A DNA stretch of 64,000 nucleotides from Bdellovibrionota bacterium (GTDB taxonomy: Bacteria > Bdellovibrionota_C > UBA2361 > CAKMMH01): contig JBMNLI010000012.1 of assembly GCA_050952645.1 (NCBI GenBank), positions 287,588 to 351,587 of the forward strand, in the 5' to 3' direction. The position numbers and the translations under genes were made by a program. Below are positions 1 through 64,000 of this stretch, piece by piece. Numbering within the stretch: the first letter of the stretch is position 1; each line of letters starts with the position of its first letter. The notes beneath the pieces are model-generated. The model had not been told where the DNA came from and did not search any database. It was given only the letters and a program-made list of their open reading frames with translations.

Positions 1-693
1 AAGCTATTAGCAGTCCCTTTAAATATTTTAATTAAAATTCTTTATCCTCTTATATATATTTCACAGTTTGTTTCTAAAAAATTTCAAGGAAACTCAAAAG
101 GAGAAAAAATACGTGCAGAAGAAGTTTTAACGATAGCAGAAATGGGAACTAAGGAAGGTGCGCTAGACAATTTAGAGGGAGCAGTAATAGAAAATATTAT
201 AGAGTTAGACGGCGTGTTAGTAAAAACCATTATGACGCCTAGAACTGTCGTTACTCGCTTCATGGAAGACCTTACATTAGATGAAATAGCGTTAGAGTTA
301 GAAAACCTTGCCTTTTCTAGAATTCCACTCTATTCATCTGAAAACCCAGATAAGCTAACTAGCTACGTCACGCAGCGAGATATTTTACAAGAGTTGATAA
401 AAGGAAATAGGAACAAGAAGCTTAAAAGCATAGCTAGACCTTTAAAAACTGTGCCAGATTTAATGCGATGCGATGCGCTCCTTTTAGATATGTTTAATAC
501 TAAAGAGCACTTCTATGCAGCGGTTGACGAGTATGGAGGACTTTCAGGCATTATCACGCTAGAAGATATCATCGAACAAATTATAGGACATGAAATAGTA
601 GATGAGTATGATGCGGTAAGCAATCTTAGGGCGCTTGCAAGACTTTTAAGATTTAAAAAGTGTAGAGAAAATGAGCTTAGTAACAATGCTTAG
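1..693 (+). CDS. CNNM/HlyC-CorC family transporter (hemolysin-family protein), 5'-truncated at window edge. CBS-domain pair plus C-terminal CorC_HlyC domain; frame 1 is open from base 1.
   Basis: No stop codon in frame 1 from position 1 to 693. Translation contains a CBS-pair-like segment and a CorC/HlyC-type C-terminal domain (GLSGIITLEDIIEQIIGHEIVDEYD). The tracked ORF 142..693 is the in-window tail. Confidence 0.7.
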   Translation, partial: KLLAVPLNILIKILYPLIYISQFVSKKFQGNSKGEKIRAEEVLTIAEMGTKEGALDNLEGAVIENIIELDGVLVKTIMTPRTVVTRFMEDLTLDEIALELENLAFSRIPLYSSENPDKLTSYVTQRDILQELIKGNRNKKLKSIARPLKTVPDLMRCDALLLDMFNTKEHFYAAVDEYGGLSGIITLEDIIEQIIGHEIVDEYDAVSNLRALARLLRFKKCRENELSNNA

Positions 694-908
694 TAGCAAT
701 GAGTTTAGTAGCTAGAAATGGGAAAAGAGTAGGAAAAGAATATAAAGAGAGTAGAAAAACAAAAACGGTAGTTCATTTCACGTGTTTAAGTGGGTTAGAA
801 AAAAATTACAGCTACACTTAAAGTTTAGGTTTTAAAGTAATTTATTTTATTTAAACACTTTTAAACGTGTAGAACTGTATTTATCAATAACTAGTTTTTA
901 CTAGTTTT

Positions 909-1649
909 TTACGAGCTAGGCTCGATATAAATTGCGCTATCGCCATCTAGCCACCTTAAAATTTTCATCATATTTTTTTTAGAAACTGCCACGCATCCAC
1001 TAGTCGGTTTATCATTTTCTACGTGTAGGAAAATAGCTGAACCCTTATATTTTACTGGTGGATTATTATAATCGATTACGACTGCGTATTGATATTCTAC
1101 ACTTTCTTTTATTAAATGCTCTGATGAGTTCCAAGTAGGTTTCTTTCCTTTTTCTAAAATTTGCATAGTGTTATAAAACTTGCTTTCAGGATCATCTACC
1201 CAGTGTTCTAGTCCGCTTAGCTTTACGTATGGAATATTAGTGTCTATATAATTTATTCCAAAGCCACTTTTAAGAGCATAAAGCCCGCTTGGAGTTTTTC
1301 CGTCTCCTTCTCTTTTTCCCCCTTTTTTAGCTACTCCTTGTCTTCCTACTCGTCCATTAATTTTACTAGCTATTATCCATGTATCGTTTGTTTTTTCAAA
1401 AAGAGTAATATTAGCAAAGGAGATGTTATAAGGCTTAACGAAAATAAGCTTTTTTATTTTATTATCGATATTAAGATTATTAATATTAAAATTAGCTAAG
1501 GAATTATCTATATTTTTTTTACCACTAATGTTTTCGCTGTTAATGTTTAAGCTGCAGGAAGAAAGTAAAAACATAGAGAATGTAGAAAAGAATGTACAAA
1601 ATAGAGTAAAGAGTTTTTTTATTATTATTTTTTTATTTATTATTTTCAT
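909..1649 (-). CDS. L,D-transpeptidase (YkuD-domain) lipoprotein
   Basis: Lipobox-like signal (LLSSCSLN). YkuD-type catalytic region (GDGKTPSGLY ... FLHVENDKPTSGCVAV) with the His/Cys motif. Confidence 0.6.
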   Translation of the reverse strand: MKIINKKIIIKKLFTLFCTFFSTFSMFLLSSCSLNINSENISGKKNIDNSLANFNINNLNIDNKIKKLIFVKPYNISFANITLFEKTNDTWIIASKINGRVGRQGVAKKGGKREGDGKTPSGLYALKSGFGINYIDTNIPYVKLSGLEHWVDDPESKFYNTMQILEKGKKPTWNSSEHLIKESVEYQYAVVIDYNNPPVKYKGSAIFLHVENDKPTSGCVAVSKKNMMKILRWLDGDSAIYIEPSS

Positions 1650-1784
1650 TATTTTTAACGACTCCCCTACTTATCACAAAAATTTCTAATAAATTTTAAA
1701 TATTGCAAATTGTATCATTTAATTTTATCCTTAAGAAGTGGTGTTTTTTTGTAATAAAAAATATAAAAATAGGAAAATCTTTAT

Positions 1785-3158
1785 ATGAAAAAGTTAGTAA
1801 AAAATTTTACATTATTATTATCAAAATTATTAACAATATTATTAGTATCTTTTAGTTTTATAAGTTTAGTTTCTTGCTATGGAAAGCCTAAACAAAAAAA
1901 TGTGATATTTATTTTAATCGATACATTAAGAGCAGATCATTTAAGCTACTATGGATATGAAAGAGATACTACGCCTAATATAGATGCTTTTGCAAAAGAG
2001 AGTCTAGTTTTTAAAAATGCTTTTTCCCCTGCCCCATGGACGCCAGCTGCAATGGCATCGATTTTTACAGGCACTTACACAACGACACACGGCATGGTTC
2101 CTCCTAACTCTAGAGAGGAAGCCTTAAGAGCAGCTACAAAACTTTCGGATAAAGTTTACACTCTTTCAGAGCTTTTTAAAGATAATGGCTACTACACCAT
2201 GGCGGTTCAAACTAATCCTTGGCTTACTGAAACTTTCGGGTATGCACAAGGGTTTGACACGTATATTCATAAAAATAGGATAAAGGCAAAAGCGGTAAAT
2301 AATGAAGCTTATAATTTAATAAACGATTATTTAGCTAATAAGGAAAATAAAAATAAGCCCTTTTATTTATACTTACATTATATGGATCCTCACAATCCTT
2401 ATGAAGCGCCTAGAGAATACGATAGATATTATAAAGACACTATAAAAGGAGACTATAACGACAGGGCTCAAGAACTTATTAGAAGATATGATAGAGAAAT
2501 AAAGTATACCGACGATAAACTTGGAGAGTTGTTTAATTTTTTAAAAGAAAAAAAACTATACAAAAATTCCGTTATCGTTTTTCTAACCGACCACGGAGAG
2601 CAGTTTTTTGAAAGAGGTCATCAAGGTCATGGGTTTTATCTTTATAACGAAGAGATTCACGTTCCGTTTTTTATTCGTGCTAAAGGACATAAAGGAGAAG
2701 TTTTACAGGCTGTAAGCTCGATAGACTTATTTGAGACTCTTGTAGATTTAAATAAGCTTAAAAATGATAAGTCTACTACTCAAGGTTTTTCTTTAATATC
2801 TAAGGAGGGGCTAGAGCAAAGAAAAAGGACCGATGTTTTAAGTGAGATAAAAAGAAAGTTCCAGCAAAAGGCTATTATAACTACTAATTTAAATAAGCTT
2901 ATAAATGAATACAGTTTAGAGACGAAAGATACCGATATATTAAATATAACACCCGATAAACAAAGAGTTTTTGATATTTCTAGTGATGCACTAGAGAAAA
3001 AAGAAGTTCATGACGATAATTTATTTAATAGACTTAATAAAAGATTTATAAAAGTTTATTCTAATGTGCTGAAAAGCAAAATTACACTCGATAAGGACGA
3101 TTCGCTTAAAATGGACGAAAAGACTGCGAGTGAATTAAAATCGTTAGGCTATTTATAG
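1785..3158 (+). CDS. secreted alkaline-phosphatase-superfamily hydrolase (sulfatase/ENPP-like), paralog 1
   Basis: Signal peptide. Metal-binding N-terminus IFILIDTLRADHL; core TPAAMASIFTG..THG; C-terminal LTDHGEQF..GHQGHG and tail ELKSLGYL typical of sulfatase-fold enzymes. Confidence 0.65.
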   Translation: MKKLVKNFTLLLSKLLTILLVSFSFISLVSCYGKPKQKNVIFILIDTLRADHLSYYGYERDTTPNIDAFAKESLVFKNAFSPAPWTPAAMASIFTGTYTTTHGMVPPNSREEALRAATKLSDKVYTLSELFKDNGYYTMAVQTNPWLTETFGYAQGFDTYIHKNRIKAKAVNNEAYNLINDYLANKENKNKPFYLYLHYMDPHNPYEAPREYDRYYKDTIKGDYNDRAQELIRRYDREIKYTDDKLGELFNFLKEKKLYKNSVIVFLTDHGEQFFERGHQGHGFYLYNEEIHVPFFIRAKGHKGEVLQAVSSIDLFETLVDLNKLKNDKSTTQGFSLISKEGLEQRKRTDVLSEIKRKFQQKAIITTNLNKLINEYSLETKDTDILNITPDKQRVFDISSDALEKKEVHDDNLFNRLNKRFIKVYSNVLKSKITLDKDDSLKMDEKTASELKSLGYL

Positions 3159-3196
3159 CAATTTAAAGATTATAATAATTTACAGATATTTTATAT

Positions 3197-3862
3197 ATGA
3201 AATTCTTTAGGGAAAAATCTTTTTTATTAACTTTACTTATACTGCTTTCGTTTATTTTCTTTACGCCATACTTGCTTTTTGCTAAGGAGAAAGAAGCGAA
3301 AACTTGGCAGAAAAATGCTAAAGGTTTTTTTAATGAAGAGTTTGTAGTTAAGAAAAAAGAAAAAAAAGAGATTAAAAAAAAGTTCAACGCAGGCACTGGG
3401 TTTACGGAGTTTGAAGAGGTCACTCCTACTCTAGAAGTTCTTAAAGGTGCTCCCCATCAAGAAAAAGAACCTTTTGCAGAAAATGAAAAGGAAGAAAGAG
3501 AGGTTTATTACATTAAAGCGTTTATAAATGCAGATGATTACAAGCATTATAAAGATGAAAAAGAAAAGGCAAAAGATTTTTGTCTTAGAAATAATATTCA
3601 TCTTATGAATTTATATGCTATTTGTAATAAGTGTGATAAAGAGAAAGTTTTTAAAGATTTTGATTGGCTACATTCTTTTATTTTAGGAAGTGTTTTTAGA
3701 ATTATAAAAACACTTCCTAGTAATTATATTAGTATTGAGAAATCACCAGCTTATGCCGTTGGGTTAAAAAATGGTGAAATAATACTAGAAGGGAATGATT
3801 TATTAGAAAAGTATATAAGGAAATCCTTTTATATAGGAGAGTTAGAAGCTAAAAAACTATAA
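3197..3862 (+). CDS. hypothetical secreted protein
   Basis: Signal peptide (LLTLLILLSFIFFTPYLLFA). Lys/Glu-rich. No recognisable domain. Confidence 0.4.
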   Translation: MKFFREKSFLLTLLILLSFIFFTPYLLFAKEKEAKTWQKNAKGFFNEEFVVKKKEKKEIKKKFNAGTGFTEFEEVTPTLEVLKGAPHQEKEPFAENEKEEREVYYIKAFINADDYKHYKDEKEKAKDFCLRNNIHLMNLYAICNKCDKEKVFKDFDWLHSFILGSVFRIIKTLPSNYISIEKSPAYAVGLKNGEIILEGNDLLEKYIRKSFYIGELEAKKL

Positions 3863-3935
3863 ATGTTTATATAACAATATGCGTAACTTTTTTTAAAAGA
3901 TGAGAATTTTTTAAAGACTAGAAGCAAGATAATAG

Positions 3936-4811
3936 ATGAGAGAGCTACTTATAATGAAAAAAATTTTTACCTTACAATTTTTTACTTTATTACTCGCATT
4001 ACTTATAGCTCAAATGCTTATTTTTGCAAACGGTGCGATGTGTGAAACTAAAAAAACGCAAATAAAAATAGATAGAAAAAAAATTCAGCGTGAGGTTTTA
4101 GAAAATTCTTATAATGAGATTATTGAAGATTATAAAAATAGCTATAATGGACGGAAATTAGAAAAAAAATGGGAAAAAGCGTTATACGAAACGTTAAAAA
4201 ATGGGAATAATTATGCAAAAAACTTTAACATGAAGCAAAATGTGCTATTTCATATTCGTTCAAAAGAGAAAAATTTAGATATGTCTTATACTAACAAGGA
4301 CTACGTAGCAAAGGCAGATAATAAGGAGCAAAACACTACATTATCAAGGCAAGAGCTTGAAGAAAGTAGTAAAGAAATGGAAAAATCTATAGAAAAACAT
4401 TATACCCCAAAACGTATAGAAAATTGCAAAAAAAGTTTTACAGAAACTGAAGCAAATGCACTTAGGGACAGATATGCTTTGCGAGAAGAAAACGAAGTAG
4501 TCTTTGATGAGCTTTTACTTTCAAAAGATGTATTAAAATATATAAAAAAAGATAAGCTAATCGAAAAAGATTTTTTTGGTGATAAAAATAAGATTAAATT
4601 TTATTCTAATGAGCCATTTGATTTTGTTTCTCTAAAATTAAAAGATTTTGAAGTAAAATGTCTTCCATTAAGAGTAATAGTAACTAAAAACACTATCACT
4701 AGGCATTACGGAGTAAATGCTTTAAAAAATTATGATTTTAAAAAAGAAGATGGCGAGCTTCATTATCAAGTAAAAAAGAATTTAAAGAAATTACTTTTAG
4801 ACTTAGATTAG
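3936..4811 (+). CDS. hypothetical secreted protein (Lys/Glu-rich)
   Basis: Signal peptide. True start is probably the second Met (3954). No recognisable domain. Confidence 0.4.
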   Translation: MRELLIMKKIFTLQFFTLLLALLIAQMLIFANGAMCETKKTQIKIDRKKIQREVLENSYNEIIEDYKNSYNGRKLEKKWEKALYETLKNGNNYAKNFNMKQNVLFHIRSKEKNLDMSYTNKDYVAKADNKEQNTTLSRQELEESSKEMEKSIEKHYTPKRIENCKKSFTETEANALRDRYALREENEVVFDELLLSKDVLKYIKKDKLIEKDFFGDKNKIKFYSNEPFDFVSLKLKDFEVKCLPLRVIVTKNTITRHYGVNALKNYDFKKEDGELHYQVKKNLKKLLLDLD

Positions 4812-4907
4812 GTTTAAAAGCTTAAAATTAGCCTTTAAGATAATTATTAAGATAATTAGAGTTTGAAAAAATTAAGTTTGAAAAAAAACGTTAACAAAGG
4901 TTATATT

Positions 4908-7900
4908 ATGAAAAATTACTTTATAAATAAAAATTATAAATTAAGAGTAGTAGTAACTATATTTTTTATATTTTTCTTTATAGCATCTCCTTTATACGCA
5001 GAGTTTGATGATTTTAGTGATGCAGTGCCTAAAGGTGCAAGTGTAGAAAATTTAAATAAATACAATACTAATACTAATATTAATACTACTACTAATACTG
5101 CTACTACGAATATTAATGCTAATACAAACGTTAATAAGCCTACAAATTCTAATGTAAACGATGCTTCAAATACCTTTTCTAACACTAATAAACCTACTAG
5201 TGATACTACTAATACTTTAAACCAATCGGGTGCTAACAAGCCTACTACTACTACTAATAATAATAATAATAATAATAAGCCATCTCGTAAAATAACTAGA
5301 CAAGAAGCGATAGCCGAGATAAATAGTCAACTTAACAATGTAAAGCAAGCTACAATGCTACTAAATGTAATAGGAATAAATAATTATGGAAATTTTATAA
5401 ATCATATAGGCGGAGTGCAAAACATACTTTCAACCATAAATTCTTTTGGTGGAGTTAATAGTTTTGCTTCCGTTGTAAATAGTCTTCAAGGATTTAAAAA
5501 CTTTCAATCTTTAATAAACCAAGTAAATGGAATAAGCAACCTTGCGCAATTTATAAACGGCCCAAATATTGGTGGCGTTAGAAATTTTATATCTCTTATA
5601 AGGTCGCTAGGAGGAGGCGGAAATTTGCAATCACTTCTAGGAGATATTGGAGGGCTTGGAAGCTTAAATTCGCTTATAGGAAATCTCGGGGGTATTGGAA
5701 GCTTTCAATCGATACTTAGTGCTTTAGGTGGCTTTGGAAATTTTTCTTCGCTAATAAGTGGTATAGGCTTTGGAAATTTAGCTAACTTTATAAGTGGCAT
5801 TGGTGGTATTGAAAACCTTGCAAATTTTGCAGGGATAGTAACATCGCTATTCGGGGGATTTGGTAGTAATCTTTTTCAAAGTTTTTTAGCAAACTTAAAT
5901 TTACTTGGAAGTTTAGGAAATATCCCTAGTATTTCAAGTATATTGTCGCAATTTGGTTTTGCTAATCTTTTAGATTTTATGAACTGGGCTGAAAGATATC
6001 TAAGATTTTTCGGTATATCTTTAGGTTCTATAGCAAGTGATTGTGAAAATTCAAATAGCGTCTTGACTTGTGCGAGCCAAGCGATGGTCAACGGAACTAT
6101 GAACCTATTTGGAGCTGCTGGAGGAGAATATACTTGTAATGGTGGAGTTTGTAGCCGAAATAATACTATGAAGCAAGCTAGTAAATGCCAAGGTGGCTAC
6201 TGCCCTACTACGCAAAACTTTGATAATTTTGATAAGAATTTAAAATTTTTTCCTAAGGAGATTAGGCTAGACCCTAATTTGAAAAAAAAAACTAAATTAA
6301 CTAAAAGTAATGATATAGCGATTAATCAAAAAGATAATAAACGTGATGAAATTATGCAAGACATAGCTAGTCAGTTGCGTGGTTCTGAAAGGGAAGAAAC
6401 TTTTAAAGCGGTAAAAGAGCAAATAGATAAATATGTAGATACATCTGCTAAAGAAACTAGTTCAAAAGATAGAAAATTACCATTTGCTATAGGAAATGAA
6501 AAAGCATCTGAAATGCGAAGCAAAGAAGAAGCAATCGCTTTAGCTGGTGATTTTAAAATGTGCAATAAAAAAATTGCAAGCGACAGATTAGATATAAATA
6601 TGCTAACGGCTCCGCAGCTTAATTATAAAGAGAATGTTTCTTGTAAAGACGGCACAGGAATATATCTTTCCTCAGCAAAAAACGTATCTAAAGGCAGTTA
6701 TTTTGAACACCGTGCTTATAATCGATTGCAAGGGAGACTCTCAGATTTTATTGGCGACCCAGAAGGAATATTAACTGGTTGTTATGAAATACATAAGGTA
6801 AAACCTCAGTATTATAATATATTAAGACCCGTTGGAAGATGTAGAATGACATTTAACCTAAAAGGCACTAAAATAGGTGTTCCTTCAAAGTTTAAAGAGC
6901 AAATTTGGCTACCTTTTGTTGGTTGTGCCTTAGGTTGCAAAAAATGGACTATAATCTCTGAAAAAGTAGAATACTACTACCCTACTCATAAGATAACTTT
7001 AAGCCAGGACCCATTATATAGTAGATATTTAGAAAAGAACACGGCAGAGAAGATGCTTGCAAAATATAAAAATGCTGTAAAAACGGAGCTAGAAACGGCT
7101 ACATCTAGCAAAGAGCTATCTCAAACGCTTTTAGAAAGCGTATCAAAGTCTGAAAAAAGAGGCTCAGAGGCGAAATTTAAGGGAAAGAGTGATATGGAGA
7201 TACAAGCGACTAAGGGCGTGCCAGAAACTGCATTTTTAGGGCAAATTCAGCACGGTTATATGAGAATTTTTCCATTCGATGCTGCCGAAGAAAAAATGGC
7301 AAATAATGTGTGGAGAAATTCCTACATTGCTTCCTCTAAACAAGCACTTCCGCATGTTTCGGCAAATAAATCTTATTGGGGAACTGATTTTAGTGGAGAA
7401 AGCGATAAATTTTTTACTCCAAACCATACGAGTAAAGATAAAGAAAATTTACAGTTCTACTTAAATTATGCTGGAAATGAAAAACAACAAATATTACGAA
7501 ATAAGCATTTAGAGCATATAAATATTCCTTGGAATACAGTTAGAAGAGATGGACTTACAGGGGGGTCTTATATATATGTAACCGACCAAAAAACCGACCC
7601 AATATTACATGAAAAAGGAGCTCTTCCAGATGAAGAACTTAATCAATTAAATCAGCATAACACTCCTATCAGAAACAAGAATGCGTTTGGAGTTGGAAAT
7701 ATATCATCTTTAAATAATCTTACTCCGACGGGTAATAGCGATTATATAACACAAACGCTAATTCGTGGCTTTAATATGTTTTTAGCGGAGAAAAGCCCAA
7801 TAAAAACTTTAACTTTTGAGCACGAAGATAAGGCAAAGCCTTTATTAGGAACTGGTATGGGCGAGGTTGGGTTTTGCAAACCACTTGTAGGAACTGATGA

Positions 7901-8480
7901 TCCTCAAATGTTGCCTTATAAATATCTAAATCATGCAGTTGTAAAAACTATTGTAGGCGATACTTTTTACCAAACGACGCTTGCTCCTATAACGAAAAGA
8001 AATCCAATGATACGTGGCGAAAGGCAAACATTTAAGCTTAAGTATGATTTATTACATGCTCCAGTTTTAGAAGAGGATAATGGAGAAAAATATCCAAAAT
8101 CTTTTAATGAAGATTTCAATAAGGATGTTCAGAATATACTTAATAAAAAGCTAAAGAAAGACGAGTTGAATGTAGATGAAATAAAGGGAGACACTTGTTA
8201 TGCGTTATTTGAAGCGACTAATAATAATTTAGATTTTAATATGGTCAACACTCTTACTAATAAATATAAAAATGTCTCAACACTTGCTAACAAAGGTGAA
8301 ATAAGTTTTACATTATATACTTTATTTTCAGGGACTATCGCTTTCCCAGGAATGACGTGCCACACTTGGTATCACGGAGTTGGCGTTACGCCTAGGCCAC
8401 AAGCGGGACATTGTTATGATATGTTTGGTGGCTCAAAGGCTACTCCTAAAATTAGAAACGATGAGTTTCGTTTATTTTAA
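4908..8480 (+). CDS. very large secreted protein: Asn/Thr-rich low-complexity region, ~11-residue Gly-x-x-N/S-F-x-S-L-I repeats, Cys-rich segment, large C-terminal domain of unknown function
   Basis: Long ORF (tracked from 4863; likely start ATG at 4908 after AAAGG). Signal peptide (VVTIFFIFFFIASPLYA). The repeat array is visible in the translation (GGVNSFASVVNSLQGFKNFQSLINQVNGISNLAQFING...). Contains an (AAT)7 run encoding poly-Asn at ~5257-5277. Confidence 0.6.
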   Translation: MKNYFINKNYKLRVVVTIFFIFFFIASPLYAEFDDFSDAVPKGASVENLNKYNTNTNINTTTNTATTNINANTNVNKPTNSNVNDASNTFSNTNKPTSDTTNTLNQSGANKPTTTTNNNNNNNKPSRKITRQEAIAEINSQLNNVKQATMLLNVIGINNYGNFINHIGGVQNILSTINSFGGVNSFASVVNSLQGFKNFQSLINQVNGISNLAQFINGPNIGGVRNFISLIRSLGGGGNLQSLLGDIGGLGSLNSLIGNLGGIGSFQSILSALGGFGNFSSLISGIGFGNLANFISGIGGIENLANFAGIVTSLFGGFGSNLFQSFLANLNLLGSLGNIPSISSILSQFGFANLLDFMNWAERYLRFFGISLGSIASDCENSNSVLTCASQAMVNGTMNLFGAAGGEYTCNGGVCSRNNTMKQASKCQGGYCPTTQNFDNFDKNLKFFPKEIRLDPNLKKKTKLTKSNDIAINQKDNKRDEIMQDIASQLRGSEREETFKAVKEQIDKYVDTSAKETSSKDRKLPFAIGNEKASEMRSKEEAIALAGDFKMCNKKIASDRLDINMLTAPQLNYKENVSCKDGTGIYLSSAKNVSKGSYFEHRAYNRLQGRLSDFIGDPEGILTGCYEIHKVKPQYYNILRPVGRCRMTFNLKGTKIGVPSKFKEQIWLPFVGCALGCKKWTIISEKVEYYYPTHKITLSQDPLYSRYLEKNTAEKMLAKYKNAVKTELETATSSKELSQTLLESVSKSEKRGSEAKFKGKSDMEIQATKGVPETAFLGQIQHGYMRIFPFDAAEEKMANNVWRNSYIASSKQALPHVSANKSYWGTDFSGESDKFFTPNHTSKDKENLQFYLNYAGNEKQQILRNKHLEHINIPWNTVRRDGLTGGSYIYVTDQKTDPILHEKGALPDEELNQLNQHNTPIRNKNAFGVGNISSLNNLTPTGNSDYITQTLIRGFNMFLAEKSPIKTLTFEHEDKAKPLLGTGMGEVGFCKPLVGTDDPQMLPYKYLNHAVVKTIVGDTFYQTTLAPITKRNPMIRGERQTFKLKYDLLHAPVLEEDNGEKYPKSFNEDFNKDVQNILNKKLKKDELNVDEIKGDTCYALFEATNNNLDFNMVNTLTNKYKNVSTLANKGEISFTLYTLFSGTIAFPGMTCHTWYHGVGVTPRPQAGHCYDMFGGSKATPKIRNDEFRLF

Positions 8481-8520
8481 AGCTTTTTTTTTTAGATGTT
8501 TTAACTATAAAAGAAACTAA

Positions 8521-8608
8521 TTCTTCACGTTTTAAGGTGATTTTAAGCTCTTAAAGTTAGCAAAAGTTAGCATAGTCTAGTCTTAGGAAGCCTTAAAACG
8601 TGAAGAAC
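8521..8608. repeat. MITE-like element, copy 1 (88 bp) with perfect 17-19 bp terminal inverted repeats TTCTTCACGTTTTAAGG(TG)
   Basis: Left end ttcttcacgttttaaggtg and right end ccttaaaacgtgaagaac are exact reverse complements. Related ends recur at 12524, 21153, 23283, 44657/44757 and 53334. Confidence 0.7.
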
Positions 8609-8988
8609 TAAAAAAAAACTTAAGAAAAAGACAAACTTACCTTAAAGCCTAAACTTTCTCTATATTTACGTATACTATGTTTTTTAAGAGCTTAAAACTT
8701 TAGCTTTGAGGCTAGTGTTTATCTTTCTTTAAGTGAATACGTATTTACGTCCGTTATTTTAATAATTTATGCGAGTGTTTCGTAACTTTTTTAAATTATT
8801 TTGAGTAGGTTCCCTAAATTCTCATTAAATTTTATACGTAAGACTAGGGAAAATTTGGGTTTTAAGCTTAAAATCTTTTAAAACATGCAAAACCCGTTTT
8901 TTTTAGAAGCATTTAGCCTACTAATAAAGATTATATATATAGGAAATTAAAGGTTTTTTATGTTTTTTTTATGGTAGGAGTAGTAAAT

Positions 8989-9156
8989 ATGATTTTATTT
9001 AATAATTCTAATTTAGCAACTAAACTCGATGAAAGCGTTAATTTTAGTAATTTGGCTACTGAAACGAGTGAGTGTGCTACCGATAAAGCAGAATTTGATA
9101 AATTGTTAAAAGCATATCTTGATGGTATAAAAGTTTATACTGTAAAGCAAAGTTAA
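8989..9156 (+). CDS. small hypothetical protein (~55 aa)
   Basis: AGGAG 8 nt upstream of the ATG at 8989. No homology recognised. Could be non-coding. Confidence 0.25.
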   Translation: MILFNNSNLATKLDESVNFSNLATETSECATDKAEFDKLLKAYLDGIKVYTVKQS

Positions 9157-9357
9157 GAGTAAGAACAAGAGTAAGAATAAGAAGTTTATCATATTTTAAA
9201 ATATTTGTTTTAATTAGGTTTAAATTATAATTTTTTTTACATATTATACTAAATTCTTTTTGTTTTAATAACAATAATATGGTAGTATGATATTACTTTT
9301 AGGAGTAGCAATATTAGTTTAAAAACAGCGTTATTTTGTTTAATATTTAAAAAGGAT

Positions 9358-11502
9358 ATGAAAGATATGGGAGGATATAATATTTTTAGTGGAAATAACT
9401 CACCTGAAACAAAAGAAAGAACAAAAGCAAGAGGTGAAGTAACAAAGGGTAATAAGAGAGAAGAACCGCTAAAAAATTTTTCCTTTAATAAAGGTAAAGA
9501 TGGTGAAACTATAGAATTTAACCCTACCGATTTTAAGAAAGTTCAACAAAGAGAAGATAATACTCAGAGAACCTTAGATTTAAACTCCCCTCACGATCCA
9601 AATGGAGCAAATACACCAGATCCAAATTCCTCTCCTGACCCCAACAACAGTACTAATCCTCAGATAAAATATGATATGTATGAGGGAAAATTTAATATGA
9701 GAGGGTTGCGTGAAGAATTTAAAGAAGCAGTAGCGAAATATAATCGTATATCAGATAGTGATATTGCTGATAAGAAAGAAGCTAGGCGAAAAATGGATAA
9801 AGCTGGGAAGCTTTATGATGCTGAGTTAGAAAAATCATTAGGGTCAGAAGGCAGACGTGGAATGAGCAATCGGGACATATTTGAAAGCTTAAATGAAGAA
9901 CAAAGAGCGGCATTAGATTATGGAACAATAGTACTCATTATAGATAGTAATTTAGAAGATAGTAAAATAAATTTAACTGAAAAAAAACCTACTAGAGCTT
10001 CAAATGTACCTGCAAAATATAAAGACCGTCTGCTTATTATAACTGGTTCTACAGGGAATATAGAAGTTAAAAAAGCTAAAATAGATCAAGGCGCAAGCTT
10101 GGGAGTTGTTTATCTAAACAAAACCAATGGTAATGATAAGAATAATAGTATCGAAATAGTAATAAGAAGTGGGCAGTTTATTCACGCCGTAATGGTAAAT
10201 GAAGGTGGTGTAAAATTTTGCTTTAATGGGACTCCTGAAGACACAAGCAAAAATCAGCCAGCTAACATAATAGTTCTTGATCACTCAATACTAAGGGGAG
10301 TTAAAAAAGCAACATCTTGTTGTGCAATAGGAACTACATTTGATGGTAGCGCATTAGGTGAGGGATTCGTTGGTTTAGCTAGAGCATATAATAATCGAAT
10401 CCCAATAATAGGAAGAGCTATGCAAGCGTATTATACGTTAACTGGAAATGAAAAAAAGAGTATTAAATTACAAGTATATGGATTATTAGGCAACACAATA
10501 TGGGATAAAACAACTGCAATTTGGCCTGAAGGTCAAACGATATTTGAGGAATTTACAAAAAGATTTCAAAAAGGTAAATATAATAAACGTTTTATAAGTC
10601 CATCGACTAAAGAAAATTATGAAGATTTAATTCGAGAACTATTAAAAGAGCTTCCTGAAGATAAAAAAACGATTAAAGGTTTAATGGAAGCTGTTCAAGA
10701 AAATGAAGATTTAAGTGATGATGAAAAAAGTTTTTTAATCCAAGCATTAAAAACAGTAGATACTGATATAAAAGAATATTATGCCAAAATGTGTCGTAAA
10801 CTTTTAAAATATTGTTCTTGGCCAATGATTTTTAAAAAACCTCCGCAACCATTAGATTTAACAGATGGGCTAGAAAGGCTTCAAAAAGATCCTTGCGTAG
10901 ATATGAAAAAATTAAATGTAGAAGATCTTGCAGATTATGGAATTAATGAGAGAAAATTCCTAAATAATGTCGACAAGGGACACGAGCATATTTATTTAAT
11001 AGTTGATGAAGATACTGGAAGAAGATTCGTAACGGTAGGACGACTTGATGGAAAATTAAATGTAGCAAACATAGTTGACCAAAGAGATCCAAAAAATGGA
11101 CGTTTCGCTACATTCCCAGAACTTTACTCAGACGACATTCGAGTATTTCAATTATTAAGAAAAATCACCACAACCCCTGAAGAGTTTGAAACTAGGAGAA
11201 AAGAATTAAAAATTAGCGATGATGATTTGAAGGAAGTTTTCAAATTTTTCAATCTTAATGAAAATAATCCTTGGGAAACTGATGGCAGAAGCTATATGGA
11301 AAATTATCAAATCTTTCAAGACAGACTTATCACTTGGTTTAATAGTAGGTCGGAGAGATATGGTAATCATGAAGACTTAGTCCAATATAAGAATCCTAAG
11401 ATCACTAAGGAGGTAGAAGTTGGAGGGTTTGTAAGTGAAATTAAAGAAAACAGACAGAACACGGATGCTTTAGAAGGGTTTCTTATAAAGCTCCCTGACT
11501 AA
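9358..11502 (+). CDS. hypothetical 714-aa protein (Pro/Asn-rich N-terminal region, no signal peptide)
   Basis: Long intact ORF. Alternative start at 9367 has better SD spacing. No recognisable domain. Slightly GC-richer than its surroundings. Confidence 0.45.
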   Translation: MKDMGGYNIFSGNNSPETKERTKARGEVTKGNKREEPLKNFSFNKGKDGETIEFNPTDFKKVQQREDNTQRTLDLNSPHDPNGANTPDPNSSPDPNNSTNPQIKYDMYEGKFNMRGLREEFKEAVAKYNRISDSDIADKKEARRKMDKAGKLYDAELEKSLGSEGRRGMSNRDIFESLNEEQRAALDYGTIVLIIDSNLEDSKINLTEKKPTRASNVPAKYKDRLLIITGSTGNIEVKKAKIDQGASLGVVYLNKTNGNDKNNSIEIVIRSGQFIHAVMVNEGGVKFCFNGTPEDTSKNQPANIIVLDHSILRGVKKATSCCAIGTTFDGSALGEGFVGLARAYNNRIPIIGRAMQAYYTLTGNEKKSIKLQVYGLLGNTIWDKTTAIWPEGQTIFEEFTKRFQKGKYNKRFISPSTKENYEDLIRELLKELPEDKKTIKGLMEAVQENEDLSDDEKSFLIQALKTVDTDIKEYYAKMCRKLLKYCSWPMIFKKPPQPLDLTDGLERLQKDPCVDMKKLNVEDLADYGINERKFLNNVDKGHEHIYLIVDEDTGRRFVTVGRLDGKLNVANIVDQRDPKNGRFATFPELYSDDIRVFQLLRKITTTPEEFETRRKELKISDDDLKEVFKFFNLNENNPWETDGRSYMENYQIFQDRLITWFNSRSERYGNHEDLVQYKNPKITKEVEVGGFVSEIKENRQNTDALEGFLIKLPD

Positions 11503-11580
11503 AATATAATATCAATATTTTATCAGAACAATCAGCTTTATTAAAAATTGCCTAAGCGTGTGAAAAATTTTTTTAAAGCC

Positions 11581-12477
11581 TTACTTAGCATTCAACCTAA
11601 CCACATTCTCCATAAGCGTTGCTATAGTCATAGGGCCTACGCCGTTTGGAACGGGGCTTATAAATACGTCTTTATTTTTAAAGCTTTCAAAGTCGATATC
11701 CCCTACTACTTTATTGTCGCTCGCTCTGTTTATTCCGACATCTATTAAAATAGCACCATCTTTTACATTGTCCGAGTTTATCAATTTTTCTTTGCCAACC
11801 GCTGAAACTATAATATCTTTATCCTTTACTTGCAAAGCTAAGTCCTTAGTTCTTGAATGCGAAATAGTAACCGTTGCATTTTGCCTTAAAAGCATAAACG
11901 AAAGAGGAAGCCCTACAAGCATAGAACGCCCAATAACTAGCGCATTTTTACCCGATAAATCTATCTTTTCAAAACTTTCTAACCCATCATGGCTATTGCC
12001 ATTAAGTGAAAGACTTATTAACTCCATAACCGCCTTTGGCGTGCAAGGATATACGCTCGGCTTGCCATTAAATAATTTGCTAGTATTAATCGGAGTTAAA
12101 CAATCCACATCCTTATTAGGCGAAATTAAAGATAGAAAATAGTTTTTATCAAAACCATTAGGAAGCGGAAGCTGAAGCAATATCCCCGTAATATTAGTAT
12201 CTAAATTTAATTTAAATATAACCTCTTCTAACTCTTTCTTAGAAATATCCTTGTCTAAAAAAATCGTCTCCGTTTCTATAAAACATTCCTTTGCTTTTTT
12301 CTCCTTGTTTGAAACGTAAATTTTAGACGCCTCATCGTCCCCAACTAATATAACAGCAAGCTTTGGAAGCTTTTCCCCATTAGCTATAAGCTTAGAAACC
12401 TTGCTCTTAACCGCTTCAAATTTTTTTTTAGCAAAATATGCACCATCTAAAATAATAGGAGTTCCCATAAAAATCAC
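11581..12477 (-). CDS. folD: bifunctional methylenetetrahydrofolate dehydrogenase/cyclohydrolase FolD
   Basis: Full-length similarity to FolD (LAVILVGDDEASKIYV ... ILLQLPLP ... NGVGPMTIATLMEN). True start may be the Met at 12468. Confidence 0.85.
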   Translation of the reverse strand: MIFMGTPIILDGAYFAKKKFEAVKSKVSKLIANGEKLPKLAVILVGDDEASKIYVSNKEKKAKECFIETETIFLDKDISKKELEEVIFKLNLDTNITGILLQLPLPNGFDKNYFLSLISPNKDVDCLTPINTSKLFNGKPSVYPCTPKAVMELISLSLNGNSHDGLESFEKIDLSGKNALVIGRSMLVGLPLSFMLLRQNATVTISHSRTKDLALQVKDKDIIVSAVGKEKLINSDNVKDGAILIDVGINRASDNKVVGDIDFESFKNKDVFISPVPNGVGPMTIATLMENVVRLNAK

Positions 12478-12523
12478 TCTCTCTTTCTTTAATCCTACTA
12501 AATCTTAAATTAAATTTTTCGGC

Positions 12524-12742
12524 TCTTCACCGTTTTAAGTGGATTAAAGACCTTAAAATTAGTATCACGCACCCCACAAAGCCTAAAAGAAAATTGACTT
12601 TAAAGAAATTTGCATAAAATAAATTACTTTAAATATAGTTGTAATTTTTCTTTAAACTATAGCTAGTTTTTTACAAAAGCCAATTTTCTTTTAAGCTAAC
12701 CTAAAAAACAATTTTTCTAACCCACCCAAAACATGAAGAACC
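12524..12742. repeat. MITE-like element, copy 2 (~219 bp, full-length, uninterrupted; contains the empty group II intron target site at 12696/12697)
   Basis: Ends resemble the TIR of copy 1. About 120 bp of internal sequence is near-identical to 21225-21338, and the 3' part matches 23237-23283. Confidence 0.65.
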
Positions 12743-12808
12743 AATTTCTCTTATATGCCTCAAAATATTTTTTTAAAAGCATCTTAACTTAAAACTGAGA
12801 AGCTCTCC

Positions 12809-13660
12809 TTACTTTAATCTTCCCTCTATAAAAGGAACCTTAAAAACATTTTCGTGAAACACAGGGCCATGCCCAAAAAGCCCGTTCTCTCCAAAAAGCT
12901 CGCCATGGTCAGAGGTAATTATTATATGGGTATTTCTTGGAATAATATCGTAAAGCTTTTCCATAACCATATCTAAATACTCAACATTTTTTTCTTGCTT
13001 TTGCTTTAACTTTTCCATTCTATCCATAAAATAATATGCATTTGAAATTTCTCCATCTGTAGCATTAGCTAAATTAGGCTCAAAATGCTCATCATCTAAA
13101 TGTTTAAAAACTCCATTTTCACCATATAAAAGTTCATTATCTTTTACAGTCTCTTTAGGGAGTGTAAACGGATAATGCGTTTCCCCAGTATTTAATAAAT
13201 AAAATGATGGAATATCTTCATAAAAAGTAAGCTCATCTAACATCGCATCAAAATTATTATACTCATCTACTAACTCATACCTATCAAAATGCTTATTTAA
13301 AATAGTAGTTTGATTTAATACAGGCATGGAAACTAGCGCATTAGTCCTATAACCTTGCTTTCTTAAATACGCAGGAAGCGAAAGCTCTGGAACGAAATTC
13401 TTAAATGAAACCCCATCGATATTTAATCTTTGCTCGTAATTTGCAAAATCCTTTTTATAAACCTCAGATGCAAACACCCCTTTTCCATTCGTGTGCGGAC
13501 TAGCCCCCATCATATATACTGCATGCGATGGGATAGTCCAAGATGCGTAAGCATACCTACATTCCTTTTCGCCTAGTCTATCTATATTAGGAGTTTTAGC
13601 ATTATAAAACGTATCGAATCTACAACTATCAAATACTATAAACAATAAATTATTTTTCAT
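12809..13660 (-). CDS. alkaline-phosphatase-superfamily sulfatase-like protein, paralog 2 (short form)
   Basis: N-terminal LLFIVFDSCRFD metal-binding motif and C-terminal IITSDHGELFGENGLFGHG motif. Confidence 0.55.
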   Translation of the reverse strand: MKNNLLFIVFDSCRFDTFYNAKTPNIDRLGEKECRYAYASWTIPSHAVYMMGASPHTNGKGVFASEVYKKDFANYEQRLNIDGVSFKNFVPELSLPAYLRKQGYRTNALVSMPVLNQTTILNKHFDRYELVDEYNNFDAMLDELTFYEDIPSFYLLNTGETHYPFTLPKETVKDNELLYGENGVFKHLDDEHFEPNLANATDGEISNAYYFMDRMEKLKQKQEKNVEYLDMVMEKLYDIIPRNTHIIITSDHGELFGENGLFGHGPVFHENVFKVPFIEGRLK

Positions 13661-13694
13661 ATCACTAATAAATTAAAAATACATAAAGAATAAA

Positions 13695-14525
13695 TTAAAT
13701 TTCTACTTTAAATATTTTACTAGCTACTAAACCACTTAAAATAGAAACTATTAAAAATACGTATATCCAATTAAGCTTAATACCAAAATAGCTTTGCTCC
13801 GCTTTTGGATACCTTATAGAAATGCTCTCTATTTCCTTAAAATCTTTACTTATACTATATTTTGAAGGAAATAGTATCGCCTCAAAAAAACTTTTTGAAC
13901 ACGTAGAAAACTCTGGTCTACCATTATCACTAAGCTTTACTGGAATACTTAACGATCCCCCATCTTGCACAAGGTTTAAAGTGATATTTTTGTTTTCTTT
14001 CGTGTGAATATTATCAACTTTAAACTTCCAAAAAACTTTCGACTCGTCTTCTATTCTTAGCGAGGGGCTTACCGTCCCTTTATCACTACTTAAACTATAA
14101 TCAAATAAGTCGGAAGCTTTATCAAAACTAATCTCTATTATAGCATCTTCGTTTAATTTTAACCCCCTATTTTGAAAATTAAAATTCATTTGTGCCATAA
14201 TAAGAAGCGCAGGAATCATTAAAATTAAAAGAGGCACTAGGGCATACGTTAAATACCTTACTCCTTGCTTTAAAAGCTCTAATTGTGCGTTTAAACACAC
14301 TTTTACGCTATGTCTATATAATGCAACCTCTAATATTCTTGCTGCAACTTTTCTTTTAGTTTTTTTTAACCCTTTCTGGTTTGAAACTTTTCCATACACT
14401 AATAAAAATATTATTCCACTTAAAATAGAAATATAAAGTATTTTTATCTCATCACTAAAATTTCTTACAGGATATAAAAAAATATCAAAGATAGCTACTA
14501 ATATACTATTTAATTTATTTGCCAT
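13695..14525 (-). CDS. hypothetical integral membrane protein
   Basis: Several hydrophobic helices. No domain recognised. Confidence 0.4.
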   Translation of the reverse strand: MANKLNSILVAIFDIFLYPVRNFSDEIKILYISILSGIIFLLVYGKVSNQKGLKKTKRKVAARILEVALYRHSVKVCLNAQLELLKQGVRYLTYALVPLLILMIPALLIMAQMNFNFQNRGLKLNEDAIIEISFDKASDLFDYSLSSDKGTVSPSLRIEDESKVFWKFKVDNIHTKENKNITLNLVQDGGSLSIPVKLSDNGRPEFSTCSKSFFEAILFPSKYSISKDFKEIESISIRYPKAEQSYFGIKLNWIYVFLIVSILSGLVASKIFKVEI

Positions 14526-14542
14526 AAACTGCCACGTATTAC

Positions 14543-14764
14543 TTAATCTAAATATCCAAGCCCTTTTAACTTGCTAGAAATAGCATCTATTTCACTTTGA
14601 GATAAATCACTAGCATCTTTAGAACTTTCTGCATTTAAAATCCTATCGGTTTCAGTTTCTAACACTTTGCAAGCAAACTCACTTACTGAAACTCCCATAG
14701 TGTCCGCTACTTTTTTAAGTTTCTCATAAAGCAAATCATCTATTTTTATTTTTTTCGCAAACAT
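14543..14764 (-). CDS. small ribbon-helix-helix (CopG/Arc-like) protein
   Basis: N-terminal strand-helix pattern (DDLLYEKLKKVADTMGVSVSEFACKVLE). C-terminus ends KLKGLGYLD, resembling the tails of the neighbouring hydrolases. Confidence 0.35.
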   Translation of the reverse strand: MFAKKIKIDDLLYEKLKKVADTMGVSVSEFACKVLETETDRILNAESSKDASDLSQSEIDAISSKLKGLGYLD

Positions 14765-14845
14765 AACTCTAACACTCCTATATAAAATTTTATCTTACTA
14801 TATCTTACGTTTTTTAACTAATATTTTAAATGGTAAAAAATATAA

Positions 14846-16957
14846 TTAAAATATATCCTTTCCCTCCATATACTTTGGAGGATTAAGAGCAAATAATTTT
14901 AAAATGCTTGGTGCTAAATCTATTATATTTACCTTTTCTTCTTTTATTTTTATATTAGAAAAAAGCACTCCTTCAACAATTTCAGGCGATACGTCATGGT
15001 CTGCACTCCAAGCTTTCGTATTATCCGAAAAAATCTCCTTTTCTAATGCTCCTTGCACTCCACCCCAAGAAACTCTATAAGTGTCCTCAGCTCCTATAAT
15101 AAGGTCTGGGGCATCATCGACATATAGCCCTTTGTAAATTTTCTTAGCATCAAATATACGCCTTATTGCACGCTTTCCCGTTTTAGGGTCTAAAAGCAAA
15201 ATTAAATTTTTACTTATTTCATTTTTTAAATCTTCTAGTTCGCTATCTTCTACTATACCATTGGTCTCTCTTCCTTTTCTATTTATAAAAATTCCTGCCA
15301 TACCTACTGCAAACGCTTTGGTTTTTGACCAATCAACATTTAGAAAATACTCATCAGTCTCTTTGCTCGGGTCTTTTAATACCATATAGCCATTTTGAAC
15401 TAGCCAAGTATTTAAATTAAAACCTCGTCTAAATGATGTAAACCCATGGTCGGACATTATTATAAGCACATCATCTTTATTTATTTTCTTTAGCGTTTTA
15501 CCTATAAGCTCATCCATTTTTTCATACATTTCAACTATGGTATTTTCAAACTTTTCCCTATCTTCACAAGGCGATGGATGGTCTTTTTCTAAATATCTCC
15601 AAAACATATGTTGTATTCTATCGCTCGCATCGAATACACAAGCGCAAAATCCTTCTGGAGTATTTTTTAATGAGTTAAAAAACATCTCTTCTCTTTCTTT
15701 GTGGTTTTCGTAAGTTTGTTTTAAAAACGTTTCATCATCGAGCGCTTTTTCATTTCTTCCCCACGTATCCTCCATAAGCCCTAGTGTGCCATAAAGCCCT
15801 TGCAGTTTTGCTAGGTAGCTAGAAAAAACTACTGGGTGCGAAATAGGAAGCGCAGGTTTCTCGGGGCTTATATTTATAGGTGTTTGATATAGTAAGAAAG
15901 GCTTAATACTTCTTAAGCAAAATTTTGATATACCTTGAATAACTCTTCTACCAGATTTAAAATTGAGCGGAATCCAAGGCGTATATTCACCTACTTCTAA
16001 ATCGTATTTTTCTTTACCTATAATCAAAGTTCCTTTATTTTTATTTTTATTTTTACTTTTAACTTTATTACTATCTTTATTATTATTACTGTTATTGTTA
16101 TCTATAACTACCTTAAAAGGTAGAGTTAAAACTGTACCATTCTTTTTAAAAGGATCGTTTGGGCCTTGAACGCTTGAAGATACTTCGCCATTATTTTCTA
16201 TAACTCTTATAAAAGTTCCTCCCGTAGCACGCACTAAAAGCTTCTCATCGTCTGTGTAAGCTAAAAATGAGCCTTGAGTTCCTTTTAAGTCGGGAACGCA
16301 CATAGCAGATAATATATTTCCATCAAACTTCTCTGGCGGATACGAAATAGGAACTCTTAGAATATTTGCAAAAATACCTTTCTTGCCAAGAATGGTCCAA
16401 AAAGGCTTGCTTTTTCTTAAAAGTTTAACAGTAGCTTTACTCGATTTTATAAAACCAAATTTCTTAAAAAACCTCGTTTCAGTTTTAGTTGAAGAAAGCT
16501 CTGGTAAACAGTATCTTTTATCTCTAGTTAAAAAATCAAAAATATTGTGAGCCCCAGGATTTACTCCCGTTTGAAACGTCGACCAAGCCACTGGTGAAAT
16601 CGACGGTATAGTGCTTCCTAGTCGTCTATAATCTCCTTGCTCTTTTAAATATTTGAAATTTGGAAGTCTCCCCTCTTCTATATATTTTTCTACTAATTTA
16701 GGCGATAAACCATCTAAGCCTATTAAAACTACTCTCCTAGTTCTAGCGTTTTTATCTATACCTTTTCCACTAATCTTTCTTACGATTAACTGTATTGGCC
16801 AGAAAGCAAGCGTTAGTATAGCTAAAAATATGGCTATCACGAATACAAAAGCCGAACCAATAAAAGCAAACCCAGCCCCTGGGCCTACGTAAGCAAATGC
16901 ATTAGTTGGAGTTAGTAATAGTAAGATTACAAAAAAAATTTTCTTATTTAATTTCAT
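14846..16957 (-). CDS. membrane-anchored type I phosphodiesterase/nucleotide pyrophosphatase (ENPP-like, alkaline phosphatase superfamily)
   Basis: Signal/TM segment at the N-terminus. VVLIGLDGLSP ... SISPVAWSTFQTGVNPGAHNI core typical of the ENPP family. Asn/Lys-rich low-complexity insertion. Confidence 0.65.
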   Translation of the reverse strand: MKLNKKIFFVILLLLTPTNAFAYVGPGAGFAFIGSAFVFVIAIFLAILTLAFWPIQLIVRKISGKGIDKNARTRRVVLIGLDGLSPKLVEKYIEEGRLPNFKYLKEQGDYRRLGSTIPSISPVAWSTFQTGVNPGAHNIFDFLTRDKRYCLPELSSTKTETRFFKKFGFIKSSKATVKLLRKSKPFWTILGKKGIFANILRVPISYPPEKFDGNILSAMCVPDLKGTQGSFLAYTDDEKLLVRATGGTFIRVIENNGEVSSSVQGPNDPFKKNGTVLTLPFKVVIDNNNSNNNKDSNKVKSKNKNKNKGTLIIGKEKYDLEVGEYTPWIPLNFKSGRRVIQGISKFCLRSIKPFLLYQTPINISPEKPALPISHPVVFSSYLAKLQGLYGTLGLMEDTWGRNEKALDDETFLKQTYENHKEREEMFFNSLKNTPEGFCACVFDASDRIQHMFWRYLEKDHPSPCEDREKFENTIVEMYEKMDELIGKTLKKINKDDVLIIMSDHGFTSFRRGFNLNTWLVQNGYMVLKDPSKETDEYFLNVDWSKTKAFAVGMAGIFINRKGRETNGIVEDSELEDLKNEISKNLILLLDPKTGKRAIRRIFDAKKIYKGLYVDDAPDLIIGAEDTYRVSWGGVQGALEKEIFSDNTKAWSADHDVSPEIVEGVLFSNIKIKEEKVNIIDLAPSILKLFALNPPKYMEGKDIF

Positions 16958-16983
16958 ATGAAAAAATACTACCTTATTTATAT

Positions 16984-18322
16984 TTAATTTATATATCCTA
17001 ACGTAGTTAAGTGTTCTTTAGTTTTTTTATCTAGCTTAACGTTCGTAGTTTCAGTTTTAAAAATAGATTTACTTTTTAAATGTTCTTCCATTTTAGTTCT
17101 CATAGTTTTTAGTAAATCTTTATTCACATTTAAATTAGATTTTAACTCAATAGGGTCGGTTTTCCAATCGAAAAACTCTTCTTTCTCTTTAGTTTTAGGT
17201 GTTGCAAAAGTTTTTATATAATGAAAATTTTTATATATAATAGAGTGGATTTCAGGCTTGCCCGTCCTTTCTCTACTAGCTAAATCTGAAAATAAAAATT
17301 TTTCTTTAAATTTCTTATCTGTAATAAACGCTTCGCTTAAGTCGTCCCCTTCCCAATAATTTCTTTTATCAGATTTTAAAAGCTTTGCTAATGTTGGAAG
17401 CACATCGAGATGAGATGCATTAAAATTTATCTCTTTTCCTTTTAGTCCACGCATATAAAAAAACAGTGGCACTCTTAAAACTTCCCTATTTAATGTTTTG
17501 CCGTGTCCTTTTTCTGGATTTCCAAAATCGTTTAACCTTTCAGAAAATGCTTCTCCATGGTCGGCAGTGAAAATTATAAGTGTGTCCTTATCCCAACCAA
17601 ACTCTTTGTATAGTTTTTTTATAGCATCATCTACGTAAGATATCTCGCTATCATAATTTATAATATCTCTCCTCTCATTTTTTAAAGCATTTCTAGCAAA
17701 TTTTTCTTGAAAATGGTACGGGCCATGAGGATCCATGTAATGAATGTATAAAAAATATTTCTTTGACATTTCCATTCTTTCTTTAAGCGATAAAATTTTT
17801 TTATTTACTGCCGTTGCCCCTTTATAGCGACTAGTTATTAACTTATCGAAACCTTGAGCAAACCCCATCTCTTTTGAAATATTTAAATTGTCTGCAACTC
17901 CAAAGGTATCATACTGGGCATCCTTAAAAAGCTCAGTCATCGTTAAAACATCTTCAGGAATCCTGTTTAATTTAAATTTGCTTTTATTATCCCTCTTAGA
18001 ATGTATAAAGCCTATTTTTACCCCATGGTCTTTTTGATAAAGAGAGGTAAAAAGCGATGCGGTAGCAGGAGCGGTATATGAAGATGTAGAATAGAAATTT
18101 TTAAATAATATAGAATTGTCTATAAGCGTGTTTAAAAAAAGGCGTCGTGTTATATTTATAGCCATAAAAAGGCAGGTGGTCTGCTCTTAACGTATCTACT
18201 AAGATAAAGACTACTTTATTAGGTAGCTCTGTTAATTGTTTATTATCCTTTTTAAATAATAAACAAATAGAAGTGATAAATAATATTATTACTATTAATC
18301 CTAAAAAAACTTTTTTCTTCAT
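16984..18322 (-). pseudogene. frameshifted alkaline-phosphatase-superfamily hydrolase (paralog of 1785..3158): N-terminal piece 18101..18322, C-terminal piece 16984..18165
   Basis: The 73-aa ORF carries the signal peptide and FILVDTLRADHL motif. The overlapping 393-aa ORF continues with YTAPATASLFTS..HG ... ADHGEAF and the LTTLGYIN tail. The two frames overlap at 18101-18165. Confidence 0.6.
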
Positions 18323-18515
18323 AAAATAAAAATCCTTTTAATATTTTAAAATATTCAAGTTATTTTTTCAAATTATTTATATATAAATGAAACTATAGAA
18401 ATAGTATTTTATATTTTAAAATTTTATTTTTTCTTATTCTCTTTTAAACTATCTACCTTTATCTTTATCTTTATCTTTTTTGTCTTAATTTTTTTAAGCT
18501 TTATAATTTTTAGTC

Positions 18516-20560
18516 TTATTCTTTACTAGCTTTATCTTTATTAGATTTATCTTCTTTAGCTTTATTATTTTCAAGTGCGTTTCTAGTATCATCTTTTATA
18601 TCATCATTTACATTATTTTTAGTATCATCTTTAGAATTATTTTTTAAATCATTTTTTTCGTCGTTAGAAGAAATTTTTTTACCATCTACGATTTCATCTA
18701 TTTCATCAGCATTAAGAGTTTCTTTTTCTAATACTCTTTTTGCTAGCTCTTCTAGTGTGTTTTTATTATCTAAAACTATTCTTCTTGTCGTATTATAACA
18801 CTCATCTATTATTCTTCTAACCTCAGCATCGATTTCTAGTTGTGTAGTTTCAGAATACTCTCTAGCTTTACCAAACTCTTTTCCTAAAAACACGTGTTCG
18901 TCTTTAGATGAATAATTTATAGGTCCTAACTTTTCACTCATTCCCCATTGACAAACCATTTTTCTTGCGATATTCGTGGCACTTTCAATATCAGAACTAG
19001 CACCAGTGTTAAAATGGTTAAATACTATTTCTTCGGCAGCTCGTCCTCCCATTAGCACTACAATCTTATCTACTAAATAATCTTTAGAATAAGTATGCCT
19101 ATCCGACTCAGGAAGCTGCTGCGTAACTCCTAGAGCCATACCACGGGGCACTATGGTTAATTTATGCACAGGATCTGCATTTTTTAGCTTTTTAGCCACT
19201 AGTGTATGCCCAGCTTCATGGTAAGCGGTAGTTTCTTTTTCTTCATCCGTAAGTATCAAAGAGCGTCTTTCAGCACCCATTAAAACTTTGTCTTTAGCAA
19301 ATTCAAAATCTGAATTTTCTACCTTTTCTTTATTTTGTCTAGCCGCATAAAGCGCTGCTTCATTTACTAAAATCTCTAAATCTGCACCTGAAAATCCAGG
19401 AGTGCCCCTAGCTATAATTTCTAAGTCTACATTATCTGCTAGAGGAGTTTTTCTAGTATGAACTTTTAATATCCCATGGCGTCCGTTAATATCTGGTCTA
19501 GGCACTACTACTTGTCTATCAAATCGTCCTGGGCGAAGAAGCGCAGGGTCTAGCACGTCTGGTCTATTAGTAGCAGCAATCAAGATTACCCCTTCATTAC
19601 TTTCAAAGCCGTCCATTTCAACTAAAAGTTGATTTAGAGTTTGCTCTCTCTCATCGTGTCCCCCACCCATACCTGCTCCACGATGGCGACCTACGGCATC
19701 TATTTCATCTATAAAAATTATGCAAGGAGCATTCTTTTTTCCTTGAATAAATAAATCCCTTACCCTTGAAGCTCCAACACCTACGAACATTTCAACGAAA
19801 TCTGAGCCTGAAATACTAAAAAAAGGAACGCCAGCCTCTCCTGCTATGGCTCTAGCTAAAAGCGTCTTTCCAGTCCCAGGGGAACCTACTAAAAGCACTC
19901 CCTTTGGAATTCTACCTCCTAATTTTGAAAATCTTTTTGGTTCTTTTAAAAATTCTATTATTTCTTCAAGCTCTGCTCTAGCTTCATCTATTCCAGCAAC
20001 GTCTTCAAACGTAACTTTATTTTGATTTTCATTTAAAAGCTTTGCCTTAGATTTTCCAAAACTCATTCCTTTTCCAGAGTTCATTGAAACTTGGCGCATA
20101 AAAAATACCCATATAGCTATGATTATTACTAAAGGAAGCAAGTTTATTAAAACTAAATAATACCAAGGCTCTTCTTTTTCTTCCTTAACCTCTATCTCAA
20201 CACCTTTTTTATTTAATTTATTTATAAGCTTTGGATCGTCTGGGGCGATAGTTGAAAACTGTTCAATAGTATCGAAATATGAGCCAGTTATTTTAGAACC
20301 AGATATTTTTACAGATTTTATATTGCCAGATTCTAATTTTTGATAAAAATTGTGAATAAGAAATTTCAGAACTCTTTTTTATGTCAGGATTCATCGGCAC
20401 CATATAGAGAAAAAATCATTATCGGCAAGGAAAACCCAAAATATTAAATTCTTTACTGTTTGGTTCACGGAAAAAACTCCTAATAAAAATAAAAAAACAC
20501 TAGTAAATATAATAAACTTAACTCTAGTTAAGAGCAATAAGCTAATAAAACTATTTACCT
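18516..20560 (-). CDS. ftsH: ATP-dependent zinc metalloprotease FtsH; intact from TM2 onward, N-terminal ~150 codons interrupted by frameshifts
   Basis: Walker A GSPGTGKT, second region of homology (SRH), and HEAGH zinc motif. Upstream, [20 protein letters not shown] is followed in the +1 frame by [12 protein letters not shown]...[22 protein letters not shown]1-like segment sits further upstream in a third frame. Confidence 0.8.
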
Positions 20561-20617
20561 TAAATTCTCGTAAAAAATAAAAAAAACATTCAAAATAATA
20601 AAAAATAAGTTATACGA

Positions 20618-21067
20618 TTAGAATTTTCCAGATGAACCAAACCCACCGTGTCCTCTTTCAGTTTCTCCGAGTGCCTCTAGGGAATCTTCTTCCTTAGCCG
20701 AAACTAAACAAGGAACTACTATGGCTTGAGCAATTTTTTCACCTTTTAATAGAGTTTGTGGTTCCCTCGCTTTCATTTGAAAGAACTATTTTTAGCTCTC
20801 CTCTATAACTAGCATCGATAACGCCAGCATGGGTATATATGCGTCCTTTTAGAAGCCATGCTAGACCTATCTTTAATAATCATTACGTAGCCTAGCGGTA
20901 TAGCAAAATGTAGTCCCGTGCTGACTAATGCTTGCGTCTTAGGTGCAATAGTTATCTCGTTAAATGCTCTTATATCAAAACCTGCATCACCTAAATTGAG
21001 GTATAACTAAGTCTATTCCACTTTCTTTTGCTTCTTTAGTTAAGAAAAATTTTAATTCTGCATTCAT
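20618..21067 (-). pseudogene. dut: dUTP pyrophosphatase (dut) with at least three frameshifts
   Basis: Minus-strand translation gives MNAELKFFLTKEAKESGIDLVIPQ, then NLGDAGFDIRAFNEITIAPKTQALVSTGLHFAIPLGYVMIIKDRSSMASKR, then GVIDASYRGELKIVLSNESEG, then GEKIAQAIVVPCLV...GETERGHGGFGSSGK. Each segment lies in a different frame, spanning 450 bp in total. Confidence 0.6.
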
Positions 21068-21078
21068 AATATCTCTCG

Positions 21079-21140
21079 CTTATAATATCTAGCTTATAAT
21101 ATTCTAGATTATAATATCTAGATTATAATATCTAGATTAT
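21079..21140. repeat. ~14-15 bp tandem repeat (tctagattataata) x4 immediately upstream of the dut start
   Basis: Sequence reads atatctagcttataatattctagattataatatctagattataatatctagattatataac. Confidence 0.5.
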
Positions 21141-21152
21141 ATAACAGTTATC

Positions 21153-21338
21153 GTTAACTAAATTCTTCACGTTTTAAGGTGTTTTTAAATCCTAAAAAAT
21201 TAGCATCATCCACCCACAGAAGCCCAAAAGAAAATTGACTTTAAATGAATTTGCATAAAATAAATTACTTTTAATATAGCTGTAATTTTTTTTTGAAACT
21301 ATAGCTAGTTTTATATAAAAGTCAATTTTCTTTTAAGC
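21153..21338. repeat. MITE-like element, copy 3, 5' part (interrupted by the group II intron)
   Basis: Starts with TIR ttcttcacgttttaaggtg. 21225-21338 is near-identical to 12583-12696. Ends ...aattttcttttaagc immediately before the intron's GTGTG. Confidence 0.65.
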
Positions 21339-23236
21339 GTGTGCCGGGCACGACATAGTTCTAGCGGGTGAAAGTCCCGTCACGGGTAGTTGTCACCAAG
21401 TGTAGTGATGCCACAAGCTCGAAGCAGTAATGTTAGAGTGAAGGAAGTGGCGGATCAAAACCAAGGAGCCTACGAACAGAAACCAGATACAAGGCTAAAT
21501 GGTGGGTGAGGTTGCGCTACAAACCGAAGCCCTAAAGACAAACGTAAAACCAAACGAGTAAATCTGGAGGTTGTCTGGTGAAAGAACTATGCCTTACCCC
21601 GGGAGGTCCAGATAAGCGTGCTATGCACGTGCGATATAAAGCTTATATCTGGAAGTCAGTTGATACCATAGTACTTGAGACACCACTCAAGGAAGGGTTG
21701 AACGTTAATATATTGTGAATCACTGTAAGCAAGGCTAGAAGAGTCCGAAATTGAAGATATGCCTAACAAACAGGAACGTAACCTGTGGGGGCAGAAGATA
21801 GAGGGGGTGTTTTCTAGTAGCTTTACAAACAGAGGGAGGAGCAACAGGTGGAATTGATTGAACTGATTATATCAGACAAAAATATAGATGAGGCTATAAA
21901 GGCTGTTAAGCGAAATAAAGGTGCATCTGGTGTAGATGATATGCCAGTAGATGAGCTTGAAGACTATTTTGCCGTTCACAGAGAAGAGATAAAATCTCAG
22001 ATACGTGAAGGGAATTATAAGCCGAGTCCAGTTAAGAGAGTGTATATACCTAAAGCTAATGGTAAGATGAGACCTTTAGGAATACCTACAGTAGTAGATA
22101 GGGTAATTCAACAAGCGGTAGCGCAAATACTAGCACGCGGATACGAAAAAGTATTTTAGTAATAGTAGCTATGGCTTTAGACCTAGAAGGAATTGCCATC
22201 TAGCAGTATATAGAACTCTTGAGTACTTGAAAAGAGGCTATGATTGGGTTATAGACCTAGACATAGAGAAATATTTTGATACTGTTAATCACGACAAAAT
22301 TAATTTTCGATAATCAGGGAACGCATCAAAGATGCGAAGACACTACGATTGATAAGACAGTTCTTAAGAGCTGGTATAATGGAAGATGGATTGTTTACTG
22401 TAAGTGAGAAAGGAGTTCCGCAAGGAGGTCCATTATCCCCAGTATTATCTAACATATACCTTGATAAGCTCGACAAGGAACTGGAAGCAAGAGGACTTAA
22501 GTTTGTTAGATATGCCGATGACTGTAATATATTTGTTAGAAGTGAAAAGGCTGCTAATAGAGTAATGAAGTCCGTTGCGAGTTGGTTGGAGCGTAAGCTA
22601 CGACTTAAAATTAATTCAAGTAAGAGTAAAATCTCTAGGCCGACGGAAAGCACTTTCTTAGGCTTTACCTACTGGAAGAGTGGGTATAAAACTTGGAAAT
22701 GTAAACCTGCTGAAGATCGCAAACGAAAACTCTATGATAAAACTAGAGAAATTCTTTGTAGACGGAAGGCAATGGCACGAACGTTAGGTTCGACATTTCA
22801 ACAGCTAAGCTGGTTAATTAAAGGTTGGATAAACTATTATAAGATAGGAACTCTTAAGACTTTTATAGATAAATATGGTCAATGGCTTAGACACAAAGTG
22901 AGGGTTATAATACTTAAACAGTGGAAATTGCCGAGACGAATCTATCTAAATCTTAAGAAATTGAACCGAATGCTTGGTTGCAATTTTAGAAATGAAGAAA
23001 TCTATAAGGTTGCTAACAGCAGACTCGGCTGGTATAGACGCAGTTCGTGGTACGTAGTGAATTATGCATTAAGCCCTAAAATATTGGGGCGTAAAACAAA
23101 GGAACGAATTGGTTTAATCGACCCTTTGACGTATTACCTGAGTATTACTTGATATTATATTAATGGAGCGCCGTATACGAGACCCGTACGTACGGTGCGA
23201 CGGGAGGGAGAGGGTATAGCCCTCGCTCTACCCTAT
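21339..23236 (+). mobile_element. bacterial group II intron (~1.9 kb), En-minus type, inserted in MITE-like repeat copy 3
   Basis: 5' GTGTGCC... boundary. Domain V/VI-like hairpins near the 3' end (gagcgccgtatacgagacccgtacgtacggtgcgac; gggtatagccctcgctctaccctat with a bulged A). The encoded protein is RT plus maturase. The flanking sequence reconstitutes the uninterrupted repeat seen at 12524-12742. Confidence 0.75.
21848..23152 (+). pseudogene. group II intron-encoded reverse transcriptase/maturase, interrupted by two frameshifts (~22150 and ~22315); no endonuclease domain
   Basis: RT motifs 0-2 lie in ORF 21848..22159 (PLGIPTVVDRVIQQAV). RT3-4 sit in another frame (SYGFRPRRNCHLAV ... DLDIEKYFDTVNHDKI). 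RT5-7 and domain X lie in ORF 22349..23152 (GVPQGGPLSPVLSNIYL ... YADDCNIFV). Confidence 0.7.
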
Positions 23237-23283
23237 TAACTCCCAAAAATAATTTTTCTAACCCACCTAAAACGTAAAGAACC
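23237..23283. repeat. MITE-like element, copy 3, 3' part (after the intron)
   Basis: taactcccaaaaataatttttctaacccacctaaaacgtaaagaac matches 12697-12742. Confidence 0.6.
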
Positions 23284-23309
23284 TTTAACTATACTATTTA
23301 ACTATATCA

Positions 23310-25390
23310 TTAAAGCAAAGCTTTTCTAGAGAGCCTTATTTTACCGAATCTATCGACCTCTAAAACTTTCACTTCAATCTCATCGCCAATTTGCATCTCG
23401 TCTTCTACTCGCCTAATTTTCCTATTAGCGATCTCTGAAATATGTAAAAGCCCATCGGTGCCAGGTAGAATTTCAACGAACGCCCCAAAGTCTGCTATTC
23501 TTTTCACTATACCTTTGTATACTTTACCAACCTCGGCTTCAGCTACAATGCTTTCTACTACCGTTAGGGCTGAATTTATATCATCTTGATTAACTGCCGT
23601 AATTGCTACTATGCTATCATCTGAAATATCTATCTTAACATTATAAGACTCTTGAATAGACCTAATGGTTTTTCCGCCTTGCCCTATAATATCTCTTATC
23701 TTATCAGGATTAATTTTTAGCGTTACTATTTTAGGAGCGTAGCTACTAATCTCATCTTTAGGTTTACTTATAACCTCGTTCATTTTAGAAAGGATAAACA
23801 TTCTTCCTTCGTAAGCTTGTGCTAAGGCTTTTTCTAGAATTTCTTTATCTAGTCCTTTTATTTTAATATCCATTTGAAGTGCAGTTACGCCTTTAGCAGT
23901 TCCGCAAACTTTAAAGTCCATATCTCCTAAGTGATCCTCATCGCCGAGAATATCCGTTAGAACTACGAAATCATCACCTCTTTTCATTAGTCCCATTGCT
24001 ACGCCTGCTGCTGGTGCTGTGATAGGAACGCCTGCGTCCATTAACGCTAAACTAGAACCGCACACGGTCGCCATGGAACTAGAACCGTTGCTTTCAGTGA
24101 TTTCTGAAACTATTCTTATTACGTAAGGAAACTCTTCTTCAGGTGGCAAAATAGCGCTTACAGCACGTTCTGCTAGAGCACCGTGCCCAATTTCACGTCT
24201 CCCTGGGCCCCTTACAGGCTTAGTTTCACCTACTGAAAACGGTGGAAAATTATAGTGTAAAATAAATTTCTTTTTTGCATCATCTTCCATTAAATTATCG
24301 ATTCTTTGTGCTTCGCTTTCAGCTCCTAAAGTGGTCGTAACTATAGCTTGAGTTTCCCCACGAGTAAAAAGTGAAGAACCGTGCGTTCTAGGTAGAACTC
24401 CAATCTCTATAGAGATAGGTCTTACCTCGTTAAATGCACGTCCATCTATTCTTTTTCCTTTATCGAAAGCAAACCCTCTAACGATTTGATAATTTAAATC
24501 TTCAAATATTCTATCTATTTGAACTTTAATGTCGCTTGCGTTTTCATCATCTTCTTTAACGAACTCTTCTACTAGTTTTTCTTTCGCTAATTTTACGGCT
24601 TTTGCTCTTTCTAATTTTTCTTTTACTTGAACTGCGTTTTTAATATCTTCAGAAATAAATTTTTTTACATCGTCAAACAATTTTTCATCGTATCTAGTAT
24701 GCTCAAAAACTATTTTTTCTTTTCCTGCTTGTTTAATTAAATCTTCTTGAAGCTCGATAAGTATTTTTAATTCATTATGAGCATATATAAGTGCATCTAG
24801 CACCTCACTTTCAGGCACTTCTTTAGATTCTCCTTCTACCATTACTATTGCATCTTTAGAACCAGCAACGATATAATTTAAATCTGCATTTTCTCTTTCA
24901 GTTGGACTTGGATTTAATCTTTAGTTTGCCGTCTATCCTACATACTCTAACTGCTGCAATTGGTCCATCAAAGGGTATCTCTGAGATTGATAAAGCTGCT
25001 GATGCACCGCACAAAGCTAGAACGTCTGTATCGTGTTCGCCCGTCTGCGCTCATAACGGTCGCAATAACTTGCACTTCTCTATTAAATCCATCTGGGAAA
25101 AGCGGTCTACAAGGTCTATCTATAAGTCTTGAAGTTAGCGTTTCAGCATCGCTAAGTTTTCCTTCTCTTTTAAGAAATCCTCCAGGAATTTTTCCTGCTG
25201 CATAAGTTTTTTCTACATAATCTATGGTAAGAGGAAAAAAATCTCCCTCTTTTTCTTCTCCTAGACAAGCCGTAACGAGCACCACTGAGTCGTAATATCT
25301 TACGAGCACTGCTCCTGCTGCTTGTTTAGCTATTCTTCCTGTCTCTATACTAAAATTACCACCATGAAAGTCTTTCTGTACTATAAACAT
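23310..25390 (-). CDS. pnp: polynucleotide phosphorylase (PNPase) with two apparent +1 frameshifts (~24900 and ~25040)
   Basis: N-terminal 140-aa ORF is a PNPase RNase-PH domain. The C-terminal 510-aa ORF carries the second PH domain, KH and S1 domains. The joining segment translates correctly ([52 protein letters not shown]) only after removing one G from GGG and one A from AAA. Confidence 0.8.
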
Positions 25391-25401
25391 CGATTCACCT
25401 C

Positions 25402-25443
25402 TTTTATTTATTATTTATTATTTATTATTTATTATTTATTATT
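25402..25443. repeat. heptanucleotide tandem repeat (ATTTATT)6 in the pnp 5' leader/promoter
   Basis: atttattatttattatttattatttattatttattatttatt lies 12-50 nt upstream of the pnp ATG (25390, minus strand). Confidence 0.7.
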
Positions 25444-25842
25444 TTATTTTACACTACTACTTAAATATTATACTTAATTTTAACACTCTACTTTAACACT
25501 CTACAACATCTTATATCAAAATATCTTACGCTAAATAACATCTTAATATTAAACATTTTACATTAACTATTTAAACTATATACAAGTTAGCACTACTATT
25601 TAAATATATTATTAAATATATTATTAAAAAGATGTATTAAAGAGAATTTTTGAAAAACATTACTCATCTTAAAAAAATTATAACAATCAAACTAAAAACT
25701 AAACTTAAAATTAAGAAAACTTTTTAATTACTCTATTTAAAAAATTATTTATTTTATAAACGCTTAAGATGAATTAAATTGAAAAAATTTAAATTTAAAA
25801 AATTATTTACTAAGGTATTTACTTTAGCTTATTTACCTTGGC

Positions 25843-26118
25843 TTATTTACGTAGACCAAGTTTAGCGATCAACTCTCTATATCTTTCAACGTTTTCATTT
25901 CTTAAATATTTTAATAAACTTTTTCGACGAGAAATTAGTTTTAACATTCCTCTTTTTGAATGTTCATCTTTTTTATTAGTTTCAAAGTGTGTAGATAAAT
26001 TTAAAATACGATCAGTTAACAAAGCGATTTGAACTTCTAGAGAACCCGTATTACTTTCTTGTCCTCCGTATTCTTTAATCAATAATTTTTTTCTCTCAGC
26101 AACATCTGCTACACTCAT
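25843..26118 (-). CDS. rpsO: 30S ribosomal protein S15
   Basis: 91-aa protein with strong S15 similarity ([12 protein letters not shown]). Canonical rpsO-pnp arrangement. Confidence 0.9.
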
Positions 26119-26314
26119 TTAAAAATCTCCTATAAAATTATTTCTACAAAAATCAAGATTAAAATTTAACAGATTATTTTAATAAAGTCAATTAAGTATA
26201 TTGATTATATACGTTTTGAAAGTAGGTTTTGTTAGAGGTAAAATTTTTTTAGATAGTTTTGATTTTTTGATAAATATTAAATAATAATTAAAAATAGATT
26301 ATAAAAAAAGGTAG

Positions 26315-26342
26315 CTCGAAAGTGGATCTTCCCACTTTCGAG
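26315..26342 (-). terminator. Rho-independent terminator (11-bp perfect stem ctcgaaagtgg/ccactttcgag, 6-nt loop) at the end of the higher-GC island
   Basis: Perfect hairpin. A-run (plus strand) at 26304-26310 gives a T-run after the hairpin on the minus strand. Lies 34 nt downstream of the stop of gene 26376..26738. Confidence 0.65.
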
Positions 26343-26375
26343 TTTATACCTTTGCAAGTTTACGGAAGCTGTTTT

Positions 26376-26738
26376 TTAAGCAGCTGTAACACCTCCAAGG
26401 CGTACAACTACTATAGCTCCTTCCTTAAGTTCTTTCCCATCAGGTGTTCTCCCGGTTTTTCGTATTATTACCAAAATCTGATGGAGAATAACGCGAGGCT
26501 GACCCCTACTCGTGGCAACGATATCTAGAATATCGCCATCGTATTCTTTTCCTTTTAAATTTTTACTCGTATTAGAGTGGTAAATGGCATAGCAATTCTC
26601 AGCTACTTTCGTCACGATCGCAAGACAGCCTGCTTTAATTCCATCTTCTTCGATAGTTCCATTGAAAAAAACGAAAAAAAACTCCTGGCCTTCAGGTAAA
26701 TTCACTGATACCGCATTATTATCAACAGTATTTTCCAT
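26376..26738 (-). CDS. hypothetical small protein (120 aa), island gene
   Basis: ORF with AAGAAGG SD 8 nt before the ATG at 26738. Higher GC than the genome background. No homology recognised. Confidence 0.45.
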   Translation of the reverse strand: MENTVDNNAVSVNLPEGQEFFFVFFNGTIEEDGIKAGCLAIVTKVAENCYAIYHSNTSKNLKGKEYDGDILDIVATSRGQPRVILHQILVIIRKTGRTPDGKELKEGAIVVVRLGGVTAA

Positions 26739-26917
26739 TAAAAACCTTCTTTCTAAGCTAGTCAAAGCAAAGTAGTCCCTTTGTAAAAACTAAAGGACTG
26801 TTAAAACCGACATAACTTTTTTAGTGTACCTTAAAAACTAATTAAAGAAAATGGTAAAAATTATAAAAATTTATTTAATCTTCAAATAACGCTTTACGTT
26901 CTTTATATAAAAAAAAA

Positions 26918-26957
26918 GCCTCGGAGCGAAAAAAGGTTTTCCTTTTTCGCCCGAAGC
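26918..26957 (-). terminator. Rho-independent terminator after gene 26977..27426
   Basis: gcctcggagcgaaaaaagg tttt cctttttcgcccgaagc imperfect hairpin. Preceded on the plus strand by an A8 run, which is a T-run on the minus strand. Confidence 0.5.
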
Positions 26958-26976
26958 TTATATAACGATTAGCTTT

Positions 26977-27426
26977 TTAGCTGTTCGAGAGTTTAGCAAG
27001 CGTTTCATCACGCCACGCTTTTATTTCATCTTGGTGGGCTTCCTCGGCTTTTAGTACTTCAGCTTTTTCCATAAGGTGTTTTCCATGGAGTGCTGCATGG
27101 AGCCCTACGATTTTTGTATTATCATCACCCCAAAAACAAACGTTCCCATTTACGAGGCTTTCGTCGCCATTGCGATCGATACTTTTTTCCCAAATAACTG
27201 TAATTTTCCCAGTGTCGCTAATTTTGATGATGTTTTTATCTAGCAAATCATCAAAAGAGCTAATATAATCAGTGCCAACAAAGCAGGCTTGAAGTCGACC
27301 TTCTTTTTTTAGATAGACTACTTCAGACTTTTTACCAAAAATTGTGGAGGTTCTGATCGCATCTCCGTACTTTTCAGGAACAAAACAATTTCGAGTAGGA
27401 ACGCCAAACTTAGCATCTAAAGACAT
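26977..27426 (-). CDS. hypothetical protein (149 aa), island gene
   Basis: Intact ORF. No recognisable domain. Confidence 0.45.
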   Translation of the reverse strand: MSLDAKFGVPTRNCFVPEKYGDAIRTSTIFGKKSEVVYLKKEGRLQACFVGTDYISSFDDLLDKNIIKISDTGKITVIWEKSIDRNGDESLVNGNVCFWGDDNTKIVGLHAALHGKHLMEKAEVLKAEEAHQDEIKAWRDETLAKLSNS

Positions 27427-27573
27427 AGCAGTCTCCTTTTATTTTTAAAACCTATTTAAGTCGTGCCTAAAAAGTTTAAGGATTTTTTATCCTTTAACCT
27501 TTTTACGATAATATCTTATTAATTCTTATTACTAAAGTATAACATAAGCGAACACTTATGCTTTTAAAGAAAT

Positions 27574-27786
27574 TTAATCTTGAGGAAAAATCTTTTTGAT
27601 ATTTCCTTGGGATATATCCTTTAATTCATCTTCGGTAATAGGTCTTACATCGCGTCCTACAAAGCGACGAACGATGTTAGGAATGTTTCTTACGATTTTA
27701 TCCAAATAAATTTTATTATCTTTTATGGCTAAGCCAAATTCTTCTAATTTTTGGGCATTAATTTCACAAATGCCAAACCCCTTCAA
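27574..27786 (-). CDS. small protein (70 aa) sharing an N-terminal motif with 29127..29402 (possible swapped-hairpin/AbrB-like fold)
   Basis: GFGICEINAQKLEEFGLAIKDNKI versus HGVLTISPEELEEAGLTIREGKI in the paralog. Confidence 0.4.
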   Translation of the reverse strand: MKGFGICEINAQKLEEFGLAIKDNKIYLDKIVRNIPNIVRRFVGRDVRPITEDELKDISQGNIKKIFPQD

Positions 27787-27797
27787 TAAAAAAAATA

Positions 27798-27823
27798 CTT
27801 AGGGAGCAAAATTACTCCCTAAG
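27798..27823 (-). terminator. hairpin terminator, copy A of a repeated motif (cttagggag caaaatta ctccctaag) followed on the minus strand by a T-run
   Basis: 9-bp perfect stem with an 8-nt loop. A9 on the plus strand lies immediately 5', which is a T-run on the minus strand. A second copy at 28563-28588 has a compensatory change. Confidence 0.6.
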
Positions 27824-28060
27824 CGTTATACATTTATGAACTTTAAGCTATATAAACTCAAGCTCAAACCAAACCAGAATGATTTAACTATCTTATGCAA
27901 TTAAGCGATTTTTTAATTTAGACTTTAATAGTATTTGATGCATCTTCAAGCATTTTGCGATACTTATCGAAGTCTTTAAATGAATATTCGCCAATTGATG
28001 AAGTAACTTCGCCTCCTGTAGCTTCTAGAAACATAGTCTGATTGAGTTCGTTAAGCACCT

Positions 28061-28423
28061 TTAATCAGGGGTTTCTAAAATCAACTTTCCTGCTTGAGAC
28101 TCGACATTAACTCTTAATTGTCCAAATTTGCGATTTGGAGCAAAATAATCAAGAGATAACCCTACAACTTCAAGCAGTTCAATTGGAATAGCGTACCCAA
28201 GAATAGTCCAAACCCATTTTGTAGGGTCTACACTATATAAATAACCTTCGTCAGCGCTATACCCATTTGAAGTACAACTAATTTGCTCCTCGTTTCGCAT
28301 AAGATTTAGAGCTTTGATTTTTGCCAATAACTCTTTTTCATCGCCACTAAAAAACGGGATATCATCCACTCCCTCTTTGGGTGTTTTATTAGGCGGCTCC
28401 GCAATAGTAGGATCATTTTCCAT
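28061..28423 (-). CDS. hypothetical small protein (120 aa), island gene
   Basis: Intact ORF, GC-richer than background. A possible 49-aa ORF follows at ~27915-28064 before the terminator. Confidence 0.45.
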   Translation of the reverse strand: MENDPTIAEPPNKTPKEGVDDIPFFSGDEKELLAKIKALNLMRNEEQISCTSNGYSADEGYLYSVDPTKWVWTILGYAIPIELLEVVGLSLDYFAPNRKFGQLRVNVESQAGKLILETPD

Positions 28424-28562
28424 CGTTAGCTCTACTTTCCGTAGTTATGGAACCTAAAAAGTAAGAAATTTACACTATAAAACCGATTAAAAATAATTGG
28501 TTTCTTTAATGCAAAAACGCCAAATTCACCTATTATCTTTCTAAAAATAGATTAAAAAAATA

Positions 28563-28588
28563 CTTCGGGAGCAAAATTACTCCCGAAG
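28563..28588 (-). terminator. hairpin terminator, copy B of the repeated motif (cttcgggag caaaatta ctcccgaag)
   Basis: Same stem-loop as 27798-27823 with an a>c change compensated by t>g. A-run on the plus strand 5' of it. About 60 nt downstream of the stop of 28648..29025. Confidence 0.6.
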
Positions 28589-28647
28589 CGGACTAGACAA
28601 AACCTAAAGTATAGGTCTTACAAACGACTAGTAAATATCAAAGAACG

Positions 28648-29025
28648 TCATTCGCTTTTTTTTTCGTATTCGGCCAAGCAACCTTTAATGGTTTCTTCGT
28701 CGACAGTTCGATATAAACGCTTGCCACATAACCCCAAATATTCACAGGAGTTATTTTCATCGAGAATTTGCAAACACTCATGTTCGTCAAGTCGTAAATT
28801 ATCCCTACGAAGATCATTTGCTCTTAAAGGAACAACCAAGTAATCTTTACCTATTCCTTGAGTTAAATGTTTAACAGGGTTAAGACCTTTATAAACACAA
28901 TCATCCCAAGCCTCTTGATTTAATATAACGATCGACCAATCACTAGGGGTAATACCATTTTCAGCGGTCGAAAGTCTTTGCTCCCTTAAAAAATCATCGA
29001 AACTTTTTTTACTTTTACCACTCAC
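28648..29025 (-). CDS. hypothetical small protein (125 aa), island gene
   Basis: Intact ORF, ~38% GC by eye. No domain recognised. Confidence 0.45.
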   Translation of the reverse strand: MSGKSKKSFDDFLREQRLSTAENGITPSDWSIVILNQEAWDDCVYKGLNPVKHLTQGIGKDYLVVPLRANDLRRDNLRLDEHECLQILDENNSCEYLGLCGKRLYRTVDEETIKGCLAEYEKKSE

Positions 29026-29126
29026 AGCTTTTTATCCTTTACAAGCTATATAGATTAACCTTACCTAAAAATAAGGGCTGCTATAAAAACAACCCTTAAA
29101 TACGCCTAAAATCACGTCATCGATAC

Positions 29127-29402
29127 TTATTGGCTCATTCCGTGTCTAACACCTCTACGCATTTCGCGGTCTAGGGCATCAAGGTATTCCTCTTTAGTTT
29201 TAAACACACGTGCTTCACAACCTAAGAGTCCCTCGTATTTGTATGGAATTTTGCCTCCTTTTGCGTTTTTACAAATCTTGCCTTCCCTAATGGTCAGCCC
29301 AGCTTCTTCAAGTTCTTCAGGAGAAATTGTAAGAACGCCATGCCCTTTAACGTAAATACACTTACGCCAATCTGCTTCTTTATTAGCAACTACTTTACTC
29401 AT
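29127..29402 (-). CDS. small protein (91 aa), paralog of 27574..27786
   Basis: Shared motif. Weak hairpin (gggctgctataaaaacaaccc) downstream at ~29067-29090. Confidence 0.4.
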   Translation of the reverse strand: MSKVVANKEADWRKCIYVKGHGVLTISPEELEEAGLTIREGKICKNAKGGKIPYKYEGLLGCEARVFKTKEEYLDALDREMRRGVRHGMSQ

Positions 29403-29645
29403 AGTCTTATTCCTTATTTTAAGGATGACCTAGAAACAAAAATTTCACACCAAAGAGCAGCTTATAAAAGCCAAACTTTTAGTGTAAAAACCATAAAACG
29501 ACATTTTATTTTACTAGAGAAATAAACTTTTAGCAACGAAAATAAAACTAACTATACTTAGGTTTTTTAGACCTTAGTTTTTTTAAAGCCTTGTTTTTCT
29601 AAGCATTGCTTTTCTTTATCTTAGTTTCTTAAAATATTTACTTCT

Positions 29646-31211
29646 CTAAAATAACTTCTCTAAAATAAATGTCTCTCCACCATCGGTAACTGCTGCATAA
29701 ACAAGAACATCGTTAACGCGCCACTCTACCTTAAAAGAGCTTGAAATACAAAGACAATCATTAATATCATCTACTTTTAATTTATTAGTAGAAGCCTTAC
29801 TAGGTTCATCAAAGATTAAATCTTCACCTAAATAAACGCCGTATTCGTTAATTTGAAAATTCGTAAGAAAATAGAAATTTCCTAATTTCCCTTGAAGTGG
29901 CGCTCTTATAGCCCTAGTATGTCCATTTACCTCAAAATCTTGAAGCGAAACGATGTTTCTTAGCTGCAACGCTGGAAGCGCAATCCTAATAGTTTTAAGC
30001 TCATCACTAAAAGATTTTTCATTTTTAGATAAAAAATCTTTAGTAATAAAAAACTCAACTTTTCTACCCTTCCCAAATTCTTTACTCACGTCGATTTTTA
30101 GCGTTTCCCTATCATCAGAAAAACAGCCTAACACTTCGCCAACAACGTAGTGTGTTTTAGAAACGGTGCCATCTTGATTGTAGAAAAGACATATTTCTTC
30201 TAACTTATCAAAACGTTTATCCCATACACGACCAGCGTAAATAGTGCTATAGCCTTGCGTCTTACTAGTAGATGAAAAAACATCTTTAGTAATATTAAAC
30301 AAGCGTTTAAACTCAGCGTTCGCCTCACTTAAAGACACGAACTCTAAGCCTGCTATTTTATTGCTGCTGCCTTGTGCCTCATCTGAAATGATCTTAGTTT
30401 CAATAGCGACATATTCGCTTATTCGTGGAATAAACGACGAATAAAAATCGTTAGTCCCGAGCGATAAATATTTGTTGACGCTATTTACAACTTCTATCTT
30501 TCCGCTACTTTTAATAAAAGCAAGTGCAGGAAGCATTGAAACTGCCGACGAACCTCTTTGATAATTCATAAGAAAGTTATGAGTAAACACATCTTTTGAA
30601 AACGTGTTTAATTTATCGATAGGAGTAGCTTTCTTTAAAAAAGAACCATCAGAGGTGCTATAAATAACAGTTTCACTCTCTTTTTCAAACTGAGTAGTAT
30701 ACTTTCTACGAAGTTTTTCCGTTAATGGTAAAATTTCTTTTGTAGAACCACTCTCAACGTAGGGAGTTAGCTTACTGCTAAACCCACACTTATCGGCAAA
30801 CTCTTTAGCTTCTTTAGTCCAAAGATTTTTAGGACTTCCTAAAGCATCTTCATTCAAAGAAGTAGAAGATGAAAAAGTAGAAGATAAAGGCGAAGATGAA
30901 GATAAAGACGCATCGGGCATTGCACCTAAGCTAAGTCGCCTTGGTTTAAAGCCAAATACTGCCTCACCTAACCTCAAACTTTCTTTAGTGTTAGCGTTAG
31001 CAGTGTCAGCACTAGTAGTGCTAGCGTTAGGTTCACTTTGCCTACAAGTCGTAGGGCTAGAAGTTTCCTCTACATTAACACCAAACATGGCTACATCATT
31101 AGCAAAAGTCGTAGCAAAACCTAAAAAAAACAGAGTAATACACAAAGATGCGATAAAATTTTTCTTAATCATCGCACTTTGCCTCCTTTCTTTTCTTTTT
31201 CCTTTTATCAA
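29646..31211 (-). CDS. secreted 521-aa protein of unknown function (first gene of the higher-GC island)
   Basis: Signal peptide (IASLCITLFFLGFATTFA). Ser/Thr-rich linker. No recognisable domain. Confidence 0.5.
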   Translation of the reverse strand: MIKGKRKERRQSAMIKKNFIASLCITLFFLGFATTFANDVAMFGVNVEETSSPTTCRQSEPNASTTSADTANANTKESLRLGEAVFGFKPRRLSLGAMPDASLSSSSPLSSTFSSSTSLNEDALGSPKNLWTKEAKEFADKCGFSSKLTPYVESGSTKEILPLTEKLRRKYTTQFEKESETVIYSTSDGSFLKKATPIDKLNTFSKDVFTHNFLMNYQRGSSAVSMLPALAFIKSSGKIEVVNSVNKYLSLGTNDFYSSFIPRISEYVAIETKIISDEAQGSSNKIAGLEFVSLSEANAEFKRLFNITKDVFSSTSKTQGYSTIYAGRVWDKRFDKLEEICLFYNQDGTVSKTHYVVGEVLGCFSDDRETLKIDVSKEFGKGRKVEFFITKDFLSKNEKSFSDELKTIRIALPALQLRNIVSLQDFEVNGHTRAIRAPLQGKLGNFYFLTNFQINEYGVYLGEDLIFDEPSKASTNKLKVDDINDCLCISSSFKVEWRVNDVLVYAAVTDGGETFILEKLF

Positions 31212-31393
31212 GGAAAATTAACCTAAATAGAACTTAGTTTAAAAAATACATAAACTAAAGTTCTATAAAAAAACATACATCTAATTATACTATAATATTT
31301 TAAAATATTTTGCAAAGGAAATTTAAGCTTATTTTATAGATAATTTACTAGATAATTATAGATATACTCGTTTAAAAATATAGTTTTATCCCA

Positions 31394-33151
31394 TTAGATT
31401 AAGAATAAAAACATTATAAATAAAATAACTAAAAAAAGCGTAATACCAATAGGAGCTTTTCTTTCATTAAATTTACTAGAAATATTATTAAACCCTCTAC
31501 CTATACTACTTCCTATACTAAGAAGCTTTTTATAAGATATACTATTTAAAGATTCTAAACCTTTATCTATAGTGGCGTTAGTTTTTTTAAATAATTTCCT
31601 ATAAAAATAATCGACATCGATAGTTATCTTATCTCGTTCTTTGTGGTAAATATTATATTTCTTACAAATATATAAAGAAAGAGTAGCAAAAAATAAGATC
31701 TCTAATTGTGTAAGAATGTGAAAACTCGTGTAAGGATTATAAACACTTTCAAAAGGTAAAATATCATAAAGCATTCGATTAGGAAAAAGCCCGATAGCTA
31801 CACAAAGCAAAGAAAGCAAACCCATCGATACATACATACAAATAGGAAGTTTCTTGCTGCCATCTTCTAAATTGCAAACATCATCTTCATTATCCTTATT
31901 GTTTTTGTTATCTGCAAAATTATCTTTAAAAAAAGCGCAATACGGCACCTTAAAATACTTTACGACTGCCGCGCTTCCTATAAGCAAAAACACCCAAACT
32001 AGAGTTAAATTATTTTCAAGTGCACTAGAAAGAATCATTGGTTTTGCTACAAATCCACTAAACATAGGAAAGGCAGCGATAGAAAGCGAACCTATAACGG
32101 CAAAAATAGTAAGAAGTGGCACTTTCTTATAAAGTCCGCCTAGCTTAGAAGCCTTGCAAGTGCCATACTTATAAAGAAGCGCTCCTGTTACCATAAAAAG
32201 TAGCGACTTGTATAAAACGTGAACAAACACCTGCGAAATAGCCCCACTTAGCGATAAATCGCTCCCTATTCCTATCCCTACAACTATAAAGCCTAATTGA
32301 TTTATTAAGCTATAAGATAAAACCTTTCTTAAATCGTTTTCTAAAACTGCAAAAAAAACTGGCACTATCACCATAACTATTCCAATATAAATTAAGGCTT
32401 CCACTCCTAAAAAACACCTAATAAGAGCATACATAGCGACTTTTGTAGTAAGAGAAGATAAAAACACAGCGCCAACTATACTAGCTTTATGATATGCGTC
32501 GGTTATCCAAGTATGAAGCAAAGGAAACCCCGCATTGACTCCTATTCCTAAAAATATTAAATACGTAGAAAGTGAATTTAAACTTAACTTTCTTATAGAA
32601 AGCGATGGAGACTCGCTATATAAAAGCAAAATTCCACATAGCAAAACAAGCCCACCTATTATATGAAAAATTAAATATCTAAACGATGCTTTTTTGCTTT
32701 CTTTATGTTCTCCTAAATATATGAATATAACTGCACCGAAAGTTAAAAGTTCCCAAAAAATATAAAAAGAAAGAAAATCTCCAGCAAAAATAACTCCTAA
32801 ACTAGCCCCTATGTAAAAAAGCCCAGCTCCAATTTCTATGCTATTTTTAACGTAGCTAGAATAAATTAGTGCAAAAATGGCAAACAAATGAAAAAGAAAG
32901 GCAAAAATTAGCGTTATATTATCGTATACGAAAGGCTCTATATTAAAACCTAAAATATTAAAACTTAAGATACGCCCATTAAATACATTATCCGACGTAA
33001 ATTTTACAATAGAAAAAATGCTTGCAATAGGCACTAATAAAGAAAAATTCGTTCTAAGATTTCCCTTTAAAAAGCTAGTTATAATTCCACCTATTATAAA
33101 AATAATCGATGGCATTAGAAAAAAATTAAAATAAATATTACTGCTTATCAT
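31394..33151 (-). CDS. Mrp/Mnh antiporter large subunit (MnhA/D-like, NuoL/M/N family), copy 3
   Basis: 585-aa polytopic membrane protein with a NuoL/MrpD-like TM core. Confidence 0.7.
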   Translation of the reverse strand: MISSNIYFNFFLMPSIIFIIGGIITSFLKGNLRTNFSLLVPIASIFSIVKFTSDNVFNGRILSFNILGFNIEPFVYDNITLIFAFLFHLFAIFALIYSSYVKNSIEIGAGLFYIGASLGVIFAGDFLSFYIFWELLTFGAVIFIYLGEHKESKKASFRYLIFHIIGGLVLLCGILLLYSESPSLSIRKLSLNSLSTYLIFLGIGVNAGFPLLHTWITDAYHKASIVGAVFLSSLTTKVAMYALIRCFLGVEALIYIGIVMVIVPVFFAVLENDLRKVLSYSLINQLGFIVVGIGIGSDLSLSGAISQVFVHVLYKSLLFMVTGALLYKYGTCKASKLGGLYKKVPLLTIFAVIGSLSIAAFPMFSGFVAKPMILSSALENNLTLVWVFLLIGSAAVVKYFKVPYCAFFKDNFADNKNNKDNEDDVCNLEDGSKKLPICMYVSMGLLSLLCVAIGLFPNRMLYDILPFESVYNPYTSFHILTQLEILFFATLSLYICKKYNIYHKERDKITIDVDYFYRKLFKKTNATIDKGLESLNSISYKKLLSIGSSIGRGFNNISSKFNERKAPIGITLFLVILFIMFLFLI

Positions 33152-33353
33152 AAAAATCTTTATCCTTTAAGATTAGTTTACCTAATAAATTAGCAGACAA
33201 TACGTAAAAAAATGTTGCTAAAAAACCAACCACTCCAAATAGTGCAAAGTGTTTTTCAATATTAAAATGCACACTCGACTTATCTATAAAAAACTCAAGC
33301 ACTAAAAGTACTAAACAAATTATGTATAATAAATATGTTAAAAATTTTTTCAT
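33138..33353 (-). CDS. small membrane protein within the mrp cluster
   Basis: 71 aa with two hydrophobic helices. Overlaps the downstream gene by 14 nt. Confidence 0.4.
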   Translation of the reverse strand: MKKFLTYLLYIICLVLLVLEFFIDKSSVHFNIEKHFALFGVVGFLATFFYVLSANLLGKLILKDKDFYDKQ

Positions 33354-33373
33354 TATTTGCCTTTTTAAAAAAA

Positions 33374-34927
33374 CTAAAAATGCTTAACTACCATCTGATA
33401 AACTGCCTGAAAAGTAATATTAGTTACTAAATCTGAATAGAAAAATAGTAGTAGTGAGATAAGCGTAGTCGCTACTATCGAAAACATACATAGCATTGGA
33501 ACTTTCCTAATTAAAGGACTCTCTTTAACTTCCTTCTTACTACTGTTATCACTAGACTTATCACTGCTTTTATCAAATTCAAAAGCTTTAAATAGTATTG
33601 GAAACAAATATATAAGAGCTAAAAATGAGCTTACTAGATAAACGATAAGAAACGCTATCTTGTTTTCCCAAAGCATCCCCTCTAAAAGCATATACTTTGC
33701 TAAAAATCCTCCTGACGGTGGAAGCCCAACTAACGCAAGGCTCGCTATAAAAAAGCATATAAACGTTATAGGCATTTTGTAGCCAAGTCCTCCTATTTCG
33801 CTAAGGCGTTCCTTCCCAGTTGAAACTAAAATAACTCCTACAATAAAAAATAAAGTTATTTTAGCAAATGCGTGAGACACTAAATAAAAAAGCGCACCAC
33901 TAATCGCATAAGGATTTAGTGCAAAAATTCCAAGCAAAACATACGAAAGCTGACTTATAGTCGAATAGGCTAGCCTTTTTTTTAAATTATCTTGATTTAA
34001 TGCCATCAACGCTCCAAGTATGATGGTAATGCTTACTACTGTGCAGAAAATAAGACTTATGCTTACTGTGCCTAACTTTTGAGTTTTTAAAAACTCCGTG
34101 CCAAAGATAAAAGCTACTACTCTGTAAATAGAAAACACTCCAGATTTAACTACTGCCACAGCGTGTAAAAGAGCACTTACAGGCGTAGGAGCAACCATGG
34201 CATTTGGAAGCCAAGCATGCATTGGCATTACGGCTGCCTTTGCAAAACCAAAAAGAAACATCGATAAAAGCACAAAAATTTCTAGCGATGAAAAATTTGC
34301 ATTAGCTAAAATTCCATTTGCAGTAAAATCTAGAGTGCCAGTTTTTAAATATATATAAACTATAGCAGGTAGCACTAGCCCTATGGAACCTCCTAAAATA
34401 TAGCCTAGATATTTTCTTCCAGAAACCATGGAAGCCTTATCTTGGTGATGGGTAACTAAAGGATAAGTGCTTATAGATAATATTTCATAAAAAATAAATA
34501 GCGTTAATAAATTTTTTGAAAAACATATTCCGATTGAGGCAAAAATAGCTAGTGCAAAAAATGAATAAAACCTATTTTGTGAGCGTTCTTTTAACGTTCG
34601 CATATAGCCAATAGAATAAATGCTAGTTAAAGTCCATAAAATACTGATAATCATAAAAAATATCGTGCCACTAGCATCAAACAAAAAAGAGAGCCTTCCA
34701 TTTTTTAATAACTCGAAAAGGTCGGTAGTATAGATAAAATTAGAACTAGTCGTTTGGTAAAATAGTATGCTAATAAGAGTTAACATAAACCCTGTAAATA
34801 CCATAAAAAAATCTCTCATAATTTTAAGTTTTCTAAATATATAAATGCATGCTATTAAAATAATTGGATATATAAAGATACTTAAAGGATATAATGAATT
34901 TACTACGATACTGTTTTCTGCATACAT
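33374..34927 (-). CDS. Mrp/Mnh antiporter subunit D-like (NuoM/N family), copy 2
   Basis: 517-aa MrpD/NuoN-like membrane protein. Confidence 0.7.
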   Translation of the reverse strand: MYAENSIVVNSLYPLSIFIYPIILIACIYIFRKLKIMRDFFMVFTGFMLTLISILFYQTTSSNFIYTTDLFELLKNGRLSFLFDASGTIFFMIISILWTLTSIYSIGYMRTLKERSQNRFYSFFALAIFASIGICFSKNLLTLFIFYEILSISTYPLVTHHQDKASMVSGRKYLGYILGGSIGLVLPAIVYIYLKTGTLDFTANGILANANFSSLEIFVLLSMFLFGFAKAAVMPMHAWLPNAMVAPTPVSALLHAVAVVKSGVFSIYRVVAFIFGTEFLKTQKLGTVSISLIFCTVVSITIILGALMALNQDNLKKRLAYSTISQLSYVLLGIFALNPYAISGALFYLVSHAFAKITLFFIVGVILVSTGKERLSEIGGLGYKMPITFICFFIASLALVGLPPSGGFLAKYMLLEGMLWENKIAFLIVYLVSSFLALIYLFPILFKAFEFDKSSDKSSDNSSKKEVKESPLIRKVPMLCMFSIVATTLISLLLFFYSDLVTNITFQAVYQMVVKHF

Positions 34928-34933
34928 ATAAAA

Positions 34934-36400
34934 CTATCCTAAAAATGAGTTAATAATCACATCTATAAATAAATGCACTTTAGCTCCAAAGTATATTATT
35001 AAAAGCGAACTAACTAGTAATACCGCATTAGTAATAATTGGAAATTTACTATTTTTAGCATTTGGAACTTTTTTATAATTAAAATATATTTTTTCAAAAA
35101 ATTTAAGAAAAAAAGCTAGTAATATAAAACTTGAAACTATAAGGCTTATAACGTAAAAATAACTGTTTGCTTTAAATGCTACTAATATAAAATAAAATTT
35201 ACTAAAAAATCCTCCAGTAGGTGGAATCCCAAGCACCGAAAGAGCAGTTATAATAAAAGAGAAAAGTAGAATTTTTTCTTTTGCTAAGATATTAGTATCT
35301 AATAAATCGCTATGATTATAAATTTTATAGTAATATTCTAAAACACCTGCTGATAAAAATAGTGTAAGCATCATAAGGATATCTATTAAAATATGGTAAA
35401 GCACCGCTTTAATACCTAAAACATCTTGAAACCAAAGCGCCCCAAACATTAAGGAGCATTCCATTAAAAGCACGTAACAAAAGGACGCTCTAATGTTTTT
35501 TTGAGTAAACGCTTTTATCGAAAAGTAAATCATTCCTATAGCTGCAATATTTGGCATTAAGTATTTAAAGCCTTCTAGTGAAAAAAGATAATCTACGCCA
35601 AACACTAACACTATAACCTTTATACATGCAAACAGAGAAACTTTAGTTACTATCGGTGCCATAAGCGTGCTTACTGGGCTAATCGTTTTTGAATAAGCAA
35701 AAGGAAGCCAGCTGTGAAAAGGAAAGAATGCTATCTTTATCGATAAGCCTATCACTATAAATAGAAATGAAGCTTTAATTGAGGTCGTTTTATATAGCGG
35801 AAGAACGTAATGATGAAGCTCTTGCATATTTAAATTTCCAGTTTTTAAATATAAAATTCCAACTCCAAGCAAATAAAAGCTAGCCCCAATAGTTCCAATT
35901 ATTAAATACCTAAATGATGCTACATAACTTTCCTTTCTCCCTAATGCAATCATGGCATACGAGCTAAGAGAAACTATTTCTAAAAATACGTATAAATTAA
36001 AAGCGTCTCCCGTTATAACTATTCCTAAAATTCCAGTTAGAAAAAGTAGTAGTAATGAATAAAAAGCGTAAAACTTATCTGGAAATCTTAAATAAATAAA
36101 TTTTCTTGAATATAAAACCGTAGCTAATAAAACAAAGCTTATTATGCTTAATAATATTGCATTGTAAGTATTTAAATAAAAAGCTATACCTATGCTTTGC
36201 CCCCAACCTCCTAAGTTATAACTTCGAGAGCCATTTAGGAAAGTTTCTTTTACTCCGAGTAATGAAAAATAAATTGAACATAAAATAGACAATACGGCAA
36301 GGGGGTAGCATAAGCTTTTTTTAAAAGAGCCTATAACTCCTATTAAAAGTGCTGCTATAAATGGACATATCAATATTAATATTGGAAGTTGTGATATCAT
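34934..36400 (-). CDS. Mrp/Mnh antiporter subunit D-like (NuoN family), copy 1
   Basis: 488 aa. Overlaps the mnhC stop by 4 nt. Confidence 0.7.
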   Translation of the reverse strand: MISQLPILILICPFIAALLIGVIGSFKKSLCYPLAVLSILCSIYFSLLGVKETFLNGSRSYNLGGWGQSIGIAFYLNTYNAILLSIISFVLLATVLYSRKFIYLRFPDKFYAFYSLLLLFLTGILGIVITGDAFNLYVFLEIVSLSSYAMIALGRKESYVASFRYLIIGTIGASFYLLGVGILYLKTGNLNMQELHHYVLPLYKTTSIKASFLFIVIGLSIKIAFFPFHSWLPFAYSKTISPVSTLMAPIVTKVSLFACIKVIVLVFGVDYLFSLEGFKYLMPNIAAIGMIYFSIKAFTQKNIRASFCYVLLMECSLMFGALWFQDVLGIKAVLYHILIDILMMLTLFLSAGVLEYYYKIYNHSDLLDTNILAKEKILLFSFIITALSVLGIPPTGGFFSKFYFILVAFKANSYFYVISLIVSSFILLAFFLKFFEKIYFNYKKVPNAKNSKFPIITNAVLLVSSLLIIYFGAKVHLFIDVIINSFLG

Positions 36401-36765
36401 TCATCCTCCATTAGCCTTAAAATTTCATCTTCTTCTATGGACTTATACTCTTTACTAATTTTTTGTAAAAGAGAAAGCGCTACTGCGAGCGTAGAAACTC
36501 CTACTACTATTGCAGTAAGCATTAAAACGTGAGGAAGCGGATTTGCTATAAGTTTTGCATTTACGACATCGCTTTCAGGCACTATCGGAATATTTGCATT
36601 GTTTTTTATTCCCATAGAAACGAAAAACAAAATTAGTGATGCTTGTAAAATGCTCATTCCAATAATTTTCTTTAATAAATTATTTTTAGCCATCATAGCG
36701 TAAAATCCTAAAGAAAATAAGATAAAATAAAAAACGTAATTATATTTATAAAACAATAATTCCAT
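36397..36765 (-). CDS. mnhC: Mrp/Mnh antiporter subunit C (NuoK-like)
   Basis: 122 aa. Three TM helices, NuoK/MnhC-like. Confidence 0.7.
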   Translation of the reverse strand: MELLFYKYNYVFYFILFSLGFYAMMAKNNLLKKIIGMSILQASLILFFVSMGIKNNANIPIVPESDVVNAKLIANPLPHVLMLTAIVVGVSTLAVALSLLQKISKEYKSIEEDEILRLMEDE

Positions 36766-36789
36766 TAAAAATTCCTTAGCTTTTAAATA

Positions 36790-37608
36790 TTATAAATTTA
36801 AACCCGACTCTAATTCTTCCTCTATATTTTCTTGGACATCGTCTTCTTCTTTAAGCCCTTTATCAAAGCTACTTCCTGCGGCTAAATATATAAAGCAAGT
36901 AAACATTACGATATTAACTGTGAGTGCTACTCCTAACTCTACAAAAAGCACTCCATAAGAGCGTGCTATAGGAGGAGATACCAACAATATATTTTTTAAA
37001 GCCGAATAATCTAGAAAGTTTTTCTTTAATAAAAGACAAAGTAGACCAACGCTTGCATAAATAAGAACGCCTAAATATGCTAAAGAGTGCCTAGTTCTTT
37101 TAAAAAATCTATTAGTAGCTTTTGGAATACCAAAAGAGATAGCATAAAAAATAAAACTTGCACCTAGTATAACTCCACCTTGGAAACCACCTCCAGGGCT
37201 ATAATGCCCGTGCACTATTACGTATAAGGCAAATAGCTGTATTACAGGCATTACAAGTTTGCAAGTCGTTTGCACTACTAAATCGGAGCTTTCGGTAGTT
37301 TGAGGCAAATCTTCAACGCTACTTTTTCTCCTTTTAGGTTTAGATAATATTAAAATTAAAGCTATCGCTGCCGTTAAAATTACGGTAGTTTCAAACATCG
37401 TATCAAAACCTCTATAATCTGCTAATATGGTAGAAACGACATTAGGAATATAGGCATCTTTATATGAATTTTCTACGTAATATGGGGATACATTAACATT
37501 CGGGGGGGATAAAACATCTCCCGTTATGCGAAAATCTAACGCTAAAAAACATAAAAATATAAAAAATAAAATTGATACGATTTTATAAATTTTTTTCATA
37601 CAACCCAT
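36790..37608 (-). CDS. Mrp/Mnh antiporter subunit B-like
   Basis: 272-aa membrane protein. MnhB-type core with a C-terminal acidic tail. Confidence 0.55.
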   Translation of the reverse strand: MGCMKKIYKIVSILFFIFLCFLALDFRITGDVLSPPNVNVSPYYVENSYKDAYIPNVVSTILADYRGFDTMFETTVILTAAIALILILSKPKRRKSSVEDLPQTTESSDLVVQTTCKLVMPVIQLFALYVIVHGHYSPGGGFQGGVILGASFIFYAISFGIPKATNRFFKRTRHSLAYLGVLIYASVGLLCLLLKKNFLDYSALKNILLVSPPIARSYGVLFVELGVALTVNIVMFTCFIYLAAGSSFDKGLKEEDDVQENIEEELESGLNL

Positions 37609-37690
37609 TTAAACTATAATGTTTAATTTTTTAAAATATTTAATTTTTAATTTTCTTACTTCTTTTTATTATTATTTTATTACCTTAATT

Positions 37691-37927
37691 TTAATCTTTA
37701 GTTTTAATTCCTACCTTACAAAGCGTTGCTATCATTAGCACTGTGCTAATCCCAGCTCCTACGCAAGCTTCGGTAAAAGCCACATCGACGCCTAGCATCT
37801 TTGCTAACAAAACGCACGTTAAAAAACTATAACTCCCCAGAACTACGACTGCTGTAAAAAGATTTTCAACGTTTAGAGCTGTAAATGCAAATACTACTAA
37901 AACGAATAATATAATAAATTCTAACAT
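37691..37927 (-). CDS. small MnhB-related (DUF4040-like) membrane protein
   Basis: 78 aa, two TM helices. Position and composition match MbhD/MrpB N-domain-like subunits. Confidence 0.45.
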   Translation of the reverse strand: MLEFIILFVLVVFAFTALNVENLFTAVVVLGSYSFLTCVLLAKMLGVDVAFTEACVGAGISTVLMIATLCKVGIKTKD

Positions 37928-37950
37928 TTTTACTTTTTCCCTCTGAAAAC

Positions 37951-38352
37951 TTAAATGCTTTTTTTATCTTTATCATTTTTACTATTGTTTTTATCACTTT
38001 CTTCATCATCGTTAGTTTTTATATCGCTCTTTTTATCTAATGGGTCTTTACCAGCCTCATAGCCTGCATTTATTAAGGCATGTAGTCCCGTTGGCCCTGT
38101 AAAAAACATAAACGCAAGAACGAAAAAAACTTTTATACTAGTTAAATAAGATGATAAACTTCCATGTTCTACTTTTAAAACGTATATTATTACTGCTACA
38201 AGCATTAACATCGTAGAAAGTGAGTCGCCTTTAGAGGCAGCATGCACACGAGTGTAAAATTCAGGAAACCTTATAACACCAATAACTGCTAACGCAAATG
38301 ATATTAAAGATAAAACTAAAAGTATTATTATTACTGCATCGACGTATCCCAT
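37951..38352 (-). CDS. mnhG: Mrp/Mnh antiporter subunit G
   Basis: RFPEFYTRVHAASKGDSLSTMLML matches the MnhG/PhaG signature. Charged C-terminal tail. Confidence 0.7.
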   Translation of the reverse strand: MGYVDAVIIILLVLSLISFALAVIGVIRFPEFYTRVHAASKGDSLSTMLMLVAVIIYVLKVEHGSLSSYLTSIKVFFVLAFMFFTGPTGLHALINAGYEAGKDPLDKKSDIKTNDDEESDKNNSKNDKDKKSI

Positions 38353-38407
38353 TTTTTCTTGTTCCTAAAACTTTCTTGTTTCTAAAACTTATTGCATATT
38401 ATTGCTT

Positions 38408-38731
38408 TTATTTACAACTACTGTTGTTATTACTATTGCTACTGTTATTATTATTACTACGCACTTTAGTTGCGTGTTTTAAGAAACGCCCTACGGCTAG
38501 CAATGTTAAAAAATTAAGTAGTGCATAAGTAAGCGCTAAGTCTATATACATATCTAGCTTTCCTAATACGACGCCAATAAGCACTAAAAGAGAAACCGCT
38601 TTCGTTCCGATTATATTTGTAGCAAGCACTCTATCTATCATTGTAGGACCTCTTAAAACGGCGTAAATTACTACTAGCATAAGAGATACTAGACAAATCA
38701 TAGCTATATAAAAAGCAAAGTTTATAACCAT
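38408..38731 (-). CDS. mnhF: Mrp/Mnh antiporter subunit F
   Basis: LRGPTMIDRVLATNIIGTKAVSLLVLIG is MnhF/PhaF-like. Asn/Ser-rich tail encoded by a degenerate repeat at 38410-38460. Confidence 0.7.
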   Translation of the reverse strand: MVINFAFYIAMICLVSLMLVVIYAVLRGPTMIDRVLATNIIGTKAVSLLVLIGVVLGKLDMYIDLALTYALLNFLTLLAVGRFLKHATKVRSNNNNSSNSNNNSSCK

Positions 38732-38737
38732 AATATT

Positions 38738-39214
38738 TTAATCTTCCTTAAAAACTTTCAATAGTTTATTTTCGATAGCTTCAATGCCCTCAAGCGCACC
38801 TTCTTTTTGTAATGCGTGGATAACTAGCTTATCATCTAATAAAGAAATAGTTACTGTTCCTGGAGGTAGAGTAATAGAGTTTGCAAAAATCAACTTTGCT
38901 AAGTCGTTTTTTAACTTAGTTTTATAAGTAAATATTACGGGTGATATATTTTTTTCTATATCTTTGCTAAGAATAATTAAACTTACATTTATGTTAGATT
39001 TTATAATTTGGAAAATAAGCCAAGGAACGTAAAAAAATAATCTTATTAAAGTTTTAATATTTTGTGTAAATGAATAGTTAGAGCGAAGAAGATCTCTAGA
39101 GGCATAAGCTACAATAAAGCTTGAAAAGAGACCTAACGACATATGAAGTGCGTCAAATTTCCCATTTAAAGCTAGCCAAATTAAAAAGAATAATATAAAA
39201 AAGATAAAACACAT
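38738..39214 (-). CDS. mnhE: Mrp/Mnh antiporter subunit E (first gene of the cluster)
   Basis: 158 aa, MnhE-like (LALNGKFDALHMSLGLFSSFIVAY). Confidence 0.65.
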   Translation of the reverse strand: MCFIFFILFFLIWLALNGKFDALHMSLGLFSSFIVAYASRDLLRSNYSFTQNIKTLIRLFFYVPWLIFQIIKSNINVSLIILSKDIEKNISPVIFTYKTKLKNDLAKLIFANSITLPPGTVTISLLDDKLVIHALQKEGALEGIEAIENKLLKVFKED

Positions 39215-39411
39215 ACTTAAACCGTAATCAATTTAAAAAAAACATACTACTAGAATAGTATAAAATAATTTATAATTTTGACAAGATTTAATATTATACA
39301 AGTGGTATAAGTGGGCCCTTTAGATAAAATTTTTAAAATCATTGACATAATTTAAAAATTTCTCTATTCTACTATTTTATATCGTTAAATTGTTTGGAAA
39401 ATTTTTTTTAT

Positions 39412-39485
39412 GGGCCAGTAGCTCAGCTGGTTAGAGTGCGTGCCTGATAAGCACGAGGTCGGAAGTTCGATTCTTCCCTGGCCCA
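39412..39485 (+). tRNA. tRNA-Ile (anticodon GAU)
   Basis: Cloverleaf: acceptor gggccag/ctggccc, D-arm gctcagctggttagagt, anticodon loop cuGAUaa, T-arm ggttcgattcc. No encoded CCA. Confidence 0.85.
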
Positions 39486-39679
39486 AACAACCAACCAAAC
39501 AACCAACAAAAAAAAAGAACAAACAAAATTAAACTAAAACAAAGTAGTTGGTATGATTTGTTTAATGCTTAAAATTAGATAATTAGTATTGAAAATATTT
39601 GTTTTATATACTAACATCTTAAAAGTTGTTGTTGTTTCAAAAAATTTATAAATTTATAATTTTGAAATTTGTCTTTTAG

Positions 39680-39752
39680 GGGGGTATAGCTCAGTTGGTA
39701 GAGCGTCGGCTTTGCAAGCCGAATGTCATGGGTTCGAATCCCTTTACCTCCA
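39680..39752 (+). tRNA. tRNA-Ala (anticodon UGC) with the G3:U70 identity pair
   Basis: Acceptor gggggta/tacctcc with the G3-U70 wobble. Anticodon loop tTGCaa. T-loop ttcgaat. One mismatch in the T-stem. Confidence 0.8.
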
Positions 39753-39860
39753 TATTTTTTTTCTTTTCTTGCTTTCCCTTTCTACTTTCACACTTATCAT
39801 TTTATTTCTTAGCATTTCTTTTTATTATTTCATTTCTTTTTATTATTTTTTTTAACTACT

Positions 39861-41111
39861 CTAAAATGATGCGATAAATTCCCTGTCGAAAAATTTTGAA
39901 TTCATTCTCGTTCTTAAAATTTTTATCTCAAAAAACCCATCTAATTTTTTATAATTTTCAGGTAAAAAAGGAAGCTTGTATTCCCCATGCTCTAATTGAA
40001 AAAGAGTGACTCTCGGATAAAAAAGATACCTTTTATAATAACTTTTGCCCTCTTCATTTATGATTTTTATTACATATATGCCCTTTGCCGTATAAGACTT
40101 GTTAAAATAAAAAACTCTAGTTTGACTTTTATCTAAAGGAAAATTTACATCTACACTTTCATATAAACCATACTGATTAAAAAGCTCTAGCCTTTTTATC
40201 CCCTTTCCGGAAATTTCAACATTAAAATTAAGCGTCTTTTCTCCATCTACATCTTTTATCTGAACCCACTTTAAATAAATATCACTATCGGCTATAAAAT
40301 TATCCTCTAAGCTTAATACGTGCTTTATATTTTGACACTCAAAAAATTTTTCAAACTTGATATCTCCAATCTCAAAATCAAAATTCTTCCCCTTTATTTG
40401 AACTGAAACTTGTAAATTATTTATATACTGCATTAAAGCATTATAACTATTTATAACAATCCCTAAACTTTCCTTTGCTGAAACATTGCGAGTCCCTGGT
40501 TTTAATAGAAAGTTAATAGAACTAGAATACTTTATAATTAAATTCCTAAGCTTTGCAGATTCCACTGGAGATAAAACTTCGCTGTTCGGAATTTCAGTTA
40601 ACAGCTTATCAATAGCGAGTAATATATTTTTTAGAGTTTGCGACGCAGAAGTCGATTTAATATGCTCCCACTCAATTTGAGTAATATCTTTGTTTATTAC
40701 TTGCTCCCTGCTTTCATCTAAATCTTGAATGTAAATATTGTGTATTAACCATTCTATCTCTTCAAGCGGATTTAATGATAAAAAGGTAACCTGAGTTTCT
40801 CTGTTTTCCACATCAACTTGCCCATCACTATCATTCTTACTATCCTGACTGTCCTTACTATCCTTATCTTTTGCTTTATCTTGCTTTTTAAAAAACTTAT
40901 TTTGCTTAATTTTCTTATCTTCTTTTATTTTTACAAAATTTTGCAAATCTTTCGCTTCTTTTACTTTAGTTCCTATTTTTTTCGTTTTATCAATAACTAC
41001 ATCAACATCTTTTTTTAACTTTATCGTAGTAGATACATTTAATATAGCAGGAACAAATATTATGCCTGCTACCGTCAAAACTATTAGAAATATTATCACA
41101 TATTTTTTCAT
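39861..41111 (-). CDS. hypothetical membrane-anchored protein (416 aa)
   Basis: N-terminal TM/signal anchor. Lys/Asp-rich linker. No domain recognised. Confidence 0.45.
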   Translation of the reverse strand: MKKYVIIFLIVLTVAGIIFVPAILNVSTTIKLKKDVDVVIDKTKKIGTKVKEAKDLQNFVKIKEDKKIKQNKFFKKQDKAKDKDSKDSQDSKNDSDGQVDVENRETQVTFLSLNPLEEIEWLIHNIYIQDLDESREQVINKDITQIEWEHIKSTSASQTLKNILLAIDKLLTEIPNSEVLSPVESAKLRNLIIKYSSSINFLLKPGTRNVSAKESLGIVINSYNALMQYINNLQVSVQIKGKNFDFEIGDIKFEKFFECQNIKHVLSLEDNFIADSDIYLKWVQIKDVDGEKTLNFNVEISGKGIKRLELFNQYGLYESVDVNFPLDKSQTRVFYFNKSYTAKGIYVIKIINEEGKSYYKRYLFYPRVTLFQLEHGEYKLPFLPENYKKLDGFFEIKILRTRMNSKFFDREFIASF

Positions 41112-41337
41112 AACGATTACCTAGAAAACTCGTGTGAAGTCAAAACACACAGCCTATATATACATCTTGCAAAATCCTAGAGTTGATCCTATCAAATTTT
41201 TAATATTTAATAAAAAAATTTTCCATATTTAAAGTTTATAAACTTTAATATAGAATATAAGCGTATTATAATGTAAACTTAAGTTTTCTTTTAATATAAC
41301 GAATATTAACTACTTTTAAATATTTAATAAATTTATT

Positions 41338-42012
41338 ATGAATAAAAAAATAAATAAAATCACTATACTATCAATCTTAATTTTACTTTTAATTAACTCT
41401 TTTGTAAGTTGCTCTAACGATAGCAAAAGCAATAAAGATAACAATAACGATAACAATAAAGGGCAAAATAAAGTTATAAGTAAAAATAAACAAGAAAAAT
41501 CATTCCTTGAAAAACTAGGAAAAAATATCGAATCTAGGCTAACTAATGAGATAGAGAATCAATTAAAAGAAAATAAATTAACTGGTAAAAATATAAAAAT
41601 AAAAATAAGTCAAAGTAAAAATAAAAGTAAAAAAGAAAAAAAATATACTTATAATGCGGAAGGAAAAAGAGACCCTTTCGTTAAATATGAAGCTGAAAAC
41701 TCAATAATTGCAAATTTAAATAGTAAAAAAAGAGAGGATGCTCCACCTTTAGAACAATGCGATATTAAACAATTTAAATTAACTGCCGTTATGTCCGTAG
41801 GCGATACCCTAAAAGCGATAGTAGAAAATGCAGACGGAAAAGGATTTATAGTCGATATAGGAACTAAAATTGGATTAAATAACGGAGTAATTACTCAAAT
41901 CCTAGAAGATAAAATTATCATATCTGAAACCTTAGTAGACTTTACTGGAAAAGAAGAAAAAACAACGATAGAAATGCTACTAAGAGAAAAAGAAGATGAA
42001 AAAGAAGAATAA
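41338..42012 (+). CDS. lipoprotein; C-terminal domain resembles the PilP/secretin-pilot beta-domain (tentative)
   Basis: Lipobox LLINSFVSCSN. C-terminal segment QFKLTAVMSVGDTLKAIVENADGKGFIVDIGTKIGLNNGVITQILEDKIIISE. Confidence 0.35.
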   Translation: MNKKINKITILSILILLLINSFVSCSNDSKSNKDNNNDNNKGQNKVISKNKQEKSFLEKLGKNIESRLTNEIENQLKENKLTGKNIKIKISQSKNKSKKEKKYTYNAEGKRDPFVKYEAENSIIANLNSKKREDAPPLEQCDIKQFKLTAVMSVGDTLKAIVENADGKGFIVDIGTKIGLNNGVITQILEDKIIISETLVDFTGKEEKTTIEMLLREKEDEKEE

Positions 42013-42065
42013 TTAGGCTAATAATAAAAAAATTATAAAGAATTTTATCATCTTAAAATACACTT

Positions 42066-43037
42066 ATGGATATAATAAAAGCAGATATAATAAAAGAATA
42101 TAAAGATCTTATAGACTTAGAAGCATTAAAAACTTATAGGACAGATTTTGAAAAAAAACTTATCTCCTCTACCTCTTTAAAAGAGTTTAACTCTTTTGAT
42201 AAAAAAAATATTAAAGATAAATTAAAAATAGATACTACTAGTGATATAATCACTGTAAAAAGTGAAAGCAAATTAGAAAAGGAAACTTTTACACAAATCA
42301 AAGAACAAATAAAACTGCTAGCCCCTTGGAGAATAGGACCGTACGACCTACTAGACTATAACATAGAAAGCGAATGGAACTCTTACTATAAATTTAATCG
42401 ATTAAAAGAATTTATTCCTAATTTAAAAAATAAAATTATCGCAGACATTGGCGGTAATAACGGTTATTTTAGTTTTAGATTATCTAGTTTTAACCCTAAA
42501 CTTATAGTGCTTTCTGAGCCAGTGCCTAAAAGCTATCTTCAATATAAATTCTTGCAAAAATTTTTACGCATAGATAACATCATTCACGAACCTGTAAAGG
42601 CTGAAAATTTTTCAGTATTTAAAAATTTTTTCGATGTTATTTTTTGCCTTGGCGTTATATATCACCAAAGAAATCCTCTTTTAATGTTAAATGAATGCGC
42701 AACGGCGCTAAAGAAAAACGGGATAATTATTCTTGAAACTATCTGCTATGATAAAAAAGAACCCATAGCACTTTGCCCAAAAACTTACTCAAAAATGAGA
42801 AACGTTTGGTTTCTTCCAACTCCATCATGCTTAAAACGCTGGCTTGAAATCTCTAACTTTACAGTGCTAAAAGAAAGCACACTTTGCAAAACTTCTTTTA
42901 AAGAACAGCGCAAAACTAAAGATGCTACATTTGAAAGCTTAGAAGACTTCTTAGACAAAGATAACCCTAATTTAACTATTGAGGGTTATCATAGTCCTAA
43001 AAGATATATAGTCGTCGCTAAAAAAAAGACAAACTAA
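42066..43037 (+). CDS. cmoB: tRNA U34 carboxymethyltransferase CmoB
   Basis: LAPWRIGPYDLLDYNIESEWNSYYKFNRL matches the CmoB signature (PWRKGPF...IDTEWRSDWKWDR). The SAM-binding GGNNGYF motif is present. Confidence 0.75.
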   Translation: MDIIKADIIKEYKDLIDLEALKTYRTDFEKKLISSTSLKEFNSFDKKNIKDKLKIDTTSDIITVKSESKLEKETFTQIKEQIKLLAPWRIGPYDLLDYNIESEWNSYYKFNRLKEFIPNLKNKIIADIGGNNGYFSFRLSSFNPKLIVLSEPVPKSYLQYKFLQKFLRIDNIIHEPVKAENFSVFKNFFDVIFCLGVIYHQRNPLLMLNECATALKKNGIIILETICYDKKEPIALCPKTYSKMRNVWFLPTPSCLKRWLEISNFTVLKESTLCKTSFKEQRKTKDATFESLEDFLDKDNPNLTIEGYHSPKRYIVVAKKKTN

Positions 43038-43069
43038 AAAAAATAAATAAAAATAAACGATAAATAAAC

Positions 43070-43372
43070 TTAAGAGCTTTTACTTATAACGGGTAAACTC
43101 AATCCAAGCTCCTTATTTAATCTTTCATGAAGTCTGTTTTTTACATCATCAGATAACTTCATAGTATCCTTAATTTGAGAAGCAACATCTATTACTTGAT
43201 TATAAAGACAAGCAAACTCCTGACACTTTGCACACTCACAAATATGCTCTCTTAATCTATCTGCTAGACTTGGGATTAAATCTCCTTCCATGTATTCCCC
43301 ATATAAGTTTTCAACATCGTGGCAAGTTATAATCTCTTTTTCAAAAATTTCTAATTGCATTTCATTCATCAT
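43070..43372 (-). CDS. cytoplasmic zinc-finger (zf-HC2) anti-sigma-factor-like protein
   Basis: ITCHDVENLYGEYMEGDL...REHICECAKCQEF fits the H-x3-C-x2-C anti-sigma pattern. Start taken at MMNEMQ, 22 codons inside the tracked ORF. No TM segment. Confidence 0.5.
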   Translation of the reverse strand: MMNEMQLEIFEKEIITCHDVENLYGEYMEGDLIPSLADRLREHICECAKCQEFACLYNQVIDVASQIKDTMKLSDDVKNRLHERLNKELGLSLPVISKSS

Positions 43373-43579
43373 ACATAGCCTCCTAATAATAAAAAATTTA
43401 AAGCACTTTTTGCCTTTTTTTTTACTAATATGATGCACCTTTTACAAAAGCGTTGCGATTTTTTTACAAATTTGATACATTTTTTTTACAATTTTGCTAA
43501 CTTGTTAATAACAAAGCCTTTTTTCTTTAAGAAAAGAAATTCATTGTTAAAAAAACTTTTATCACTATAATAACTCTTT

Positions 43580-44377
43580 ATGTGCAAAAACATTTCTAGA
43601 CCATATATTACTAAAAAAGAATTTTACTTAGGAATTTTAACTACCCCTATTCACTTATTCTTTTTTGGAATTTCGTTAATAGTTATCGACATTATAGCAA
43701 GAGTAGTCTGGCGAATATACGGGAACAAAAAAGTAAGTGTTATATTTAGATGGAAAGCATATATAACGCTTTTTTTACTAAAATATACCTCAGGAGGAAA
43801 ATTTTATTTTAGAAATACCGATGTTATTAAAAAATTACCTAAAGATAGACCCGTAATATTAGTTTCTAATCACCAAAGTTTATACGATACCGCTATACAT
43901 CTAATATTTTTAAAGGATCACGATATCGTATTTATAGCTAAAAAAGAACTCAGTAAATGGATTCCCACAGTAGCCGTTTGTATGAGAGCGCAAGATACGG
44001 CACTTATAGATAGAGATAACCCGAAACAATCTATACAAGCTATAAAAGAGCTAGGAAAGCGTATGCAAGAAGAAAAATTTGCAGTAGGTATATACGCTGA
44101 AGGAACTAGAGCAAAAGATGGGAAATTAAAAGAATTTAAAGATGCTGGAATAAAAACTCTGTTAAAACAAGCTAAAGATGCTGTAATACTGCCCGTTGCC
44201 GTTGATGGCTCATGGAAGACTTTTGCATATAGCTATTTTCCTATACCATTTGGAGTAAAATTATTTGTAGAATACTTAGAACCTATCGAACCTAAAGATT
44301 ACGATATATCGAATATCACTTCCGTTTTACATGCAAAAATTGAAAATAAGATAAAAGAATTTAGAGGAGAACTATAA
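43580..44377 (+). CDS. plsC: 1-acyl-sn-glycerol-3-phosphate acyltransferase (PlsC/LPLAT family)
   Basis: N-terminal TM segment. Catalytic NHQSLYD and YAEGTR motifs. Confidence 0.8.
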   Translation: MCKNISRPYITKKEFYLGILTTPIHLFFFGISLIVIDIIARVVWRIYGNKKVSVIFRWKAYITLFLLKYTSGGKFYFRNTDVIKKLPKDRPVILVSNHQSLYDTAIHLIFLKDHDIVFIAKKELSKWIPTVAVCMRAQDTALIDRDNPKQSIQAIKELGKRMQEEKFAVGIYAEGTRAKDGKLKEFKDAGIKTLLKQAKDAVILPVAVDGSWKTFAYSYFPIPFGVKLFVEYLEPIEPKDYDISNITSVLHAKIENKIKEFRGEL

Positions 44378-44397
44378 AAAATTTTTTTTCAAAAATC

Positions 44398-44637
44398 TTA
44401 TTGTTTTTTAGTATAAAGCGCCCTTAGTGCATTAGCTTCTAAAGACATTATGGCTTCCTTGCTAGTCCCTAAAATCTTAGCAACCTCTTTAACCGTTTTT
44501 GGTGGTTCACCATTTAAACCAAATCGTAATGAAAGCACAGTTTTCCACTCGATATCAAAATCTGATAAAATATTTTTCACAGCTTTTAATATCGCTTCAT
44601 CGTTTAATGTTGTTTTATCTTCTTTGTCTTTATCCAC
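44398..44637 (-). CDS. stand-alone sigma-70 region-4 (HTH) domain protein, 79 aa
   Basis: VLSLRFGLNGEPPKTVKEVAKILGTSKEAIMSLEANALRAL is a canonical sigma region-4.2 HTH. Non-ATG (GTG) start with no obvious SD. An in-frame stop lies 33 nt upstream inside the adjacent MITE copy. Confidence 0.5.
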   Translation of the reverse strand: MDKDKEDKTTLNDEAILKAVKNILSDFDIEWKTVLSLRFGLNGEPPKTVKEVAKILGTSKEAIMSLEANALRALYTKKQ

Positions 44638-44656
44638 AGTATTTAATAATAATAGT

Positions 44657-44757
44657 TCTTTAACGTTTTAAGGTGGGTTTAAGACCTTAAAAATTAGTAT
44701 CACTCACCTACGAACCCAAAAAACAATTTTTCTAACTCACCTTGAACGTCAAAGAAC
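44657..44757. repeat. MITE-like element, copy 4 (101 bp, internally deleted version)
   Basis: Left end ttctttaacgttttaaggtgg. Internal sequence shared with copy 2 (tttaagaccttaaaaattagtatcac; aaaaaacaatttttctaac). Right end caccttgaacgtcaaagaac. Confidence 0.65.
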
Positions 44758-44823
44758 CATAATAATTACATTAATACTTAGGATTATAGCAGATATTATA
44801 TATTTAAAAAGTTATAATTAAAG

Positions 44824-46743
44824 TTATAATTCATTATTTAGTAGTAAACTAGCAACCGCTAATGGCTCTAAATTATTAGCTTGAGAAAGTGCTTTAGGAG
44901 CATTCTTTATAATTTCGCTTCTAAGTTTTTTAGCGATAATGTCGGCAGTCTCGGAAGTTAAAACTTCGCTCGATAAATCTAGGAGTGCAAAGCCCGTAGC
45001 TTTTACTAACTCTAAATTGCTTTCTATAACATTAAACATTTCATCCATAGTTTTTATGTTAGTTTCAAGCGTCTCTTTTAAATCACCTAATGCATTACTT
45101 AACTTATAAGCATCTATCGAGTTTGATAAATTAAGATTTTTATCAAAAATCGATGAAAATGTTTTTGATACTCTAGAAAATTTATTCGTTTTTTCTCCGC
45201 TAAACCTTACAAATTCGTCTTGCGTGCTATTATCGATATTTTTTAATGTTCCAAATACGCCAAGTTCTACGACTTGTGAGCTATTATAAGAAAGCGTTAG
45301 CTGTTTTATGCTGTCTAAAGGCTCTCCATTATAACTAGTAATTTCTTGTCCTAAATTATTTATAACTTTTATATTATTTGCGCTAGGCTCAGAATACGCA
45401 ATGTAAGAAAGCCCATTTAGATTATTAGAAATAGTAGAAAACTCTTCTACTAAAACACCACTCTTTATAGTCTTAAAATCATTACTTCCATATTCATAAG
45501 ATAAAATATTACTCCCATCGTAAACGGCAATAGTATTTAAGTCTATAAACCCAAATTTTGTAATGTTTGTATTACTTGAAAAATCATCATCGTTAACAAA
45601 ATCGCTACTTCTAAGTAAATAATTTTGCATATTTTCAGTATCGCTATACGCTGTATATCCCCCATCAGAGCTAATTTGTAAATTAGTAAAAGCCGCGCTT
45701 GCTGCCCCCTCCCTTCTTGCTACTTCTTCTAAAATTAAAGGGCTACTTAAGTCGCTTATATCTACTTTTTCAATCTTTTCTATATTACTATCTTCTGAAA
45801 AACTCGAAAATATTACGACGCTACCATTTTCTGAGATTTTTGCTTCACTATAATTTAACTCATCAGTAGTAAGTTTTTTTAAAAAGTTTCCTCTGTTGTC
45901 AGTTAAATATAATGAAGCGTAATTGATATCTGTTTCATATTTACTTACTATAGAAAGCCCCATTTCTTTATTAACATCTTTTAGTTCATACTCTACACCA
46001 TCTCCTCTTAAAACTATTTTTTCACCAGTAGAGTTTGAGATAAATGAAACCGCTTTTTTACCATCGATAACGCTAGAAAGAACGTTTACATTATTTGAAA
46101 TAATGCCACCTAGACCTAAAGTGCCATCTTTAGCATTAGTAGATATGGTCATAGGAGCATATTTTGAGTTTTCAGACGTTATAACCTTGCCATAAGCACT
46201 CTTTGGAATACTTACTTCTTTTTTAGGTTTTATTTTTTCACTTACTAGACTTTCATTATCACCATCAAAAATAAACTTGTCAAAAACCTCTGCGATAGCT
46301 TCCGACTTTTCAGGATCTAAACCAATTATAGAAAATAATTTACTAAGTCCCTCTTTAGTTAAAAGATCTTTTTCCGCTAGAGAGGCATTGCTAACGAGTT
46401 CCTTAAATTCTTTTACTAACTCACCGTACTTTATATTTAATCTCTTTCTAGTATAAGTTTGAACTGATGGAGATTTAGCTTTTTCTGTAAGCTTTAGCAT
46501 ATCGTCAGTTATCTTTAAAAGCCCTGAAAGAGTGTCCTTTGATATATTTAAATAGTTTATAAGAGAGTTTAAAGATGATACAGAGTTAGCATAAATTCTA
46601 GCTCCACTTTGCAAAGTATCACTCCAGCCTAGGTCTTTAGTATTGCTCACACTTTTAGAAGATGTCTTCTTAGCCATCTTCTCAATAGTAGCAACGAAGT
46701 CTTTATTTAAAACTGTTGATAAACTTACACGACTTACCGTCAT
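44824..46743 (-). CDS. flgL: flagellin-family protein, probably flagellar hook-associated protein 3 (FlgL-like) with a long central insert
   Basis: N-terminal flagellin-N-like LQSGARI motif. C-terminal flagellin-C-like LSQANNLEPLAVASLLL. Confidence 0.5.
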   Translation of the reverse strand: MTVSRVSLSTVLNKDFVATIEKMAKKTSSKSVSNTKDLGWSDTLQSGARIYANSVSSLNSLINYLNISKDTLSGLLKITDDMLKLTEKAKSPSVQTYTRKRLNIKYGELVKEFKELVSNASLAEKDLLTKEGLSKLFSIIGLDPEKSEAIAEVFDKFIFDGDNESLVSEKIKPKKEVSIPKSAYGKVITSENSKYAPMTISTNAKDGTLGLGGIISNNVNVLSSVIDGKKAVSFISNSTGEKIVLRGDGVEYELKDVNKEMGLSIVSKYETDINYASLYLTDNRGNFLKKLTTDELNYSEAKISENGSVVIFSSFSEDSNIEKIEKVDISDLSSPLILEEVARREGAASAAFTNLQISSDGGYTAYSDTENMQNYLLRSSDFVNDDDFSSNTNITKFGFIDLNTIAVYDGSNILSYEYGSNDFKTIKSGVLVEEFSTISNNLNGLSYIAYSEPSANNIKVINNLGQEITSYNGEPLDSIKQLTLSYNSSQVVELGVFGTLKNIDNSTQDEFVRFSGEKTNKFSRVSKTFSSIFDKNLNLSNSIDAYKLSNALGDLKETLETNIKTMDEMFNVIESNLELVKATGFALLDLSSEVLTSETADIIAKKLRSEIIKNAPKALSQANNLEPLAVASLLLNNEL

Positions 46744-46927
46744 ATAAAAAAACTCCTATGGTACAAATTATCGAGTAAAAAATATTGAAACTTTAAAAAA
46801 CTTCTGTAAGTATTTGATGTTATTTAACTATTAAAATATTCATAAATTTATTCTTTAAATTTTATATGTATGTAATTTAAATACGTGTTAAAATAAAATG
46901 TAAAGATAAATCATAAAGGATGTAAGT

Positions 46928-47434
46928 ATGAGTGAAACAGTATATATGACTAAAAATTGCTACAATAAGCTTTTTAAAGAACTAGAAACTCTTACGCACG
47001 TTGTGCGTCCGAAAACTGTCGATGCAGTTGCTTTAGCTGCAGGCAATGGAGATAGGTCTGAAAACGGTGATTATATTTATGGAAAAAAAATGCTAAGGCA
47101 AATAGATTCTAAAGTTCGTTTTTTAAGCAAAAGATTAGAGAACGCTAAAATCGTAGAACCTGAAAAAATTGTTGCCTCGGACGTTCGCTTTGGTGCAACA
47201 GTTACGTTATTAAACGAAAATGATGAAGAAAAAAAATATACTATCGTAGGAGAAGATGAGATTCTAGTAGAAAAAGGCTTAATTAGTTATAAGTCCCCTA
47301 TTGCAAGTGCGTTATTTAAGAAAAAAGAAGGAGACCTCGTAGAAGTTCACACCCCAAAAGGAATAGTAGAATACGAAATTTTAAAGATTGAGTATATAAA
47401 AATACCTAAGTACGATGAAAATGGTAATTTATAA
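46928..47434 (+). CDS. greA: transcription elongation factor GreA
   Basis: N-terminal coiled-coil domain plus C-terminal FKBP-like domain (SENGDY...SPIASALFKKKEGDLVEV). Confidence 0.8.
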   Translation: MSETVYMTKNCYNKLFKELETLTHVVRPKTVDAVALAAGNGDRSENGDYIYGKKMLRQIDSKVRFLSKRLENAKIVEPEKIVASDVRFGATVTLLNENDEEKKYTIVGEDEILVEKGLISYKSPIASALFKKKEGDLVEVHTPKGIVEYEILKIEYIKIPKYDENGNL

Positions 47435-47444
47435 AACTTAAATT

Positions 47445-48629
47445 TTAAAAATTTATTTTTACGTAAGATAAACTATGATCTGAAGCTTGAGGGTATACAT
47501 CAGAGATGCCACTGTTGTAATTTCCTTCAACTGCAAAATTTTCCCAAGTAAAAGACAAACTCGGAACTGCTACTAGTATATCGTCTACCCAAGAATAAGT
47601 ATTTTGGTACATGTATGTTCCTTGTAATCTCGATGTTTCTGCGTCATCAGTAAGAACCGATATAAACACTGGAGGTCTAACGACACCACTTTGACAAAGT
47701 GGAACGCCTTTTTTTGAAAGTCTACAAGGCGCCTTACCTGAAAACATACTAAGAGTATGAGTGCCTTTTAAAATTCTTGCCGATGCAGAATCAAGGTCTG
47801 CATTTCTATCACCTAGTAAAATTAAAATCTGTTCTCCATCTATTAAGCTTTTTTTAAATCTATTTTCTACAATACTTCTTAACGCTTCAGCAGATTGCAT
47901 ACGTAAAATTTCCCAATTAGTTTTTGCTGGGTCTTTAAAGCCTCCACTTTTAGATTTAAAATGAAAAGTTATTATATTTATTTTTTTAGTTTTATTTTTT
48001 CCTCTAGCCTTAACTTTTAGCTGTATTTCAAAAGGCCCACGAGTAAAAAATTTAGGTCTCTCTCCCTCGATAAGCTTTGGAAGTTCGACTCTTGAATAAG
48101 ATACGGTATCTAAAACCTCTGCTCTATCTTTCGCTACTAAAAAACCTACTCTAGAATATTTATCGTTTGAACGTGCTAAGTAATAATTAAAAACTCTACC
48201 AGTATTATGAGCAAGCAATTTTCCAAGTTTTTTTATAGCCTCTTTAGAGTTGTTTTCATTTCCTAAAAGCTCTTGAAAAGCTATTACATCACATTTATTA
48301 AAAGCAAATCTTTTTACTAGTGCTTTATTTTTAAGAGTGTAATCATCCTTTGAAAGTTTTGCATTTCTCTTTTTAGCATCATCAAACAATCCGTAATTTT
48401 CTAAATTTTGACTACATACTACTAAATCAACTTCTCCTCTTGGGTCATCATCGTATATTTTATATCCTCTAGATTGTGCGGATAAGTCGTTTGCAATAAG
48501 TAAAAATAAAAATATAAAACTTGCATACGTTCTAAACACTCCTGACAATTTTTGCATCATTCTTTGTATCGTTCTTTGTATCGTTTTTTGCATCGTTCTT
48601 AACATCATTCTTAACATTATTCTTAACAT
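47445..48629 (-). CDS. secreted endonuclease/exonuclease/phosphatase (EEP) family protein
   Basis: EEP motifs (VIAFQEL ... LGDRNAD ... SDHS). The N-terminus as tracked (MLRIMLRMMLRTMQKTIQR) is encoded by 12-nt tandem repeats. The true start is probably MMQKLSGVF..., a signal peptide. Confidence 0.6.
   Translation of the reverse strand: MLRIMLRMMLRTMQKTIQRTIQRMMQKLSGVFRTYASFIFLFLLIANDLSAQSRGYKIYDDDPRGEVDLVVCSQNLENYGLFDDAKKRNAKLSKDDYTLKNKALVKRFAFNKCDVIAFQELLGNENNSKEAIKKLGKLLAHNTGRVFNYYLARSNDKYSRVGFLVAKDRAEVLDTVSYSRVELPKLIEGERPKFFTRGPFEIQLKVKARGKNKTKKINIITFHFKSKSGGFKDPAKTNWEILRMQSAEALRSIVENRFKKSLIDGEQILILLGDRNADLDSASARILKGTHTLSMFSGKAPCRLSKKGVPLCQSGVVRPPVFISVLTDDAETSRLQGTYMYQNTYSWVDDILVAVPSLSFTWENFAVEGNYNSGISDVYPQASDHSLSYVKINF
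48555..48626. repeat. 12-nt tandem repeat x6 (catcrttcttwr) between the ruvC stop and the probable start of the EEP nuclease gene
   Basis: catcattctttg tatcgttctttg tatcgttttttg catcgttcttaa catcattcttaa cattattcttaa. Confidence 0.6.
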
Positions 48630-49228
48630 CGCCTTCTCCTATAATTAGATGTGAAAACCTCATCTAAACTTAAATTAGTTCTTAATGCGTTATCTATTCT
48701 GCTTAGCGCAAGCGTACCGATTAAAATTGCATCTATTATATCTTGATTACTCTTTTTTAAAATATCTTTTTCTAAAAAACCAATATTTAAAAGCTCCTTT
48801 GCGTAAAGAGTGCTAACCGTCTGCCTAGCTATCTGCTTAACATTTTCTCTATCTATTTGAGAGCCTTTTAAGCCCATTATCTCATATTGAACGGTTCTAG
48901 GATTTACTCTCCCTGGAACGCAAGCCTTGAAACTTCTAGCTAAAACATCAAAAATACACCTTACTTGCTCAACGACTAGCGTCGCTCTAGGGTCGACTAT
49001 GGATGTAGCTTCTTCGCAAATTAACACATCGTTTTTTGAAAGTTCTAATGCTTTAAATAAAATGGAAACTTTATTTTGAAGATCTAAAAGCTTTTCGCTT
49101 AAAACTCCTTTATCTACAGATTTTATATTACCTACACAAAGAAGTTTTTTTAAGTTTATATCAAAAAGTGCCCAACCTGAACAAGTTAAACTCGGGTCGA
49201 TGGCTAACAATCTTTTATATTTTTTCAT
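48623..49228 (-). CDS. ruvC: crossover junction endodeoxyribonuclease RuvC
   Basis: N-terminal LAIDPSLTCSGWALF (the RuvC catalytic Asp motif region). RNase-H-like fold and length (~200 aa). Confidence 0.55.
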   Translation of the reverse strand: MKKYKRLLAIDPSLTCSGWALFDINLKKLLCVGNIKSVDKGVLSEKLLDLQNKVSILFKALELSKNDVLICEEATSIVDPRATLVVEQVRCIFDVLARSFKACVPGRVNPRTVQYEIMGLKGSQIDRENVKQIARQTVSTLYAKELLNIGFLEKDILKKSNQDIIDAILIGTLALSRIDNALRTNLSLDEVFTSNYRRRRC

Positions 49229-49384
49229 ATATATATATTTCTTTATATGGTATTAATAATTATGTAGTAATTGATTTTAAATAATGATTAAAATTTAGTC
49301 TTTTAATATTCTATTTTGTATATTAAAATTTTAACGTTTAAATTTTATAAAGACAATGGATTTTTATAACTATAAATAGGAAAT

Positions 49385-50191
49385 ATGAATAAGGAAGTTT
49401 TATTTGAACTATATTCTAAAATGTATTATTTAAGAGAATTTGAGAAACTTATTTCAAAAAGTTTTCTTTTAGAAAATATTCAAAAACTCCCTACATCTTA
49501 TTATAAATTAGAAGCTTTAGCAGTATCGCTTATCTCAGTTTCTTCCCCTAGCGACTATCTATTTTCAACAGATAGAGTTCATCCCTATTTTATCTTAAAG
49601 CATAATAAAATAGAGCGTGGCATAAAAGAATATTTTAAAATATTAAAAAATAGTGAAAATATCGCTAACAACACCTTAAGGGCTTTTTCGTTTAACGATC
49701 ACCCTGAAAGAGTATTTAATACGATGCAAGGTATGGCTTTATCGTTTAAGGAAACCAGCTTTATGCCAGCATTTTTAATTACGCTAGATAGTATGCACGC
49801 TACTTTAAAGCAATTTTTAGACTCGGTTATATTTTCTATAACGAACACGCTTCCTGCTGTTTACATCATAGAAAGAACTAAACAAGATGATATAACAGTT
49901 TTAAATAATATTTTAGAAACCAATAGGGATAAGGTTTTAAGAGCTGAAATAAAGACTGATGATATATTCGAGCTAAGAAGCGTTTTTTTAAAAGCGATAA
50001 GAAGCGCAAAAGAATATTTAACGCCAGCGGTGATCTTATGCAATGCTTTTAACTCTAGCGACCCAATAGAGTTTTTAGAAAATAAAATGGTGCTACTAGA
50101 ACTTTCATTAGATGAGTTAAAAGAAACGCTTAATACTGAAATAAATTATTTAATAAATGAAGATTTAAAAGAGTTTTTAAATGTTGCTTAA
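49385..50191 (+). CDS. divergent 2-oxoacid dehydrogenase E1 alpha-like protein lacking the canonical GDG...NN ThDP-binding motif
   Basis: LFELYSKMYYLREFEKL...YKLEALAVSLISVSSPSDYLFSTDRVHPYFILK aligns with the E1alpha block LYRQMLTIRRFE...IGEEAVAVGA...YIVSTYRDHGHALAR. The position of GDGA...ENNGYA reads TLDSMHAT...IIERTKQ. Confidence 0.45.
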   Translation: MNKEVLFELYSKMYYLREFEKLISKSFLLENIQKLPTSYYKLEALAVSLISVSSPSDYLFSTDRVHPYFILKHNKIERGIKEYFKILKNSENIANNTLRAFSFNDHPERVFNTMQGMALSFKETSFMPAFLITLDSMHATLKQFLDSVIFSITNTLPAVYIIERTKQDDITVLNNILETNRDKVLRAEIKTDDIFELRSVFLKAIRSAKEYLTPAVILCNAFNSSDPIEFLENKMVLLELSLDELKETLNTEINYLINEDLKEFLNVA

Positions 50192-51011
50192 AATACAAGA
50201 TTGTTTTTCATGGACATTAAATAGGTTTCAAGATACGTTAGCAAAAGGTTTGTTAATATACGCTGACAGCTCTAATGAGGTAGAATTATTAGTAAGCTCT
50301 TGTAAAAATAATATCGTTTTAAAAGACAATCCTTCTAAAGAGATAATCGATTTTGCAAACGGGGCTGCTATTAGCGGTCGCCCTGTAGCATCGCTAGTCT
50401 GTGCTAACGGCGAATATAATGATATCATATTAAATATACTAGACTTAGCTAAGACGCTTTCGGAGCCGACTTTTAAGCATATAAATGTGTTAATAGATAA
50501 TGATTTCTCTACTTTAGATGTAAATTATATTGGTAATTTATTTAGCACATTAGATTACAAAATCTATCTTCCATCTAACCCTTATGATTTTTGTTCATTA
50601 TTAAAAATAGCACTAGAAGATGCTAATCCTAACTTTTTTTTAATTTCACCAGATATTTTTGAAGTGCAAGGTCCAGTGCCTGATTTTGAAACCGACCCTT
50701 TAACTAAGAGCCAATCTAAAATAAGAAAAGAAGCTAACGATGTTTCAATTATAGCAACGGGCGAAGATATATTTCAAGCTTGCGAATATGCCGATAGTTT
50801 ACCTTTAAACGCAGAGATTATAGAAACTAGAGTTATATCTCCTATCGACTATCAAACGCTTACTAACTCTATTTTAAAAACTAAAAACGCTAAGATAATT
50901 CAAACTAACTCTTATTTAGAAAACTTTAATCAAGATTTATGTAGCAAGCTACAAAATCTTTGTAAGGATGCTTTTATTTGCATTGAAAGAATTGAGTGTA
51001 ATGAAAATTAA
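50181..51011 (+). CDS. divergent 2-oxoacid dehydrogenase E1 beta-like protein
   Basis: YKIYLPSNPYDFCSLLKIALEDANPNFFL aligns with the E1beta block [29 protein letters not shown]. The C-terminal domain also aligns (DVSIIATGEDIF...AEIIETRVISPID). The HS..E catalytic residues are not conserved. Overlaps the upstream gene by 11 nt. Confidence 0.55.
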   Translation: MLLKIQDCFSWTLNRFQDTLAKGLLIYADSSNEVELLVSSCKNNIVLKDNPSKEIIDFANGAAISGRPVASLVCANGEYNDIILNILDLAKTLSEPTFKHINVLIDNDFSTLDVNYIGNLFSTLDYKIYLPSNPYDFCSLLKIALEDANPNFFLISPDIFEVQGPVPDFETDPLTKSQSKIRKEANDVSIIATGEDIFQACEYADSLPLNAEIIETRVISPIDYQTLTNSILKTKNAKIIQTNSYLENFNQDLCSKLQNLCKDAFICIERIECNEN

Positions 51012-51104
51012 ATATAAATTAAATATAAATTAAATGAAAATTAAATAGCGAAAAAATTTATTTCTTTTATTTAGTTCTCTTCTTTATTACTCGCTTTTTA
51101 TCAC

Positions 51105-51350
51105 TTATTCTTTATCACTTTTATTTGTATTACTAGCACTCGTATTTAAATTTTCAGTTTCTATGTCGGCTTTTTCGCATTTAAAATCTATGTTTTTGTT
51201 TTCATTTTCTATTGAATTATTTTTGCATGAATTTCTAAAATTAGTTATAGCCTTTCCTAAGCTTGAACCAAGCTCTGGCAATCTTTTTCCAAAAAGCAAA
51301 ACTGCGACTAATAAAATTACTGCTATTTCCCAAGGACTTAATCCAAACAT
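51105..51350 (-). CDS. tatA: twin-arginine translocase subunit TatA/E
   Basis: MFGLSPWEIAVILLVAVLLFGKRLPELGSSLGKAI is the canonical TatA N-terminus. Confidence 0.8.
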   Translation of the reverse strand: MFGLSPWEIAVILLVAVLLFGKRLPELGSSLGKAITNFRNSCKNNSIENENKNIDFKCEKADIETENLNTSASNTNKSDKE

Positions 51351-51417
51351 TTTAAATTTACCTTTAAAAAATAAAATAAATTAAAAGTTATTATAAAATA
51401 TATAAAAGCTTTTCACA

Positions 51418-52638
51418 TTGATATATAGTATAATATTACGAATGCAAGAAAACAACTATAAACTTACAATTATAAATAACGAAATAAATAACGAAATAAA
51501 TAACGAAATAAATAACGATATAGATAAAGATGTAAATAACGAAAAAGCTAATGAAAACAAGCTTCCATATTTAATTTATGGCACTATATTTTCTCTATTA
51601 GTTCATACTGGCGTCTTATTTATATTATTTTCACCTCCTAGCAAACCTCCTAAGCCTTTAAAGGTATTAAATGTTGATATATCACAAATAAAATTTAATG
51701 ATAATAAAGAGATTAGTCCTAAAAATTTAGCAAACAAAAAAGAACTTAAAGAAGAGCAATCAATCGGCTTAGATAAAATAAAAAATCAAATAGTAGATGA
51801 TAGCGATATAGTTAATAATAAAGTGCCTAAGAAAACAGAGCTATTGTCTAGTAAAAATAATACTGTTAAAAAAGAGCAAATAAAAAGAGGAGATGGTTTA
51901 GTAAATAACTTAAATAATAATTCTATTACAAATAGCGACTTAAAAAAATCTTATCTAAATAAAAATAATAAAAAAGTAAGGCCTCGCAATGCGAAAAAAC
52001 TCTTATCATTAAAGCTAGATGAAAGCACACTTTTAAGAGATTTTGCAAGCGATGAAACTAAAGATTCTGTTAGTGATAATAATTTTAATAATAATTTTAA
52101 TAATAATGTTAATAATAACGATTCTTTTAATAATCTTGTAAATTACGAGCCATTTTCTAGACCTTATGGAAGCGATGCTAAATTTACTCGGAGTGCTGGC
52201 TCATCTATGTATTTACCTAATATTCAAGATGGCGATATGACGCTTCTTAATACTAAAGCCGAGTATTTTGCGGTGTTTGTAAGACGAGTAGCTACTAGGG
52301 TATTTAGCAAGCTTAGGCAAAGTGGCTGGGAAAGTTTAAGTCGGCACGATATAAACATCATAAATTCTTATGCTAAAATCGAAGCTAAAATGTCTAAAAG
52401 TGGTGATATAATAAGTTTAGACTTAATATCATCTTCGGGAAGTGTAAACTTTGATAATGTTTTAAAAAATGCTATCAAAACATCTGCAAAAGATAGCAAT
52501 CCCCCTAAAAATGCCGTGCTTCAAGATGGATTTATTTACTTTATATTTCAAGCTAAAAGTTGGTCTAGAAACGGAGTAAGCCAAAATGGCACTATAGGAG
52601 AACAAAGATGGCTACTACTTAGCACTGGGTTAAAATAA
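51418..52638 (+). CDS. hypothetical membrane-anchored protein with an (NNEI)3 repeat and Pro-rich segment (TonB/TolA-like architecture, tentative)
   Basis: 15-nt repeats at 51473-51522. Single TM segment followed by PPSKPPKPLK. No clear C-terminal homology. Confidence 0.4.
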   Translation: MIYSIILRMQENNYKLTIINNEINNEINNEINNDIDKDVNNEKANENKLPYLIYGTIFSLLVHTGVLFILFSPPSKPPKPLKVLNVDISQIKFNDNKEISPKNLANKKELKEEQSIGLDKIKNQIVDDSDIVNNKVPKKTELLSSKNNTVKKEQIKRGDGLVNNLNNNSITNSDLKKSYLNKNNKKVRPRNAKKLLSLKLDESTLLRDFASDETKDSVSDNNFNNNFNNNVNNNDSFNNLVNYEPFSRPYGSDAKFTRSAGSSMYLPNIQDGDMTLLNTKAEYFAVFVRRVATRVFSKLRQSGWESLSRHDINIINSYAKIEAKMSKSGDIISLDLISSSGSVNFDNVLKNAIKTSAKDSNPPKNAVLQDGFIYFIFQAKSWSRNGVSQNGTIGEQRWLLLSTGLK

Positions 52639-52799
52639 AGAGCATTTTAGATAAATCTATAAACTTAAAATTAAATTTTATACGTATAACAAAGAAAAAA
52701 AACAAGGAAAAAAAGTTTTTTGATAGATTGATAAATTTGATAGATTGATAAAAAAGCGATGCTTGGCAAAAGTAGCGCTTTTTTAATTTTTGTTTAAAG

Positions 52800-53234
52800 T
52801 TAAAAACCTATATGAAAATTTCCGATACTAACGCTTCCACTTCCACTGCCGTTGACGTGGACGCCTACATTAACTCCGTTTCTAAGACGAACATTTCCAC
52901 CTCCACCATAACCGTTAAAATACAAGTTTCCGTTAGGCCCATAATAGCTCATACTAGAAGAGCCAAAGCTCATACTAGATGACCCATAAGATCTATAGGG
53001 TCTAGGATAAGAGCCATAGCCACTATAAGAGGGAGGGTAGTAGTAACCCCCTGTAGCACTATCGTATATTGGGGGTGGCGGTGGTGCGTACCAACTATTT
53101 GGTGCTTCTACTCTTTGGTGGGGTGGCGGTGGCTGCTGCAAAGCTCTACGCCCTCTAAAACCTTGCGCTTCTGCTTGCGAACAAAAGAAAGCAAGCAAAA
53201 ATGAAGCTAAAATGATAAGATTGAATCTTTTCAT
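52800..53234 (-). CDS. secreted Gly/Tyr/Pro/Ser-rich low-complexity protein
   Basis: Signal peptide. PPPPHQ, YYYPPSYSGYGSYPRPYRSYGSSS, GYGGGGN. Locally elevated GC. Confidence 0.5.
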   Translation of the reverse strand: MKRFNLIILASFLLAFFCSQAEAQGFRGRRALQQPPPPHQRVEAPNSWYAPPPPPIYDSATGGYYYPPSYSGYGSYPRPYRSYGSSSMSFGSSSMSYYGPNGNLYFNGYGGGGNVRLRNGVNVGVHVNGSGSGSVSIGNFHIGF

Positions 53235-53333
53235 TTTTTTACTCCTTTCTAGCTACTTTTTGCCAAGCAACTAACTAATTAGTTTAATAAATTTTATGTA
53301 ATTATTCAAATGTAATTTGTAATATTTAATGCT

Positions 53334-53410
53334 TCTTTACGTTTCAAGGTGATTATAATAATCGCTTTTTTTGTTAGCTTAAAATCTCTTTTAAACGTTA
53401 AAACCTCAAG
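53334..53410. repeat. MITE-like element, copy 5 (degenerate; left TIR ttctttacgtttcaaggtg recognisable)
   Basis: Left end matches the TIR family. Right end only partially matches (aaacgttaaaacc). Confidence 0.4.
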
Positions 53411-53454
53411 TTTTTTTTGGTAAAATATATCTGTATTTATCGATATATTATTAT

Positions 53455-53793
53455 ATGAAAGCTAAATACGTATTTTGTTTGCAAATATTAATTTTTATTT
53501 TAGTTTATTCAATATTATTTAAAATGAATAACGACACTCCCTTTTCTTATAATTTAAAAGCGCCATCTTTAGAAAGTTATCAAAGTTTAAATGTGCCTTG
53601 TTTATCGTATAATCCAAGCCTTTGGGAAATCGAACAAATAAGCGGAGTATCGTTAAAACAAGCAAAAGAAATTAAAAAAATTCTTGATACTAACAAATCA
53701 TTAACTAAAAAAGAATTTATAGACAAGCTAATAAAAATAAAAGGAATAGGCAAGAAAAAATCTAATAAAATCGCTAAGATCTTCTATTATTAA
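53455..53793 (+). CDS. ComEA-like helix-hairpin-helix DNA-binding protein
   Basis: WEIEQISGVSLKQAKEIKKIL...FIDKLIKIKGIGKKKSNKIAK shows a tandem HhH pattern with an N-terminal membrane anchor. Confidence 0.5.
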   Translation: MKAKYVFCLQILIFILVYSILFKMNNDTPFSYNLKAPSLESYQSLNVPCLSYNPSLWEIEQISGVSLKQAKEIKKILDTNKSLTKKEFIDKLIKIKGIGKKKSNKIAKIFYY

Positions 53794-53895
53794 ACTTTTA
53801 AGCTTCAAAATATTAAAGAATCCTAAAATCATTCGATAGACTTATTACAGGATAAGAAAATGTTTTATATAGGGTGCAAGGAGGCTTAAAGTAAA

Positions 53896-54597
53896 ATGAA
53901 AGAAATCTTTTCAGCATTATTTGAAAAATACTACGAAGCCATTTGTAGTTTTTTACAAACTTTTTCAGCTAATACTTGGGTTCTATTTGGACTTATATTT
54001 ATAGGGCTAATCGTCAAGTTGCCACTACTATTAATTATTCCCTTATCTTACATAAGTTATCTTTCAATAGAAAATGAAGCGACTAGAAATTTTATCTTAG
54101 AGCGAACTAGCATTGCCCCAGAGTTTGTAATGCTAGGCATTTGGGTAGTTTGCATAAGTTTTAAATTTTTTGCTTTTTCTAAAAATAACGAAAATGGCTT
54201 TTCAGCAACTATAAAAAATGTTCTTAGCTTTTCTTTAGTTTTCGTATTAGCTATAAGCATAGGGACGCCTGCATTTAAAGCATCAATATTTCAAGAGTTT
54301 CAATATGTAATTATTTTTGGAATTCTCTTATATGCATTATTTAATATATTTAAGCATTCTATAAAACTTCTAAAAAGTGGCTTTCTAACTTTTGCTTGGG
54401 TTTTTATTATTACCATTTTAGGCATTCAATATAATCAAGAGTATTTTAAAGATATCTTTAAGGAAAAAGATGTAAAAACTTTTTCAGAATTAAAATATGA
54501 ATTAAACGATTCTCTTAGTAAAAAAATAAATAAAAAAATAAATTTAAATAATACTGCAAATGTAAAAAGTTTTATTATAAATAAAATGCAAAATTAA
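53896..54597 (+). CDS. hypothetical polytopic membrane protein
   Basis: Six or more hydrophobic helices. No domain recognised. Confidence 0.4.
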   Translation: MKEIFSALFEKYYEAICSFLQTFSANTWVLFGLIFIGLIVKLPLLLIIPLSYISYLSIENEATRNFILERTSIAPEFVMLGIWVVCISFKFFAFSKNNENGFSATIKNVLSFSLVFVLAISIGTPAFKASIFQEFQYVIIFGILLYALFNIFKHSIKLLKSGFLTFAWVFIITILGIQYNQEYFKDIFKEKDVKTFSELKYELNDSLSKKINKKINLNNTANVKSFIINKMQN

Positions 54598-54624
54598 AAT
54601 TTAGGTGCTATAATACCTAGTATT

Positions 54625-55509
54625 ATGACAGGAACTTTATATATTATAGCAACTCCCATTGGTAATTTAGGCGATATTTCTTATAGAGCAATTGAAACAT
54701 TAAAGCTAGTCGATATTATCGCTGCCGAAGATACTAGAAAATCTTTAATATTATTAAATAAATATAATATTAAAAAACCCGTTTTTTCAAACCACAAATT
54801 TAATGAAGCTAGTAAATTAAAATTTTTTATAGACAAGCTACTTTTAGGCGAAAATATAGGTTTAATATCCGATGCAGGGATGCCTTGCATTTCAGACCCT
54901 GGGTATATTTTAGTAAAAGAGGCGATAGAAAATAATATCGCTACTACTTGCGTGCCAGGTGCTAGTGCTAGCATTACTAGCGTTTCACTTTCAGGATTTG
55001 ATACATCATCTTTTTCTTTTCTAGGATTTCTTCCAAGAGACAAAAAAGGACTTTTAAATATATTTAATAAAATTTCATTAGACACTTTAAATAATGTTTT
55101 TATTTTTTACGAATCACCTAAAAGAATTATAAAAACTATTGAGTTTTTAAATAATGAATTTCCAAATTTTTCTCTTTGTCTTTGCAACGATCTAACAAAA
55201 AAGTTTGAAAAAATTTATAGAGGCTCACCTAGTAAGATTTTAAATGAACTTAAAGAAAATGAGGCTTTTGATAAAGGCGAATACGTTTTAGTTGTAAACA
55301 CGAATATAGTTAAAAATAAAAATAATAACATTATAAAAGACGCCCCTTTAACAAATACCTTATCGATAGAAGCTCTCTTAGTAGATTATCTTATAAAAAA
55401 TAAAAACGAAACTTTAAAAACTGCTATAAAAGAAGTGAACTCAAAATATAAAAATTTATCTAAAAATGAAATTTATAAAGCTTCCTTAAATTTAAAGAAT
55501 ATCCTTTAA
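54625..55509 (+). CDS. rsmI: 16S rRNA (cytidine1402-2'-O)-methyltransferase RsmI
   Basis: LYIIATPIGNLGDISYRAIETLKLVDIIAAEDTR is the tetrapyrrole-methylase-fold RsmI signature. Confidence 0.8.
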   Translation: MTGTLYIIATPIGNLGDISYRAIETLKLVDIIAAEDTRKSLILLNKYNIKKPVFSNHKFNEASKLKFFIDKLLLGENIGLISDAGMPCISDPGYILVKEAIENNIATTCVPGASASITSVSLSGFDTSSFSFLGFLPRDKKGLLNIFNKISLDTLNNVFIFYESPKRIIKTIEFLNNEFPNFSLCLCNDLTKKFEKIYRGSPSKILNELKENEAFDKGEYVLVVNTNIVKNKNNNIIKDAPLTNTLSIEALLVDYLIKNKNETLKTAIKEVNSKYKNLSKNEIYKASLNLKNIL

Positions 55510-58025
55510 ATTACGTTCTCATCTTCATCATCATATTCAGCGGCAAAAACCTCTCTTGGTTTTGCGCCGTCCATAGGACCGACTATCCCATTTCTTTCCA
55601 TCATATCTATTATTCTAGCTGCTCTATTATATCCAATTCTAAACACTCGTTGTATCATTGAAGTAGAAGCTTGACCTTTTTGAATTACATACTCTACAGC
55701 CTTATCATACAATTCATCCTTATCTTCATCTTCTTCTATCTCTTCCCCATCCCCTCCTTCCGAAAGTCGTTCACACATTTTTATTATCTGTTCATCGTAG
55801 TTAGGTTTAGCCTGTTTTTTAATGCTATTTATTACCTTTATAACCTCTGCATCTGAAACGAATGCACCGTGAGCCCTTATATTTGTGCCGCCAGGTTGCA
55901 TATAAAGCATATCTCCTTTTCCTAATAACTTTTCTGCACCGATAGTGTCAAGAATAGTTTTAGAATCGAAAATACTAGATACTCTAAATGAAATTCTTGC
56001 TGGAAAATTTGCTTTAATTAACCCAGTGATAACATCGACCGAGGGCCTTTGCGTAGCTAAAATCAAATGAATGCCAGCAGCACGTGCTTTTTGTGCTAGG
56101 CGTGTTATAGAGTCTTCTATTTCTTTTCCTACTGAAAACATTAAATCTGCAAGCTCATCTACCACTATAACTATTTTAGCTAGTGGCTTTATTTTTTCTC
56201 CCCTTGCATGATACTCATCTTCTTCTAATATATCGCTTTCAACGATTCCTTCTTCGATAACGTGTTCTTCCCTTAATTCTATATAATCTTTACTTTTAAA
56301 TTCTCTTATTGGATTTTCAAGTCTAGTCTCTCCTCTAGCTATAGCATTATAGCCATCGATATTTCTAACTCCATATTTATGCATTAACTTATAGCGTCTT
56401 TCCATTTCATCTATGGCCCAAAGAAAAACGGCTTGTGCTTGTTTAGCAGTAGTTACTACTGGAACTTTTAAGTGTGGAATGCCCTCATAGACGCTTAGCT
56501 CTAAAATCTTAGGATCGACTAAAATAAGTCCAAGCTCTGCTGGATTTGCCCTATATAGTAAGCTTATAAGTAGCGTATTGATAAAAACAGATTTTCCTGT
56601 TCCCGTAGCCCCAGCTATTAATAGATGTGGCATCGAGGCTATATCTGCAACCATCGCTCCGCCATATATATCTTTTCCAATAGGGACGGTTAAAATCGAT
56701 TTTGCGTTTACAAATTCTTCACTTTCTAAAATATCTCTTAACCTAACTAGATCTCTATTTTTATTTGGAACCTCTATTCCTACGGTTCCCTTTTTAGGAA
56801 TAGGAGCTATAATTCTTATAGAGCTAGCCTTTAACCCCATTGCTAAATCGCCGTGAAGTGAGGCTATTTTTCCTACCCTCACTCCAGGGGCAGGTTCAAA
56901 CTCGAAAAGTGTAATCACGGGACCTAAATGAACCTCTTTTACATGGCCTTGAATTCCAAAATCTCTTAATTTTCTTTCTATTATTCTAGATTTTTCTACT
57001 AGCTCATCATCGTCTTCCTCATGTAGTCCTTCGATAGTCGTTTTCTTTAGTAATGATAAACTAGGTGGCACGTAATTTATAAATTTTTCATCATCACACC
57101 AAGCCATAGAAACTTTTTGAGCACTTCTTATAGCCTTATCCACCTCTTTTATAGACTTTTCATTATCTCTAGCATTTCCTCTCTTTACTAATATTTCAAA
57201 ATCTTGAGATGCATCTTCCTCTTCTTCGTATTCTTCGTCATCATCATATTCTTTAGTAATTTTATTTCTTCTTCTTTTTGGTTTTGGTAGTTCTATTTCT
57301 TCTTCTAGTTCTTCTTTAGGATATAGAAATTTTACGTAATCTTTAATTGGATAAAATATTTTTTGAAAGACACTTAAAATAAATGCGTAAGCATAATATG
57401 GAAAGACTAAAAATAAATATTTAAATGATGTTTTTAAAAAATTAAAAGAAATTTTTACAAGCTCTGCAAAAGTATAATTAAGTGAAAATCCAGCTAGGAT
57501 AATACTAAAACAAAAAGTTAAAATTATAGAGCCAATTTCACCTATATATTTTGTAAGGAATCCACTTACGTTTTCTCCTATATCGCCTCCTGAGGTAGCG
57601 CCAAAGGTTAGCGATGTAAATGCTGCTAAGCAAACTATACTTAAAACTAAAGATATAAATCTTATTTCAAACTTATATTTAGGGGTTTCATCCTTCTTCT
57701 TGTTTTTTTTTGTCAATGTGTTTGCATTAAAATAGATAGCGACAACGAAGCATAAAACTATTGATAGAGATGACCAGCCTAGGCTTCCTCTTAGAAGAGT
57801 GCCTATAAATTGCCCTAAAGGCCCCATTAAATTTTTAGTTTTTTCATCAATTTCAAGTGGTTGCCAAGATACTATACTACAAACTAAAAAAATCGTTATT
57901 ATAGTCAAAATAAATATTAAAAACTCAATGCTAAAATTTTTTGTAGGAGCTTTTTCCTTATTTTTTATAGATGTTTTAACCCCTTGGCTTTTTTCTCTAC
58001 TTGTCGACCTTCTTTTTTTTGCCAT
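55506..58025 (-). CDS. ftsK: DNA translocase FtsK
   Basis: N-terminal TM helices. Motor domain with Walker A (GATGTGKS). C-terminal gamma winged-helix domain (TSMIQRVFRIGYNRAARIID). Confidence 0.9.
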   Translation of the reverse strand: MAKKRRSTSREKSQGVKTSIKNKEKAPTKNFSIEFLIFILTIITIFLVCSIVSWQPLEIDEKTKNLMGPLGQFIGTLLRGSLGWSSLSIVLCFVVAIYFNANTLTKKNKKKDETPKYKFEIRFISLVLSIVCLAAFTSLTFGATSGGDIGENVSGFLTKYIGEIGSIILTFCFSIILAGFSLNYTFAELVKISFNFLKTSFKYLFLVFPYYAYAFILSVFQKIFYPIKDYVKFLYPKEELEEEIELPKPKRRRNKITKEYDDDEEYEEEEDASQDFEILVKRGNARDNEKSIKEVDKAIRSAQKVSMAWCDDEKFINYVPPSLSLLKKTTIEGLHEEDDDELVEKSRIIERKLRDFGIQGHVKEVHLGPVITLFEFEPAPGVRVGKIASLHGDLAMGLKASSIRIIAPIPKKGTVGIEVPNKNRDLVRLRDILESEEFVNAKSILTVPIGKDIYGGAMVADIASMPHLLIAGATGTGKSVFINTLLISLLYRANPAELGLILVDPKILELSVYEGIPHLKVPVVTTAKQAQAVFLWAIDEMERRYKLMHKYGVRNIDGYNAIARGETRLENPIREFKSKDYIELREEHVIEEGIVESDILEEDEYHARGEKIKPLAKIVIVVDELADLMFSVGKEIEDSITRLAQKARAAGIHLILATQRPSVDVITGLIKANFPARISFRVSSIFDSKTILDTIGAEKLLGKGDMLYMQPGGTNIRAHGAFVSDAEVIKVINSIKKQAKPNYDEQIIKMCERLSEGGDGEEIEEDEDKDELYDKAVEYVIQKGQASTSMIQRVFRIGYNRAARIIDMMERNGIVGPMDGAKPREVFAAEYDDEDENVI

Positions 58026-58217
58026 ATATTGCTATTTCCCAACAAACTAAAAAGACTTTAATTTTTATAACTAAGATCTTTAGTTGTTATAATAAATCAA
58101 GTATAAAAACATTAAAAGACCTTAAAATTAATTTATAAAATAATAAAAAAAAACTTACTTTACCTATTGATTTATATGTTAATTATAGGTTAGATATTTA
58201 TATGTGAAAAATGCTTT

Positions 58218-58305
58218 GGAGTTCTTTCACAACTGATTGTATAAATAAATTATATATAAAATTTTAAATATGAACTAAATATGAAATTTGTTGTGAAAGA
58301 ACTCC
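58218..58305. promoter_or_regulatory. 16-bp perfect inverted repeat (ggagttctttcacaac / gttgtgaaagaactcc) bracketing an AT-rich, -10-like 56-bp spacer upstream of the acidic-protein gene
   Basis: Arms at 58218-58233 and 58290-58305. The spacer contains tataaat/tatatat. The RBS AAGGAG lies at ~58352. Confidence 0.5.
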
Positions 58306-58372
58306 GATATAGTTTGAAGTTTAAAACTATATTATTGATTATTATATTTTTAATTTTAAGGAGAATTGTAAA

Positions 58373-58882
58373 ATGGCATCAAGTGCAAATGATAAATTAG
58401 TTTCAGCGTTATCACAATTAGCGGAAGCATACGCAGAACTGCAAGAAGAGTTAGAAGAAAGACTAACTACTAAGGACAATGAGGAAGAAGAAGATTTCGA
58501 TAGTCAAGAAATAGATGATGAAGATGCATTAGCCGAGGAAGTTGATGCAGCGATGATTGCTGAGTTAAAATTAGCTATCGATAGCGTTATAGACACTGAC
58601 GATGTAGCAACAGAGGAATTTGCGGTGATTTTTTCAGCTCTAGTTGATGCATTAGAAGAAATAGATCCTGATTGTTTTTCAGACATGGAGCTCATCAACG
58701 AATATGAAAGAAGCGGTGGTGCTTCTATCGAGTTAAACGATTATGACGATAGTGATGATGAGGACTACGACGAAGATGATGATGATGATTATGACGCTTG
58801 GGGCGATGATGATGACGATGATGACTACGATGAAGACTATGATGATTGGGATGATGATGACGACGACGATGATGAAAGATAA
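58373..58882 (+). CDS. extremely acidic protein (169 aa; C-terminal Asp/Glu/Tyr/Trp-rich tail), unknown function
   Basis: Strong SD (taaggag). N-terminal helical region. Tail DYDEDDDDDYDAWGDDDDDDDYDEDYDDWDDDDDDDDER. GC-richer than its surroundings. Confidence 0.55.
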   Translation: MASSANDKLVSALSQLAEAYAELQEELEERLTTKDNEEEEDFDSQEIDDEDALAEEVDAAMIAELKLAIDSVIDTDDVATEEFAVIFSALVDALEEIDPDCFSDMELINEYERSGGASIELNDYDDSDDEDYDEDDDDDYDAWGDDDDDDDYDEDYDDWDDDDDDDDER

Positions 58883-59070
58883 AAAATAAAAAATATTTTT
58901 TAGTGCTTTTTATCAAAGACAATCATTAAATAATCGTTAAATTATAATCATTAAAAGTAGAGTTCTTTTTAAGATTTTAAAATTAAAAAGAACTCTTTTT
59001 TTTTTCTTAAACTTTTTTCTTAAAGTTTTTTCTTTAAATCAATCTTTCTTATATATTTTTTTATATTTCT

Positions 59071-60375
59071 TTAATATCTATAAAACTTGGGCTTATAGGG
59101 GCCTTCTACGGGAACTCCAATGTAATCTGCTTGTTTTTTTGTAAGTTTAGTTAAATGAACTCCAAGTTTATCTAAGTGCAATCTTGCTACTTTTTCGTCT
59201 AAAATTTTTGGTAGCATATAGACGCCAACAGGGTATTTTCCTCTCTTAGTGTATAGTTCTATTTGAGCTAAAACTTGGTTAGTAAAAGATGCAGACATGA
59301 CAAAGCTAGGGTGCCCAGTTGCGCATCCTAAATTAACTAGTCTCCCTCTAGCAAGAACTACTACTGCTTTTCCACTTGGAAACACGAACTTATCTACTTG
59401 CGGTTTTATATTTATTTCTTTTATATTTTTATTAGTCTCTAAATAATGCATATCTATTTCATTATCGAAGTGTCCGATGTTGCATACTATCGCCTCATCT
59501 TTCATAACCTCAAAATGTTCTTTTCTTATAATCTTTGTATTTCCCGTTGCAGTAACGAAAATATTTGCTATAGGTGATGCCTCTTCCATAGTCACTACTT
59601 CGTAGCCTTCCATAGCGGCTTGAAGAGCGATTATAGGGTCAATCTCAGTAATAAGAACACGCGCCCCATAGCTTCTCATAGATTGAGCACAACCTTTCCC
59701 AACATCGCCATAGCCTGCAATACAAACCACTTTACCTGCAACCATAATATCTGTTGCTCTTTTTATTCCGTCTGCTAAAGATTCTCGACAACCATACAAG
59801 TTATCGAACTTTGACTTAGTAACCGAATCGTTTACATTAAATGCTGGAACTTTCAATTCGCCTTTTTCATGCATTTGGTATAGTCTATGCACCCCAGTTG
59901 TGGTTTCCTCAGAAATACCGTAAATATCTTTTAGAAGTTTTGGATATTTTTTATGAATCATAAGTGTAAGGTCGCCTCCATCATCTAAGATCATATTAGG
60001 ACCTTTTCCGTCTGAAAATATTAGCGTTTGTTCTATACACCAATCGTATTCTTCTAGCGTCTCTCCTTTCCAAGCAAAAATAGGAACTTTATTTTTAGCA
60101 AGCGCAGCGGCTGCGTGATCTTGAGTTGAGTATATATTGCAACTAGACCAGCGAACTTCTGCCCCAAGAGCTAGAAGAGTTTCTATAAGCACAGCAGTTT
60201 GAATTGTAGCATGGAGACAGCCTGCTATTTTAGCTCCTTTTAATGGTTTAAGTTTTCCATATTCCTTTCTTAAAGCCATAAGTCCTGGCATTTCTTTTTC
60301 TGCTATTATGATTTCTTTTCTTCCCCAATCGGCTAGAGCGATATCTTTAATTTTAAAATCTGTAAAATTACTCAT
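59071..60375 (-). CDS. ahcY: adenosylhomocysteinase
   Basis: Full-length AhcY similarity including the NAD-binding [10 protein letters not shown] motif. Confidence 0.9.
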
Positions 60376-60595
60376 ATTAAACCTTTCTTCCCTATAAAAA
60401 TTTAAATTATTTTAATTTGCTTTATTTAATTTTATCTTATTTAAATCTACCTTATTAAAATTTAATTGATACTAATACGTAAGTCGATTATATATAAAAT
60501 AAGAATTTTTAGCACTAATATATAAAAAACTAAACTAGAAACTTAATTTTATTTATTTTAAAGTTTTATTCTACTTCTTTATCTTATCTCTTATT

Positions 60596-62185
60596 TTATT
60601 TCTTATCTTCGTTTATTTTTTCGTTTATTTCTTCTTTCTCATGTTTTTCCTTTGTTTCTTTTTTTATTACATCTTCTTTCGTTTTATTTTCAATTTTGTA
60701 AATAAGATATCTACTATTTTTTCCTCTCTTAACTAGGATTAAAAAAGGCTTATCTTCTTTTAAATTATTTACTATCAGTTTTACATCGTTTAAAGTTTTA
60801 ACTTTTTTTCCTGCCATTTCTTTTATCAAATCACCTCTTTGAATTCCTGAGTCAAGGTAGGCTACATCTTCATCGATATCTACAACTAGCACCCCCTCAC
60901 CGTTATCATCTATTTGTAGGATATCGACAAGCTTTTTATTTATTTCTTTTAGCAAAAGACCTAAGGTATAATCCTCTTTTTTCGGCTCATTTTTCTTATC
61001 TTCTTTTGTAGCTTTTTCAAAATCAAACTTATCTATCTTTACAAGTTTTTTAATTATCACGCCATCTCTTATCAACTCTAGTTCATATTCTTTTCCTAAT
61101 GGCACTTCAGAAACTCTAAGTGATAGCTCTCCAAAATCGTTTATATCGTAATTATTAAATTTTATAATTACATCTCCTGCCCTTATACCTATTTTTTCAG
61201 CGACCGAACCTTTTAGGATATCTGCTACTAGTGCTCCTTTTATTTTAGGAAGATTTAAAGCCTCTTTTACTTCCTCATCGACTTGCTGGATAATTACACC
61301 TAATGCCCCTCTTTCTACTTTTCCTTGTTCTTTTAATTGGTTTATAATTTTTTTAACTCGATTTATAGGCGTAGAAAACCCGATCCCTATATTAAATCCA
61401 GCTCCACCAAACCTTGATGGACTAAAAATAGCAGTATTCACTCCTACGACTTGTCCTTTAGAATTTAAAAGTGGACCTCCGCTACTTCCAGGGTTTATTG
61501 AAGCATCTGTCTGTATGTAATTAGCAAATGGCGAAGCTTGTATTCCTTGCACTTGTCTTGAAACGGCAGAAACAATGCCTGCAGTTACGGTTTGTCCTAG
61601 TTGAAATTGGTTTCCAATAGCCACTACCCATTCTCCAACATTTAATTTATCAGAATCACCTAAATATAAAAAATTAAAGTCCTTTCTATCGCTCTTAATT
61701 TTCAGCAATGCTATATCTATTTGTGGGTCTTGCCCTAAAAGAGTAGCTTTATAAGGTGTTAAATCACCATCGAAACGAACGACTATATCTTCCATTTTAT
61801 CTACTACGTGGCTATTAGTTAAAACGTATCCATCTTTACTTATTATAAAGCCTGAACCTAGAGAGGTTATTTTTATTTCATTATCTTTTAGTTTTTTGCC
61901 TTTATCATCTTTTTTAGTCAATTTTCCAGAGATATTAACTACCGCTTTTTCAGATATTTTAGCAAGCATACTAAAATCTTGTCTTTTTCTTAATTTTTTA
62001 TATCTATTTTGCCGAGAATTTAGCCCTTGGTGTGTGCTTTCAGTAAAAATCTCATCTGCAAAGGCGCTATTTATATATAAATCATTAAAACTATATAAAT
62101 TAGCGACATTTAGAGCTAATAAGAAAATAACTACAAAGAAAACAGCAAAAAAGAAAAATAGCGATATTTTTGTTATGTATTTCAT
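60596..62185 (-). CDS. htrA: periplasmic serine endoprotease HtrA/DegP family with PDZ domains
   Basis: Catalytic triad context (TNSHVV ... DIALLK ... NPGSSGGPLLN) and two PDZ-like segments. Confidence 0.85.
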   Translation of the reverse strand: MKYITKISLFFFFAVFFVVIFLLALNVANLYSFNDLYINSAFADEIFTESTHQGLNSRQNRYKKLRKRQDFSMLAKISEKAVVNISGKLTKKDDKGKKLKDNEIKITSLGSGFIISKDGYVLTNSHVVDKMEDIVVRFDGDLTPYKATLLGQDPQIDIALLKIKSDRKDFNFLYLGDSDKLNVGEWVVAIGNQFQLGQTVTAGIVSAVSRQVQGIQASPFANYIQTDASINPGSSGGPLLNSKGQVVGVNTAIFSPSRFGGAGFNIGIGFSTPINRVKKIINQLKEQGKVERGALGVIIQQVDEEVKEALNLPKIKGALVADILKGSVAEKIGIRAGDVIIKFNNYDINDFGELSLRVSEVPLGKEYELELIRDGVIIKKLVKIDKFDFEKATKEDKKNEPKKEDYTLGLLLKEINKKLVDILQIDDNGEGVLVVDIDEDVAYLDSGIQRGDLIKEMAGKKVKTLNDVKLIVNNLKEDKPFLILVKRGKNSRYLIYKIENKTKEDVIKKETKEKHEKEEINEKINEDKK

Positions 62186-62410
62186 AAAATTTCCTAAAAA
62201 ACTTAAAAATCAAATGCTTATATGTTAATAATGTTTTTTATATTTGTAAACTTAAAAAGAAATATAATTGTTTTTTAGAAGCATTTTAGTAAAATAGTAA
62301 GAATATTAAATAAGCTTAAGTTTATAACAAAATTAAGCGATATTTAATATACAACACTGGAGTTAAGTTATCTTAACAAAAAAATGTTTTAATTTTTTAG
62401 GATTTTTAAT

Positions 62411-62809
62411 ATGTTAACGAATATAAAATCAATATATGAAAAATGCGGAAGATACCTAGGGGCGATGAAGGTAGCTCCTACTAAAAAGCAGATGCAAATC
62501 TGCCTTTTTATCTTTGGTATCGTTCTATTAACTACTGGATTAGGATTAGAAGCTATGGCTCAGGCAAGGGCATTAGGTGGCACTATTGATGCGAGCCGAA
62601 TAAATTCAGCTTCAGATGCGTTAATGATGGCTATTAGAGGACCTTTTGGAGCTTTAATAATGATTATCGCTGGACTTTTTGCGATAGTAATGGCCGCAAT
62701 GGGACAATATAAAATTGCTATGTCGCTCCTAGTTATCTCACTAGGGTCGTTTATCTTGCGTTCAATAATAATTACATTCTTTAACGCAGATAACCTAATT
62801 AACGTGTAA
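62411..62809 (+). CDS. small membrane protein with a long signal peptide ending AMAQA and two hydrophobic helices (VirB2/TrbC pilin-like architecture, tentative)
   Basis: Domain layout only; ~38% GC. No sequence signature confirmed. Confidence 0.3.
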   Translation: MLTNIKSIYEKCGRYLGAMKVAPTKKQMQICLFIFGIVLLTTGLGLEAMAQARALGGTIDASRINSASDALMMAIRGPFGALIMIIAGLFAIVMAAMGQYKIAMSLLVISLGSFILRSIIITFFNADNLINV

Positions 62810-62993
62810 AAAATTAATAATTTTTTTAAGAGCTGCATTTTATTTATTATTTAAATAGGATGCAGCTTTTTTTATCTTCTTTATTTTGCCCCTCTTTATC
62901 TTTGCTTAATACAAAAAAATAACATCTATTATAATTTAAAGGGGTTAATGTTTTTTTAATAAATTAAGTTTAACTTTGATTTAGGTTTTTAAA

Positions 62994-63911
62994 TTACTTT
63001 TCTAACATTTCTTCGACTTCTCCTTCTCTTTTAATTTCGATAATTTTTTTCATTCCATCTTTTCCAAGCTTTCCTAATAGTTCTTTAAATATTCCATTTA
63101 CTTTTATAAGTTTCTTAAGAGATGGAGAGAGAGATATTAAAAATTCGCTAAGTTCATTTTTCTTTTCTTCTAATTCGTCTTGATGACAAAAAAGGATTTG
63201 TAAAAGTAAAAGCGTTAAAAACATTCTAGTTTCGTAAATTCTTAATTTTAAAAGTTTTTGAAACGCTTTCTTTTTATTTAGCTTTCTAAATCGATTAAAT
63301 CTTTTCTTGTATAAAAGATTAAACACATCTTTTAAATTATTTTTGTCTATTTTTACATTTTCTCCTACTAATCTTTTTTTAATATCATCACTTAAATTTA
63401 TATTTAACTTATTAAACATTATTAGTAAATTTATAGTTTCAATCGTATTTCTTAAAATAAGCTTTCTATCAAACCCTATATCACTATTTCTAGTCCTTAA
63501 ATTTTTATTATTATTTTTTGTTTTAATCTTATTTATATACTTTATTAAACTTTCATTTTCTATTGAAACGTTAGAAAATATAGTTTCTATTAGTTTTATT
63601 TCATTATTTGTAAAATCGCTAATTACACTTTTACTAGAATTATCACTTAAGCTTTCACTTAGTAAATAATCGGCGCTATCAAGCCCTAAAGCGACGCTTT
63701 CTTTAATATTTTCGCTAGGGTTAATATTACTTAAATTATAATCTCTATTATTATCGCTTAAATGCGTCGTTAAGTTAAAGTTATTATCTATATTTTCAGT
63801 TAAATTATTAGTAGTAATATTATTAGTGTTAAAACTAGTGCTTTCATTTGGCGTAGCAAGAAAATCTTCAACTCTAACTTTGTTAGGAGCATTTAGTTTA
63901 TTTTGTATCAC
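62994..63911 (-). CDS. hypothetical Asn/Lys-rich protein (305 aa)
   Basis: Intact ORF. No domain recognised. Confidence 0.35.
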   Translation of the reverse strand: MIQNKLNAPNKVRVEDFLATPNESTSFNTNNITTNNLTENIDNNFNLTTHLSDNNRDYNLSNINPSENIKESVALGLDSADYLLSESLSDNSSKSVISDFTNNEIKLIETIFSNVSIENESLIKYINKIKTKNNNKNLRTRNSDIGFDRKLILRNTIETINLLIMFNKLNINLSDDIKKRLVGENVKIDKNNLKDVFNLLYKKRFNRFRKLNKKKAFQKLLKLRIYETRMFLTLLLLQILFCHQDELEEKKNELSEFLISLSPSLKKLIKVNGIFKELLGKLGKDGMKKIIEIKREGEVEEMLEK

Positions 63912-64000
63912 CCTTTCACCATTTAAATCTTTTCTAGTTTGAGTATTAGTTTTATCTTGATAGGAATATTTGCTATTGTATTTTTCTAATATTTCTAATT

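Follow-up and report, generated by a model that had tools for sequence, protein, structure and literature searches.

The δ subunit of RNA polymerase (RpoE) of the Firmicutes consists of a folded N-terminal domain (residues 1–90) and a disordered, acidic C-terminal region (residues 91–173; net charge −47), the latter acting as a nucleic-acid mimic on the polymerase (PMC7749165). The acidic domains of histone chaperones bind the basic surfaces of histones through aromatic anchors embedded in poly-Asp/Glu (PMC9328677), and in nucleoplasmin a basic C-terminal segment reportedly folds back on the acidic stretch (PMC5738438). A third type of acidic protein, the bacterial DNA mimics that bind HU or transcription factors (DMP19 and DMP12 of Neisseria, and the HI1450 type), is reported to regulate nucleoid proteins by taking up their DNA-binding site (PMC3643605, PMC5722371, PMC3384305). 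In Bdellovibrionota, the major proteins of chromatin include histones (PMC10627809). Here we describe a gene from an uncultured Bdellovibrionota bacterium that encodes a hyper-acidic protein of the same size class and two-part design as δ, in which a helical domain precedes a poly-Asp/Glu tail that is predicted to be disordered.

The gene is located in a 64-kb stretch of DNA, hereafter referred to as the window. The gene, the parts of its product and its divergent neighbour are as follows:

58373–58882, plus strand: gene of the hyper-acidic protein (ORF listing; ATG at 58373, stop codon included)
58358–58363, plus strand: Shine–Dalgarno sequence AAGGAG, found in the sequence 9 nt before the ATG
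58373–58711, plus strand: N-terminal helical domain, amino acids 1–113 (AlphaFold2 and dN/dS)
58649–58678, plus strand: family signature ALEEIDPDCF, amino acids 93–102, where helix 3 meets helix 4 (alignments A3 and A4)
58712–58879, plus strand: poly-Asp/Glu tail with Tyr/Trp anchors, amino acids 114–169, predicted to be disordered (pLDDT, composition and GAT/GAC repeats)
55506–58025, minus strand: ftsK (the identical gene of assembly L037 is recorded with FtsK Pfam domains)

The 169-residue product contains 75 Asp and Glu residues and 6 Lys and Arg residues (net charge −69, pI ~4.05), and is identical to the protein ACOX3T_05670 of an NCBI metagenome-assembled genome (MAG). Over 12.5 kb, this DNA is matched without a difference by an independent Logan assembly (L037). 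The original prediction, made from the letters of the sequence, had described a strong Shine–Dalgarno sequence, a GC content above background and a tail that is 80% Asp/Glu plus Tyr/Trp, and these descriptions hold up well. The Shine–Dalgarno sequence is part of a block, TTTAAGGAGAATTG (58355–58368), that is identical at 14/14 positions in the closest relative that we found (L002). Residues 131–169 are 77% Asp/Glu and include 6 Tyr/Trp, close to the figure given. The GC content of the ORF is 39.4% compared with 31.0% for the window; as the GC3 of the ORF is only 28% and neighbouring genes are at 34–37%, the excess can be put down mostly to GAY/GAR codons and is not a signal of foreign DNA. A 132-residue membrane protein encoded nearby has a match to the TrbC/VirB2 family at E = 0.13 only.

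The ORF is a true gene: it looks expressed, has at least 145 homologues and is under purifying selection. A lack of conservation, which the original prediction had named as a ground for refutation, was thus not observed. Its product belongs to an unnamed family that one lineage of uncultured Bdellovibrionota has passed on by vertical descent. An exhaustive hidden Markov model (HMM) search gathered 60 representative clusters of homologues, and a word-indexed search returned the at least 145 homologous proteins, for none of which is a Pfam domain recorded. Those that carry a name in their source are mostly 'hypothetical', with a few mis-annotations by composition such as RNase E or ScpB; JGI automatically gave some members the name 'ribonuclease E', evidently on account of their tail composition. 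All of the 33 related genomic loci are from MAGs, and the majority of these are labelled Bdellovibrionota. Cultured species such as Bdellovibrio bacteriovorus appear neither among the named matches nor among the 33 loci, in a set in which most matches are unlabelled and genomes were scanned with a single strict motif. Searches of Pfam, NCBIfam and PHROGs gave nothing consistent for the protein of the window, nor did Pfam for 36 family members. The sequences P0003 and P0004 come from a gapped scaffold and a short contig; as truncated or chimeric products, they were left out as evidence of shorter isoforms.

Between the window and L002, the protein is ~80% identical and synonymous sites are saturated (dS ~1). 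The dN/dS of the whole gene is 0.11 (measured against L001), with values of 0.04–0.07 in the helices and near 1 in the acidic linker between the first two of them; thus, in the linker, composition is kept and sequence is not. Within the signature, L94 and P99 are invariant, and E96, I97, D98 and F102 reach a conservation of 90% or more (alignments A3 and A4; D98 in A3 only). The motif ALEEIDPxVF was considered as a mimic of the SSB tail or of the FtsZ C-terminal peptide and rejected: it fits neither consensus and is located at a predicted helix–turn–helix junction.

AlphaFold2, run with a 36-sequence alignment, places four helices at residues 2–36, 47–74, 80–97 and 103–113 (pLDDT 80–96), with the acidic linker at residues 37–46. 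The predicted fold, a helical hairpin or bundle, has no β-strands, in agreement with the helical N-terminal half originally predicted. The tail has pLDDT values of 46–62 and no secondary structure in the model, and is thus predicted to be disordered. Comparison of the predicted fold with PDB and viral models gave no match, and sequence and profile searches of the PDB gave nothing below E = 0.08, solved structures of nucleic-acid mimics included. Among 155 members, length has a median of 145 residues and net charge one of −60, and the tail is ~49 residues long with 78% Asp/Glu. The commonest non-acidic residue in the tails is Tyr, and an aromatic residue flanked by acidic ones is present in 134/153 tails. 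Hydrophobic residues recur at preferred spacings (i+2, 155 observed compared with 84.5 expected; i+5, 120 compared with 50.6), although these aromatic and spacing counts come from related sequences and so show conservation rather than independent enrichment. The residues found at the preferred spacings are Tyr, Phe, Trp, Leu and Ile. In ~12% of the family, the protein terminates in KRK or RRKKRR. The basic C terminus of these members led us to consider a secreted effector, for which we found no supporting evidence.

Measured against the described systems, the protein resembles δ and the acidic tails of histone chaperones in design rather than in sequence. Its ~113-residue helical domain and 56-residue tail (net charge −69 overall) parallel the two parts of δ, and the long disordered acidic C-terminal region is also predicted here. 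The tail of Bacillus subtilis δ presumably carries 'LDLD' hydrophobic–acidic patches, which resemble the 'IDLD/YDYD' of this family. However, δ has a HARE-HTH N-terminal domain, whereas the protein described here has no such domain or Pfam match and is predicted to be all-helical, and its host lineage is a Gram-negative clade of Bdellovibrionota. The tails of histone chaperones such as nucleoplasmin and APLF likewise consist of poly-Asp/Glu with embedded aromatic anchors, and the basic termini of some family members recall the basic C-terminal segment of nucleoplasmin; the nucleoplasmin core is a β-sandwich, whereas the domain here is helical, and there is no kinship in sequence or fold. The DMP19, DMP12 and HI1450 type is similarly small, very acidic and chromosomally encoded, but these proteins are compact and folded with a rigid array of charges, whereas most of the charge here is in a tail predicted to be disordered. 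RraB (YjgD) and MsyB of Escherichia coli are also small, cytoplasmic and acidic (pI below 4), with the basic C-terminal region of RNase E as the binding partner of RraB; neither family is matched in Pfam by the protein of the window.

The functional class that can most reasonably be assigned to the protein is that of a nucleic-acid-like polyanion. In the explanation that we tentatively favour over all others, which falls just short of an even chance, a helical domain with a polyanionic tail acts as a competitor or chaperone, and the inverted repeat upstream of the gene is a leader hairpin specific to this genome. The protein would be cytoplasmic. Its small all-helical N-terminal domain is probably a docking or oligomerization module and would supply specificity, and the disordered tail would be a flexible, nucleic-acid-like polyanion. 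We infer that the tail competes for a partner, whose basic DNA- or RNA-binding surface it would occupy with its aromatic residues as anchors; candidates are a nucleoid protein, a histone, HU or RNA polymerase. By analogy, the protein would act in a manner akin to the δ subunit or to the acidic tails of histone chaperones. The analysis covered the 64 kb of the window and 10-kb flanks of the relatives; the small ORFs that we scanned within the window contain no histone fold. A bolder version, which we consider unlikely, would make the family a bacterial counterpart of the eukaryotic acidic chaperones or of Firmicute δ, a polyanionic 'nucleic-acid stand-in' that might load, remove or store bacterial histone or HU, or recycle RNA polymerase, and whose expression might be divergent from that of the ftsK chromosome-segregation operon and perhaps in step with it.

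Upstream and downstream of the ORF, the following elements bear on its expression:

58064–58093, plus strand: best promoter-like site on this strand, TTTATA-18-TATAAT with an upstream TG (consensus match)
58218–58233, plus strand: left arm of a perfect 16-bp inverted repeat, GGAGTTCTTTCACAAC
58290–58305, plus strand: right arm, the exact reverse complement of GGAGTTCTTTCACAAC
58217–58306, no strand assigned: imperfect palindrome and predicted long hairpin, in this genome only (RNA fold; absent in relatives)
58306–58333, plus strand: second, adjacent 10-bp hairpin, GATATAGTTT...AAACTATATT (minimum-free-energy fold of 58205–58380)
58953–59005, plus strand: hairpin resembling an intrinsic terminator, with a 14-bp stem followed by a T run (−16.4 kcal/mol, z = −3.4)

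The perfect 16-bp repeat and its 56-nt spacer are present exactly as originally predicted, and such a repeat lies well outside chance expectation. The repeat extends to an imperfect 88-bp palindrome with arms of 44–47 nt that are 77–79% complementary, and the spacer is itself largely self-complementary. As RNA, the palindrome is predicted to form a hairpin of ~90 nt (−32.7 kcal/mol, z = −7.9). The hairpin downstream of the ORF has GAGTTCTTT in common with the arms. Rfam searches with the leader, the ORF and the terminator yielded nothing credible, only sub-threshold snoRNA noise in the GAT repeat. The repeat is absent from L002, whose intergenic region keeps three other blocks, and from upstream of the 32 other family loci, and when the leaders of the family are compared only that of the window stands out as structured (z = −6). 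Being found in this genome alone, the repeat is unlikely to be the ancestral regulatory switch of the gene. A search of JGI metagenomes found no relative closer than L002, so that the origin of the repeat can be dated only to after the split from L002.

The repeat is most likely a lineage-specific hairpin of the 5′ leader or a palindromic insertion, and not a conserved operator. We prefer the first of these, a long 5′ transcript hairpin, which was one of two options raised by the original prediction and is viable. A conserved block that resembles a promoter is found upstream of the repeat: the −10 hexamer of the site at 58064–58093 falls within conserved block 58087–58120, and at the equivalent position the sequence of L002 reads TTTACA-18-TATAAT. 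We infer transcription through the repeat, most likely within a long 5′ leader; the resulting hairpin could affect the stability or processing of the mRNA. The gene would then be a monocistronic unit of leader, Shine–Dalgarno sequence, ORF and terminator, divergent from ftsK, to which the repeat would be a recent, genome-specific addition outside the conserved regulation of the family.

The nearest competitor to the leader hairpin is a selfish insertion of the MITE or REP kind, which would sit in the leader without a regulatory role and have the perfect arms as its terminal inverted repeats; we regard this as possible, at about one chance in three. Its restriction to one lineage would fit an insertion, as would the company that it keeps. 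Composition-preserving shuffles of the window yield 0.035 perfect inverted repeats of at least 16 bp with a spacer of at most 100 nt, compared with 3 observed (at 8521, 21226 and 58218). A repeated element of ~125 bp with terminal inverted repeats is present at 12.6 kb and 21.3 kb, and a further long hairpin at 8518–8610. Against an insertion of this kind, the arms are single-copy in the 64-kb window, even when up to 3 mismatches are allowed, and the pair had no matches in IMG/VR or JGI metagenome contigs. The search for other copies that the original prediction had proposed thus came back empty over this ground. The arms also lack a flanking direct duplication of a target site (...GCTTT precedes the left arm and GATAT... 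follows the right one), and the palindrome has no homology to the others of the window. Kinship between the palindromes at 58 kb and 8.5 kb, both of which have AGTTCTT..CAC near their arm ends, was considered and rejected; the alignment does not support it, and the motif is only weakly enriched.

For the protein, the strongest alternative is that the tail is a cation or polyamine buffer that stores Ca2+, Mg2+ or polyamines in the manner of calsequestrin and has no specific protein partner. A cation buffer, as suggested in the original prediction, fits the composition; in the tail of the window protein, Asp makes up ~80% of the acidic residues and forms runs of 7–8. However, Asp and Glu replace one another across the family (median D/(D+E) 0.54), which speaks against a metal site of defined geometry, and an ion sink would need neither the conserved, non-randomly spaced aromatic and hydrophobic residues of the tail nor the well-conserved folded domain attached to it. 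We therefore consider a pure buffer unlikely.

Somewhat less probable still is that the two arms form a bipartite operator for a dimeric or tetrameric repressor, which would occupy both of them (their centres are 72 bp apart) and either loop or occlude a promoter in the AT-rich spacer. Two further elements are relevant to this reading:

58159–58192, no strand assigned: most conserved intergenic block, 33/34 positions identical to L002, with ACCTAT-N17-ATAGGT
58210–58182, minus strand: promoter-like site TTTTCA-17-TATAAT, which overlaps this block

The perfection of the arms would suit such an operator, as would a promoter-like match to consensus, TTCACA-16-AATTAT, whose −35 hexamer falls in the left arm and whose −10 hexamer falls in the spacer. 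But the nearest relative lacks the repeat and keeps instead the block at 58159–58192 with its own 6-bp half-sites, no arm copy is found at any other promoter in the window, and the self-complementarity of the spacer would be expected of a hairpin or palindromic element and is needless for an operator. As a general mechanism, the promoter-bracketing operator that had been proposed is not supported, because L002 and all other family loci lack the repeat. Judged by sequence conservation, the block at 58159–58192 appears a better operator candidate; its ACCTAT-N17-ATAGGT arrangement is unique within the window, with 0 expected by chance.

The genomic setting bears on the DNA mimics of the Ocr and ArdA type, which the original prediction had offered as an example and which would shield incoming DNA from restriction enzymes as anti-restriction or anti-defence proteins. 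Extreme acidity and small size are what the protein would share with them, and acidity is the sole likeness to Ocr and ArdA themselves, to which it has no homology. The gene is instead flanked by housekeeping genes (rsmI-like, ftsK, ahcY and htrA) in a core-chromosomal synteny, with a divergent lipoprotein-like gene adjoining it in 33/33 related loci and ftsK upstream on the opposite strand in 29–30/33. No relatives were found by tblastn in 50,697 phage and 72,556 plasmid records, or in IMG/VR, which makes an anti-restriction role unlikely; nor is there a Pfam or PHROG match, and the acidic part is predicted to be disordered rather than to present a rigid surface shaped like B-DNA. For a vertically inherited chromosomal gene without mobile carriage, we consider this reading largely refuted and give it very little weight.

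That the ORF is a spurious frame of the low-complexity GAT/GAC repeat, which does open long ORFs in other frames of the tail DNA too, is refuted by the non-repetitive N-terminal 113 residues, which are under strong purifying selection and shared by at least 145 proteins whose genomes have ~30–59% GC, and by the conserved Shine–Dalgarno sequence.

The 16-bp inverted repeat alone is of local interest only. The protein family, regardless of any link to histones, offers a compact example of a folded anchor with a super-charged tail, reaching a net charge of about −60 in ~145 residues, and its conservation over genomes that span ~30–59% GC makes it useful for studying selection on composition as opposed to sequence in disordered regions. 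If our model is true, a lineage of Bdellovibrionota manages a basic nucleic-acid-binding protein with a dedicated, aromatic-anchored disordered polyanion, a design documented so far mainly in eukaryotic histone chaperones and Firmicute RNA polymerase δ. A conserved chaperone-like partner of this kind would then give a concrete handle on the assembly and remodelling of bacterial histone chromatin.

The acidic gene encodes a protein of 169 residues in which Asp and Glu (75) far outnumber Lys and Arg (6), giving a net charge of −69 and a pI of about 4; its C-terminal 39 residues are 77% Asp/Glu and include six Tyr or Trp. This hyper-acidic ORF with its strong Shine–Dalgarno sequence, and the perfect 16-bp inverted repeat upstream of it, are as originally predicted, and over 12.5 kb the window agrees exactly with an independent Logan assembly from the same organism. 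The locus contains the following features.

Features of the acidic-gene locus (window coordinates)
55506-58025, − strand: ftsK, facing the acidic gene with 347 nt between them
58064-58093, + strand: best plus-strand promoter-like site, TTTATA-18-TATAAT (TTTACA-18-TATAAT at the matching position of the related locus L002)
58087-58120: conserved block 2, including the TATAAT of this site
58159-58192: conserved block 1 (L002 435-468), 33/34 identical, with ACCTAT-N17-ATAGGT and a direct repeat of ATTTATATGT
58218-58233 and 58290-58305: inverted repeat, GGAGTTCTTTCACAAC and its exact complement, 56-nt spacer
58226-58253: alternative promoter-like site, TTCACA-16-AATTAT
58306-58333: second hairpin, 10 bp, immediately after the palindrome
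58355-58368: conserved block 3, the Shine–Dalgarno block
58358-58363, + strand: Shine–Dalgarno sequence AAGGAG, 9 nt ahead of the start codon
58373-58882, + strand: acidic ORF, ATG start, 169 codons
58953-59005: terminator-like hairpin, 14-bp stem and T-run

The acidic ORF is a genuine, conserved gene and belongs to an unnamed family. Its product is identical to ACOX3T_05670, annotated as hypothetical in a Bdellovibrionota MAG. An exhaustive N-terminal profile search of 1.84 billion representative proteins yielded 60 clusters (26 with E < 1e-10), and a word-indexed search with a 32-sequence profile matched 145 proteins. Most of the 145 are nameless and the named ones are mostly 'hypothetical'; some are called RNase E or ScpB, which are clear compositional mis-annotations. 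None of the 145 has a Pfam domain on record, neither the window protein nor 36 members matched Pfam, NCBIfam or PHROGs, and the PDB, searched by sequence and profile, yielded no match. In comparison with L001, the closest relative at about 80% identity, the overall dN/dS is 0.11 and dS about 1. By segment, dN/dS is 0.04–0.07 for the helices and about 1 for the acidic linker; thus, the helices are under strong purifying selection, whereas the acidic segments preserve composition and not sequence. Two family proteins, P0003 and P0004, resembled short isoforms but are artefacts: the L002 scaffold has an N gap and foreign sequence within the acidic gene (L002 867-1030), and the 532-nt L003 contig is GC-rich, with an ORF that runs out into unrelated sequence.

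The 155 members analysed have a median length of 145 residues and a median net charge of −60, with a tail of about 49 residues that is 78% Asp/Glu. Tyr is the commonest non-acidic tail residue, and 134 of 153 tails contain an acid-flanked aromatic residue. Hydrophobic residues in the tails are spaced at i+2 (155 observed, 84.5 expected) and i+5 (120 observed, 50.6 expected); because the tail sequences are related, these statistics reflect conservation of a pattern and not independent enrichment. The tail is therefore not a featureless polyanion. A short basic C-terminal stretch (for example, KRK or RRKKRR) is found in 18 of the 155 members. The window protein is one of 3 among 153 with a Trp-bearing tail, and it and its nearest relative are unusual in that Asp makes up about 80% of the acidic tail residues (family median 54%). 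The window tail is encoded by a GAT/GAC repeat, which suggests that slippage may have shaped it; long ORFs at 58725-58922 (−, His/Arg-rich) and 58743-58889 (+, Met/Thr-rich) are by-products of this repeat in other frames and not genes. The GC content of the ORF is 39%, compared with 31% for the window. Given a GC3 of only 28% and a GC content of 34–37% in the genes around it, this excess is mostly due to the first-position G of GAY and GAR codons and is not a sign of foreign origin.

The acidic gene is chromosomal and inherited vertically rather than mobile-element cargo. Searches of 50,697 phage records, 72,556 plasmid records and IMG/VR turned up no relatives of the family. When one genome per GTDB species was scanned, 33 loci emerged, every one from an uncultured MAG; about half bear the label Bdellovibrionota, Bdellovibrionales or Oligoflexia, and the rest mostly 'Deltaproteobacteria', 'Proteobacteria/Pseudomonadota' or 'bacterium', with one Dadabacteria. 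Of the named hits and the 33 loci, none is labelled as a cultured species (Bdellovibrio bacteriovorus, for instance), most hits having no organism label. In all 33 loci, a gene for a lipoprotein-like protein of ~231 residues (with a Cys after the signal peptide and without a Pfam match) lies directly upstream of the acidic gene on the opposite strand (for example, L026 3830-4498 and L005 3987-4667, both −). ftsK follows it in 29–30 of the 33, the rest being cut by contig ends, such that in these GC-richer relatives (L004–L036) the lipoprotein-like gene always separates ftsK from the acidic gene. It has been lost from the AT-rich window genome, where the 64-kb window holds no trace of it, and from the AT-rich relative L002; ftsK in the window thus now faces the acidic gene directly. 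Downstream genes vary among loci, with a convergent pair of ~413-residue genes in 24 of them that we take, from the appearance of their sequences, to be M16-type peptidases. Also encoded nearby in the window are an rsmI-like methylase, S-adenosylhomocysteine hydrolase and an HtrA-type protease. Further on, 62411-62809 (+) encodes a 132-residue protein with two transmembrane segments, whose resemblance to TrbC/VirB2 pilins is weak and sub-threshold (E = 0.13); neither the 305-residue ORF next to it (62994-63911) nor several small ORFs at 26.4–29.4 kb match Pfam.

L002 has the same ftsK–acidic gene arrangement, with an intergenic region of 359 nt compared with 347 nt in the window, and the two regions share only the three blocks. 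With dS about 1 and synonymous sites saturated, this conservation indicates that the blocks are under constraint. ACCTAT-N17-ATAGGT in block 1 is unique in the window, with zero occurrences expected by chance, and the block is likely to be a regulatory site that the divergent promoters of ftsK and the acidic gene have in common. Promoter-like sites number 12 in this AT-rich region (7.6 ± 3.1 expected), an enrichment that is not significant. Judged from these elements, the acidic gene looks like a monocistronic unit of conserved promoter-like blocks, long leader, strong Shine–Dalgarno sequence, ORF and terminator-like hairpin.

The inverted repeat extends inward as an imperfect palindrome with arms of 44–47 nt that are 77–79% complementary; as RNA, it folds at −32.7 kcal/mol (z = −7.9). 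The conserved −10 hexamer suggests a transcription start near 58100, from which the repeat would be transcribed and, we infer, form an almost fully paired 5′-leader hairpin of ~90 nt. Such hairpins can stabilize the 5′ end or be targets of RNase III. If TTCACA-16-AATTAT were instead the promoter, the repeat would bracket it and act at the DNA level, the geometry originally proposed. The related loci do not support a conserved operator: the repeat region is unconserved in L002, where the matching segment folds unremarkably (z = −0.9), and at the other 32 loci the upstream 350 nt contain no perfect repeat longer than 10 bp. In leader folding energy the window alone stands out (z = −6.0; next best −3.3). 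No further copy of GGAGTTCTTTCACAAC occurs in the window with up to three mismatches, and the palindrome has no flanking duplication and no second copy in the window, IMG/VR or JGI metagenome contigs. The repeat is a local, recent feature specific to this genome. The outer part of its arms and of the terminator stem is the 9-mer GAGTTCTTT (58219-58227, 58296-58304, 58960-58968 and 58987-58995), four of whose five window occurrences are at this locus (1.5 expected); the sharing may reflect chance or a common origin of both hairpins.

Perfect spaced repeats of at least 16 bp occur at three loci in the window, compared with 0.035 expected per window (200 composition-preserving shuffles). Given its other long palindromes, at 8518-8610, 12.6 kb and 21.3 kb, this genome is prone to acquiring such elements; the palindrome at 58 kb is not homologous to them. 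The first (20-nt arms, 95% complementary, 53-nt spacer; −35.6 kcal/mol as RNA, z = −6.3) lies 38 nt past the stop codon of a 1205-residue ORF without a Pfam match. The other two are copies, about 88% identical, of a ~125-bp MITE-like repeat (12575-12702 and 21212-21348) with terminal inverted repeats of ~22 nt (AAAAGAAAATTGACTTT...) and long-hairpin folds (z = −4.8 and −5.3). About 75 nt beyond the end of the second copy lies a group II intron (21421-23236; Rfam RF02001 at 21421-21592 and RF00029 at 23166-23236), which is probably degenerate because its reverse-transcriptase/maturase ORF is apparently broken, with only the C-terminal half of the RT and the maturase domain left (22349-23152).

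The acidic family is an uncharacterized, lineage-restricted family with a folded anchor and a super-acidic disordered tail. While an acidic, mimic-like protein and a possible leader hairpin survive from the original prediction, an anti-restriction role does not: the family has no homology to Ocr or ArdA, is absent from mobile elements and is not a rigid mimic. The folded DNA mimics DMP19, DMP12 and HI1450 match it in neither sequence nor fold, and nucleoplasmin differs in fold. The RNAP delta subunit, with a folded N-terminal domain and a disordered C-terminal region that carries a net charge of −47 (PMC7749165), has a similar architecture, but the acidic protein lacks the HARE-HTH domain. The acidic domains of histone chaperones rely on aromatic anchors (PMC9328677), which the tail also carries. 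Every named family considered fails, and these likenesses are best read as functional analogies by architecture. We commit to a putative polyanionic competitor or chaperone, in which the helical domain would dock or oligomerize and the disordered Asp/Glu tail, through its aromatic anchors, would cover the surface with which a basic partner binds nucleic acids. In Bdellovibrionota, where histones are major chromatin proteins (PMC10627809), a nucleoid partner is an attractive candidate. The acidic family is a clean, strongly conserved and undescribed one that may bear on bacterial chromatin or transcription.
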